A DNA stretch of 14,336 nt from positions 1 through 14,336 of IMG/VR virus record IMGVR_UViG_2537561825_000009. The stretch is one strand, 5' to 3'. Made by a program: the position numbers and the translations under genes. Below the pieces are notes generated by a model. That model made no database searches. It was not told the DNA's origin and saw only the letters and a list, made by a program, of their open reading frames with translations. The DNA is from a virus. Its lineage: Duplodnaviria; Heunggongvirae; Uroviricota; Caudoviricetes. Of the stretch, positions 1 through 14,336 are shown in pieces (position 1 is the first letter of the stretch; the number at the start of each line of letters is the position of its first letter).

Positions 1-1
1 G

Positions 2-781
2 ATTCAGGACGCCCTGAAATCCTGTGGCTTACCGGTGGGTGCCGTGCAGGCGATTGATAATCCTGACCGTGCGCTGGTCAGTGAAATGCTGCGTATGGAT
101 AAATACATCGACATGCTGATCCCGCGTGGTGGCGCTGGTTTGCATAAACTGTGCCGCGAACAGTCGACGATCCCGGTGATCACAGGTGGTATAGGCGTAT
201 GCCATATTTATGTTGATGAAAGTGTAGAGATTGCTGAAGCATTAAAAGTGATCGTCAACGCGAAAACTCAGCGTCCGAGCACATGTAATACGGTAGAAAC
301 GTTGCTGGTGAATAAAAACATCGCCGATAGCTTCCTGCCCGCATTAAGCAAACAAATGGAGGAAAGCGGCGTGGCATTACACGCAGATGCAGCTGCGCTG
401 GCGCAGTTGCAGACAGGCCCCGCGAAGGTGGTGGCTGTTAAAGCGGAAGAGTATGACGATGAGTTTCTGTCATTAGATTTGAACGTCAAAATCGTCAGTG
501 ATCTTGACGATGCCATCGCCCATATTCGTGAACACGGCACACAACACTCCGATGCGATCCTGACCCGCGATATGCGCAACGCCCAGCGTTTTGTTAACGA
601 AGTGGATTCGTCCGCTGTTTACGTTAACGCCTCTACGCGTTTTACCGACGGCGGCCAGTTTGGACTGGGTGCGGAAGTGGCGGTAAGCACACAAAAACTC
701 CACGCGCGTGGCCCAATGGGGCTGGAAGCACTGACCACTTACAAGTGGATCGGTATTGGTGATTACACCATTCGTGCGTAA
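2..781 (+). CDS. proA: gamma-glutamyl phosphate reductase, C-terminal part (5' end lies upstream of the window)
   Basis: The frame is open from the window start to a TAA at 779-781. The translation ends ...[23 protein letters not shown], which I recognise as the enterobacterial ProA C-terminus. thrW follows immediately, as in the E. coli proA-thrW arrangement. Confidence 0.9.
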
Positions 782-895
782 ATAAAACCGGGTGATGCAA
801 AAGTAGCCATTTGATTCACAAGGCCATTGACGCATCGCCCGGTTAGTTTTAACCTTGTCCACCGTGATTCACGTTCGTGAACATGTCCTTTCAGG

Positions 896-971
896 GCCGA
901 TATAGCTCAGTTGGTAGAGCAGCGCATTCGTAATGCGAAGGTCGTAGGTTCGACTCCTATTATCGGCACCA
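896..971 (+). tRNA. thrW: tRNA-Thr (anticodon CGU)
   Basis: 76-nt sequence GCCGATATAGCTCAGTTGGTAGAGCAGCGCATTCGTAATGCGAAGGTCGTAGGTTCGACTCCTATTATCGGCACCA. The acceptor stem GCCGATA/TATCGGC pairs, the D-arm is GCTC...GAGC, the T-arm is GGTTCGACTCC, the anticodon loop carries CGT, and the 3' end is CCA. Confidence 0.93.
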
Positions 972-985
972 TTAAAATCAATAAG
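926..985. other. putative prophage attachment site (attL) overlapping the 3' half of thrW; exact core not determinable from one junction
   Basis: The integrase stop codon (986-988, minus strand) lies 14 bp past the tRNA CCA end. P22-type integrases recombine within the 3' end of thrW (established knowledge). The attR copy is not in the window, so the core length is inferred. Confidence 0.3.
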
Positions 986-2149
986 TTACACATCATTAGT
1001 ACCTTCCTTATTTTTTGACTGGGACAAATTTGGGACCGGTGGGTTCAGGATCGAGTCTATTTGCCGTGCGTGTTCGGTAAGGTGATTAGGTGCAAGGTGA
1101 GCATATCGACGAACCATTTCGATAGACTCCCAGCCTCCCATTTCCTGTAACACTGACAACGGGACTCCGGCTTGAACCAGCCAACTTGCCCAGGTGTGTC
1201 TCAAGTCGTGAAATCTGAAATCATCAATACCAGCCCGTCTCAGCGCCGCTTTCCAGGCTGTGTTTGCGTCATACCGCATCTTCCTTACTGTTGGCGCTTT
1301 CGTTCCGTCTGGTTTGGTACAGCTTTCCTTGTACACAAATACCCAACGGTGATGATTCCCGATTTGTTTTTTCAATACGCGACATGCAGTATCATTCAGC
1401 GCAACGCCAATTGCGCGGTTTGATTTACTCTCTTCCGGGTTTATCCATGCCACCCGGCGCTGCATATCTATTTGTTGCCATTCAAGGTTGATGATGTTCG
1501 AGCGTCTTAAGCCTGTTGCCAGTGCAAATTCAACAACAGACTTTAATGGCTCCGGACATTCATCAATCAGCCTTTGTGCTTCATGGGGCTTCAGCCAGCG
1601 GATCCGTTTATTCTTTGGTTGAGGCACTTTAATAATTGGTGCCTTATCCAGCATTTTCCATTCACGCTCTGCGGCTCTTAGTAGGGCCTTTATAAATGAA
1701 AGATGCGTAGCCTTCGTTGCAACGGACGCTGGTTTTGGCGTGTATTCTGGAACAGGTTTCCCTTTTTTTCTGCATGCTTCTGCCCTGAGTTTCCAGTTTT
1801 CCTCATGACGCCGGTTCGTCATTTTCTGCATTGCTGAATAAATTTTTGATTCAGTAATGTCTCTTAGTTGCATTCCTGCGAAATGTTGAAGCCAGAATCC
1901 GATCCGGCTTTTGTCATCGTCCAGTGATTTTTTATGTGCTTTCTCTTCAAGCCACCTGACACACGCTTCCTCGAACGTTATATCAGGTATTTCACCAAGT
2001 TTGCTGACCCGCCATGCTTCAGCCTTTAGCTTGTCATGGAGTTCTGTCGCCTGCCTTTTGTCCTTTGTTCCAAGAGACTGTTTAAATCTTTTACCGTTCG
2101 GCAATGTGAAACTGGCGTACCATATTTCACCTCTGCGGAAGAGTGACAT
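986..2149 (-). CDS. int: tyrosine site-specific integrase, P22 Int-like (387 aa)
   Basis: N-terminus [41 protein letters not shown] and C-terminal catalytic region ...[42 protein letters not shown] (R..HxxR..Y signature) match the P22 integrase as I recall it. An SD (AGAGGAAAG) precedes the ATG, and the gene sits next to the tRNA. Confidence 0.95.
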
Positions 2150-2376
2150 TTTCTTTCCTCTGTTATGCCATCACCCGCGCTCACCTGGACAGTATGCAGC
2201 GGAGACTGAAGAGCCGCAATGCAGGCTTGTCGTGTTGTGAGGTAAGGAGATTTATTCTTAGTGGGATCTTTGCGTGTTGCCTGAAGACGCCCTGTGCGTA
2301 TCCAGTTAATGGCAGTCGGTCTGGATATCTTGAGAAAATGACAGGCCTCATCGAGTGTGAGGCTGTATGGCTCCAT
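2026..2376 (-). CDS. xis: excisionase, P22 Xis-like (116 aa), 3' end overlapping int
   Basis: Internal Met of ORF 2026..2460 begins [36 protein letters not shown], a helix-turn-helix excisionase-like N-terminus. The resulting length of 116 aa matches P22 Xis. Its ATG overlaps the TAA of the upstream ORF (TAATG at 2374-2378 on the minus strand). Confidence 0.75.
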
Positions 2377-2681
2377 TATTTCACCTCTTGCTGTGACATT
2401 GTTGAAAAATGGATACCAGCTCGTTGCTGCCAGACGATCCAACCGAGAGTCATATCCCATGCCATGTATTCGTTATTGCCGTTTTTTGCTCTCCGACGAT
2501 CTACTAAGTCACCGAAACGCTTTTCCATGAATAATTCATAAGCTTCGCGTTCATCTGGTTCTACTTCCAGAGATAGGAGTGCGATTTCATAAGCACGGCG
2601 CTCAATATCGTCTCGCACGTCAAGGCTGCTGATACGCTCTTTAATTTCTTTAATCAGTTCTTTGTCGGTAAAAGTGGTCAT
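2376..2681 (-). CDS. yfdT: hypothetical prophage early protein (101 aa), YfdT-like by size and position
   Basis: Acidic, helical-looking ORF (MTTFTDKELIKEIKERISSLDVRDDIERRAYEIALL...) translationally coupled to both neighbours. Its length and place in the operon fit the yfdPQRST pattern as I recall it. No motif recognised. Confidence 0.5.
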   Translation of the reverse strand: MTTFTDKELIKEIKERISSLDVRDDIERRAYEIALLSLEVEPDEREAYELFMEKRFGDLVDRRRAKNGNNEYMAWDMTLGWIVWQQRAGIHFSTMSQQEVK

Positions 2682-3043
2682 TATGCTCCAGCCTCCGGTG
2701 CTTTTGGCATTACTGCCCAGTGAGTGATATTGACGTTTTCAAGGTCCCCGACCTGAAATGTCCACTGCCATTCTCCGGTTTCTTTTTGTCCCCAGGTGTA
2801 CCAGAGAGAACGCCAGCCAATTAGCCAGCCTTCTCCGTTAGCATCGAATAACAAAACACTTTCATTTGCTGGTGGCAGTTCAGTTGACACTGGTATTACT
2901 TTGTTTTCCTGTGCTGCACATTTAGCTTCAAGCGCATCGAATTTACGCACCAGGTATTCAGCATCTGTTTCATTTACTTTCAGATCTCGCGGTACACATC
3001 TCCCACGAAGAAACCCTTCCATTTCGAAAACATTCATGCGCAT
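2681..3043 (-). CDS. yfdS: DUF551-like prophage protein (120 aa), YfdS-like
   Basis: Trp-rich C-terminal half (...GWLIGWRSLWYTWGQKETGEWQWTF...NITHWAVMPKAPEAG) resembles the DUF551 signature (...THWMPLPEPP). The ORF overlaps its upstream and downstream neighbours. Confidence 0.6.
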   Translation of the reverse strand: MRMNVFEMEGFLRGRCVPRDLKVNETDAEYLVRKFDALEAKCAAQENKVIPVSTELPPANESVLLFDANGEGWLIGWRSLWYTWGQKETGEWQWTFQVGDLENVNITHWAVMPKAPEAGA

Positions 3044-3570
3044 TTGCGTAACTCCGATAACTCGTTAAAGCGTTCCATAAACATCCCGTAGGCATGGCCC
3101 GGTGCCAGTGGAATCACGTTGAACATCTCTGTTGCCGGGATACCTTCCAGTACAGGCCAGAAAGAGCCATCATCAAGCCCGAGATCGCGGCGTTCGGTTG
3201 CCAGCATGATGAGATCGGCATATTTCACGGGCGTACTCATAACTGGGGGTAACCCGTATTTCTCACGGATTACGGCGTCTATTTTTTCTTCCATTTGTTT
3301 ATAGTCAGGAAGAAGGCGTTTCAGTGGTGCGGGAATGTCCTGGCAATACGCTTCTGTTGCATCATGCATTAACGCTTCAAAAGCAAATTCCTGCGGCACC
3401 AGCTGGCTGCAAAGAACCGCATGTTGGGCGACGCTGTAGAAGTGCGAAAGATGACCGGCAAAGCGACAGATATTTGAAAGGGAAACCGCGATATCGTTAA
3501 TATCGATGTCGTCTTTATTTATCCTGTCATAATAAAAATGCTTCCCGGAAAAAGTTTTAATAAATGACAT
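3034..3570 (-). CDS. yfdR: HD-domain phosphohydrolase / 5'-deoxynucleotidase-like (178 aa), YfdR-like
   Basis: His...HD metal-binding signature (FAGHLSHFYSVAQHAVL ... ALMHDATEAY). Start chosen at the ATG at 3570, which is preceded by GTGGAGAACAAA (an SD), rather than the GTG at 3597. The 178-aa length equals YfdR. Confidence 0.75.
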   Translation of the reverse strand: MSFIKTFSGKHFYYDRINKDDIDINDIAVSLSNICRFAGHLSHFYSVAQHAVLCSQLVPQEFAFEALMHDATEAYCQDIPAPLKRLLPDYKQMEEKIDAVIREKYGLPPVMSTPVKYADLIMLATERRDLGLDDGSFWPVLEGIPATEMFNVIPLAPGHAYGMFMERFNELSELRKCA

Positions 3571-3697
3571 TTTGTTCTCCACGTATATGCGCTGCACCGC
3601 GCTGAATTCTGGTAAAAAGAATCCCTCACCATCCGGCGATTATTGAGTAAATTACGTTTCCATAAATGCCCCCGCAGGGGCATTTGCAGTAATGAAA

Positions 3698-4522
3698 TCA
3701 GGCGGTGAAAGTACCAATAAAGGTTTCTACTTTGCTGTCCTTGAATTTCTCAACAAGCAGCTCACGAAATTCGTTAGCCATTTCTTCCTGCACCGCCTCC
3801 AGCTGAATAATGCGCAGAACCAGTACAGGACGATCGCCAGTGATAATACTGAGGCGTAATTTAAACGGACGTTCTTTCAGACCTTCAAACGGAACGCATT
3901 TAAATTCAAATGCCACTGGCATAATGTCTTTGGTCTTCGCTTCGACAGACTCCATCAGGGAGCGTTTGCCGCTGAAGTCATTATCTTCAAAATCAGCGGT
4001 CTGGTTTGCTTCAATCGTGATTTTACGGACAGCCGCAGCCGCTTTTGTTGCCTGAATAGCGTCACCATTAGCATCAAAGCCCACAAGATAGTCGGCCCAG
4101 TCTTCAATCCATTCTGCTAGTGACTTCTGGGAGTTACGCTCGCCGTTAACAGACAACAGAGCAGAGAACGGTGCTGTCTTTTTCAGTTTGAGTGTGGCGG
4201 TGTTATCTGCGTGACCTGGTTCATCAATAGTACCTAGGTTAAGCACACTGACGGCACGCATATTATCAGCATCGATAAAGCAGCGGGTGCCTTCATCTGC
4301 AAGATCTTTAGAATAACGGGTAAAATCATCGATGCTGGCAGTGGAAAGCGCACCACGGAAACGGAAGCGATTTAAATTAAATTTTTCCAGATCATGAATG
4401 CGGAAATTCTCAGGCAATGCCACAGCATCGGCACCAATCTTACTGATAATTTCATTAACACCCTGAGCAGAAATAAGGGCATGGATTTGATTAATTGCGG
4501 TTGCGTCTAAGTTCTGAGACAT
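3698..4522 (-). CDS. yfdQ: DUF2303-family prophage protein (274 aa), YfdQ-like
   Basis: Clean 274-aa ORF with an SD (GTGAGGA) 8 nt before the ATG. Size and neighbourhood (between the yfdP-like and HD genes) match YfdQ. Family assignment is from memory, not alignment. Confidence 0.7.
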
Positions 4523-4587
4523 AATAAGTCCTCACTATATAAAGATATTCAGTGATGAGATAAATAATCAGTTAATTAAAAACGATA

Positions 4588-4950
4588 TTAACGACCTGCT
4601 GCGCGGAGTTTTCCGTCAGGTTCACCGGCAAGAGTCAGCAACTGTCCCTGGTCTTCCTGCAGAATAGTCAGGCGACCACCGCGATTGACATACATCGGCG
4701 TTTCGGTGGTGTCTTCTTCGGAAATTTTCCCGCGGTTAGTCGGGCGAACATATGAGAGTTTGTGTTTGATTTTCACTCGGTTCTCATCAAACGGTTCGAT
4801 TTCTAGGTTGAGCGAGACCTTACCTTTGGTTTTCGTGTTCATCACACCGGAAGCGACTTCACTGAGAACTGCGCCGATTTTGGTTTCAAATACGCCGCCG
4901 TCCAGCTCCCCGATAAATGCCTGCACATCAGTACTGCGTTCGCTAGCCAT
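4588..4950 (-). CDS. yfdP: hypothetical prophage early protein (120 aa), YfdP-like; first gene of the leftward operon
   Basis: ATG at 4950 is preceded by AGGAGCAGCAAA (SD AGGAG, roughly 7 nt spacer). The longer 226-aa upstream extension in the ORF track runs through the GC-rich hairpin region and lacks a better start. Confidence 0.6.
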   Translation of the reverse strand: MASERSTDVQAFIGELDGGVFETKIGAVLSEVASGVMNTKTKGKVSLNLEIEPFDENRVKIKHKLSYVRPTNRGKISEEDTTETPMYVNRGGRLTILQEDQGQLLTLAGEPDGKLRAAGR

Positions 4951-4998
4951 TTTGCTGCTCCTCATCATATCGACCCTGCAAGGTCGGTTAGTTTCTCC

Positions 4999-5087
4999 AC
5001 AAAACAGAGAAGAACACCTGCGGTGACTGCCGCCCGGATGGATTGGGTTATGAGCCCGTCGTCCGGTGATGCTCTTCTCTGTTTTGT
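4999..5087. repeat. long perfect inverted repeat (15-bp arms ACAAAACAGAGAAGA / TCTTCTCTGTTTTGT, 59-nt spacer) in the GC-rich leader of the leftward operon
   Basis: Arms at 4999-5013 and 5073-5087 are exact reverse complements. The spacer contains further short stems (GCGG..CCGC, CCGG..CCGG). Confidence 0.8.
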
Positions 5088-5096
5088 AAAAAGGAC

Positions 5097-5131
5097 GGTA
5101 CCAGCCGGAAGCAAGGGTACAAGCTGGTACC
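5097..5131. promoter_or_regulatory. operator-like inverted repeat GGTACCAGC-N17-GCTGGTACC with an internal GGTACAAG half-site (candidate OL)
   Basis: Shares the GGTACAAG / CTTGTACC half-site with the palindrome in the cI-cro intergenic region. It lies upstream of the first leftward early gene. Confidence 0.35.
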
Positions 5132-5419
5132 GCCAAGACTACACACAGCATAAAGTTGTGGTGCCGGGTGCCTCCCGGTGCCTGGCGAAGGTTGCACACC
5201 AGGCGGGTGGGTATCCACAGAAGGTCGACTGTCAGCCTCAACCTTAACCCGCGTGCGCTGAGCCGCATTCACCACAACGCTAAGGATTCTCTCTGGTTGA
5301 AAATACTTAGCTGTTATGTGCCTGCTTTTAGCCACATCAGGCGAGGTGGACCTAGTTATTCCCCAACAACAAGGATTCGGTTAATCTGGATATCCCCAAC
5401 AACAATAAGAGTATTCAAT

Positions 5420-5935
5420 GTGATCGCTGAATTAACGGCAGCAATGACGGCTATTCGTGAAATCGCCCAGATTGCAAAACTAATGAACGAGGCAAAAACT
5501 CAAGCTGAAGTAAATGCGGCTATTGGTGAGCTGAACTCAAAGCTTGCGTCTATTCAGCGCGAATGCGTGTCTCTCGTTGAACTGCTGGGCTCTTATCAAG
5601 AAATAAATGCTTCTCTCAAAGCTAAAATTGCAGAATTCGAAAACTTTGAGGCTCAGACGGAAGGCTATATCCTTAACCAACTTGAGTCGGGTACTTTTGT
5701 ATACTCGAAGGAGGTAATCGTGAACGGTGACAGCATAACCATGCATCTTTGCCCAAAATGTTTTGGACAAAAGATAGTATCGATACTTCAACCATTCCCG
5801 GTTAGCGAAGATGAGCTTTTTCATAAAAGCAGGTGCCTCCACTGTGAAAATAAGTTTCTGATGAATAAAAATCCGGATTACGTATCGCCTCCATCCATTG
5901 AGGAGTTGGCCAGAAAACTTAACGGCAATCTGTAG
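5420..5935 (+). CDS. hypothetical coiled-coil / C4 zinc-ribbon protein (about 171 aa from the GTG at 5420, or 163 aa from the ATG at 5444); immunity-region moron
   Basis: N-terminal heptad-like segment (AIREIAQIAKLMNEAKTQAEVNAAIGELNSKLASIQRE...) and C-terminal CPKCFGQ...CLHCENKF (CxxC-N29-CxxC). It is on the strand opposite to both flanking operons and has its own intrinsic terminator. The start codon is uncertain because the SD is weak. Confidence 0.6.
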   Translation: MIAELTAAMTAIREIAQIAKLMNEAKTQAEVNAAIGELNSKLASIQRECVSLVELLGSYQEINASLKAKIAEFENFEAQTEGYILNQLESGTFVYSKEVIVNGDSITMHLCPKCFGQKIVSILQPFPVSEDELFHKSRCLHCENKFLMNKNPDYVSPPSIEELARKLNGNL

Positions 5936-5974
5936 ATTGCTACTGTTGTGGATATCCAGATTGTTAAAGAGCGA

Positions 5975-5998
5975 AGCGTCCTATAGGGCGCTTTTTTG
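5975..5998 (+). terminator. rho-independent terminator of the moron gene
   Basis: Stem AGCGTCC / GGGCGCT (7 bp, one G-U pair) with a TATA loop, followed by TTTTTT, 40 bp after the stop codon. The reverse strand has no T-tract. Confidence 0.7.
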
Positions 5999-6077
5999 TT
6001 GCTAACGAATCATCCTGGACTTCATATGCTCCAGGGGGCTACTTCGTGGGCGTCCTGCCTGTTTGTTGTTTCTCTTG

Positions 6078-6114
6078 GGTACATTATGTATCTCAAAGGT
6101 ACATTGTCAAGTAT
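6078..6114. promoter_or_regulatory. pair of operator-like GGTACAT sites (GGTACATTATGTATC and GGTACATTGTCAAGTAT) just beyond the cI terminator
   Basis: Same GGTACAT core as the site overlapping the cro SD and start codon (6903-6916). Confidence 0.3.
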
Positions 6115-6136
6115 AAAAAAACCTGCCGAAGCAGGT
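6114..6136 (-). terminator. rho-independent terminator of the cI transcript
   Basis: Hairpin ACCTGC-cgaa-GCAGGT (6121-6136) followed on the minus strand by a 7-nt U-tract (A-run 6114-6120 on plus), 14 bp after the cI stop. Confidence 0.65.
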
Positions 6137-6149
6137 TCATAAACATTGA

Positions 6150-6824
6150 TTAGGCTTTGATTTTGTATCTTCTTGGTTTTCCTGAGAAAATCACAGTTCC
6201 AATTATAGAGCAATTACCGTTGATCTTAATGTAAGGCTCAGGCCAGTTTGGGTTTAACGCTTTGAGATAACGCTGTGTCCCATCTTCTATCAACCTTTTG
6301 AAGGTGGTTTCACCTGTATCGTGCATCAATGCAATAACGTCGTCACCGTGGCAGGCAGGTACTTCAGGATCGACAAAAATCATGTCTCCCGGGCGGTACT
6401 CATCAATCATTGAATCACCTATCACCCGCAAGATATAAGTCATTTCCCCACAGGGTACAGGGCAGGGATACGTTTCTGCTGTGCTCAAATCAACCTCAGA
6501 ATATCCAACTTCTTTCCATGCTCCGGCCTGTACCCATGATATGACAGGGACTAATGTGATTTGTTTATTAGTGATTGAAACATCAGGTTTTTTTGTGATG
6601 TTCGTTGTCTGGTGTTCTTGATCGAGCCATCCGACAGGCAGGTCGAAACATTTTTCGATGTGTCGTGCCATGCTGTCACCGATATTTTTAGTAGCACCAT
6701 CTCCCATAAACCTGCTGGTCTGGGTTGGCTCGCGATCAATCATAGTGGCAAAGGAAGAATTCCCGCCAACACCATCTCTCAGTTTTCTGGCGTTAGACCG
6801 CCGGATGTCATGGATTGTTTTCAT
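6150..6824 (-). CDS. CI-type prophage repressor with C-terminal LexA-like S24 peptidase domain (224 aa)
   Basis: N-terminal HTH-like region, long linker, then an S24 autopeptidase core with GDSM (Ser nucleophile) and a downstream TFKRL lysine. Divergent from the cro-like gene across an operator-bearing intergenic region. Confidence 0.88.
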   Translation of the reverse strand: MKTIHDIRRSNARKLRDGVGGNSSFATMIDREPTQTSRFMGDGATKNIGDSMARHIEKCFDLPVGWLDQEHQTTNITKKPDVSITNKQITLVPVISWVQAGAWKEVGYSEVDLSTAETYPCPVPCGEMTYILRVIGDSMIDEYRPGDMIFVDPEVPACHGDDVIALMHDTGETTFKRLIEDGTQRYLKALNPNWPEPYIKINGNCSIIGTVIFSGKPRRYKIKA

Positions 6825-6839
6825 AACGAAATTAAAACC

Positions 6840-6860
6840 CTTGTACCGTTAAGGTACAAG
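6840..6860. promoter_or_regulatory. operator palindrome CTTGTACC-GTTAA-GGTACAAG in the cI/cro divergent promoter region (OR)
   Basis: Perfect 8-bp inverted arms located 16 bp upstream of the cI ATG and immediately upstream of the candidate pR -35 element. Confidence 0.6.
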
Positions 6861-6864
6861 TATC

Positions 6865-6892
6865 TTGAAGGTTCATTTCAATCATGTAATAT
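6865..6892 (+). promoter_or_regulatory. candidate pR promoter for the cro-like gene (-35 TTGAAG, 16-bp spacer, -10 TAATAT)
   Basis: Hexamers and spacing read from the sequence. The predicted transcript start is about 20 nt before the cro ATG and includes the GGAGG SD. Confidence 0.4.
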
Positions 6893-6914
6893 GTACGCCG
6901 GAGGTACATATTGT

Positions 6915-7115
6915 ATGAAAGCGTATTGGGACTCTTTAACCAAAGAACAGCAGGGCGAGTTGGCCGGAAAAGTTGGCTCAACACCTGGCTACTTACGGCT
7001 GGGTTTCAATGGCTATAAAAAAGCCAGTTTTGTGCTGGCTAAAAAACTTGAGCAATGCACGTCAGGTGCAATTACGAAATCTGACTTAAGACCGGATATC
7101 TATCCGAAAGATTAG
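6915..7115 (+). CDS. Cro-like HTH regulator, YdaS family (66 aa)
   Basis: ATG at 6915 is preceded by GGAGG with a 10-nt spacer. The protein ...LAKKLEQCTSGAITKSDLRPDIYPKD shares the C-terminal LRPDI motif I recall from YdaS-type Cro proteins. The 167-aa track ORF overlapping cI is a spurious extension. Confidence 0.8.
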   Translation: MKAYWDSLTKEQQGELAGKVGSTPGYLRLGFNGYKKASFVLAKKLEQCTSGAITKSDLRPDIYPKD

Positions 7116-7146
7116 CAGAACACTTTCAATTTTTAACCACAGAACG

Positions 7147-7716
7147 ATGAGGCTAATCGTGGGTAAGCATCACTGGAAAGTAGAAAAACAGCCTGAGTGG
7201 TACGTGAAAGCTGTCAGAAAAACTATCGCGGCGTTGCCGGGTGGTTACGCTGAAGCGGCTGACTGGCTCGATGTAACAGAAAACGCTTTATTCAACCGCC
7301 TTCGTGCAGATGGCGATCAGATTTTCCCGCTGGGATGGGCAATGGTTTTACAGCGTGCTGGTGGCACTCACTTCATTGCTGATGCTGTGGCGCAGTCTGC
7401 AAATGGCGTCTTTGTGTCTCTTCCTGACGTCGAAGATGTGGACAACGCCGATATTAACCAGCGTCTGCTGGAAGTCATTGAACAGATCGGCAGTTATTCA
7501 AAACAGATTCGTTCAGCAATCGAAGACGGTGTAGTGGAACCGCATGAGAAGACAGCAATTAACGACGAGCTGTATCTCTCAATTTCGAAGCTGCAGGAGC
7601 ATGCAGCACTTGTCTACAAAATTTTTTGCATTTCAGAAAGTAATGACGCCCGCGAGTGTGCAGCTCCGGGCGTCGTGGCGTCGATTGCTTCTGGTTGTGG
7701 AGAAACTAACGCATGA
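7147..7716 (+). CDS. CII-like / YdaT-like phage regulatory protein (189 aa; possible GTG start at 7159)
   Basis: Sits in the cII position directly after cro. Size and composition are consistent with the phage CII (CP76)/YdaT family. The GTG at 7159 has a closer GAGG SD than the ATG at 7147. Confidence 0.55.
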
Positions 7717-8051
7717 ACAGTTTAACAACACACTACCGTCGCTCGCAACTGATTGCGCTTCCTGTACCGGGTGGAAAAGCGAAGGTGGAATATTGCTATG
7801 CAGTGAATGTACCAGGTGACAGGGAAATTGTAACCCACAGCTTTGCAGAGTGGGCTGTGGGTGATTTCAACCGGCAGAAGGAGACAGTCCTTTGCGACAA
7901 GTTAACCGCTGGTTCAAAGATCACTACGGAGTGCCCGTCAGAGTCATTCGTTGGGAGCCGGAAACACAACGGGTTATCTACCTCCGCGAAGGTTATGAGC
8001 ATGAATGCTTCAGTCCGCTCGAACAGTTTCGTCGTAAATTCAGGGAAATAG
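7713..8051 (+). CDS. hypothetical protein (112 aa); possibly only the N-terminal half is genuine
   Basis: ATG overlaps the stop of the upstream gene (ATGA). The C-terminal third is Ser-rich and low-complexity, while another frame over the same DNA encodes a more protein-like sequence (see next feature). Confidence 0.4.
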
Positions 8052-8071
8052 AGGTCGGTCATGAGCACTAA
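7892..8071 (+). CDS. candidate small protein (59 aa, TTG start) translationally coupled to the replication gene
   Basis: Strong SD GAAGGAGA 8 nt before the TTG. Translation [59 protein letters not shown] looks like a folded domain. Its stop overlaps the start of the O-like gene by 11 nt. It falls just below the 60-aa ORF-track threshold. Confidence 0.35.
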
Positions 8072-9002
8072 ATTAACCGGCTATGTATGGGATGGTTGCG
8101 CTGCATCAGGCATGAAGTTATCCAGCGTGGCAATTATGGCCCGCCTGGCTGATTTCAGTAATGACGAAGGTGTGTGCTGGCCATCAATTGAAACCATTGC
8201 CCGTCAGATTGGCGCGGGGATGAGTACCGTCAGAACGGCTATCGCACGGCTGGAAGCAGAAGGCTGGTTAACGCGTAAGGCGCGTCGCCAGGGTAACCGC
8301 AATGCGTCGAATGTTTATCAGCTTAACGTTGCGAAGCTTCAGGCAGCGGCATTTTCTCAACTGTCAGATTCTGACCCGTCAAAATCTGACGCATCAAAAT
8401 CTGACCCGTCAAAATTTGATGCGTCGAAATCTGGCAAAAAAGCGGGTTTTCACCCGTCAGAATCTGGCGGGGATCCGTCAGTAAAATCAAAACATGATCC
8501 GTCAGATAAAAAACCTTCTCGTCCGGACGCTTCGCAACCGGACACGCAGACGGCTGAACAGGATTTTTTAACTCGCCATCCTGATGCGGTTGTATTCAGC
8601 CCTAAAAAGCGCCAGTGGGGGACGCAGGATGATTTGACCTGCGCACAGTGGCTCTGGAAAAAAATCATCGCCCTGTACGAGCAGGCTGCCGAATGTGACG
8701 GCGAGGGGGTTCGTCCCAAAGAACCGAACTGGACAGCCTGGGCAAACGAAATTCGCCTGATGTGTGTGCAGGATGGTCGTACTCACAAACAAATCTGCGA
8801 GATGTACAGCCGCGTCAGCCGCGATCCGTTCTGGTGCCGTAACGTGCTCAGCCCGTCGAAGCTGCGGGAAAAATGGGATGAGCTTTCCCTGCGCTTATCG
8901 CCGTCCGTAAGCACGTACACCGAAAAACGCGAAGACCCGTACTTCAAATCCAGTTACGACAACGTGGACTACAGCCAGATCCCGGCAGGATTCAGGGGGT
9001 GA
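8061..9002 (+). CDS. phage replication initiator, O-like (N-terminal winged-helix domain, repeat linker, C-terminal DnaT-like domain; 313 aa)
   Basis: N-terminus ...VAIMARLADFSNDEGVCWPSIETIARQIGAGMSTVRTAIARLEAEGWLTRK is a typical replication-initiator HTH. The central part is encoded by DNA iterons. The C-terminal Trp-rich region (...CAQWLWKKIIALYEQ...PNWTAWANEIRLM...) is typical of the DnaT-like domain. Confidence 0.8.
   Translation: MSTKLTGYVWDGCAASGMKLSSVAIMARLADFSNDEGVCWPSIETIARQIGAGMSTVRTAIARLEAEGWLTRKARRQGNRNASNVYQLNVAKLQAAAFSQLSDSDPSKSDASKSDPSKFDASKSGKKAGFHPSESGGDPSVKSKHDPSDKKPSRPDASQPDTQTAEQDFLTRHPDAVVFSPKKRQWGTQDDLTCAQWLWKKIIALYEQAAECDGEGVRPKEPNWTAWANEIRLMCVQDGRTHKQICEMYSRVSRDPFWCRNVLSPSKLREKWDELSLRLSPSVSTYTEKREDPYFKSSYDNVDYSQIPAGFRG
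8358..8515. repeat. origin-type iteron array inside the O-like gene (TCTGACCCGTCAAAA-like units)
   Basis: Four consecutive 15-bp units at 8370-8384, 8385-8399, 8400-8414 and 8415-8429, plus further degenerate CCGTCA-containing copies to about 8515. They encode the DPSKSDASKSDPSKFDASKS repeat in the protein. Confidence 0.7.
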
Positions 9003-9017
9003 TCATGAGTCTGTTAA

Positions 9018-9536
9018 ATGACGTTCAGAAATTCATTGAAGCCCAAAGATATTGTTGGTGTATGGACCGTATGTCACGGGCATATTGCACCGCCAGATAT
9101 TCCGGCAGGCTTCGTGGCTGTTTTCAACAGTGATGAGGCATCGTGGCATCTCGTTGAAGACCATCGAGGTAAAACGGTTTATGACGTGGCATCAGGGGAC
9201 GCGTTATTTATTTCTGAACTCGGTCCGTTACCGGAAAATGTTACTTGGTTGTCACCGGAAGGGGAATATCAGAAGTGGAACGGCACAGCCTGGGTGAAGG
9301 ATACGGAAGCAGAAAAACTGTTCCGGATCCGGGAGGCGGAAGAAACAAAAAACAGCCTGATGCAGGTAGCCAGTGAGCATATTGCGCCGCTTCAGGATGC
9401 TGCAGATCTGGAAATCGCAACGGAGGAAGAAACCTCGTTGCTTGAAGCCTGGAAGAAGTATCGGGTGTTGCTGAATCGTGTTGATACATCAACTGCACCT
9501 GATATTGAGTGGCCTGCAATCCCTGTTATGGAATAA
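9018..9536 (+). CDS. tail fibre assembly protein (Tfa) homologue, probably a 5'-truncated remnant (172 aa)
   Basis: From [35 protein letters not shown]... to ...[17 protein letters not shown] is the conserved Tfa body as I recall it. The first ~21 residues ([21 protein letters not shown]) are unrelated, there is no good SD, and no tail fibre gene lies upstream. Confidence 0.65.
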
Positions 9537-10089
9537 TCGTTCCTGTTGTAGCCACAGTCACGTCATATACAAGAACTTGCCGGCCTAAGAAGAGTTCGTG
9601 CTGATTTTGAATATAAAATCAGCATTACAACGCCCGAAATACCCAGGCTAAAAAATTTCTTAGGACATTATCAGCTGGCGATACATAGATGGACTGGATA
9701 CTAGACCGATAGAGGCGCTGTATGCGTCATCTTGTCGTGATGCTGGCGAAGTTGTGCGAACGAAGTATTAACTTTTGCAGCCTAGCTGATTCAATTGATG
9801 CAGCCACACTAACGGGGCGCTTTTTTCCATGTAATGGTTGTAGAAGATGTTACTGAGAGGGATTAAATGAAACAGCAAATACGTCATATGTTAGAGCATG
9901 TTGTGGTTGACTGTTGAACACACCTATCACAAATGTGCTTCTTTAGAAAGAGAATTTACATAAGCAAATTGCAACATGTTTTTTTTCTGAGTAAATAGTA
10001 TGATTAACAATGCTGACTACCATTTTCTTACATGGCGAACCTAATTAAGAATTAAACGCGAGTAGATTACCCGCTTTAGAGGAGGATTT

Positions 10090-11031
10090 ATGTCCGGTTA
10101 CTGTTTTTACTCTCAGGATGCATTAGCCTTAGCCCAGGCAGCTGGTGTTGATGTAATAATAAACGAGTATGCTGAGAAGAATAAAAAACAGACATATGTT
10201 CTTTGTCGTCCCCTGTCAAATGAGGATGTAAAGTATGATTATGACCAAGCGATAGCGGTATTTTCGGCTGGTATAAAACCTTTTTTTATGAATTTAGGAG
10301 ATGACGTCGAACTCTTTGAAGAGTATCAAGAGGATTTTCTAGAGGATGTATCATATTTAGCAGAGAAATTTAAGTATCGTAGTAAAATTGGAAGAAAAAA
10401 GACATGGCAAGATTTATTTGAAGTACTTTCTGTTGGTGATGCCGATTTCAGTAAGCTGGAGGTTGAAACTAAAGAAAGTAGAATAATTGATTTGCTAATC
10501 TCGCTTATTGTGGGAAGTATTAACGATACTTCAAGAATTAATCTTGAAGCAAGTAATTTATTAGATACAATAAAATCAAAGATTATTTTATTTGATACTG
10601 ATCAAACAAAATTCGTTTTCCAAAGTGGAATTGGAAAAAAGACTGTAATACAAGGCTTGGCTGGTTCGGGGAAAACAGAACTCCTTTTACATAAATTAAA
10701 AGAGGTTTATTTAAGGAACCCTGATGCTAAAATTGCATTTACTTGTTTTAATAAAATACTTGCATCTACAATGAGAACTAGGATACCAGAGTTTTTTGAT
10801 TTTATGCGAGTGGAAAAGCAAATTGAATGGGGTACGAAACTTTTTTGTTTTAACTCTTGGGGTTTGACTAAAGATCCCTTTTCTGGGATGTATAGATATA
10901 TATGTCATTATTACGAAATTCCATTCGGTGGTTTTGGCAACGGAGATTTCGATGCTCTTTGCAAAAAAGCCATTTTGGATATAAAAAAAGTGGGCGGTCT
11001 GATGAAAAAGCTCTCGATTATGTGTTTATAG
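10090..11031 (+). CDS. UvrD-like SF1 helicase, N-terminal segment: unknown ~185-aa domain plus Walker A and motif Ia; frame ends 42 nt after an A7 tract
   Basis: Strong SD AGAGGAGGA before the ATG. Walker A GLAGSGKT at residues 189-196 and Ia-like FTCFNKILAS. GC content is clearly lower than the flanking prophage. Confidence 0.75.
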   Translation: MSGYCFYSQDALALAQAAGVDVIINEYAEKNKKQTYVLCRPLSNEDVKYDYDQAIAVFSAGIKPFFMNLGDDVELFEEYQEDFLEDVSYLAEKFKYRSKIGRKKTWQDLFEVLSVGDADFSKLEVETKESRIIDLLISLIVGSINDTSRINLEASNLLDTIKSKIILFDTDQTKFVFQSGIGKKTVIQGLAGSGKTELLLHKLKEVYLRNPDAKIAFTCFNKILASTMRTRIPEFFDFMRVEKQIEWGTKLFCFNSWGLTKDPFSGMYRYICHYYEIPFGGFGNGDFDALCKKAILDIKKVGGLMKKLSIMCL

Positions 11032-12077
11032 ATGAAAGCCAAGATTTTCCACAAAGCTTCATTGAACTATGTGAAATGGTTACATCTAAAAAACTATATG
11101 TAGCGGGCGATGTATTTCAAAATATATTTATGCCGATTAATGATAACGTGAATCGAGCAGATATAGTTCTTAAAAAATGTTATCGCACAGATCCAAAGAA
11201 CTTAATGTTTTCTCATGCACTAGGAATGGGACTTTATGAGAAACCGGTGCTTCGGTGGTTGAAAGAGACTGAGTGGGATTCTTGTGGATATAAATATAAT
11301 AAGGTTGGGGATAGAGTACATTTATCTAGGGATCCGTTAAGACGCTTTGAAGATATTCCAAAAAATCATAAAAGTACGGCTATTCATTTACTAAAAGAAG
11401 TGGATAATGGTCCTGATAAAATAGTTGAAATTATTAAGGATATTCAGGCCCGCAATCCTACTTTAGAGCAAGGAGATATAGCAGTCATTTTCCTTGATGC
11501 TAGTGGTTATATTTATGATTATATTCAATCACTAAAATCAAAAGTCAAGTTGCAGCTTGGTTGGGACTCTAATATTTCACATGAGACAAAATCAAAACAA
11601 GATGGGAAGCTTTTTATTTCCAATATAAACAATGCAAAAGGGCTTGAGTTCCCATTTGTTATTTGTTTTGCTATGAAATTAGTAAAGAGAGCAAACTTTC
11701 GAAATGCTCTGTATACTATGATGGCTAGATCTTTTTTAGAAAGCCATTTAGTTTTAAATAATGATAATGAAAATCCGGCAATGCCTACTATTATTGAAGG
11801 TTTAGATTTTCTCAATAAAAATGATTATATGGATGTAAGACTTCCGTCGGATGAGGAAATAAACAATCAAAAGGATTATATTATTTTGGATGAGTCTACC
11901 TCTATTAATCAAATGGTTAGAAAATATTGTGAAGATAAAAAATCCACACCTCGCTTAATAGCAAAAGTTACTCACACTGTAGAAACTATAATAGCAGGTC
12001 TTGATGATGATGATGTCGATGATGACTATATAAATAGATTGATTGAAATAGAATATATAAGGAATAAAAAGTTATGA
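10902..12077 (+). CDS. UvrD-like SF1 helicase, C-terminal segment (motifs II-VI) in the alternate frame; the real join is at the A7 tract 10983-10989
   Basis: Motifs DYVFIDESQDF (II), LYVAGDVFQNIF (III), CYRTD (IV), ISNINNAKGLEFPFVI (V, UvrD_C-like) and ALYTMMARSF (VI), then an acidic tail DDDDVDDD. Adding one A to the A7 run fuses the two segments into a single 662-aa protein. Confidence 0.75.
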   Translation: MSLLRNSIRWFWQRRFRCSLQKSHFGYKKSGRSDEKALDYVFIDESQDFPQSFIELCEMVTSKKLYVAGDVFQNIFMPINDNVNRADIVLKKCYRTDPKNLMFSHALGMGLYEKPVLRWLKETEWDSCGYKYNKVGDRVHLSRDPLRRFEDIPKNHKSTAIHLLKEVDNGPDKIVEIIKDIQARNPTLEQGDIAVIFLDASGYIYDYIQSLKSKVKLQLGWDSNISHETKSKQDGKLFISNINNAKGLEFPFVICFAMKLVKRANFRNALYTMMARSFLESHLVLNNDNENPAMPTIIEGLDFLNKNDYMDVRLPSDEEINNQKDYIILDESTSINQMVRKYCEDKKSTPRLIAKVTHTVETIIAGLDDDDVDDDYINRLIEIEYIRNKKL

Positions 12078-12712
12078 GTTTTTATTTCTTTAATAATGTA
12101 CCTACAGTGTACCTTGAAAAGTTCTGCGCTGTAAGAGATGCATTTTCCAATCTGGAAAATCTTCTTATTGCTGCGGAAATTATAAATACATGTCATGACT
12201 GTTGGAATAAAGAAACAAATGATTTCGATTTGCTAATAAGTACTGGTACTCATAAGCGAATTCTGGTGAGGAAACCGGATGGTTTTTTTTCTATGAATTT
12301 ACCATTTCAAGTAATTGAGTATGAAAGCAATATCTGTTTTAACTATGATGCCTATGGGCTTCCTGTTAATGCAGAGTTTATTTCTCGATGCAGGAATGTA
12401 ATAAATACTTGCAGTAATGGCGCTTTTTCTCAGGAGGCAATTGCTCTTGAATTGTGTGATAACTTTGATCGAGATATTCAAAGTGCTATAAATTATGCTG
12501 ATGCAATTTGTTCATTGTTGTTAGTTGATCATGGGTATTTTAGGTTTGATGATGATCCTAAAAATGCGAAGGATAAAGTGCATCCAAGATATCACTTTGA
12601 TTTTTTCTTCAATAATTCTACTAATGTAAAGATAGGCTGTAATACTCGTTTGGATGAATCATTTTTTTTAGAACTATTTGATGTAAATAAAGACCGCCCC
12701 TATCTGGCTTGA
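12074..12712 (+). CDS. hypothetical cysteine-rich protein (212 aa), translationally coupled to the helicase
   Basis: ATG overlaps the helicase stop (ATGA at 12074-12077). Nine Cys residues including a CHDC pair. Same low GC as the helicase. No recognisable family. Confidence 0.7.
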   Translation: MSFYFFNNVPTVYLEKFCAVRDAFSNLENLLIAAEIINTCHDCWNKETNDFDLLISTGTHKRILVRKPDGFFSMNLPFQVIEYESNICFNYDAYGLPVNAEFISRCRNVINTCSNGAFSQEAIALELCDNFDRDIQSAINYADAICSLLLVDHGYFRFDDDPKNAKDKVHPRYHFDFFFNNSTNVKIGCNTRLDESFFLELFDVNKDRPYLA

Positions 12713-12714
12713 AT

Positions 12715-12740
12715 TATAAGCGCCCATCAGGGCGCTTATA
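12715..12740. other. very stable hairpin (11-bp perfect stem TATAAGCGCCC / GGGCGCTTATA, 4-nt loop) 3 bp after the 212-aa gene
   Basis: Read directly from the sequence. There is no U-tract on either strand, so it is not a canonical intrinsic terminator. Confidence 0.6.
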
Positions 12741-13162
12741 GGGTGAGATGAGTATTATAAAGAGTCTGTTTTGGGTAGTGTTTTTATAAATATTTACATA
12801 TATCATAACTTTTGCCAATGTAATATTTGAATTCTTCTATTACGTATTTAAGTATCGTTTGGCTTTTTTTCTTTGGCTATCCTGCACTCAATAAGCATAA
12901 AAATCCATTTACATTGTTTTTGCATATGACATGTTTTTAATTGTTCGAATGGATCGTGTTAGTACTATTTTATCTGGTAAAAAGCAGATGTAGATATTAG
13001 GAAGTTTTTTTTGAATGATAATGGAGCAATTAAGATTTTTTATTCTAACCATTCCCTAGAAATACTCTGCCTAAAAAATAGACATAATATGGCAACCATA
13101 ATAGGCCGGTTTTTGGTGGCATGAAAGGATTTTTAATCCTTGTGCCTGACACCTTATCATGA

Positions 13163-14031
13163 TTATGAAAGACCGTAGTATTTATTTAGCGCGGTGGTAG
13201 CGGCTTGAGTTGCTACAGCTATTCCTATACCCAAAATACCATGGGCTGCTTTACTTGCAATATTTGCCAGCCATTTACTAACAGATTGACCGTATTCATC
13301 ACGTCTGTTAGCTATCGGGCCATCTTCACCAATAGCAATTTCTAAATCGTTTACATCAGATTTAGGAAACCCCTGAGCTAAGAGATATTCTTTTAATGAT
13401 TCAATGTTGTTTTTTACGATATGGTTATTCACAGAAAATGAGTTTTCATTTCCGAAGTTTATAACAGTATTGTCTCCAAAAATTGAGTTATGAAACAATG
13501 AAGACGTGTCGATATTTTTAAGTTTTTCTGTCATGTTTTTCTCATCTGATATTTCAGAAACTTGATCAGAAAGTTCAAGTATAAAATCAAGTAGCCGTGA
13601 TCTGACCTGAGTTAAGATGGAAGTGAAGTTATGTAGCGCGATCTCTTTATAACAGCATGTTAACTCATAGCCTCTATCGATACCTTTGCAATATTTAACT
13701 AATGCATAATCTAAAGGAATTGGCTGCTGCAGGGTATGGCTATCACCAGCATTGGTTACTAGGTCTTCGATTTGACTGATTGAAAGTCTAACTTTACTGG
13801 TTGTAGCATCTTCATAGTCATCTTCACTGAGATAGCCAATCGGTAAAGGAAAAGCTCTATATAGGCGAATGCCATTGTTCAGATCTGCAAGAATTCTTGT
13901 GCCAACAATTCTATAATCGGGAAGGGAAACTGAATCAGAATAACCGTTTATCTCATGATTTACCCATGCAGCAAGCTCCTTTTTCCCGATAGAGAAAAGA
14001 AGGATCTTTGTTTTTATGAGAGCATCTGTTG
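13163..14031 (-). pseudogene. 3' fragment (at least 289 codons) of a gene for a protein with a C-terminal glycine-zipper TM helix; 5' end interrupted by the IS66-family element
   Basis: Minus-strand frame is open without any stop from the IS end (14031) to the TAA at 13163. In-frame ATG/GTG/TTG are absent for 165 codons upstream of the Met at 13534. C-terminus is ...WLANIASKAAHGILGIGIAVATQAATTALNKYYGLS. Confidence 0.6.
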
Positions 14032-14336
14032 GTAAGCGGCTCGTCAGAACCGTATTGATATTTACTGAGAGCTCAGATCAACTTTCCAGGGCAACAGATC
14101 GCGTACCCGGTTTGCCGGCCAGTCCTGGATATGTTCAATGACGTAGCGCAGCCACTTTTCTGGCTCCACATTGTTCAGACGGCATGTGCCGATCAGCGAG
14201 TACAACACCGCCGCATGTTCACCACCGCTGTCGGAACCCGCGAACATCCACTTTTTCCGGCCTACGGCCACTCCCCGTAAGGCGTTCTCTGCGATGTTGT
14301 TGTCGATTTCCACCCAGCCATTACTGCAGTACACGT
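14032..14336 (-). mobile_element. IS66-family insertion sequence, terminal ~300 bp (rest beyond window end)
   Basis: Terminus begins GTAAGCGGCTCGTC at 14032, the GTAAGCG end typical of IS66-family inverted repeats, 30 bp outside the transposase stop. Confidence 0.7.
14062..14336 (-). CDS. IS66-family transposase (TnpC), C-terminal part; 5' end beyond window
   Basis: ...VEIDNNIAENALRGVAVGRKKWMFAGSDSGGEHAAVLYSLIGTCRLNNVEPEKWLRYVIEHIQDWPANRVRDLLPWKV matches the conserved IS66 TnpC C-terminal region as I recall it. Confidence 0.85.
   Translation of the reverse strand, partial: VYCSNGWVEIDNNIAENALRGVAVGRKKWMFAGSDSGGEHAAVLYSLIGTCRLNNVEPEKWLRYVIEHIQDWPANRVRDLLPWKVDLSSQ

Follow-up and report, generated by a model that had tools for sequence, protein, structure and literature searches.

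The window, which is the whole 14,336-nucleotide stretch of viral DNA analysed here, carries at positions 4951-5419 a segment that separates the first gene of an early-left operon from an oppositely oriented accessory gene (moron). The bordering genes and signals, in window coordinates, are:

4588-4950, minus strand: yfdP, first gene of the early-left operon yfdP-yfdQ-yfdR-...-xis-int (PGAP annotation in an identical genome)
4950-4948 and 4963-4958, minus strand: start signals of yfdP, namely the ATG and the ribosome-binding site GAGGAG, read from the sequence
5420-5935, plus strand: moron encoding a 172-aa hypothetical protein, opposite to pL transcription
5973-5994: terminator of the moron, a plus-strand gene, from the terminator scan

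The original prediction had described the segment as GC-rich, dense in hairpins and free of any convincing open reading frame, a description that our analysis supports throughout. The G+C content is 0.54-0.56, compared with 0.42-0.50 in the flanks. The perfect 15-bp inverted repeat that had been noticed (4999-5013/5073-5087) was found and extends to 25 nt with 84% complementarity (4999-5023/5063-5087); the GGTACC pair corresponds to a perfect 10-bp inverted repeat (5096-5105/5123-5132), and the GC stems CCGGG-tgcct-CCCGG (5164-5178) and GCCTGG...CCAGGC (5180-5205) are both present. RNA folding showed that the minus strand folds well beyond its shuffles, with a minimum free energy (MFE) of -188.4 kcal/mol versus -151.0 +/- 6.7 (z -5.6), a value matched by 0 of 100 shuffles; for the plus strand, z was -3.3. 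A tRNA or tmRNA gene in the segment was ruled out by ARAGORN, whose sole tRNA is a tRNA-Thr at 896-971.

Mechanical open reading frames do occur, comprising a 226-aa upstream extension of the yfdP frame (4588-5268) and frames of 49 aa and 95 aa, and annotation pipelines have treated the DNA as coding: PGAP places a 'frameshifted' pseudogene at 4965-5275, phage SfIV is annotated with a 226-aa protein in the homologous frame, and ymfH is drawn over the homologous DNA of K-12 e14. On this basis, and with the yfdP frame open up to 5268 in the window, the region could be taken to encode a YmfH-like protein or an N-terminally extended YfdP of 226 aa, frameshifted in this strain. We rejected this explanation as extremely improbable. 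The annotations contradict one another, and no frame is kept among relatives, whose lengths differ by indels that are not multiples of three and which contain stops in all frames on both strands. Conservation tracks base pairs: the stems are retained with compensatory substitutions across helices, including G-U pairs that are valid on the minus strand only. The translated yfdP extension has a low-complexity, arginine- and cysteine-rich junk composition, and a discrete 193-nt RNA has been detected by RACE and northern blotting at the homologous locus (PMC7719688). As judged from these sequence comparisons, positions 4951-5419, where the prophage early-left operon starts, are densely filled with conserved non-coding RNA elements. 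Recognising this RNA cassette corrects annotations of the region as 'ymfH', as a pseudogene, as extended YfdP, or as nothing.

A small RNA gene of the sRNA-17 and STnc100 type

The upstream part of the segment, on the minus strand, holds the following elements:

~5279-5089, minus strand: small RNA gene of ~191 nt, a predicted sRNA-17 variant and divergent STnc100 relative with a multi-branched core
5278-5270/5163-5155, minus strand: closing helix of the core, 9 bp, with compensatory changes at 6 of 9 pairs
5133-5154, minus strand: single-stranded linker UUUAUGCUGUGUGUAGUCUUGG, also written UGCUGUGUGUAGUCUUGG, unpaired in the MFE fold
5132-5088, minus strand: intrinsic terminator, consisting of the hairpin 5132-5096 and a U5 tract at 5092-5088

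That a small RNA might be encoded here had been offered as a guess, and it is borne out by homology to sRNA-17, an RNA validated experimentally in a sister prophage. In E. coli K1 RS218, which carries an mEp460-like prophage, sRNA-17 was identified as a discrete 193-nt RNA by RACE and northern blotting and is repressed by ArcA (Sun et al. 2020, PMC7719688). [quoted passage not shown] By primer placement, sRNA-17 lies directly upstream of yfdP in both mEp460 and RS218, and the window RNA occupies the same locus on the same strand. The two RNAs are identical at 139 of 193 positions, and near-identical over the 5' 16 nt and the 3' 45 nt. Both RACE ends are kept in the window by homology, the 5' end as CGUUGUGGUGAAUGCG and the 3' end as GGUACCG(N)CUUUU, with the 3' RACE end mapping to the U-tract homologous to 5092-5088. 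Length (191 versus 193 nt), terminator and fold topology also agree.

In contrast to these shared features, the interior hairpins and the linker have diverged from those of sRNA-17, with a mosaic breakpoint at 5136. The linker UUUAUGCUGUGUGUAGUCUUGG is a candidate seed of the small RNA; relatives without the structured core (L107, L109 and L128) still keep it, and its sequence differs in RS218 sRNA-17. Since the window RNA does not have the same sequence as sRNA-17, the same seed and targets would not be expected, and given the divergent interior its targets probably differ.

A second difference concerns family membership. The authors of the sRNA-17 study found no Rfam relative (PMC7719688), whereas the window variant matches STnc100 (RF02076) at 5308-5085 on the minus strand, over the full model (1-206), with an E-value of 4e-8 and a score of 43.4 bits, which is below the curated gathering score of 47 bits. 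Relatives of the window sequence score 35-41 bits with this model, and canonical copies 83-208 bits. A 23-nt segment of the window, CACCGGGAGGCACCCGGCACCA, matches the STnc100 consensus, and an alignment (A1) analysed with RNAalifold recovered the core features of the family: the closing helix, whose G-U pairs form on the minus strand only, an invariant GUGAAU, the CCGGGAGGCACCCGG hairpin and a 3' intrinsic terminator. The MFE topology is common to the window RNA, Stx2-phage STnc100 and sRNA-17, and the multi-branched core and linker are likewise shared with STnc100, PasD and EcOnc27. The window RNA differs from STnc100 in its middle hairpins and in its location: the canonical copies examined belong to the late region, with positions downstream of stx2B or in the interval from Q to the holin gene, whereas the window copy heads the early-left operon, upstream of yfdP. 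The comparison appears to link the orphan sRNA-17 to the STnc100/PasD family, for which expression and association with Hfq have been documented among STnc100 and PasD relatives (PMC5331693; PMC12711010; bioRxiv 10.64898/2026.05.13.724894). Some of its relatives bind Hfq, and like them the window RNA may base-pair with targets in trans.

The terminator hairpin combines a perfect 10-bp GGTACC stem with a 17-nt loop, and it is missing from the terminator scan because this loop exceeds the limit of the tool; the Rfam scan returned a weak match to the DicF terminator at this position. No consensus sigma-70 promoter was found directly upstream of the small RNA in the promoter scan, which suggests that the RNA may arise by processing of the pL transcript rather than by its own transcription. 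In the lysogen, the terminator could act as a cis barrier and shield the yfdP-xis-int operon from transcription. An sRNA-17 deletion mutant shows an increase of about 95-fold in yfdP, with yfdR also raised (PMC7719688). That deletion leaves the terminator hairpin in place, so the increase in both genes could reflect read-through from the resistance cassette and is no proof of an insulating role.

A three-way junction with an initiator-tRNA-like arm

Between the terminator of the small RNA and the start of yfdP lie the following:

4990-5095, minus strand: three-way-junction leader RNA of ~105 nt, which includes the 15-bp inverted repeat
5087-5068 with 5018-4999, minus strand: junction helix P1, which can extend over the U-tract to 5092/4994
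5066-5062 with 5038-5034, minus strand: junction helix P2 (alignment A3)
5033-5030 with 5023-5020, minus strand: junction helix P3, a variable hairpin (alignment A3)
5040-5061, minus strand: tRNA-fMet-like segment of arm P2, CGACGGGCUCAUAACCCAAUCC, within the arm GGGCUCAUAACCC
5057-5045, minus strand: stem-loop GGG-CUCAUAA-CCC, a copy of the initiator tRNA-fMet anticodon stem-loop
4969-4988, minus strand: small hairpin that separates the junction from the yfdP ribosome-binding site

The junction is an undescribed, strongly covarying leader RNA that is absent from Rfam, where it had no match up to E = 10. In an alignment of 26 diverse sequences (A3), 93.6% of cells are paired, compared with 35-51% in slid controls; 11 pairs have changed on both sides, a U-G pair is found in 22 of the 26 sequences, and the covariation score of 0.193 (versus 0.098) was reached by 0 of 500 shuffles. 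With a covariance model of the junction (R1), the window gave one copy, which scored 119 bits when read on the minus strand, compared with 40.7 bits for the plus strand. At least 120 viral contigs carry the element, which occurs in many genera ahead of different first genes, including yfdP, an RdgC-like gene and xisE of e14, and a hairpin with a U-tract precedes it in every relative examined. The small hairpin at 4969-4988 has another sequence in relatives (CCGGCGGUGGCAGCCGCC), and still forms. The junction is positioned before excision and early-recombination genes across a group of N-less lambdoid phages.

We propose that the junction works as a leader element in read-through transcripts only, where it would control the processing or stability of the message, through its long helix and RNase III, and/or the translation start of the first early-left gene. 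Helix P1 has 20 pairs, or 25 with its extension, and 93.7% of its cells are paired in the alignment; as a near-perfect duplex of the size that RNase III processes (~20 bp or more), it is a plausible target of this enzyme. RNase III sites occur in phage leaders such as the lambda N leader and the T7 early RNAs, and the 20-25 bp duplex of the junction resembles these in lying in a 5' leader just before a ribosome-binding site.

The proposed action of the junction would probably depend on a factor that recognises the tRNA-like arm. This arm matches CGGGCUCAUAACCC of the 77-nt tRNA-fMet exactly over 14 nt, including three consecutive G-C pairs that close a 7-nt loop with CAU; three G-C pairs in the anticodon stem define initiator identity. 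The reference 77-nt tRNA was found at 100% identity in 5426/5426 E. coli genomes, with a median of 4 loci in each. Within the junction, GGGCUCAU and CCCAAUC hardly vary between genera, and the two loop versions of phage P1, UUCAUAU and GUCAUAU, keep U-CAU-A. The thrS operator mimics the anticodon arm of tRNA-Thr, and tRNA-mimicking leaders of this type share with the junction an anticodon-arm look-alike in a 5' leader just before the ribosome-binding site; unlike them, the junction copies the arm of the initiator tRNA, is built as a three-way junction to which a terminator is fused, and stands ahead of genes that are unrelated from one phage to another.

These features raise the possibility that the arm is a functional mimic, acting as a decoy or sensor for a VapC-type toxin, for MetRS, or for the 30S P site and IF3, which would make the cassette a counter-defence or translation-hijacking device. 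VapC cleaves tRNA-fMet. In addition to the exact match and the near-invariance of the arm, the presence of the junction alongside a cloverleaf-like core in lambdoid phages as well as in phage P1, where it lies among tRNA genes, speaks for such a role. However, loop positions 37-38 vary among relatives (AA, UC or UA), with a pyrimidine at position 37 in some variants, unlike the tRNA, and the Scandinavium lineage has lost the CAU loop; mimicry of the tRNA in the strict sense is therefore not shared by all relatives. A 14-nt match to some tRNA would arise by chance with a probability of ~1%, which is not negligible. A literature search covering ymfH, follow-ups of sRNA-17 and initiator-tRNA anticodon mimics in phage leaders returned nothing relevant. 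We regard functional mimicry as a doubtful alternative to the processing and translation roles proposed above.

Phage P1 contains two tandem units, both made up of a junction with an STnc100-type core fused to it; one unit is of the window type and the other of the sRNA-17 type. The order of the elements is core-terminator-junction in lambdoid prophages and junction fused to core in phage P1. A broader and similarly doubtful suggestion is that the junction and the STnc100-type cloverleaf core might be the two parts of a phage RNA of a single undescribed class, which imitates initiator tRNA and serves as a decoy, sensor, or recruiter of a ribosome or enzyme, for example against tRNA-fMet-cleaving toxins. 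Such an RNA would combine a CAU anticodon arm of three G-C pairs with a module that resembles an acceptor stem plus T-arm. Together, the likeness to initiator tRNA and the fusion in phage P1 provide a concrete, testable lead to the function of the widespread STnc100-type RNAs.

Motif B, hairpin A and the moron boundary

Towards the moron, the segment contains three further features:

5313-5349, listed on the minus strand: motif B, CCACCUCGCCUGAUGUGGCUAAAAGCAGGC(ACAUAAC), ultra-conserved over ~30 nt, near a divergent accessory gene
5351-5374, no strand assigned: hairpin A, adjoining motif B, with variable stem sequence and conserved pairing
5383-5401, no strand assigned: left arm of a 19-nt inverted repeat, 95% complementary to 5944-5962, the pair bracketing the moron

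Motif B is found in at least 120 viral contigs, at one copy each. Its distance to the start of the divergent accessory gene is constant, and a mosaic breakpoint at 5349 falls exactly at the motif. As a sigma-70 promoter it was rejected, with weak hexamers on either strand and no site listed there by the promoter scans; some relatives have a possible extended -10 (TGGTATnnT) at the motif, which the window type lacks. A role as the translation start of a leftward open reading frame was likewise discarded, the frames that follow being short and unrelated. A pseudoknot (CCAC/GUGG with GCCUG/CAGGC) was also considered for motif B; one of its stems was fixed by the search pattern itself, and the outer pair of the other stem is not conserved.

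Hairpin A abuts the ribosome-binding site of the divergent accessory gene in relatives, and its stem appears there as GCUGG/CCAGC, CUUGG/CCAAG, ACUGG/CCAGU, UCUCG/CGAGA, CCUUUUA/UAAAAGG or GCCGGA/UCCGGC. A first comparison favoured the minus strand, by 70 sequences versus 22; a shuffle-normalised test and G-U counts gave no separation of the strands. The half-site of the flanking inverted repeat, AATCTGGATATCC, is kept in relatives that carry different morons.

The position of motif B at the breakpoint and at a fixed distance from the divergent gene, together with the inseparable strands of hairpin A, could suggest that the conserved blocks in general function at the DNA level, as operators, promoter elements, a linker for recombination or an att-like tRNA copy, rather than as RNAs, and phage attachment sites often copy tRNA anticodon arms. 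For the segment as a whole we judge this highly unlikely. For both the small RNA core and the junction, scores are ~80 bits higher on the sense strand than on the antisense strand, and the G-U pairs are strand-specific; stems exchange their sequence yet stay paired, unlike protein-binding sites; and the attachment site of this prophage is the tRNA-Thr, 4 kb away. An interpretation as DNA sites may apply to motif B and hairpin A only.

The pL leader and antitermination

The early-left promoter and its associated signals lie on the far side of the moron:

6110-6083, minus strand: pL, TTGACA-16-CATAAT, overlapped by two OL operators (whole site 6065-6110)
5994-5975 and 5973-5963, minus strand: hairpin followed by an exact boxA (CGCTCTTTAAC / CGCUCUUUAAC), in the pL leader

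The original prediction was right that the segment is non-coding, dense in RNA structure and host to a small RNA; its placement of pL/OL and of a nutL- or put-type signal within the segment did not hold. The promoter and operators are located at 6110-6065, and the operators (TGTAyN7GGTACA) recur three times in OR, which rules out pL/OL at 4951-5419. The same applies to the antitermination signal: no boxA was found within 4951-5419, and the exact boxA at 5973-5963 lies just downstream of pL, beyond the moron as seen from the segment. The hairpin and boxA at 5963-5994 form the actual nutL-like or rrn-like site, which lies in the pL leader. The accompanying statement that no N-like arginine-rich protein is evident agrees with our results, as neither the window nor the open reading frames that occupy the N position of relatives contain an arginine-rich motif. 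Together, these findings exclude an N protein with nut within the segment, as well as a lambda-type nut site there.

A put-type RNA was excluded in the same way. The put RNA of phage HK022 suppresses terminators in cis with no need of protein factors. Its putL and putR versions are two stem-loops of ~70 nt that start from +1 of pL (PMC9378689). A blastn-short comparison of window positions 4901-6200 with the HK022 immunity region gave chance matches only, and direct reading of the putL region revealed no likeness to the segment. What the window phage shares with HK022 put and lambda nut is a structured RNA in the early-left leader of a lambdoid phage, and with HK022 also the absence of an N-like protein. 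In contrast, the window elements have no sequence or structure similarity to put and do not start at pL, the junction being ~1 kb away from it. There is one put copy for each early promoter (pL and pR), whereas the junction is present in single copy, the next best score of its covariance model in the window being 14.5 bits and a second copy being absent from the rightward operon. The boxA site also sets this phage apart from lambda nut and HK022, lying elsewhere, at 5973-5963.

The structured elements might nevertheless form a cis-acting processive antiterminator that resembles put in function, with the small RNA a mere terminated by-product; the nascent STnc100-type core and/or the junction would then bind RNA polymerase and carry it past the small RNA terminator and later early-left terminators. 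The elements do head a long operon with no N-like protein at the N position, the cassette has a built-in terminator, and canonical STnc100 copies likewise occupy the start of an operon, the late one, where they lie between Q and the lysis genes and number three in Fels-1. Against this, neither the sequence nor the architecture resembles putL or putR (PMC9378689), the pR operon has no copy, and the junction lies downstream of the terminator that it would have to suppress. A conventional signal, boxA, is already available at 5973-5963, the relatives of the small RNA are Hfq-bound trans regulators, and in phage P1 the elements lie outside any lambdoid early operon. We consider antitermination by these elements quite unlikely.

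We favour as the probable explanation that the segment is the distal half of a ~1.1-kb structured untranslated leader carrying, on the minus strand, the small RNA gene and the junction with the roles proposed above. What the analysis shows is the sequence, structures, covariation, strand, synteny and homology to an experimentally validated RNA; each functional step in this prophage is inferred. The leader would run leftward from pL (6110-6083) to yfdP (ATG at 4950) in a lambdoid prophage remnant of the SfV/e14/mEp460 type, passing in order through the multi-branched, tRNA-like small RNA core, its seed, the terminator, the junction, the small hairpin and the ribosome-binding site of the first gene. 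The rrn-type boxA by pL suggests how a 1.1-kb untranslated leader could be transcribed without an N protein. The region matches 3009/5426 complete E. coli genomes, including K-12 with its e14, which has the same pL promoter.

Prophage setting and the early left promoter

The window carries the remnant of an E. coli lambdoid prophage, inserted beside tRNA-Thr (896-971), and the stretch of interest (4951-5419) lies between yfdP and an accessory gene, the moron. Several E. coli chromosomes carry the 1.35 kb around this stretch at 100% identity, and the isolated phages PhiR29_1 and PhiR29_2 carry them at 98.5%. Of the 469-bp stretch itself, 3009 of 5426 complete E. coli genomes contain parts, and mosaic breakpoints fall at window positions 5136, 5349 and 5403.

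Protein-coding genes around the stretch
986-2149, integrase gene, after tRNA-Thr
4588-4950, minus strand, yfdP, in the leftward block yfdT...yfdQ-yfdP
5420-5935, rightward, moron (accessory gene)
6150-6824, e14-type repressor gene
6915-7115, cro-like gene

Late genes are absent beyond the replication gene (8061-9002), which makes the prophage a remnant; the DNA that follows (about 9000-14336) includes a low-G+C island (0.27-0.36) with a DEAD/DEAH helicase, and a full-length match to the Rfam IS009 RNA (220.9 bits, 9295-9493, plus strand) overlaps a truncated tail-fibre-assembly pseudogene. In the 172-aa moron product, the N-terminal half looks like a coiled coil, and two CxxC pairs close to the C-terminus resemble a zinc ribbon.

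The original prediction had placed pL/OL and a nutL-type signal inside the stretch; both were found further right. A near-consensus promoter (TTGACA-16-CATAAT), the same as in e14, occupies 6110-6083 of the minus strand, immediately past the terminator of the repressor gene, and is overlapped by two 17-bp operators (TGTAyN7GGTACA); because the interval from the repressor gene to cro has three more copies of this operator, we place pL/OL about 660 bp to the right of the stretch. An exact boxA, CGCUCUUUAAC, for which about 0.007 chance occurrences of the 11-mer are expected in the window, is located at 5973-5963 on the minus strand, approximately 105 nt downstream of pL and directly after a hairpin (5994-5975). 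Across 238 fetched loci, GCTCTTTAAC was present in 44, against about 4 expected (roughly tenfold enrichment), and in loci that also hold motif B, a conserved block at 5313-5349 of the window, its position is 577-1529 nt upstream of that motif, on the early-left strand. In some relatives GCTCTTTAAC belongs to a textbook P22-type nutL, consisting of boxA and GCGCUGACAAAGCGC, whereas the window type instead has a hairpin followed by boxA, an order that it has in common with rrn leaders, where antitermination depends on host Nus factors alone. By analogy, this order would fit the lack of an N-like protein, of which, as originally noted, none was found when ORFs in the N position of relatives were examined. 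Just downstream of pR, inside the cro-like gene, a weaker boxA-like GACTCTTTAAC (6930-6940, plus strand) could be a nutR-like counterpart or a chance occurrence.

A small RNA related to sRNA-17 and STnc100

Within the stretch, all of the stems named in the original prediction exist, including the perfect 15-bp inverted repeat, which extends to 25 nt at 84% complementarity, and the GGTACC pair, which is a perfect 10-bp inverted repeat. The stretch is GC-rich as described (G+C peak of 0.54-0.56), and its fold gave z = -5.6 on the minus strand and z = -3.3 on the plus strand relative to dinucleotide shuffles. Mechanical ORFs are present, three mutually incompatible ones having been called by annotators; since the homologues carry indels that are not multiples of three as well as stops in every frame, there is no conserved protein-coding frame.

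A permissive Rfam scan returned one strong match, to STnc100 (RF02076), at 5308-5085 on the minus strand (43.4 bits, E = 4e-8, full-length model), which falls below the curated cut-off of 47 bits and takes in a 23-nt consensus, CACCGGGAGGCACCCGGCACCA, together with the terminator. Similar sub-threshold matches occur in SfV, SfIV, ST64B, phiES15 and P1, and the canonical copies of Stx2 phage and Fels-1 score 83-208 bits. In Fels-1 (L012, 996-2751), three tandem STnc100 copies separate the Q antiterminator gene from the holin gene.

Northern blotting and RACE at both the 5' and the 3' end were used to map the 193-nt sRNA-17 in an mEp460-like prophage of E. coli K1 RS218 (PMC7719688). The primers of that study put it at 2640-2832, minus strand, of the mEp460 locus (L006), directly upstream of yfdP, and the oligonucleotide used there as 'identification' primer matches window 4952-4972 exactly. 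In the window, the homologue extends from about 5279 to 5089 on the minus strand and shares both the 5' start and the terminator; 139 of its 193 aligned positions are identical, whereas the interior and single-stranded linker have diverged. Together, the STnc100 match and the homology to an experimentally mapped RNA bear out the suggestion that the stretch encodes a small RNA. In an alignment with canonical STnc100, Fels-1, P1, e14, ST64B and phiES15, GUGAAU is invariant, and the 9-bp closing helix shows compensatory changes at six pairs, along with G-U pairs that fit the minus strand only. The window RNA, e14, sRNA-17 and Stx2 STnc100 have one minimum-free-energy topology in common, in which the closing helix surrounds four to five hairpins and is followed by the linker and the terminator; two of the predicted stems (5164-5178 and 5180-5205) are hairpins of this core, and the GGTACC pair is the terminator.

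STnc100-family relatives are expressed and Hfq-bound (PMC5331693, PMC12711010, bioRxiv 10.64898/2026.05.13.724894), and the last of these reports unites PasD with STnc100; the link from sRNA-17 to the family is absent from all three. The window sRNA represents a previously unrecorded form of a known sRNA and connects families that had been named separately. In the sRNA-17 deletion mutant, yfdP rises about 95-fold and yfdR rises too (PMC7719688); because the deletion leaves the terminator hairpin and adds a resistance cassette, this is likely read-through rather than proof of an insulating role.

A conserved three-way junction linked to the small RNA

Conservation of the 15-bp inverted repeat, originally described as enclosing nested stems, reaches well outside E. 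coli. Among yfdP homologues fetched from one genome per species, the sequence from the sRNA terminator to the start codon aligns in Mangrovibacter, Kosakonia, Phytobacter, Leclercia, Atlantibacter, Enterobacter, Superficieibacter, Pseudocitrobacter and Scandinavium, and also in Klebsiella and Salmonella phages. The resulting structure (window 4990-5095, minus strand; alignment A3, 26 diverse sequences) is a three-way junction made up of the long helix P1, the arm P2 and a hairpin, P3, that varies; 93.6% of its cells are paired, compared to 35-51% with the partners slid. Covariation analysis upheld these stems: eleven pairs are changed on both sides, and the score of 0.193, against 0.098 for shuffles, was reached by 0 of 500 shuffles. 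One U-G pair, which would be an A-C mismatch on the opposite strand, is present in 22 of the 26 sequences, and R1, the covariance model built from A3, scored 119 bits on the minus strand of the window against 41 on the plus strand; the R1 scan found no second copy in the window. The same asymmetry holds in every relative, including K-12 e14 (89 bits, upstream of xisE). The annotated ymfH of the e14 carrier E. coli 8FA (L008, 2502-2813), which spans the sRNA and junction homologues (R1, 89 bits at 2530-2635), is probably not a protein gene.

Every junction instance starts right after the U-tract of an intrinsic terminator, across which a conserved GUGGAGAAAC following P1 can lengthen the helix, and is followed by a sequence-variable hairpin and the ribosome-binding site of a first gene that varies (yfdP, an RdgC-like gene (F1055), xisE in e14, and others). 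The core motif of the junction occurs in at least 120 viral contigs, and the junction has no match in Rfam 15 up to E = 10; both the junction and motif B appear to be undescribed in Rfam 15 and the searchable literature.

The P2 arm contains CGACGGGCUCAUAACCCAAUCC, and its stem-loop, GGG-CUCAUAA-CCC, is identical over 14 nt to the anticodon stem-loop of E. coli initiator tRNA, CGGGCUCAUAACCC; the 77-nt tRNA sequence used was verified, since all 5426 genomes contain it at 100% identity, annotated as tRNA-Met and with a median of four sites each. Across genera, GGGCUCAU and CCCAAUC hardly vary; positions 37-38 of the loop differ (AA, UC, UA), and the loop is lost in Scandinavium. By our estimate, a match of this kind to one tRNA or another would arise by chance with a probability of about 1%. 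Its setting as a hairpin with a 3-bp stem and 7-nt loop within a covarying structure makes a chance origin less likely; a functional role of the arm is conjecture.

Phage P1 has two R1 matches (25 and 33 bits), each a junction (loop UCAUA) that leads straight into an STnc100-type core, forming two tandem units between P1 tRNA genes (L010, 1143-1640) that are unannotated in the record; one core is of the sRNA-17 type (82/98 positions identical) and the other of the window type (99/120). With the junction fused to STnc100-type cores in P1, the two elements co-travel in permuted order across unrelated phage groups, which argues, at the level of sequence, for a common function. One motif, GUGG(U/A)GAA, is repeated at the 5' end of the sRNA, downstream of the junction and in the most frequent form of motif B; motif B of the window itself reads GUGGCUAAA. 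An initiator-tRNA look-alike fused to STnc100-type cores is a surprise that goes beyond an ordinary annotation fix.

Organisation of the pL leader

The whole is a prophage sRNA and leader cassette. From pL to yfdP, an untranslated leader of approximately 1.1 kb comprises, in order, the hairpin and boxA, the antisense moron bracketed by an inverted repeat, hairpin A (5351-5374) with motif B, the sRNA and its terminator, the junction, a hairpin and the ribosome-binding site. We infer that the sRNA would be produced in the lysogen or upon induction and act in trans like its relatives, that its terminator would restrict entry into the xis-int operon, and that boxA would bring in Nus factors to shield the long untranslated transcript from Rho. 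In transcripts that read through the terminator, the junction may influence processing, stability or translation, via its long duplex and tRNA-like arm. Our confidence is high for the identity and architecture of the elements, moderate for the sRNA, terminator and boxA steps, and low for any specific mechanism of the junction.

Phages of Cronobacter, Klebsiella, Salmonella, Kosakonia and others share the 30-nt motif B block (5349-5320, minus strand, plus ACAUAAC) at 85-100% conservation; at least 120 viral contigs have it, once each, and the mosaic breakpoint at 5349 coincides with it. The stem of the adjoining hairpin A is free to change in sequence, with its pairing preserved. A small ORF of extreme diversity (the moron in the window, ymfI in e14), whose ribosome-binding site abuts hairpin A, begins nearby on the opposite strand, its start codon lying at a fixed distance from these elements, of 43-50 nt or else of about 77 or 108 nt; on the minus strand, motif B is followed by a full sRNA core, by the linker and terminator only, or by something else. 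Motif B and hairpin A may serve the accessory genes as a promoter/leader cassette, belong to the pL leader, or be a linker for recombination.

The moron is flanked on both sides by a 19-nt inverted repeat (5383-5401/5944-5962, 95% complementary), which could loop out the 542-nt antisense-moron segment in the leftward pL transcript; its half-site AATCTGGATATCC is retained in relatives with different morons. A direct repeat, TCCCCAACAACAA, occurs twice (5360-5372 and 5393-5405), 33 bp apart, and in relatives two copies are arranged in the same way but differ in sequence from those of the window (CTGTAGGGGT, TTGACTGTGGAA).

Follow-up and report, generated by a model that had tools for sequence, protein, structure and literature searches.

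A single gene, inserted against the direction of its neighbours beside the immunity region of a prophage remnant, most probably codes for a divergent protein of the Rip1 family, i.e., a single-protein prophage defence that combines sensor and effector; we put the probability of this reading at roughly 0.8. The less expected part of the analysis, which covered a DNA stretch of 14,336 nt (the window), was not the Rip1-family gene itself but the dock in which it sits, with its apparent cassette hot spot, a boxA and covarying repeat arms.

The window was 99.97% identical to the corresponding DNA of E. coli strain 504239 (human stool, India). The host element is a remnant of approximately 8 kb of an e14-like prophage at thrW, truncated after gene O (Table 1). 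Every gene adjoining the inserted gene (moron) on either side is encoded by the minus strand: yfdP, yfdQ, yfdR, xis and int on the left and cI/ymfK on the right.

Table 1. Features of the window, with positions counted from its first nucleotide
Feature	Position	Strand	Details
proA 3' end	left end of window		
tRNA-Thr thrW	896–968		
Prophage integrase gene (int)	986–2149	minus	
Leftward early operon		minus	xis-like, yfdT, eaE-like, yfdR (HD hydrolase), yfdQ (DUF2303), yfdP
STnc100-like sRNA element	5085–5308	minus	Rfam RF02076, full model length
Leader direct repeats	5360–5372, 5393–5405	plus	two copies of TCCCCAACAACAA
Candidate moron -10 hexamer	5380–5385	plus	GTTAAT; inferred only, from aligned positions in other cassettes and phages
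Inverted repeat, left arm	5383–5401		AATCTGGATATCCCCAACA; score reached by 0 of 300 shuffles
Putative rip1-like gene	5420–5935	plus	GTG at 5420 to TAG at 5933–5935; 171 aa
Inverted repeat, right arm	5944–5962		TGTTGTGGATATCCAGATT; 18 of 19 positions complementary to left arm
boxA	5961–5973	minus	CGCTCTTTAACAA; 12/12 match to GCTCTTTAACAA (5961–5972); ~100 nt past the pL-like promoter, immediately before the antisense cassette
Moron intrinsic terminator	5973–6000	plus	stem-loop 5973–5994, then T run
pL-like leftward early promoter	6083–6110	minus	TTGACA-16-CATAAT, 11/12, sigma-70-like
Repressor-gene terminator	6119–6138	minus	
cI-type repressor gene (ymfK)	6150–6824	minus	LexA family, S24 peptidase
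cro (ymfT), ymfL, O-like replication gene	right of ymfK		in this order
Partial tail fibre assembly gene, helicase pair STM2767/STM2766, IS66 end	beyond gene O		

The open reading frame of the moron has identical coordinates in the RefSeq annotation of strain 504239, where its product is labelled 'hypothetical protein'; the Rip1-family name gives this label a concrete and testable function. In the preliminary description the gene had been extended over 5420–5998: the start was retained, while the end was not, since the frame stops at 5935 and 5998 marks the end of the terminator. That the gene is real is indicated by its homologues, which range from 27% to 99% identity with length and motifs unchanged; the O157 allele differed from the window gene at 17 synonymous and 12 non-synonymous codons. 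The terminator that had been ascribed to the gene was found on the plus strand, with a stem of 9 pairs (5 of them G-C) and a loop of 4, followed by TTTTGTTG. Its U6-G15 wobble becomes a C-A mismatch on the minus strand, where no U run follows, so that the terminator is predicted to be effectively one-directional, stopping only the moron transcript. The identical terminator sequence was kept 3' of every plus-strand cassette found in this slot.

The start of the transcript was less distinct. A scan with the sigma-70 consensus found no plus-strand promoter upstream of the moron, and for this reason its expression in the lysogen is an assumption. A candidate -10 hexamer, GTTAAT, is suggested by the alignment with other leaders, in which the same position is occupied by TATAAT in two other cassettes, by TAAAAT before hkaP of phage HK620 and by TAATAT before the homologue in phage 689R2; this hexamer would imply a transcription start near 5392. 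The leaders of HK620 and 689R2 also carry ACCCCTACAG twice, at positions analogous to the two TCCCCAACAACAA copies of the window. Neither the moron leader nor the inverted-repeat arms matched any family in an Rfam search.

The preliminary description had recognised no family for the protein, a statement that is superseded: the profile and structure searches proposed there as a check both led to Rip1 of phage HK446. A profile built from 53 homologues retrieved chain L of PDB entry 9oox (HK446 Rip1) from the PDB sequences with an E-value of 3.2e-20, the next match having an E-value of 0.07, and the alignment joined profile positions 5–152 to residues 15–160 of the 164-residue chain, covering 148 of the 167 profile positions. 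In a pairwise comparison the window protein was 27% identical to HK446 Rip1 over 148 aa (E 4e-11). The AlphaFold model, made with the 53-sequence alignment, had a pLDDT of 91.5 and consisted of helices 2–24 and 28–79 followed by a beta-rich domain with two CxxC knuckles; when it was compared with the PDB by Foldseek, only 9oox_L and 9oox_M fell below an E-value of 1e-3 (probability 1.00, TM-score 0.56 by query and 0.73 by target). The C-terminal domain is a beta-rich four-cysteine zinc ribbon with a conserved SILQP motif, in which C111-x2-C114 and C139-x2-C142 were invariant among the 53 homologues. Both knuckles and SILQ are common to HK446 Rip1 (LCAQC...SILQ...RCHRC in the alignment). Of the earlier characterisation as a coiled-coil/zinc-ribbon protein, the ribbon and the helical N-terminus stood; the generic coiled coil did not, the helices corresponding to the amphipathic pore-forming part in Rip1. 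By sequence comparison and by the structural model, the moron protein is placed as a divergent, 27% identical member of a family that was already known.

The family is large, with little functional annotation in the databases searched. The protein matched phrog_1244 in PHROGs (2e-59), a group whose function is not annotated, while no significant family emerged from Pfam, NCBIfam or PADLOC, only coiled-coil noise; PADLOC 2.0 (2023) does not detect the protein. An exhaustive profile search with E-values up to 1e-3 returned 2,766 cluster representatives (clustered at 50% identity), nearly all of 145–180 aa, and close copies were present in several hundred complete E. coli genomes, including O157:H7. 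Among phage genomes, homologues with 27–30% identity were hkaP of HK620, HK630 and HK629, genes of a set of temperate E. coli phages, vB_EcoM-689R2 among them, and, in Pseudomonas, those of the Casadabanvirus group (DMS3-25, D3112 orf25 and MP38 ORF25). A reciprocal tblastn search starting from HK446 Rip1 recovered the same set of phage homologues, D3112 orf25 included. Two other proteins considered as the identity of the moron product, TerI of Listeria and Tab of phage JBD26, were rejected as different and smaller proteins, although the latter has a slot in common with the Pseudomonas homologues.

Rip1 ('ring interacting pore 1') was described as a single-protein prophage defence that serves as both sensor and effector (Patel et al., Nature 651:1060, 2026, as summarised in the review PMC13434031). 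According to that summary, Rip1 is not toxic alone, while superinfected cells round up; escape mutations map to the portal in Pseudomonas phages and to the small terminase in E. coli phages; and cryo-EM revealed 12 Rip1 monomers surrounding an 11-mer small terminase ring, with the C-terminal half touching the ring and the N-terminal part forming an amphipathic helix. The same source states that the complex is a pore, releasing dye from liposomes, and that relatives are widespread in proteobacterial prophages (PMC13434031). The title of PDB 9oox is 'HK446 Rip1 in complex with phage T6 small terminase'.

For the window allele the mechanism is carried over by homology from this review and the PDB title. 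The protein would be made in the lysogen and would be harmless by itself. Once a superinfecting phage expresses its late genes, the zinc-ribbon half at the C-terminus would bind the outside of a ring of a morphogenesis protein, the small terminase in the case of coliphages or the portal in the case of Pseudomonas phages. About 12 copies would gather round the ring, and the amphipathic helices at their N-termini would make a membrane pore, permeabilising the cell before maturation of the progeny, i.e., abortive infection. Since the identity to the characterised Rip1 proteins is only about 27–29%, the target specificity and even the pore formation are extrapolated. The N-terminal hydrophobic moment of the window protein was moderate, with a peak of 0.52 at residues 7–24, and the monomer was modelled as a soluble helical hairpin. 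The mean column identity within the family was 0.66–0.76 in the N-terminal helices and the core, 0.40 in the inter-knuckle loop (126–138) and 0.30 in the tail (151–171); such a hypervariable loop and tail would fit a target-contacting surface engaged in an arms race. Because this loop and tail, located in the ring-contacting C-terminal half, differ from those of HK446, the trigger of the window allele is probably different from that of HK446 Rip1. The divergent C-terminal surface thereby suggests an unlike trigger spectrum, which bears on host range in phage therapy and on ring recognition.

The closest characterised relative, HK446 gp37 (YP_007111990, PDB 9oox; a Rip1 from a Pseudomonas aeruginosa prophage is also known), resembles the window protein in full-length homology and the same fold, in its CxxC...CxxC and SILQ motifs and in size (164 versus 171 aa), as well as in being a lone gene reversed in a prophage operon beside the immunity region. 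The two differ in their exact place and surroundings: HK446 rip1, a plus-strand gene, has the ral-like/cIII genes on one side and N on the other and is antisense to pL, whereas the window gene immediately follows cI/pL in an e14-like prophage that has no N, and whereas no boxA match was found within 6.4 kb around HK446 rip1, the window cassette has a boxA and inverted repeats. The hkaP genes of HK620, HK630 and HK629 belong to the same family (28% identity, profile E 8e-33), with the same antisense placement in the pL operon in HK620 and HK630, and the HkaP leader resembles that of the window by its two C-rich direct repeats; in contrast to the inverted repeats flanking the window gene, those flanking hkaP are direct, and HK620 is without the package of boxA and inverted repeats. 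Searching the literature for 'HkaP' yielded only an engineering paper in which the hkaP flanks served as neutral insertion sites. In O157:H7 TW14359, a copy of the window cassette (5312–5972), 93.5% identical, was found in a Rac-like prophage, with a truncated exonuclease gene on one side and ydaF/racR on the other, a location that we take to be the site where K-12 Rac carries sieB. In Pseudomonas, the homologues lie in reverse orientation between the genes for the terminase, the slot of Tab in JBD26, and the arrangement as a stand-alone, reverse-oriented prophage moron is shared by HK446 gp37, hkaP and DMS3-25.

The assignment to a sieB/rex-type defence moron made in the preliminary description is supported by the Rip1 homology together with the sieB slot occupied by HK446 rip1, by hkaP and by the O157:H7 copy. 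The same position would also be expected if the product were a classical SieB-type exclusion or abortive-infection protein acting by a mechanism unrelated to Rip1, given that it matches the place of sieB in Rac-like and lambdoid prophages and that HK620 hkaP is annotated as a 'putative superinfection exclusion protein' from position alone. SieB of lambda, P22 and Rac is indeed comparable with the proposed moron in its genomic slot, own promoter, orientation antisense to pL, expression from the prophage and abortive infection outcome. SieB, however, is a membrane protein, while in the window protein the mean hydrophobicity of 18-residue segments was at most 0.33, leaving no hydrophobic segment, and there was no match to Pfam SieB at E-values up to 0.1 or to another membrane-protein family. 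With no homology to SieB, with full-length homology and a fold match pointing to Rip1, and with late morphogenesis proteins as the trigger of the latter, a SieB-type mechanism appears very unlikely. The Tab/anti-Tab system of Pseudomonas phage JBD26 offers another parallel as a constitutive, prophage-encoded function aimed at virion assembly, but Tab is an unrelated 83-residue protein that blocks tail assembly via the tape measure protein and needs anti-Tab (PMC10884400); no partner gene like anti-Tab was evident beside the moron in the window.

The state of the prophage raises the question of whether its moron is simply a decaying passenger of a dead element with no current function. The truncation past gene O and the degraded neighbours (a region called a ymfH-like pseudogene, a tail fibre assembly gene of which only part is present and a helicase gene that lacks 1 nt through a deletion) are compatible with this. 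The moron frame, on the other hand, is intact and full-length with all invariant family residues kept; it occurs in hundreds of E. coli genomes and is near-identical to the allele of PhiR49_1 and PhiR29_1, complete relatives of 45 kb (recorded host, ECOR13), which carry the same gene in the same place with 97% protein identity. A functionless passenger is considered very unlikely on these grounds. If the protein is Rip1-like, the remnant would carry a sensor of terminase or portal rings that forms pores in abortive infection, and would still guard its host, and in a prophage with nothing past gene O the gene would persist as a domesticated host defence. The least probable reading, a nucleic-acid- or sigma-factor-binding regulator built of a coiled coil and a zinc ribbon, such as Chlamydia CT398 or Helicobacter HP0958, is considered highly improbable; such a regulator would have the expression of phage or host genes, and not membranes, as its target.

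The moron had also been described as antisense to leftward early transcription, and a plus-strand gene facing a near-consensus leftward promoter was indeed found. An operator-like palindrome, ATGTAT-N7-GTACAT, lies at 6086–6104 between the pL-like hexamers, and a similar one, ATGTAC-N7-GTACAT, is located in the cI-cro intergenic region; in sequence, the promoter region has the appearance of a CI-repressed pL. Downstream of it, the boxA stands out: no other site of the window matches GCTCTTTAACAA exactly, and the same search recovered the annotated nutL and nutR boxA of HK620 and HK630. A boxA accompanied every antisense cassette, in some of them as the lambda-nutL-like variant GCTCTTTAAAAA. 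It was not found in loci whose first leftward gene runs in the direction of pL (K-12 e14 and sites L012–L014), nor in sites L015 and L016. The boxA of the window was not followed by a lambda-type boxB: the next sequence is a long-range repeat arm and not a local 5-bp hairpin. With regard to an N protein, the ORF list and RefSeq show no protein-coding gene in the leftward transcript from the promoter to yfdP, except for a RefSeq 'frameshifted hypothetical'. If functional, this boxA would be N-independent and rrn-like.

Silencing of the moron by read-through from pL, as the preliminary description had proposed, is plausible and consistent with an exact boxA located just before the cassette. In the lysogen, the CI-type repressor would shut the leftward promoter and the moron would be transcribed unopposed to its own terminator. 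Upon induction, leftward transcription with a boxA-dependent Nus complex would cross the cassette in antisense, and the read-through would lower the synthesis of Rip1 by transcriptional interference and antisense RNA.

The flanks of the slot were detected in approximately 790 of 5,426 complete E. coli genomes with varied inserts between them. Genome examples that were fetched, together with 113 metagenomic instances having both flanks, yielded 29 clusters of slot cargo, including 11 divergent Rip1-like alleles and 10 of the two-transmembrane family phrog_6315. The other cargo consisted of the ECs1072 family (phrog_5286), an LprI-like secreted protein (phrog_7681), phrog_3983 and two proteins of 98 and 157 aa, and in K-12 e14 the slot holds ymfI/ymfJ. 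For the five plus-strand cargo families with phrog numbers, neither a known function nor a PADLOC match was found. These data suggest, without proving it, that the slot is a cassette hot spot that has received at least six unrelated cargo families. Site L016, considered as the empty ancestral state, was rejected as it carries different leftward genes.

Three flanking features were common to all plus-strand cassettes: the terminator, the boxA and the inverted repeat. In the window, the arms of the latter have a duplex energy of about -26 kcal/mol on either strand. Their outer 12–13 nt (AATCTGGATATCC) are usually constant among the cassettes, and several cassettes had matched changes on both arms (GATGACT, GTAACCCTC, GATATCTTC, CTTG/CTTR and CAACAATG). 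With 40 distinct arm pairs arranged in rows, 80% of the cells paired, and changes on both sides occupied 40 cells against 12.7 ± 2.9 in shuffles (0/500), with slid controls lower; this covariation is supportive and not a proof, because the rows are related to each other. No comparable inverted repeat was found in the flanks of HK620 hkaP and of the 689R2 and DMS3 homologues. The possibility that the arms are CI operators was dismissed, since the same repressor (WP_000848748) goes with cassettes whose arms differ. Sorting of the arm mismatches by strand (G-U versus C-A) gave 28 that were compatible with minus-strand pairing, 17 with plus-strand pairing and 37 with neither, a distribution that does not single out either strand. 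In the leftward RNA the long-range stem was predicted with a probability near 1, while in the sense RNA it is possible only with a transcription start upstream of 5383; the candidate start near 5392 falls inside the arm, which favours a role in the leftward RNA or at the DNA level.

The order of elements in the leftward transcript (a hairpin, the boxA, an arm, approximately 540 nt of untranslated antisense RNA, the second arm and the STnc100-like sRNA element) recalls in its first part an rRNA operon. The rrn leader has boxB-boxA-boxC plus a long-range RNase III stem around 16S rRNA, and boxA is also known upstream of CRISPR arrays. Likeness to the rrn leader extends to the succession of hairpin, exact boxA and one arm of a long-range stem; the difference is that the stem of the window encloses the antisense of a cargo gene and that its arms could equally act in DNA. 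By this analogy we tentatively suggest, as a possibility that is still rather doubtful, that boxA and the covarying arms constitute an rrn-like device, in which a Nus-modified polymerase would resist Rho over the ~560 nt of untranslated antisense and the arms would loop out the cargo. With the arms paired in the leftward transcript, the cargo RNA, whatever its nature, might perhaps also be excised by RNase III. The proposed device would agree with the pL read-through logic, and the dock with its boxA and arms may help to explain how antisense morons are tolerated in lambdoid early operons.

If the device is real, the slot would represent a plug-and-play insulated dock for defence genes, and its other inserts, among them ECs1072/phrog_5286, phrog_6315, the LprI-like phrog_7681 and phrog_3983, would be candidate new antiphage genes. 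The dock is a defined place for seeking new single-gene defences.

The STnc100-like element is the next feature of the leftward transcript past the cassette and lies outside the moron. Its score against Rfam RF02076 was 43.4 bits, below the gathering score of 47, with an E-value of 4e-8. The adjacent stretch 5312–5349, which is conserved across different phages because of this element, was at first suspected to be the moron promoter; it fits better as the region where the opposite-strand STnc100-like sRNA starts.

In e14-like prophages, the slot that separates the leftward early genes from cI/pL (window 5350-6000) is a cassette hot spot: 29 cargo clusters were found there (loci L007-L021 and L022-L141, including 113 metagenomic instances and examples from E. 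coli genomes), and both slot flanks were present in approximately 790 E. coli genomes. Rip1-like alleles accounted for 11 of the slot cargos, the others being a two-TM family (phrog_6315), ECs1072/phrog_5286, the LprI-like phrog_7681, phrog_3983, a 98-aa protein and a 157-aa protein. Neither a known function nor a PADLOC match was obtained for any of the five plus-strand cargo families searched, a set standing apart from the 98-aa and 157-aa cargos. The cassettes with the two-TM 'MTRDD' protein (L010 1185-1964, L019 and L021) were longer and carried short proline-rich reading frames (e.g., ...VPPKPRPP...) both 5' and 3' of the main gene, in the stretch from one repeat arm to the other.

In the window the cargo is flanked on both sides by an inverted repeat, which was found with all plus-strand cassettes of the slot. 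In several cassettes the cassette-specific changes were matched between both arms, and the covariation count, made on 40 distinct but mutually related arm pairs, gave 40 double-sided cells vs a mean of 12.7 in 500 shuffles. The repeat may act at the level of RNA (from either strand) or of DNA.

The leftward transcript carries an exact boxA, and at the slot loci boxA and antisense cassettes occurred together: boxA was absent from all six examined loci without an antisense cassette (K-12 e14, L012-L014, L015 and L016), the first leftward gene being co-oriented in four of these (K-12 e14 and L012-L014). Since neither an N gene nor a boxB was evident alongside the window boxA, the putative antiterminator would be of the N-independent, rrn-like type. 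Operator-like palindromes of the ATGTA(T/C)-N7-GTACAT type were located both within the pL-like promoter and between cI and cro.

Features of the window with their positions
Feature	Position	Strand	Remarks
STnc100-like sRNA	5085-5308	-	Rfam, full-length, near-threshold: 43.4 bits vs gathering score 47, E 4e-8
Paired leader repeats	5360-5372, 5393-5405		two copies of TCCCCAACAACAA
Inverted repeat	5383-5401, 5944-5962		around the cargo
boxA, exact (CGCTCTTTAACAA)	5961-5973	-	~100 nt downstream of pL-like promoter, directly ahead of antisense cassette
Operator-like palindrome	6086-6104		between -35 and -10 of pL-like promoter
Related palindromes	6840-6911		TTGTACC-N5-GGTACAA and ATGTAC-N7-GTACAT; cI-cro intergenic region
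Partial tail fibre assembly gene	9018-9536		after gene O
IS009	9295-9493		Rfam, 220.9 bits
Helicase pair	10090-12712		NCBIfam equivalogs
123-aa ORF	13163-13534	-	between helicase pair and IS66 element; RefSeq: hypothetical protein

In the leaders of hkaP of phage HK620 (L002 3380-3500) and of the Rip1 homologue of vB_EcoM-689R2 (L005 3700-3870), ACCCCTACAG was present as two direct copies surrounding a good -10 (TAAAAT / TAATAT). Their window counterpart is a pair of TCCCCAACAACAA copies, and such paired leader repeats may represent a regulatory motif common to the three morons. The start region of the STnc100-like element (5312-5349) was also conserved 5' of both homologues. The STnc100 match itself overlaps a frameshifted hypothetical-protein pseudogene (ymfH-like) in the RefSeq annotation.

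After gene O the prophage gives way to a partial tail fibre assembly gene with a strong IS009 match inside it. The 123-aa ORF further to the right had no match in PADLOC or NCBIfam. The helicase pair adjoining the prophage remnant consists of an STM2767-family DEAD/DEAH helicase and an STM2766-family partner, for which PADLOC returned weak helicase and GajB-like matches; compared with E. coli strain 504239, where the helicase is intact, the window lacks 1 nt, and this deletion breaks the helicase up into two overlapping ORFs.

Follow-up and report, generated by a model that had tools for sequence, protein, structure and literature searches.

A composite yfdN-rrrD-tfa deletion scar in a cryptic lambdoid prophage at thrW of Escherichia coli

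Cryptic prophages and the element at thrW

The cryptic prophages DLP12, e14 and CPS-53/KpLE1 of Escherichia coli K-12 share the outcome described here, having kept early and immunity genes and right-end cargo while the lysis and virion genes were deleted. In DLP12 the fusion aaaD|tfaD joins a fragment of the terminase gene gpA to a 5'-truncated tail fibre assembly gene (tfa), in e14 the gene ymfN (oweE|aaaE) is annotated as a chimeric replication protein/terminase, and the early genes of CPS-53 (yfdN, yfdP-T and the O-like gene) are the same as those of the prophage studied here. That prophage lies in the window, by which we mean the whole stretch of 14,336 nucleotides that was analysed, and is found at thrW, whereas the K-12 elements occupy argU, icd or argW. 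Its joint is composite and carries a 36-bp piece of an endolysin gene, unlike the K-12 deletion fusions, and the K-12 DLP12 junction lies deeper in tfa by 15 nt, at the second GATATT.

An independent thrW remnant in strain NCTC_13148 belongs to the same prophage family and attachment site, its replication protein also ends in ...YSQIPAGFRG, and its yfdN is fused to tfa at the same position, GATA|TTGCACC, as in the window. It differs in having one in-frame joint (yfdN codons 1-55 followed by Tfa residues 45-194, with the microhomology GATA and no rrrD insert), in the N-terminal part of its replication gene and in its Avs2 cargo, and it was seen in 1 of 5,426 complete genomes. Undeleted relatives are provided by the viable phages SfIV, SfII, SfV and PhiR49_1 and by the prophage of E. 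coli 2013C-4991, all of which are 95-99.9% identical to the window from cI through the O-like gene and up to position 9045. Past the replication gene they continue with yfdN, a LexA-family regulator, RusA, KilA-N, Q and the lysis, head and tail genes, a 31.8-kb stretch that is absent from the window. The features that define the prophage outside the scar are as follows.

896-971, plus strand: tRNA-Thr (CGT), thrW, predicted by ARAGORN; PGAP places a tRNA-Thr beside the integrase in an identical strain
986-2149, minus strand: tyrosine integrase, 387 aa, an open reading frame annotated in relatives as WP_001132557.1 (tyrosine-type recombinase/integrase)
6150-6824, minus strand: cI-type repressor ymfK (LexA/S24 family), kept; Pfam Peptidase_S24, E = 1.5e-26, and PGAP ymfK
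7147-7716, plus strand: cII-like regulator ymfL, kept; Pfam Phage_CP76, E = 1.3e-13, and PGAP ymfL
8061-9002, plus strand: replication ("O-like") helix-turn-helix protein, 313 aa, full length; Pfam HTH_36, E = 4e-11, with weak DnaD_N and RP-C hits
10090-12077, plus strand: UvrD-like helicase, cargo to the right of the scar, split by a 1-bp deletion at 10983

Taken together, thrW is the attachment site and left edge of a lambdoid prophage whose early region is of the SfIV/CPS-53 type and whose late region is of the lambda type. An integrase, a tRNA site and an immunity/replication module (S24 repressor, YdaS-type Cro, CII-like YmfL and the replication protein, from PGAP and Pfam) are present, and the late genes of a colinear relative are absent, as in a defective (cryptic) lambdoid prophage. 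The remnant is locked in: it retains the integrase, immunity region, replication gene and right-end cargo but not one lysis, packaging or virion gene. The scar represents ordinary prophage decay in an E. coli prophage and adds a further case of a temperate phage becoming a locked-in remnant that retains immunity and cargo genes.

Anatomy of the composite join

The sequence-only reading of this locus had proposed a deletion scar joining the replication module to a 5'-truncated tfa, and alignment to the intact thrW prophage of 2013C-4991 (NZ_CP027355.1) confirms the deletion. The left flank (999-9045) is 99.9% and the right flank (9082-14031) 99.98% identical to that prophage, relative to which the window has lost 31,831 bp, or about 39 annotated genes, between 9045 and 9082. 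The adjacency of the O-like gene and tfa is not ancestral, and mapping against the intact relatives placed the breakpoints at 9045|9046 and 9081|9082; what had been taken for one join is thus two joints with an endolysin-gene fragment between them. The parts of the scar and the repeat that brackets it are listed here.

8975-8993, plus strand: repeat copy 1, CCAGATCCCGGCAGGATTC, at the replication gene's native 3' end; codes for QIPAGF (...YSQIPAGFRG*)
8999-9045, plus strand: yfdN 5' remnant, 47 nt, identical to the intact relative as far as 9045 and unrelated beyond; Pfam PerC
9018-9536, plus strand: chimeric open reading frame, 172 aa, made up of 9 out-of-frame yfdN codons followed by 13 from RrrD and 150 from Tfa
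9044-9045, unstranded: microhomology CA of joint 1, common to yfdN and rrrD, from a three-register comparison; 6,888 bp lost
9046-9081, plus strand: internal fragment of rrrD (endolysin), 36 bp, rrrD nt 128-163, from register alignment and RrrD translations
9082-9084, unstranded: microhomology ATA of joint 2, common to rrrD and tfa, from register comparison; 24,943 bp lost
9082-9536, plus strand: tfa 3' remnant, nt 131-585 of 585 (Tfa residues 45-194), 100% identical to the tfa of the intact relative
9093-9113, plus strand: repeat copy 2, CCAGATATTCCGGCAGGCTTC, native tfa sequence, identical in intact tfa; encodes PDIPAGF

To the left of the joints, the replication protein differs from WP_000104943.1, the accession common to scar-bearing and intact strains, by a single substitution (G216V, from G versus T at 8707), and from 8708 to its stop codon the gene does not differ from that of the intact relative. 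Identity to intact prophages and to the viable phages continues past that stop codon to 9045, where more than 5,000 genomes and 100 phage records cease to match, so that the C-terminus is native and the chimeric end that had been suspected for the O-like gene is not found. The label "O-like" is used because of the position of the gene and its annotation in phage records, where homologues are named DNA replication protein O, primosomal protein or replication protein; Pfam Phage_rep_O gave no match to the protein, whose Pfam hits are HTH_36, a GntR-type HTH and the weak DnaD_N and RP-C matches. The next gene in the intact relatives is yfdN, of the PerC family (annotation, YfdN translation and Pfam PerC). 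The earlier proposal had everything from the helicase loader to the tail fibre gene missing; the intact relatives carry yfdN and no helicase loader at that place.

The DNA is missing in two intervals. By the annotation of the intact prophage, the first (6,888 bp) runs from most of yfdN through the Q antiterminator and the holin to the 5' part of rrrD, and the second (24,943 bp) takes the 3' part of rrrD, Rz, the terminase and all head and tail genes to tfa codon 44. What remains between them has kept its original orientation and reads in frame into the tfa remnant; positions 9044-9083 match rrrD at 100% identity, both in the intact prophage (NZ_CP027355.1, 2667699-2667738) and in many other E. 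coli. At each joint the two partners share only 2-3 bp (CA and ATA), there is no att site, long repeat or recombinase site, and no insertion sequence was found at the joint in the window sequence or its PGAP annotation.

As had been noted from the sequence, a Tfa homologue without its normal N-terminus begins 15 bp past the O-like gene (stop at 9002, ATG at 9018). Its Caudo_TAP domain (PF02413) spans residues 50-169 of the 172 (E = 2.9e-44), while the N-terminal Tfa domain PF28596 (residues 1-44) and the native start are absent, tfa nt 1-130 being gone; of the two domains, Tfa fusion proteins of this type have PF02413 alone. Translation that begins at the yfdN start goes out of frame after the joint and stops at 9133, and no ribosome-binding site is evident in the sequence at ATG 9018. 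PGAP annotates the equivalent feature as a pseudogene, "tail fiber assembly protein, incomplete; missing N-terminus", and we would correct the annotation of the 172-aa "tail fiber assembly protein" to that of a three-part chimera and pseudogene.

Routes to the scar

Known routes by which microhomology joining or template switching occurs include RecBCD-dependent alternative end joining, Ikeda-type illegitimate recombination and FoSTeS/MMBIR. Such events in E. coli resemble the scar in their 2-3 bp of homology, their lack of a recombinase site and a short insert, templated from nearby DNA, in the same orientation. We conclude, with a probability of about 0.9, that the scar at 8999-9536 is a composite loss of 31.8 kb (yfdN'-rrrD-'tfa) by illegitimate microhomology joining, most likely through two successive deletions and with the bracketing repeat uninvolved. 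Illegitimate joining is favoured because only 2-3 bp are common at the joints and no IS, att site or long repeat is present. Under the proposed order a first deletion would have joined rrrD to tfa through ATA and a second would have joined yfdN to rrrD through CA, each joint probably being made by illegitimate, microhomology-mediated joining.

It had been suggested instead that one deletion used the imperfect direct repeat of about 20 bp at 8975-8993 and 9093-9113, leaving a chimeric end on the replication gene. The repeat itself is real: it encodes IPAGF in both copies and brackets the join (9045-9082), the in-register 15-mers ATCCCGGCAGGATTC and ATTCCGGCAGGCTTC match at 13 of 15 positions, and CCAGAT is also common to both upstream, after a 2-nt indel. 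The similarity of the flanks somewhat exceeds shuffled expectation, since the best local alignment of the 150 nt on each side of the join has a score of 16 that only 1 of 1000 dinucleotide shuffles reached; the same score was also reached by 8 of 379 (2%) real neighbouring segment pairs of the window, and repeat pairs with at least 13/15 identity within 20-200 nt number 12 in the window versus 2.3 +/- 1.2 after Markov shuffling. The repeat exceeds chance by only a modest margin. When direct repeats recombine and delete what lies between them, one copy is left. Here, instead of breakpoints within the copies and one hybrid copy, the scar retains two copies, each equal to its parental sequence, and both breakpoints lie outside them. 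The intact relative has the same two copies, unaltered and 31,949 bp from each other, and because they pre-exist there and both survive here the repeat was not the substrate of the deletion. With the replication gene ending as it does in intact phages and an rrrD fragment sitting between the joints, the repeat model deserves hardly any credence, and the IPAGF repeat is a coincidental likeness of two native sequences, the end of the replication gene and part of tfa, that played no part in the deletion.

More serious, if still on the doubtful side, is a single complex event in which a 3' end left yfdN, primed on rrrD at CA, copied about 36-41 nt and then switched to tfa at ATA, by serial template switching of the FoSTeS/MMBIR type or by capture of a filler fragment during end joining. 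The insert does come from within the deleted interval, in the same orientation and colinear, with 2-3 bp of microhomology at either end, and it contains GATATTG, the heptamer of the tfa breakpoint. Both joints occur together in the same 6 of 5,426 complete E. coli genomes, and the exact 172-aa protein (P0299) on 119 contigs in the public collection, which shows the scar to be real; scar-bearing strains include the ETEC strain TW11681. No single-deletion intermediate was found in the 5,426 complete genomes, IMG/VR or the GTDB representative genomes; this absence weighs little, because very few genomes carry the prophage type. It would be an improbable coincidence for two independent deletions to have ends just 36 bp from each other in rrrD, unless the stretch is fragile. 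Against a single event, the rrrD|tfa joint occurs without the yfdN|rrrD joint in a 205-aa protein of other E. coli (P0313; UniRef, n = 24 E. coli; HFI5877311.1 and others), in which RrrD residues 1-55 are fused in frame to Tfa residues 45-194, and this favours two successive deletions. Moreover, the rrrD end and the tfa end of that joint both recur in unrelated fusions, making an ordinary two-step history plausible. The RrrD and Tfa alleles of P0313 differ from those of the window, and the protein may represent an independent formation of the joint instead of an ancestor of the scar.

Very improbable, in our view, is that the adjacency of the O-like gene and tfa is native, or a selected arrangement expressing a short Tfa after the replication gene, and not decay at all. 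One might point to the rrrD piece lying in frame with tfa, to the whole Caudo_TAP domain being kept, to the in-frame YfdN-Tfa fusion of NCTC_13148 at the identical tfa codon, and to the in-frame majority among recorded Tfa fusions; an in-frame excess, however, is predicted by ORF calling alone. The reading frame from yfdN, the ATG at 9018 and the PGAP call, as described above, all speak against expression of such a protein, the fusion partners are random pieces of structural genes, and 32 kb separates the two genes in the intact relatives. We return, then, to decay by successive microhomology-mediated deletions, one feature of which simple random joining does not predict, namely that the tfa breakpoint of the scar recurs in many independent events.

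A recurrent breakpoint in tfa

Joint 2 falls on GATA|TTGCACC (tfa nt 130-136, window 9081-9087), the codon at which 16 of the 27 distinct N-terminal Tfa fusions in public data begin, and left-hand tfa fragments tend to end there too. The left partners of deletions ending at this breakpoint include yfdN, Q, rrrD, terminase, capsid and tail genes and stf. The rrrD end GGGCATA|CAGG (codon 55/56) also recurs as a breakpoint, to a lesser degree. DNA-pattern scans for junction types in IMG/VR returned canonical alleles only, plus one new partner (L059); in metagenomes they returned the NCTC type and one junction elsewhere in tfa, and in GTDB representatives most of what they returned was contamination by lambda or E. 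coli, alongside an unrelated gene with the same 19-mer. Our literature searches found no described tfa deletion hotspot. We tentatively suggest, at somewhat less than even confidence, that tfa GATA|TTGCACC is a sequence-specific, two-sided fragile site at which the decay of E. coli lambdoid prophages would find its right-hand limit.

If tfa nt 130-136, and less so rrrD codon 55/56, are true mutational hotspots, large prophage deletions are non-random, and recurrent endpoints could be used to time or count independent decay events across E. coli lineages. Simple lambda-lysogen genetics could identify the activity responsible.

The cause of such fragility could be a site-preferring DNA break or stall, through a strong type II topoisomerase (gyrase) cleavage site or a Chi-like stop for RecBCD; prophage decay would in that case be partly deterministic and possibly quinolone-inducible. 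In a crude match to the gyrase Topo-Seq consensus, as given in the supplement of PMC6379681, the tfa breakpoint agrees at 16 of 32 positions when the site is set on CGAT, a 4-mer 1 nt off the observed 4-nt overlap zone, which ranks it among the best 0.5% of positions in the prophage; on the same measure the rrrD site is not high-scoring. On the bottom strand of tfa +/-60 nt, TCTGGCGG is the only octamer that agrees with Chi at 6/8 positions or more, and on its 3' side the breakpoint follows after 5 nt. It has two mismatches to Chi, better 7/8 sites occur elsewhere in the late region, and we treat it as a lead only.

Several other candidates for the recurrence were rejected. The idea of a Pin/Din invertase acting at a cryptic site arose from the resolvase-family gene that adjoins tfa in Rac-type prophages, but the e14 pix arms AAACCTTGGTTTGGGAGAAGG and CCTTCTCCCAAACCAACGTTT are unlike anything around 9082, the 26-bp site with AAACC..GGTTT half-sites that defines Din-family crossover does not occur at the joint, and a pin gene is lacking there in both the window and NCTC_13148. 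Insertion of an IS at the hotspot followed by adjacent deletion does not fit, the IS1 and IS10 ends joining tfa after codon 30 or 55 and not at 44/45. A "copycat" origin, in which the boundary is a homology boundary taken from an already truncated resident tfa (DLP12 tfaD, for instance), is improbable as a general explanation: the junction types are each rare (the gpA type in 4 genomes, the NCTC type in 1 and that of the window in 6), and the K-12 tfaD boundary does not coincide with this one, as noted above. Folding 140 nt as DNA at the tfa breakpoint gave no stable hairpin (plus strand z = -0.2, minus strand z = -1.1, neither significant). Only an imperfect palindrome, GCCAGATATTCCGGC, is present nearby, 6 nt to the right.

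The scar and its intact relatives

Gene order from proA onward places the prophage next to thrW at the left end of the window, and its layout up to the scar is as follows.

start of window: proA
896-971: tRNA-Thr (thrW)
986-2149, minus strand: integrase
between integrase and repressor: early-left genes yfdT/S/R/Q/P
6150-6824, minus strand: LexA/S24-type repressor
ymfT: cro-like
ymfL: CII-like (Pfam Phage_CP76)
between ymfL and the 313-aa HTH protein: DUF4222 gene
8061-9002: 313-aa HTH replication-type ("O-like") protein

In Pfam the 313-aa protein matches HTH_36 and, weakly, DnaD_N and RP-C, with no match to Phage_rep_O; its homologues in related phage records are called "replication protein O" or "primosomal protein". 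"O-like" is therefore a term of position and annotation label rather than of tested family membership. The gene also encodes a serine/aspartate/lysine-rich low-complexity linker (8380-8470) with short repeats (DSDPSKSDASKSDPSKFDASKS), which adds to the window's surplus of short direct repeats.

Of 5,426 complete E. coli genomes searched by megablast with 7000-11000, six have the whole arrangement at 99.9% identity and thousands match up to 9045 only; similarity to the viable phages PhiR49_1, SfIV, SfII and SfV breaks at 9045 too. The prophage of E. coli 2013C-4991 (NZ_CP027355.1), our intact relative, also has, ~32 kb further along, the right-hand part, which is 100% identical starting at 9082. 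Neither flank accounts for 9046-9081, and a short blastn search found 9044-9083 in the rrrD gene of that same prophage, at 100% identity and in the same orientation. The final anatomy, from an ungapped three-register comparison, is given below (slashes mark breakpoints from here on).

up to 9045: yfdN origin
9044-9045: CA, common to yfdN and rrrD (joint 1, yfdN/rrrD; 6,888 bp deleted)
9046-9081: rrrD nt 128-163
9082-9084: ATA, common to rrrD and tfa (joint 2, rrrD/tfa; 24,943 bp deleted)
9082-9536: tfa nt 131-585

Relative to the intact prophage, 31,831 bp have been lost. The ATG at 9018, 15 bp past the stop at 9002, starts a 172-aa ORF with Caudo_TAP over residues 50-169. The rrrD piece reads in frame with tfa, but the frame of yfdN is not kept across joint 1, and reading from the yfdN start stops at 9133; given these frames, the 172-aa ORF is chimeric, made up of yfdN (out of frame), RrrD and Tfa. 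It occurs on 119 contigs by exact-sequence look-up, and PGAP labels the tfa part an incomplete pseudogene.

In the intact relative yfdN (PerC-family) lies directly 3' of the replication gene, its GTG overlapping the stop codon, and is followed by a LexA-family regulator, RusA, KilA-N, DUF968, Q, a methyltransferase, holin, rrrD, rzpD, iss and terminase, then by head and tail genes, J, lom, a 3.2-kb tail-fibre gene and a 194-aa tfa, with right-end cargo (a UvrD-like helicase and others) beyond. This reference prophage (NZ_CP027355.1, 2640000-2677000) is itself slightly decayed: rrrD contains an internal stop, and both rzpD and the gene for minor tail protein L are frameshifted. The comparison confirms the deletion scar observed in the sequence-only reading, and revises its breakpoints, its substrate, the number of joints and the set of missing genes. 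The end of the O-like ORF had been thought possibly chimeric, whereas identity to intact relatives runs through the stop codon: WP_000104943.1 is common to scar-bearing and intact strains, and the window's version differs at 8707 only (G216V). The helicase loader supposed to be lost is absent from the intact relatives as well.

The proposed substrate of the deletion was an imperfect direct repeat, whose copies (8975-8993 and 9093-9113) are indeed present and both encode IPAGF. They are identical at 13 of 15 positions in register, with CCAGAT upstream in common after a 2-nt indel. The repeat is somewhat better than shuffled sequence, its flank-to-flank alignment score being reached by 1 of 1000 shuffles; by the standard of real sequence it does not stand out, since 2% of the window's neighbouring segment pairs score as high and 13/15 pairs number 12 against 2.3 expected. 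Comparison with the intact prophage rules it out as recombination substrate, since both copies are unchanged parental sequence 31,949 bp apart, both are still there in the scar, and neither breakpoint falls within them.

Compared base by base over 14.3 kb with the scar-bearing strain 504239, the window shows substitutions at 1039, 1591, 7003 and 8707 and an indel at 10983, and so belongs to an additional strain close to it; the same 99.9% identity over 7000-11000 holds for the remaining five complete genomes with the scar. The indel is a 1-bp deletion relative to both relatives aligned there (504239 and the intact-prophage strain) and breaks the 662-aa UvrD-like helicase cargo gene (10090-12077) into ORFs at 10090-11031 and 10902-12077. 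The helicase has only weak matches, to the PADLOC "Helicase" and "NERD+UvrD" models, and its downstream partner of 212 aa (12074-12712) matches no family. A minus-strand ORF (14062-14334, 90 aa to the window edge) coincides with an annotated IS66-family (ISCro1) transposase gene of the relatives, an element that sits in the cargo region right of the prophage remnant.

One deletion or two

We favour two successive deletions, with a probability of about 0.55. A 205-aa protein in the sister cluster of the 172-aa ORF, P0313, fuses RrrD 1-55 in frame to Tfa 45-194 and is thus the rrrD/tfa joint with the 5' part of rrrD intact; joint 2 can therefore occur on its own. The RrrD and Tfa alleles of P0313 are unlike those of the window, which leaves two readings of it: a relative of the intermediate, or the same joint formed independently. 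Among the six complete genomes the two joints are found only together. A less probable but substantial alternative to two deletions is that one event, template switching or filler capture, made both joints.

Recurrence of the tfa and rrrD breakpoints

As a feature the scar is ordinary, and it is the recurrent tfa and rrrD breakpoints that merit follow-up. BLAST extension revealed another thrW remnant of the same prophage family, in E. coli NCTC_13148 (NZ_OZ510750.1, 10105-18881), in which yfdN codons 1-55 are joined in frame to tfa at the window's tfa position (...GGAGATA/TTGCACC). Of the 5,426 complete genomes, one has this junction. Immediately downstream of the fusion lies avs2, a defence gene, where the window has its helicase cargo; the remnant is independent of the window's scar.

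A protein search with Tfa residues 45-194 returned many N-terminal fusions, and systematic alignment of the best 120 matches gave 27 distinct junctions with foreign N-terminal sequence, 16 of which start at Tfa residue 44/45. The partners in nine of these are RrrD, YfdN, ParB-like YnaK, Q, capsid E, gpZ, gpT, gpJ and collar-domain Stf; terminase gpA contributes four different sites, and the remaining three partners lack a Pfam identification, one (P0040) resembling a tail fibre. The binomial probability of 16/27 at one site is ~1e-15 against a uniform distribution over the ~47 codons with detectable junctions, a figure to be read with the caveats that ORF calling favours in-frame fusions and that 90% identity clustering hides junctions close to the N-terminus. 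All nine DNA junctions fit partner...(T/C)A followed, after the break, by TTGCACCGCCAGATATTCC, with 2-5 nt of microhomology within GATATT. The site is two-sided: N-terminal Tfa fragments that run into foreign sequence stop after residue 44/45 in 5 of ~19 cases, and the three of these left-hand fragments with DNA sequence end in ...ACCGATA/.

Loci tied to the tfa breakpoint (window 9081-9087, tfa nt 130-136)
L006 (NCTC_13148), L048, L049, L050, L059, L077, L079, L080, L083-L085

Scanning IMG/VR, metagenomes and GTDB representatives by DNA pattern yielded only one additional partner at this position, plus a single junction at another place in tfa. Literature searches found no published account of a recurrent tfa endpoint. 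The same type of search with RrrD, run as a control, gave far fewer fusions, and three of eight junctions (P0260, P0272, P0276) start at residue 55/56, the rrrD position where the window's insert ends (9078-9084, rrrD codons 54-56, GGGCATA/CAGG). Joint 2 thus links two recurrent breakpoints.

Several by-products of these scans deserve mention. Lambda-type tfa on short, low-coverage contigs of GTDB representatives (L086-L160) labelled Vibrio, Pseudomonas, Enterococcus, Streptomyces and others probably reflects contamination with lambda or E. coli DNA. The 19-mer TTGCACCGCCAGATATTCC was also seen reverse-complemented in taxonomically diverse assemblies, where its similar flanks suggest that it lies in an unrelated conserved gene. 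P0121, P0162, P0165 and the 3' end of L083 (a Logan contig) read through into Nextera adaptor sequence (CTGTCTCTTATACACATCT, translated VSYTHL), and are artefacts to be left out of any junction census.

Candidate causes and known cryptic prophages

A Pin-type crossover site, a stable hairpin and insertion-sequence insertion at the tfa site were each considered as the cause of the recurrence and rejected. Two leads, both post hoc and drawn from about five ideas tried, come from sequence matching. RecBCD cuts a few nucleotides (4-6) 3' of Chi. The relevant tfa strand carries a lone Chi-like octamer (6/8 matches) with the breakpoint 5 nt 3' of it, which may be a candidate for the recurrence (for the general Chi mechanism see PMC12315714). 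The other candidate would be a gyrase site: a position centred 1 nt from the 4-nt GATA zone common to left and right fragments matches the Topo-Seq gyrase consensus at 16/32, which places it among the top 0.5% of prophage positions. The rrrD breakpoint does not fit the gyrase consensus.

The window's scar groups with the classical cryptic-prophage deletion fusions (DLP12 aaaD/tfaD, e14 ymfN, CPS-53) and is in line with the general view of how prophages decay and become "grounded" (e.g. PMC6379469, PMC3105296, PMC3945230). Illegitimate recombination is already known to give composite joints of this type, with a templated insert (36 bp here). In K-12 DLP12 aaaD/tfaD (L075, 4535-5098; gpA ...QRNTLI) the join is at the second GATATT (/PAGF), whereas in some strains (L049) gpA breaks at the same point but is joined to tfa 15 nt earlier (/APPDIPAGF); the K-12 tfaD form appears to have arisen later, by a slippage deletion between two GATATT repeats.

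Follow-up and report, generated by a model that had tools for sequence, protein, structure and literature searches.

Within the window, the whole stretch of 14,336 nucleotides analysed here, GC content is 0.30–0.38 from about position 9750 to 14000, as opposed to 0.44–0.55 elsewhere. The original prediction had described an AT-rich island at 9850-14031 on a broken prophage end beside an insertion sequence, and both elements of that description hold: GC is 30–38% in this interval and 44–55% in its flanks, and the block has a truncated tail-fibre-assembly gene on one side and an IS66-family element on the other. The features of the locus are collected in Table 1. The decayed invertase fragment matches Salmonella Hin residues 47–105 in a tblastn search (E = 2e-12, 44% identity) with stops in frame; it is the end marker of the prophage tail-fibre region and lies outside the module. 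The leader that follows it contains a Shine-Dalgarno sequence, GAGGAGG, at 10079-10085, and in other E. coli it is conserved alongside the module. No convincing promoter was found in the leader, where a promoter scan returned sites no more numerous than in shuffled sequence.

Table 1. Features of the AT-rich block and its borders (positions in the window).
Position	Strand	Feature	Basis
9650..9826	+	Hin/Pin-type serine DNA invertase gene, decayed fragment	stops in frame
9850..10089	+	AT-rich leader, 5' of helicase gene	direct sequence reading
10090..12077	+	SF1 helicase gene, STM2767 family	NCBIfam NF053713, Pfam
10090..10560	+	helicase N-terminal domain, residues 1 to about 157	conserved throughout family
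10654..10677	+	Walker A / helicase motif I GLAGSGKT, residues 189-196, K195	invariant in family alignment
10975..10982	+	frameshift site, A8 run reduced to A7, at codon ~296 of helicase	global alignment with L001 and L002
12074..12712	+	STM2766-family helicase-associated protein, 212 aa, intact	NCBIfam NF053714
12716..12739	.	perfect inverted repeat, 10 bp, 4-nt loop: ATAAGCGCCC-ATCA-GGGCGCTTAT	direct reading
13163..14031	-	AbiTii-domain protein gene, 5'-truncated	equals residues 18-306 of 306-aa WP_033803116.1
14032..14336	-	IS66-family element end, ISCro1-like	homology with L001 ends at 14031

In its intact form the helicase is a protein of 662 amino acids (WP_000017384.1) that scores 903.7 bits against NCBIfam NF053713 (cut-off 550) and matches the Pfam domains UvrD_C_2, AAA_19 and UvrD-helicase. 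The motifs DESQD, GDVFQN, CYRT, NNAKGLEF and LYTMMARS are all found here and, like motif I, are invariant in the family alignment. The proposal of an SF1/UvrD-type helicase behind an unrecognised N-terminal domain of about 185 residues is thereby borne out, as neither a recurrent Pfam match nor a PDB sequence match was found for that domain. Its invariant or nearly invariant residues include Y36, Y49, K63, D86, Y96, G101, R102, W106 and 138-SLxxGSIND-146.

In the window, a one-base deletion splits the helicase gene into two open reading frames, 10090-11031 and 10902-12077, which lie in differing frames; the missing A is the sole difference from the intact copy at locus L001. A full-length helicase sequence with no net change in length is present in 31 of the 32 E. 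coli copies. Because the frameshift falls within a homopolymer, it could be an assembly error, and the gene in the window is either a pseudogene or the product of such an error. Taken as read, the sequence makes the cassette in the window probably defective, because of this single-base frameshift. The near-identical locus L002 has the opposite configuration, with a frameshifted partner gene and an intact helicase; both frameshifts may be artefacts of assembly.

The partner is translationally coupled as predicted, its ATG overlapping the helicase stop codon (ATGA). It had been said to fit no family, a view corrected by its score of 202.9 bits against NCBIfam NF053714 (cut-off 70). The epithet cysteine-rich suits this sequence, which has nine cysteines, but not the family, in which no cysteine occupies an invariant or 90%-conserved column. 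Invariant columns derived from 36 diverse members define the motif Y155-x-R157-x-D159-x-D161 ... H170-P171-x-x-H174-x-D176. The cluster of Arg, Asp and His residues looks like a metal-binding hydrolytic site, and could instead be an interface with the helicase. An AF2 model of the partner has an overall pLDDT of 78.9, and the motif region, residues 150-212, is its low-confidence part (pLDDT 49–64). A search of this model against PDB and BFVD yielded no fold match and no structural neighbour pointing to a hydrolase fold. The inverted repeat begins 3 nt past the partner stop codon and is a possible transcript-end hairpin separating the convergent genes; it is not followed by a T-run and was not called by a terminator scan.

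Do helicase and partner belong together? The original prediction had proposed looking for the pair in other genomes, and we surveyed 80 non-E. coli loci from six phyla (Proteobacteria, Bacteroidota, Firmicutes, Cyanobacteria, Fusobacteria, Campylobacterota). An open reading frame of 205–230 codons follows the helicase at a distance of -14 to +13 nt, with a 4-nt overlap in 31 of 71 cases. The partner HMM matches this downstream frame directly in 73 loci (E = 1e-9 to 1e-107), and three more have a match nearby. All-against-all clustering of the flanks of the 80 loci revealed no conserved gene besides these two, and their pairwise identities correlate with r = 0.89, as in genes that diverge together. 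These data support a strictly conserved, co-inherited two-gene unit. Among complete E. coli genomes the pair is rare and patchy, occurring in 32 of 5,426 (0.6%).

At E. coli prophage ends, the pair sits directly behind the tail-fibre-assembly gene and adjoins ssrA or prfC; it is terminal cargo of lambdoid prophages, placed between that gene and the attachment junction. On viral contigs it lies beside tail genes or an integrase, and chromosomal islands also carry it, with wholly variable flanks. At locus L001 it adjoins IetA/IetS and a SMEK-domain gene, and on a Lactococcus plasmid a type III restriction-modification system. The closest neighbours at other loci include methyltransferases, ResIII, HNH and RES proteins, integrases and resolvases, in a survey of neighbouring genes that is qualitative and has no background control. 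A tblastn search of 50,697 sequenced phage genomes gave no match. The expectation of a variable island rather than a phage replication module is thus upheld, with the pair in mobile, defence-type contexts and its prophage copies beyond the tail-fibre genes.

Both proteins belong to families already modelled by NCBI as a pair, NF053713 (STM2767-family DEAD/DEAH box helicase) and NF053714 (STM2766-family helicase-associated protein). The type genes STM2767 and STM2766 of Salmonella Typhimurium LT2 are 88% and 83% identical to the pair in the window and have the same arrangement, adjoining hin-fljBA. In the literature found, STM2767 is mentioned only as a landmark for deletions of the fljAB region, and the family names convey no function. 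A further clue comes from distant plasmid-borne matches to the helicase, at about 25% identity: in all eight loci inspected, an annotated DUF2290 protein comes next. The helicase + DUF2290 system (Rst_HelicaseDUF2290; PADLOC PDLC03002, PDLC02998/02999), from a P4-satellite hotspot of K. pneumoniae SB5961, blocks T7 and only T7 (Rousset et al. 2022, PMC9122126). A DUF2290/helicase system of Lactococcus did not protect its host from the phages used in the assays (PMC11381338).

Like that system, the STM2767/STM2766 pair consists of two co-oriented, abutting genes with the helicase first and a partner of about 200–260 residues, and both kinds reside in variable hotspots on prophages, satellites and plasmids. 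The SF1 cores are homologous (hhalign 99.9%, E = 6e-36, residues 158-596), and the partners share an R-x-D-x-D ... H-P-x-x-H core motif (hhalign 87%, E = 3.8e-6, about 46 aligned columns). Weak matches to Pfam DUF2290 occur in 10 of the 36 partners and to PADLOC DUF2290 in 7; no other family recurs. The two kinds nevertheless differ considerably. STM2767 helicases have about 660 residues as against 710–725 in the DUF2290 type, with about 25% identity, and neither the N-terminal 157 or so residues nor the C-terminal tail can be aligned to a DUF2290-type helicase. The PADLOC helicase model covers only residues 158-346 of the helicase in the window, whereas it spans true members of the DUF2290 system in full. 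True DUF2290 proteins score 1e-18 to 1e-78 with their models, whereas the partner in the window matches nothing in Pfam or PADLOC, DUF2290 models included, at E <= 1. Outside the core motif, no recognisable relative was found for most of the partner. We infer that the pair forms a diverged branch, sister to the anti-phage helicase + DUF2290 system, with a homology that is real but remote. Homology to a characterised system, which the original prediction had named as an outcome that would count against it, thus exists in a weak form, and "not yet described" was too strong for a pair with its own NCBI models and a validated distant sister.

The predicted distinctness from Gabija, Hachiman and Nhi was confirmed by a PADLOC model search. 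As in Gabija, which combines GajA, an OLD-family ATPase/TOPRIM nuclease, with the UvrD-like helicase GajB, a UvrD-like SF1 helicase has another protein at its side in a defence setting; a similar logic of sensor helicase and effector is plausible here. Unlike in Gabija, the gene order is reversed and the 212-residue partner has neither an ATPase nor a TOPRIM domain. PADLOC GajB models give weak, partial matches to the helicase (1.8e-5 and weaker), confined to 30–60 residues around Walker A and other motifs.

Could the convergent gene be a third component? Its frame is open from 13163 as far as the boundary with the IS (14031). From residue 18, its translation is identical to L001 15315-16235 (-); the start and first 17 codons were lost to the IS66 insertion. 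The terminal repeat of the element starts GTAAGCG near 14034, the C-terminus of a transposase is encoded at 14062-14334 (ORF translation), and L002 is annotated there with an IS66-like ISCro1 transposase. The "123-aa membrane-helix gene" of the original prediction is the 3' part of this 306-codon gene; the gene model falls, but the C-terminal glycine-zipper-like hydrophobic helix, AAHGILGIGIAVATQAATTAL, is present. The AbiTii domain is recognised by Pfam PF18864 (E = 3.7e-34) and PADLOC AbiTii (3.3e-33). In comparison with lactococcal AbiT (AbiTi + AbiTii), the N-terminal 190 residues match the AbiTii domain, the C-terminal 110 or so with the helix are extra, and an AbiTi-like partner is not evident.

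A three-gene system, with this membrane protein as the effector of helicase and partner, would account for the helix and for the position of the gene, convergent and 450 nt downstream of the pair in the window, L001 and L092. We hold it to be highly improbable: no AbiTii homologue occurs within 8 kb of the pair at any of the 80 non-E. coli loci, where clustering leaves two conserved genes only; of five contexts inspected in E. coli, two (strains 2 HS-C and C4) have the pair without AbiTii; and the AbiTii region, at 90–95% identity, is found in 47 E. coli genomes, 15 of which lack the pair (32 have it). Of the two- or three-gene immunity system first proposed, the two-gene version is left as a probable defence cassette, and the AbiTii gene is an independent neighbour and a separate single-gene abortive-infection candidate.

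SF1/UvrD-like helicases frequently act in replication and repair, and the pair, found on plasmids and prophages, might help to replicate, recombine or repair the element that carries it, with the partner as accessory factor to the helicase; a weak, partial HelD match (E = 1.9e-8) would be congenial to this. Such housekeeping is unlikely for a pair that has no tblastn match in 50,697 sequenced phage genomes, that lies in prophages at the attachment end outside the replication module, that occupies chromosomal islands with variable flanks in so small a fraction of E. coli, and whose closest characterised relative is a defence system. Unlikely, too, is a role in conflict with plasmids or other mobile elements, or in stabilising the island through addiction, the partner being a toxin restrained by the helicase. 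The narrow or absent anti-phage range of the relatives (T7 only; none in Lactococcus), the tight coupling of the genes and their frequent location on plasmids, adjoining BrnTA toxin-antitoxin loci and IS elements, speak in its favour; the helicase-first order, the 4-nt overlap and the protein sizes are unlike classical toxin-antitoxin pairs. Moreover, each gene is found frameshifted with the other intact, in L002 and in the window, so that neither is obviously lethal alone, if these frameshifts are not assembly artefacts.

We consider it reasonably likely that helicase and partner constitute a horizontally mobile two-gene cassette, a divergent sister of helicase + DUF2290, that protects the lysogen from other phages or mobile DNA. 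The two proteins would form a complex, in which the helicase would load on foreign DNA or replication intermediates, or translocate along them, its N-terminal domain conferring specificity, and the partner would serve as effector or trigger through its cluster of R157, D159, D161, H170, H174 and D176.

Are the helicase and its coupled partner new to the databases? We scored the helicase as the repaired, intact sequence of E. coli HCP5S3_I4, which equals that of the window save for one missing A. It reaches 903.7 bits on NF053713 ("STM2767 family DEAD/DEAH box helicase") over residues 4-655, and the partner reaches 202.9 bits on NF053714 ("STM2766 family helicase-associated protein") over residues 4-211; the curated cut-offs are 550 and 70 bits. 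With full-length scores above these cut-offs and adjacent, co-oriented genes, the two are members of the NCBIfam STM2767/STM2766 pair, names in use in recent PGAP annotations. The original prediction could place the partner in no family and considered the system most likely not yet described. The first statement is corrected and the second goes too far, since NCBI catalogues the pair by name, without a function, and the pair is a remote relative of the helicase + DUF2290 system. Literature searches with the gene names, WP accessions and NF model numbers retrieved no functional study of STM2766 or STM2767, and in the literature found, STM2767 figures solely as a landmark for deletions of the fljAB region in Salmonella.

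Pfam recognizes just the SF1 core of the helicase (UvrD_C_2, AAA_19, UvrD-helicase), in which motifs I, II, III, IV, V and VI are invariant across the family. Strong conservation throughout the family extends to the first ~157-180 residues (Y36, Y49, K63, D86, Y96, G101-R102, W106 and SLxxGSIND at 138-146), and a scan of 25 such N-terminal domains found no recurrent Pfam family. Clustering the partner family at 50% leaves ~390 representatives, almost all of which are stand-alone proteins of 200-230 aa. A zinc-binding cysteine protein was rejected as a description of the partner, because its cysteines are not conserved in the family. The profiles of helicase, partner and N-terminal domain gave no sequence match in the PDB.

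The two genes travel together. A conservative pattern scan of GTDB, with one genome per species (100,044 representatives), yielded at least 160 helicase relatives, of which we kept the best 80 loci (39-87% identity); these span Proteobacteria, Bacteroidota, Firmicutes, Cyanobacteria, Fusobacteria and Campylobacterota. In 73 of these best 80, the helicase ORF is followed at -14 to +13 nt by an ORF of 205-230 aa that matches the partner HMM (E = 1e-9 to 1e-107), and 3 further loci have a slightly displaced partner match. The genes are adjacent in 76/80 loci from six phyla, as they are in 32/32 E. coli genomes carrying the pair; the overlap is 4 nt in 31/71 cases. Pairwise identities of helicase and partner are correlated (r = 0.89), the partner evolving faster (mean pairwise identity 29%, versus 46% for the helicase). 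All-against-all clustering of the flanking ORFs of the 80 loci returned no third conserved gene. The check proposed earlier, conservation of the helicase and the 212-aa protein as a unit across genomes, thus came out in favor of a two-gene cassette. In 4-5 loci (L026, L028, L037, L056 and similar), same-strand ORFs of 87-93 aa that form a small family lie about 330-350 nt upstream of the helicase; they may encode a regulator.

Does this cassette belong to the helicase + DUF2290 system, a known anti-phage system (Rousset et al. 2022)? True members match the PADLOC helicase model PDLC03002 over positions 1-704 of 707, with E = 0 to 4e-168, whereas the window helicase matches it at 3.6e-32 over residues 158-346 only and lacks full-length homology. 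The helicase cores do align (hhalign 99.9%, E = 6e-36, residues 158-596), but the alignment does not extend to the N-terminal 157 aa (hhalign E = 0.11, probability 0.5%), and a NERD-like N-terminus as in DUF2290-type helicases is accordingly not supported. In tblastn against plasmids, a second tier of helicase matches has about 25% identity; in all eight second-tier loci inspected, an annotated DUF2290 protein comes directly after a helicase of ~710-725 aa. True partners score 1e-18 to 1e-78 on DUF2290 models, in contrast to the window partner, which has no match at E <= 1 to PF10053 or PDLC02998/02999. Among 36 partner relatives, 10 match PF10053 (best 9.4e-4) and 7 match PDLC02998 (best 1.7e-4), and DUF2290 is the sole family that recurs, weakly, in this set. 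Profile-profile comparison of the partner with DUF2290 (87%, E = 3.8e-6) covers 46 columns, a segment with the invariant residues of both families: GY-x-R-Y-D-x-D...HP-x-x-H-x-D in the window family, P-I-R-x-D-F-D...HP-x-S-H in DUF2290. Gene order is the same, a helicase and then an abutting or overlapping partner. An STM2767-type pair from Lactococcus behaves against the PADLOC models just as the window pair does. Because the cores align, the partner motif is common and DUF2290 is the only recurrent partner family, we read STM2767/STM2766, from sequence comparison, as a putative sister branch of helicase + DUF2290 whose N-terminal domain differs and whose partner has diverged strongly. As current detection models define that system, the pair stands outside it. 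Helicase + DUF2290 itself is catalogued as a defence system whose mechanism is listed in reviews as not determined. The version from a P4-like satellite of K. pneumoniae specifically blocks T7, a result that holds for that system only (PMC9122126), and a DUF2290/helicase system from Lactococcus did not protect against any of the phages tried (PMC11381338).

The other helicase-containing systems fit less well, as the original prediction had argued from gene order and sizes. In Gabija, GajA, an OLD-family ATPase with a TOPRIM nuclease, lies upstream of GajB; the window partner has 212 aa, lies downstream and carries neither an ATPase nor a TOPRIM domain. GajB models match the helicase over short motif stretches only, at 1.8e-5 or weaker, and the partner has no PADLOC match at E <= 1. 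Size, position and domain content of the partner rule Gabija out. Hachiman combines the SF2 helicase HamB with HamA (DUF1837) and Nhi is a single large helicase-nuclease, whereas the window helicase has SF1/UvrD-type domains; no HamA, HamB or Nhi model appeared among the PADLOC matches at E <= 1. Nor does an ordinary phage replication gene set account for the pair; against that reading stand the absence of any match in 50,697 sequenced phage genomes and the position at prophage ends.

How is the cassette embedded in the window? The complete genome closest to the window is that of E. coli S1-NGR-02-A (NZ_CP145679); the two are nearly identical over the 14,336 bases, with 4 mismatches and 2 single-base indels between them.

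Layout of the window from the tRNA gene to the IS66-family element
Feature	Position	Strand	Remarks
tRNA-Thr (thrW)	start of layout		
Integrase and remnant of yfd/ymf-type prophage	after thrW		
Helix-turn-helix gene, early region	8061-9002		
Tail-fibre-assembly gene	9018-9536		5'-truncated
RF02111 (IS009 small RNA), partial match	9400-9493	+	inside the tail-fibre-assembly 3' part
Hin/Pin-type serine DNA invertase fragment	9650-9826	+	decayed, in-frame stops; 44% identity to Salmonella Hin residues 47-105
AT-rich block	between invertase fragment and IS66-family element		
SF1 helicase (STM2767 family)	10090-12077	+	two overlapping ORFs, 10090-11031 and 10902-12077
Partner (STM2766 family)	12074-12712	+	intact
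Spacer between convergent genes	12713-13162		450 bp, AT-rich, no convincing ORF
Perfect 10-bp inverted repeat	12716-12739		opens the spacer
AbiTii-domain gene	13163-14031	-	frame open to the IS junction
IS66-family element	starts 14032		

GC content falls to 0.30-0.38 over about 9750-14000, against 0.44-0.55 in the rest of the window, which confirms the sharp drop in base composition described earlier. The thrW prophage has no late region left, and its helix-turn-helix gene almost abuts the 3' part of the tail-fibre-assembly gene. A large internal deletion that took out the late region and spared the terminal cargo would fit this. The arrangement at thrW is a decayed form of the layout found at lambdoid prophage ends in other E. 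coli. The IS009 match, the sole Rfam match, falls outside the module; clipped 5' by the query start, it scores 91.8 bits, under the gathering score of 117. Promoter and terminator scans did not rise above shuffled background, and the spacer gave no Rfam match and no consensus terminator.

As sequenced, the window copy is frameshifted in the helicase. This gene aligns with that of HCP5S3_I4 with zero mismatches and one A missing from an A8 run (10975-10982); restoring this A gives the 662-aa product WP_000017384.1. The SF1 motifs and the unmatched N-terminus of the predicted compact helicase stand, but the gene is not intact. The translational coupling stands too, the partner's ATG overlapping the helicase stop (ATGA). 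The full-length 2,624-bp sequence occurs in 31 of the 32 complete E. coli genomes that carry the pair, interrupted by IS1 in one of the 31. In S1-NGR-02-A the lesion is the opposite one: the helicase is intact and the partner is frameshifted (T8 to T7, window 12276-12283). As both lesions lie in homopolymers, assembly error is possible for either, and the pattern suggests assembly errors or, alternatively, that the cassette is decaying independently within this lineage. The window copy is probably inactive.

The convergent gene had been proposed as a third component, a 123-aa protein ending in a membrane helix. The glycine-zipper-like helix AAHGILGIGIAVATQAATTAL is real, but it is the C-terminus of a larger AbiTii-domain protein; the 123-aa ORF owes its limits to start-codon rules and is an artefact. 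Translation of the open frame is identical to residues 18-306 of a 306-aa protein whose intact HCP5S3_I4 version matches PF18864 at 3.7e-34 (residues 4-192) and the PADLOC AbiTii model at 3.3e-33. In the window, the end of the IS66-family element replaces its promoter and first 17 codons. The AbiTii domain is shared with AbiT-type abortive infection, yet the gene has lost its 5' end, and no second gene paired with it was seen among the annotated genes of HCP5S3_I4 or of another E. coli locus (L092). None of the 80 loci with the pair contains an AbiTii or SMEK homologue, and the pair occurs without AbiTii in E. coli strains 2 HS-C and C4. Given also that no third gene is conserved, AbiTii is rejected as a component and the three-gene version of the system falls; the proposed third component is an unrelated neighbor that the IS has truncated.

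In E. coli, where 0.6% of complete genomes carry it, the pair occupies the far end of lambdoid prophages, directly after the tail-fibre-assembly gene. What follows it may be a host junction gene (ssrA in strain 3985, prfC in strain C4) or, in HCP5S3_I4, further cargo: AbiTii, a SMEK-domain protein and IetA/IetS. There, positions 16818-22585, downstream of module and AbiTii, hold the SMEK-domain gene, IetA/IetS (PADLOC 5.5e-77 and 4.7e-27) and then a 125-aa ORF; together these make the end of an intact lambdoid prophage a defence island of several systems. The Salmonella pair sits beside hin-fljBA and an integrase fragment, so that, with the Hin/Pin fragment of the window, an invertase neighbor recurs in both genera. 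Lactococcus lactis plasmid pUL021B (4896-7516) encodes an STM2767/STM2766-type pair with 39% helicase identity and a 212-aa partner annotated as hypothetical; on this and related dairy plasmids, which are conjugative, it adjoins a type III R-M system. Because PADLOC models do not detect the partner, this pair may have escaped the plasmidome defence survey. Nearest neighbors in the 80 loci are heterogeneous (methyltransferases, ResIII, HNH, RES, RtcB, integrases, resolvases, transposases), and the 5 loci in IMG/VR, the only ones found there, lie beside tail genes or an integrase. The context argues against a role in replication modules and fits accessory "moron" or defence cargo, as the original prediction held for the location.

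What might the two proteins do? An AF2 model of the partner built with a 33-sequence alignment has pLDDT 78.9 and pTM 0.75 (single-sequence model: pLDDT 34). The model is confident for residues 1-150, which begin as a mixed alpha/beta N-terminal part and continue as a helical bundle; in residues 150-212, which bear the motif, pLDDT is only 49-64. By analogy with helicase-effector defence pairs, helicase and partner would form a complex, a picture that tight translational coupling and co-divergence fit. The SF1 motor and N-terminal domain could recognize foreign DNA, and the partner's invariant Arg/Asp/His cluster could act as a metal-dependent effector or trigger.

The two-gene cassette is real and probably defensive. 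It is a variant of the known, mechanistically unsolved helicase + DUF2290 system. A bolder reading, which we consider possible but rather doubtful, is that STM2767/STM2766 is a distinct, widespread candidate immune system missed by current detection tools, its N-terminal domain a new sensor of invading DNA and its partner a His/Asp metal-dependent effector of a new kind, whose fold the PDB lacks. In practical terms the window itself offers little, with a copy that is probably inactive and a neighboring AbiTii gene that is broken. The far end of lambdoid prophages, past the tail-fibre-assembly gene, is added as an E. coli site of such cargo. Defence-system censuses probably miss these cassettes, again because PADLOC models do not detect the partner. 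The work defines a larger sister clade of helicase + DUF2290 with strict two-gene synteny, and a few invariant polar residues (R, D, D, H, H) common to partner and DUF2290; synteny and a short residue list make site-directed tests straightforward. If true, the bolder reading of STM2767/STM2766 would give a first mechanistic entry point to the DUF2290 superfamily as a whole.

Follow-up and report, generated by a model that had tools for sequence, protein, structure and literature searches.

The reading frame at 10090 to 11031 and the ORF downstream of it are two halves of one helicase gene, a frameshifted pseudogene in the 14,336-nt stretch of DNA analysed here (the window). Sequence comparison indicates that the break is probably a genuine slippage deletion, from a run of eight A residues (A8) to one of seven (A7), at an ordinary mutational hot spot, inactivating the helicase module of a decaying prophage island.

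The helicase gene, its partner and their setting

A Shine-Dalgarno sequence, AGGAGG, was read from the sequence at 10080 to 10085 on the plus strand, 4 nt before the helicase ATG. ORF A (10090 to 11031, plus strand) encodes 313 amino acids, comprising helicase residues 1 to 300 and then 13 residues read out of frame before a TAG stop. Its N-terminal part is a domain of unknown function, followed by Walker A (GLAGSGKT) and motifs I-Ia. The C-terminal end reads ALCKKAILDIKKVGGLMKKLSIMCL before the stop codon. The rest of the helicase, residues 301 to 662, is encoded at 10989 to 12077 on the plus strand in the -1 frame. This second frame is open from 10896 to 12077 and includes motif II (FIDESQDF) and the UvrD_C_2 domain. 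The conserved motifs after the run therefore do sit in the other frame, as a reading of the sequence alone had proposed.

The A7 run occupies 10983 to 10989 on the plus strand. The local sequence is GGATAT-AAAAAAA-GTGGGCGG, with GCCATTTTGGATAT before the run and GTGGGCGGTC after it. In the upstream frame the codons across the run are ATA AAA AAA GTG, with the heptamer A_AAA_AAA in phase at 10983 to 10989. Insertion of one A gave a 662-amino-acid protein reading DIKKSGRSDEKALDYVFIDESQDF across the junction, and the single rebuilt protein was as the sequence-only reading had written it. The window was aligned over 14.3 kb to six near-identical complete genomes and the sole indel was one A in the A7 run. 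The other ten homopolymer runs of at least 7 bases in the window were the same as in the six genomes. The break is thus placed at the run by direct genome comparison, beyond reading-frame inference alone, and the run is the site of a 1-bp deletion relative to the A8 of intact alleles. The earlier suggestion that the frame switches exactly at the A7 run was borne out by both the sequence and the alignment.

Against NCBIfam NF053713 (STM2767 family DEAD/DEAH box helicase; curated cut-off 550 bits), the A8-restored protein scored 903.7 bits and covered profile positions 3 to 661 of 665. By annotation coordinates and sequence comparison it is identical to WP_000017384.1. Pfam matches to AAA_19, UvrD-helicase and UvrD_C_2 describe an SF1 UvrD-like core. 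The single ORF of the STM2767 family was not found in the window, where A7 splits the gene and the second frame ends at 12077. The window copy is a frameshifted allele of an STM2767-family helicase.

The partner gene (12074 to 12712, plus strand) is intact and encodes a 212-amino-acid STM2766 family helicase-associated protein (NF053714, 202.9 bits, cut-off 70). Its start overlaps the helicase stop (ATGA). STM2767/STM2766 orthologues have the same two-gene order with an overlapping stop and start; unlike them, the window pair has a frame-broken helicase member. PADLOC-DB v2 gave no significant full-length system-specific match for the helicase. It returned a partial match to the generic 'Helicase' profile PDLC03002 (3.6e-32) and weak GajB and NERD+UvrD matches on the ATPase core. 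The partner protein had no match in PADLOC-DB v2 and has no known fold relative. Searches of the literature for STM2767/STM2766, the protein accessions and the NCBIfam names gave nothing or incidental mentions, with no published function for the module. The module had no match in deposited phage genomes, and the only plasmid match was one Salmonella homologue at 82% identity. The helicase/STM2766 module is widespread and uncharacterised, occurs in defence-island contexts, and is of more interest than the frameshift itself.

A degraded lambdoid prophage, inserted next to proA and tRNA-Thr, ends in an island of 32% GC (9537 to approximately 14031). The helicase pair is located in this island, after a tail-fibre-assembly remnant. 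Window positions 1 to 9536 hold the proA 3' end, tRNA-Thr (896 to 971), a tyrosine integrase gene (986 to 2104, minus strand), yfdT-yfdP, the ymfK/ymfT/ymfL early genes and the tail-fibre-assembly remnant. Together these genes are a strongly reduced lambdoid prophage. Another gene in this region, at 4965 to 5275, is annotated as frameshifted in all relatives. An AbiTii-domain gene (13163 to 14029, minus strand) lies 3' of the helicase pair and lacks its first 18 codons, which an IS66-family insertion removed. The end of the ISCro1 (IS66-family) transposase gene, at 14062 to 14336 on the minus strand, runs off the window, and its junction with AbiTii is at approximately 14031. RefSeq annotates the AbiTii remnant as two pieces, yet the ORF runs unbroken from 14029 to 13163. 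SMEK-domain genes and AbiTii neighbour the helicase and the island is a probable defence island.

Distribution of the A8 and A7 alleles

The gene is present in 32 complete RefSeq E. coli genomes, and over 10900 to 11080 each of them is one base longer than the window. A8 was present in every complete-genome locus that was read directly, including the allele of strain C4, which has 87 differences in the operon. The helicase is annotated in the complete genomes as an intact single CDS of 1989 nt (WP_000017384.1). A8 is the ancestral and prevalent state.

Allele counts were obtained by exact-product look-ups in a collection of 15 billion proteins, with contigs as the units. The A8 product was found on 1106 contigs (360 + 462 + 232 + 52) and the A7 product on about 31 (20 + 6 + 3-5; ~2.8%), from many independent assemblies. 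The A9 product was found on one contig, and the A6 and A10 products were absent from the collection. The exact 313-amino-acid product of the window type was present on 20 to at least 24 contigs, drawn from NCBI and Logan assemblies that belong to different projects. Its carriers included sister assemblies, unrelated NCBI assemblies and Logan re-assemblies of several SRA runs. The loci encoding this product that were fetched all had A7 (9/9).

At least four haplotypes of the operon carry A7, and for two of them there are A8 relatives that differ in the run alone. The first is the window type, whose A8 relatives are the six complete genomes. The second is the D10 type, represented by L014, which matches strain D10 over 3.6 kb except at the run, where D10 has A8. 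The third is the AR436 type, with A7 on 6 contigs. The fourth (P0021, L048-L051) was seen in DNA, with 15-16 operon differences, and its A8 version was absent from the complete genomes and the protein collection. A8 and A7 coexist within the window-type, D10-type and AR436-type haplotypes. Two further assignments were rejected. L015-L017 were considered as an independent A7 background with intact AbiTii; their sequence matches the window exactly and stops at the IS66 junction. AR436 was considered as the A8 sibling of the L048-L051 haplotype, from which it has at least 38 differences.

The A7 carriers had zero additional changes in the downstream frame and the partner gene; the deletion events are therefore recent. 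The earlier reading had offered a recent inactivating deletion as one possible cause of the break. The 32 complete genomes and 1106 contigs with A8, together with A7 carriers free of further decay, lend support to it.

The same reading had also raised a sequencing or assembly error, in which the isolate would really be A8 and the draft assembly would have lost one A. Homopolymers are classic sites of indel error and A8 is found in all complete genomes. Over 14.3 kb the window differs from the six complete genomes, which belong to one ETEC lineage, by the single A and four substitutions, at 1039, 1591, 7003 and 8707. Three of these four private substitutions are changes to G beside G runs and they look error-like. 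At 8707, the only private site covered by other A7 loci, those loci have the common base. The changes to G suggest that the substitutions may be read or assembly errors in the draft contig. An error at the A run itself is nevertheless quite unlikely and was largely excluded, as A7 is found on the ~31 contigs from unrelated assemblies and read sets and on four haplotypes. Identical A7 alleles were present in the sister assemblies, in the unrelated NCBI assemblies and in the Logan re-assemblies. The agreement of the window's other ten runs with the references also counts against an error, as do the fetched A7 loci, which had no other homopolymer differences. A7 appears to be a real, recurrent allele shared by many assemblies, beyond a one-off sequencing error.

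Orthologues and the two-frame layout

Orthologues were surveyed in one-genome-per-species contigs and 28 loci encoding helicase relatives were found in Proteobacteria and Firmicutes. An STM2766-like gene was directly downstream in 24 of the 28. The junction was crossed in one frame at 24 of the 26 loci whose match reaches it. Two genuinely separate orthologous genes, which would have spoken against a broken single gene, were looked for here and were not the arrangement found. The comparison of run lengths among orthologues, as proposed in the sequence-only reading, gave A8 in the E. coli complete genomes and no such tract at this position in Salmonella, Klebsiella, Pantoea, Xenorhabdus or the distant orthologues. 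Salmonella has ADINNSGR at the position of the tract. Klebsiella, Pantoea and Xenorhabdus have ATA AAT AAT AG(T/C), encoding I-N-N-S. Distant orthologues have no run and have unrelated sequence in a variable linker before motif II. The A8 tract is specific to E. coli, where it differs from the sister genera by two AAT-to-AAA changes (Asn to Lys).

The helicase gene of Xenorhabdus hominickii (L036) is N-terminally truncated and, in the segment 3380 to 3480 of that locus, is frame-broken at another poly-A. This run lies approximately 8 codons downstream of the E. coli tract and has A8, whereas A9 keeps the frame. It is an independent accident of the same kind in the same Lys-rich, AT-rich linker.

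The orthologues bear on whether the two fragments could be made separately and assemble into an active enzyme, with re-initiation at GTG 11022 or ATG 11076. Gene callers report a downstream ORF of 333-351 amino acids, and GTG 11022 lies just before the ORF A stop, which would permit termination-reinitiation. No SD-like sequence was seen by eye before either restart codon. The product from ATG 11076 lacks motif II, the break falls inside RecA-like domain 1A, and an arrangement of two conserved genes was seen in no orthologue among the 28 loci. A functional split helicase is extremely unlikely on these grounds.

Programmed recoding would retain both products in a set ratio, with a -1 frameshift on A_AAA_AAA or transcriptional slippage yielding 313- and 662-amino-acid proteins. 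The slippery heptamer is exactly in phase and a -1 shift reproduces the wild-type protein. Lysine AAA/AAG sites rank with the most shift-prone ones in E. coli (PMC4066793). The two-frame layout is, however, a minority allele that is absent from orthologues, and no stimulatory element was found. On folding, the RNA of 10990 to 11070 was not unusually structured (z = -0.28 versus shuffles), and no SD-like stimulator was seen upstream by eye, where there is only a GGA triplet. The dnaX and IS-element -1 frameshift sites (A_AAA_AAG with an upstream SD and/or downstream structure) share with the window an in-phase lysine heptamer and a -1 frame in which the protein continues. Unlike at those sites, no stimulators were found in the window, the layout is an unconserved minority one, and the 'frameshift product' is the ancestral protein. 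Heptamers without a stimulator shift at 2.1-10 times the 0.055% background, and in E. coli genes AAAAAAA is rarer than expected in every frame (Sharma et al. 2014, PMC4066793). Efficient transcriptional slippage needs approximately 9 or more A or T residues (PMC5009743) and the run has 7 nt. With no stimulator, an unconserved split and an A7 run that is too short, any residual full-length rescue in the A7 allele should be at most ~0.5%. Programmed recoding is not supported and is judged very unlikely.

Control runs and interpretation of the deletion

Other runs in the same operon were used as controls. Two T8 runs lie inside the partner gene, at 12283 to 12290 and 12662 to 12669. At 12283, T8 was found on at least 1000 contigs, T7 on 14 and T9 on 5. 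The complete genome of S1-NGR-02-A has T7 at this position with an annotated frameshift. At 12662, T9 was found on 2 contigs and the T7 product was indistinguishable from contig-end partials. At the T7 run at 10281, T6 was found on 3 contigs. The control runs show similar +/-1 alleles, and therefore the A8 run is, like its 7-8-nt neighbours in the operon, a generic hot spot for slippage. The A7 fraction (~2.8%) slightly exceeded the figure for the T8 control (at most 1.9%), and deletions at the A run outnumbered insertions (at least 4 events versus 1). Selection or a switch role would also fit the A7 fraction and the deletion excess.

The third possibility raised in the sequence-only reading was a slippage-prone on/off switch for a potentially toxic gene. 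Homopolymer phase variation is found in restriction-modification and surface genes of Haemophilus, Neisseria, Campylobacter and Helicobacter. A phase-variable contingency switch of this type would maintain the A8/A7 tract so that reversible slippage toggles a costly or toxic helicase module in E. coli. The window tract shares with such loci its intragenic position, ON and OFF lengths in close relatives and a probable defence-type accessory gene. Near-identical haplotypes include both ON and OFF alleles, the change has recurred at least four times, and the OFF alleles are without secondary decay. The tract arose in E. coli through the two AAT-to-AAA changes and the gene lies in a probable defence island beside AbiTii and SMEK-domain genes. 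Unlike contingency loci, the tract is only 8 nt, is unconserved, with no tract in orthologues, and is no more variable than the controls, the other 7-8-nt runs having +/-1 alleles of the same order. Approximately 97% of alleles are ON. Such a length is also on the low side for frequent switching in E. coli that is proficient in mismatch repair. Neither toxicity of the protein nor reversal of the change has evidence behind it. The mutational hot spot proposed earlier was thus upheld, while its use as a switch is unlikely. There is likewise a slim chance that the E. coli-specific A8 is a low-frequency switch for a possibly costly defence-type module at prophage ends, with the recurrent A7 'off' state keeping a trace of full-length protein through -1 slippage.

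The reading preferred here is the slippage deletion. One A would have been lost by strand slippage at the homopolymer during DNA replication. The missing base shifts the frame after Lys300, and translation meets a stop 13 codons on, cutting Walker A off from motifs II-VI. The fragments are expected to be non-functional because the break lies between motifs Ia and II in RecA-like domain 1A and no SD-like sequence was seen by eye before the candidate restart codons. We infer a loss of helicase function in the A7 allele; the helicase, and hence the two-gene helicase/STM2766 module, is most likely inactive in the A7 strain. At most a trace of full-length protein might arise by spontaneous -1 slippage on A_AAA_AAA. 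The deletion has arisen separately on several E. coli haplotypes, as a run of 8 nt is an ordinary hot spot for mutation, and A7 probably persists because the decaying prophage island carries the module as dispensable cargo. Loss of the module may be tolerated or favoured as accessory cargo; an IS element has likewise disrupted the neighbouring AbiTii gene.

In accessory genes of E. coli, frameshifted pseudogene alleles at mononucleotide runs, which are hot spots of replication slippage, have the same features. These are a single-base length change in an A/T run, an intact ancestral allele in the majority, repeated occurrence on different backgrounds and comparable +/-1 alleles at runs nearby. 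Nothing essential differs in the window, the extra detail being that A7 forms an in-phase slippery heptamer. The A7 break is an ordinary kind of event and no new mechanism is involved. Exact-product look-ups combined with control runs can separate a real recurrent homopolymer mutation from an error or a switch without the use of reads.

Two PHROGs families, phrog_16361 and phrog_13375 (profiles of 313 and 372 positions), correspond to the helicase halves. As these profiles match the two halves, the A7 allele has been propagated into the reference database as two families. The halves should become one frameshifted pseudogene in annotation, and the PHROGs split is an artefact of the A7 allele.

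Follow-up and report, generated by a model that had tools for sequence, protein, structure and literature searches.

Insertion of ISCro1 into an AbiTii-domain gene in a prophage-end island of ETEC-type Escherichia coli

AbiT is, according to Bouchard et al. 2002 as cited in PMC13064643, a lactococcal abortive infection system made up of two genes. The lactococcal AbiTii prototype works with AbiTi, and its activation is tied to the capsid and to early phage genes (PMC13064643). In some bacteria, AbiTii has been described as the N-terminal part of fusions with HEPN effectors (Anantharaman et al., PMC3710099), and Anantharaman et al. 2013 (PMC3710099) drew attention to a highly conserved glutamate of the domain. 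Because of what these two papers (PMC3710099, PMC13064643) report on AbiTii, we regard the AbiTii-domain gene described here as a putative abortive infection or defence gene. Most of it lies at one end of the window, by which we mean the whole stretch of 14,336 nucleotides that was analysed (positions 1 to 14,336 of the IMG/VR record IMGVR_UViG_2537561825_000009), where it is cut short by an insertion sequence of the IS66 family.

On the minus strand of the window (translation 14335-13163), a frame is open from 14077 down to 13166, which amounts to 304 codons between a TGA at 14080-14078 and a TAA at 13165-13163. The greater part of it, 289 of the 304 codons, sits between base 14032 at the IS junction and the stop at 13165-13163, and the longest open stretch in any other frame of the region 12714-14031 is at most 53 codons. 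The first-pass annotation had described 289 stop-free codons running into an IS terminus, GTAAGCG at 14032, and had considered a chance origin very unlikely. The coordinates are accurate, and from the base composition (37% G+C) the chance of 289 open codons is approximately 1e-9. A Rfam scan of 12700-14336 found no RNA family.

The first in-frame ATG, GTG or TTG of this frame is an ATG at 13534. ORF callers report just a 123-aa ORF because no such codon precedes it, and the mechanical ORF list likewise gives only 13163..13534 for the decapitated frame, which is thus hidden from start-codon-based callers as had been pointed out. The start-free run comprises 166 codons and has a probability of approximately 5e-4 given the start density of the neighbouring genes. 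We considered whether it is a selected feature that avoids internal initiation. This was ruled out by two relatives: in the allele of strain CFT073, which is 93.6% identical, positions 98 and 109 within the start-free region are start-type codons, and an Amphritea homologue has many in-frame start-type codons in the corresponding region. The run is specific to this allele and not conserved, and for that reason we attribute it to chance.

Among 5,426 complete E. coli genomes, a megablast search returned six that are identical to the window over 13000-14336, namely 504239, 67-1, TW11681, WS1933D, S1-NGR-02-A and LR883000, and many others that match only as far as 14031. Homology to uninterrupted genomes ends at this base, which places the junction at 14031/14032. 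We use the locus of strain 504239 (L001) as the filled site and that of HCP5S3_I4 (L002) as the empty site. In the latter, the gene is a 921-bp CDS encoding a protein of 306 aa, WP_033803116.1, annotated as AbiTii domain-containing protein. Window positions 13163..14031, on the minus strand, are 100% identical to nt 53-921 of this gene. They form its 3' part (869 of 921 nt, 94%), made up of positions 2-3 of codon 18, codons 19-306 and the stop, without a start. The IS was inserted at nt 53-60 of the CDS (codons 18-20) and interrupts codon 18 of the 306 codons.

If a gene had been decapitated, its N-terminal continuation should be found in frame on the far side of the IS, and this is where it is. 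In L001, positions 12732-12792 directly beyond the IS hold the ATG and codons 2-20, in frame, with 12740-12792 being the remainder of the 5' end of the gene outside the duplicated octamer described below. The lost N-terminal part thus lies beyond the IS as proposed, but it is not large: only 52 nt (17 codons and 1 nt) are separated from the gene body, together with the start codon and the upstream signals. Including the octamer, the far-side stump encodes MNQLQEIIQILSTGDEDTTD, followed by IS sequence and a stop after 37 codons. A comparison with strains that lack the IS, as had been recommended, shows the intact 921-bp gene in 31 genomes, in all of which the stump and the window fragment are contiguous. 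Altogether the gene is found in 40 of the 5,426 complete genomes. The 31 intact copies are either at least 99.5% identical or belong to an allele of 93.6-93.8% identity that includes CFT073, and six carriers share the identical ISCro1 junction. These six probably reflect a single ancestral event in one ETEC-type clonal group.

The inserted element is ISCro1, first named in Citrobacter rodentium. In the window, its terminal 305 bp (14032..14336, minus strand) comprise the inverted-repeat end GTAAGCGGCTC, with the GTAAGCG motif beginning precisely at 14032, and the 3' end of tnpC with its stop at 14062-14064. The minus-strand ORF 14062..14334 encodes the C-terminal part of an IS66 transposase (Pfam PF13817 DDE_Tnp_IS66_C, 4.9e-17; PF03050 DDE_Tnp_IS66, 5.2e-11). 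The IS continues past the window; the full element, annotated as ISCro1, measures 2,699 bp and occupies L001 10033-12731 in strain 504239. According to the RefSeq annotation of this identical DNA, the parts outside the window complete a tnpA (L001 12001-12678), tnpB (11654-12001) and tnpC (10063-11634) set, all on the minus strand, with a tnpC product of 523 aa. The genes of the element and the broken gene share the same strand. The terminal repeats are GTAAGCGGCTC and GTAACCGGCTC; the former, at window 14032, matches the near-complement ...GAGCCGGTTAC at L001 12721-12731 in 10 of 11 positions. The octamer ATCTGTTG stands immediately outside both IS ends in L001, as its left copy at window 14024..14031 and its second copy at L001 12732-12739 (repeat family D6), and occurs as a single copy in the empty site at L002 7024-7031. 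This is the 8-bp target-site duplication that had been predicted for an IS66-family insertion. An IS66-type TnpC, the tnpA-tnpB-tnpC order, GTAAGCG-type repeats and the 8-bp duplication together place the element in IS66/ISCro1, and the call of an IS66-family insertion is borne out by the full-length copy. In the same ETEC-type strains, plasmids carry copies of ISCro1 that are 100% identical over the full 2,699 bp, and the element is abundant, with 7-8 places per chromosome that match ISCro1, counting any match to the 305-bp IS end.

In RefSeq, both the IS and a partial pseudogene are already annotated on identical DNA. PGAP splits the remnant in two. The first piece is a 123-aa 'hypothetical protein' at L001 9164-9535, equal to window 13163-13534 on the minus strand (WP_000136855.1), which corresponds to residues 184-306 of the intact protein. 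The second is a pseudo fragment at L001 9569-10060 (window 13568-14059), of which 28 nt belong to the IS end. This fragment is wrongly labelled 'missing C-terminus', although in fact it lacks the N-terminus.

The translation of the 289 codons matches Pfam AbiTii PF18864 with an E value of 2.5e-31 and 109.8 bits, against a curated cut-off of 27.6, and is thus a member of the family. In the alignment, residues 2-175 of the protein correspond to positions 18-184 of the 189 in the profile. The PADLOC AbiTii model also matches the frame (2.1e-30), and P0001, a near-identical intact representative, spans positions 3-181 of the 185 in that profile. Since the profile match starts at position 18, only the extreme N-terminus has been lost; by this alignment, approximately 17 N-terminal residues are missing from an AbiTii domain that is otherwise complete. 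These include M1, I7, L11, S12 and S13, which are conserved at 90% or more in an alignment of 30 sequences (A1) and are removed by the IS. The AbiTii glutamate E44 (...WVNHEINGY...) is invariant in the same alignment and present in the window copy, in agreement with membership of the family. In a search of 5.8 billion clustered proteins, we found 264 homologues, nearly all of 304-306 aa, with 100% query coverage down to 38% identity, from Enterobacteriaceae and marine Gammaproteobacteria. A tblastn search of the INPHARED phage genomes found no record encoding a homologue. An AlphaFold2 model (pLDDT 80.9) shows an alpha/beta domain at approximately residues 1-176, with a long helix at its end; the C-terminal part that follows is helical and includes a disordered linker (208-222).

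The C-terminal module of approximately 120 aa (residues 184-306; window 13166-13534) has the motifs FGDNxxI..G..N, YG..V..W...SKA and LL..AL..YYG. Invariant in alignment A1 are D192, F197, I201, G203, N205, I208, G211, L230, L234, L247, D254, G265, V268, W271 and K278. Searches with the module gave no Pfam, NCBIfam or PDB sequence match, and no HEPN-like structural match was found. With conserved His and Arg lacking as well as any Pfam, NCBIfam or PDB match, we rejected an assignment to HEPN. We also rejected a transmembrane segment, the Kyte-Doolittle maximum over 19 residues being 1.38 and below the usual threshold of 1.6. Weak fold matches point to the HeLo and CC-R cell-death bundles. A phmmer search of the full library with the 123-aa query found the module in 708 cluster representatives at 50% identity, almost always at approximately residues 184-305 of proteins of about 300 aa. 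Among the shorter or atypical matches, 8 of 10 are truncated AbiTii proteins by Pfam scan; in P0136 (227 aa) and P0154 (363 aa), the module stands behind unrelated N-terminal regions without a Pfam match. This distribution fits a portable C-terminal module and indirectly supports a putative effector role.

The AbiTii gene stands alone in a defence island located at a prophage end. In the present lineage, a pair of helicase genes converges on it (STM2767 and STM2766 families), of which the helicase gives GajB/UvrD-like PADLOC matches. On the upstream side follow a 3' fragment of ssrA and then a SMEK-domain gene that matches the PADLOC model for the Argonaute-associated REase-NTD. In CFT073 and in Leclercia, the gene is located immediately downstream of full ssrA at a prophage end, and in Amphritea and Kangiella it is found among unrelated genes. 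Across four genera, including Leclercia, Amphritea and Kangiella, we found no conserved neighbour or partner gene, and PADLOC scans of the neighbouring genes gave no match to an AbiTi partner. The ssrA (tmRNA) fragment is a 28-nt copy of the 3' end that is located approximately 170 nt upstream of the ATG and resembles an att-site remnant (L001 ~12960-12987 and L002 ~7252-7279, both outside the window). Just before the ribosome-binding site of the AbiTii gene is a hairpin with a T-run after it; a promoter is not evident there.

Several other features of the window should be mentioned. A tRNA-Thr(CGT), presumably thrW, is found at 896-971, followed by a tyrosine integrase at 986-2149. The prophage is lambdoid and heavily deleted, with replication genes abutting a tail-fibre-assembly remnant at 9018-9536, inside which the Rfam family IS009 matches at 9295-9493. 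At 10976-10982, the window has seven A's, compared with eight in all 32 of 32 complete E. coli genomes with the STM2767-family DEAD/DEAH helicase. Through the frameshift caused by this 1-bp deletion, the 662-aa helicase is split between the plus-strand ORFs 10090..11031 and 10902..12077. It is either a real second lesion of the island or a homopolymer sequencing error; the A7 variant had no match among the complete RefSeq E. coli genomes, of which the closest differ by two SNPs and one indel. Beyond the IS, the island mixes genes of the CP4-6 type and the CP4-57 type (ykfI/yafW, yfjR), which suggests a mosaic that arose by recombination between prophage remnants.

We suggest, with a probability of about 0.9, that the ISCro1 insertion beheaded an AbiTii-domain gene in an ordinary knock-out by simple transposition. 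In brief, a single transposition put the full-length 2,699-bp ISCro1 into nt 53-60 of the stand-alone 921-bp gene, and the IS now cuts off the promoter, the ribosome-binding site, the ATG and the first 17 codons from the other 288. On the strand of the remnant, the IS end brings in a stop, located 15 codons upstream of the junction, but not a start. Because of this, and because a run of 166 codons lacks any in-frame ATG, GTG or TTG, the gene body would be a pseudogene that is no longer expressed, and the upstream stump could encode only a 37-aa peptide running into the IS. We looked for an outward promoter in the IS end or the remnant, and no sigma-70-like consensus match was found on the minus strand from the IS end to 13163. 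The remnant is most likely a null allele. By analogy with proteins of the AbiTii/AbiJ type, the N-terminal domain may sense infection and the C-terminal module may execute the response, and the ETEC-type lineage would have lost a putative abortive infection or defence function. It had been proposed that the IS inactivated a toxic effector or a system component, which is plausible because the gene encodes an AbiTii-domain protein of an abortive infection family.

It could also be asked if the insertion was a selected inactivation, in which a gene that is costly, autotoxic or in conflict with a resident prophage or plasmid is repeatedly knocked out and the knock-outs are fixed. The 40 carrier genomes include at least three 5' truncations by IS elements that arose independently, namely ISCro1 at codon 18 (six genomes) and IS3 twice. 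In strain W150 (L004 4001-4813), IS3 abuts the gene after codon 40, and in D10 (L005 4001-4621) after codon 104, in both cases with the upstream DNA replaced by unrelated sequence and with an in-frame GTG or TTG supplied by the IS3 end, which PGAP takes as start. These alleles with IS-supplied starts might express N-terminally trimmed variants. The independent IS3 truncations in two strains hint weakly at selection against the gene, and the toxicity of Abi-type genes is classical, established knowledge (reviews: PMC13064643, PMC3710099). On the other hand, the gene is located at an AT-rich and IS-rich island or att boundary where rearrangements are frequent anyway, the events in W150 and D10 come with adjacent deletions, and the neighbouring helicase is also damaged in the window, which suggests that a degraded prophage is decaying as a whole. 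In addition, the sample is small, and 31 of the 40 genomes keep the gene intact. We therefore consider selection possible but unlikely to be the explanation. More speculatively, and in our opinion doubtful at present, the gene may be an autotoxic single-gene Abi module, its C-terminal module a new effector of the membrane or cell-death type and the IS decapitations a recurrent disarming.

A partly functional remnant, in which read-through from tnpC and initiation at the ATG at 13534 yield a free 123-aa C-terminal module that acts as a deregulated effector or a dominant-negative fragment, appears very improbable to us. It is consistent with this idea that tnpC is co-oriented with the gene, that its stop is 30 nt from the IS end and that we found no terminator-like site downstream. 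The ATG also falls on the domain boundary (residue 184), is a Met in most enterobacterial homologues and is preceded by GAGAAAAAC, with a weak GAG motif 6 nt upstream. However, conservation of this Met does not extend beyond Enterobacteriaceae, even P0019 and P0038 lack it, and the match to a Shine-Dalgarno sequence is poor. Free-standing genes for the module were not seen, the Pfam-scanned short matches being truncated AbiTii fragments, and an unregulated copy, if it is an effector, would probably be counter-selected. That the long frame is a chance feature or a decayed relic, with the 123-aa ORF 13163..13534 as the true gene, a reading which is supported only by its listing as a CDS by ORF callers and PGAP and which the first-pass annotation had named as a possible refutation, is refuted by the odds against such an open frame by chance, the strong AbiTii match upstream of 13534, the 31 genomes with an intact 306-aa gene, and full-length homologues (~304-306 aa) with a conserved N-terminus.

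Returning to a knock-out by simple transposition, the event itself matters little, as the loss of an accessory gene to an IS66-family element is routine. It does provide a clean and resolved example, with empty site, filled site and duplication, of how start-codon-based callers and PGAP misreport a decapitated gene. For a single-gene AbiTii subfamily that is widespread and uncharacterised, it would also be a null allele of natural origin, carried by an ETEC-type clonal group, and the closely similar intact alleles elsewhere are a ready-made comparison with respect to a role in phage defence. In addition, the analysis delineates a conserved C-terminal module of approximately 120 aa without family assignment. 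The recurrent 5' truncation by IS elements (three events in 40 carriers) and this unclassified portable module are modest leads.

Compared with lactococcal AbiT, the gene shares the N-terminal alpha/beta AbiTii domain including E44. The AbiTi partner is adjacent in AbiT and absent here, where the gene stands alone and has the extra conserved C-terminal module; the likeness is that of the shared domain, and a function in phage defence is putative. The logic is the same as in the AbiTii-HEPN fusions (c2405, Ymh; PMC3710099), in which an AbiTii N-terminal domain is combined with a C-terminal module likewise found behind other N-termini. The HEPN domains in those proteins have a conserved His (Rx4-6H or H-only), whereas the C-terminal module here has no invariant His or Arg, no Pfam match and no HEPN-like structural match, so that a HEPN RNase is not supported. 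The ISCro1 copy has 100% identity to the E. coli plasmid copies and the same gene order, repeats and duplication, so that nothing structural differs and only the insertion site is particular here. The event does not differ from the IS-mediated pseudogenisation described in E. coli pathovars: it is a simple insertion with duplication, fixed with an identical junction in one clonal group of six ETEC-type genomes, and an ordinary textbook insertion in a gene of an annotated family.
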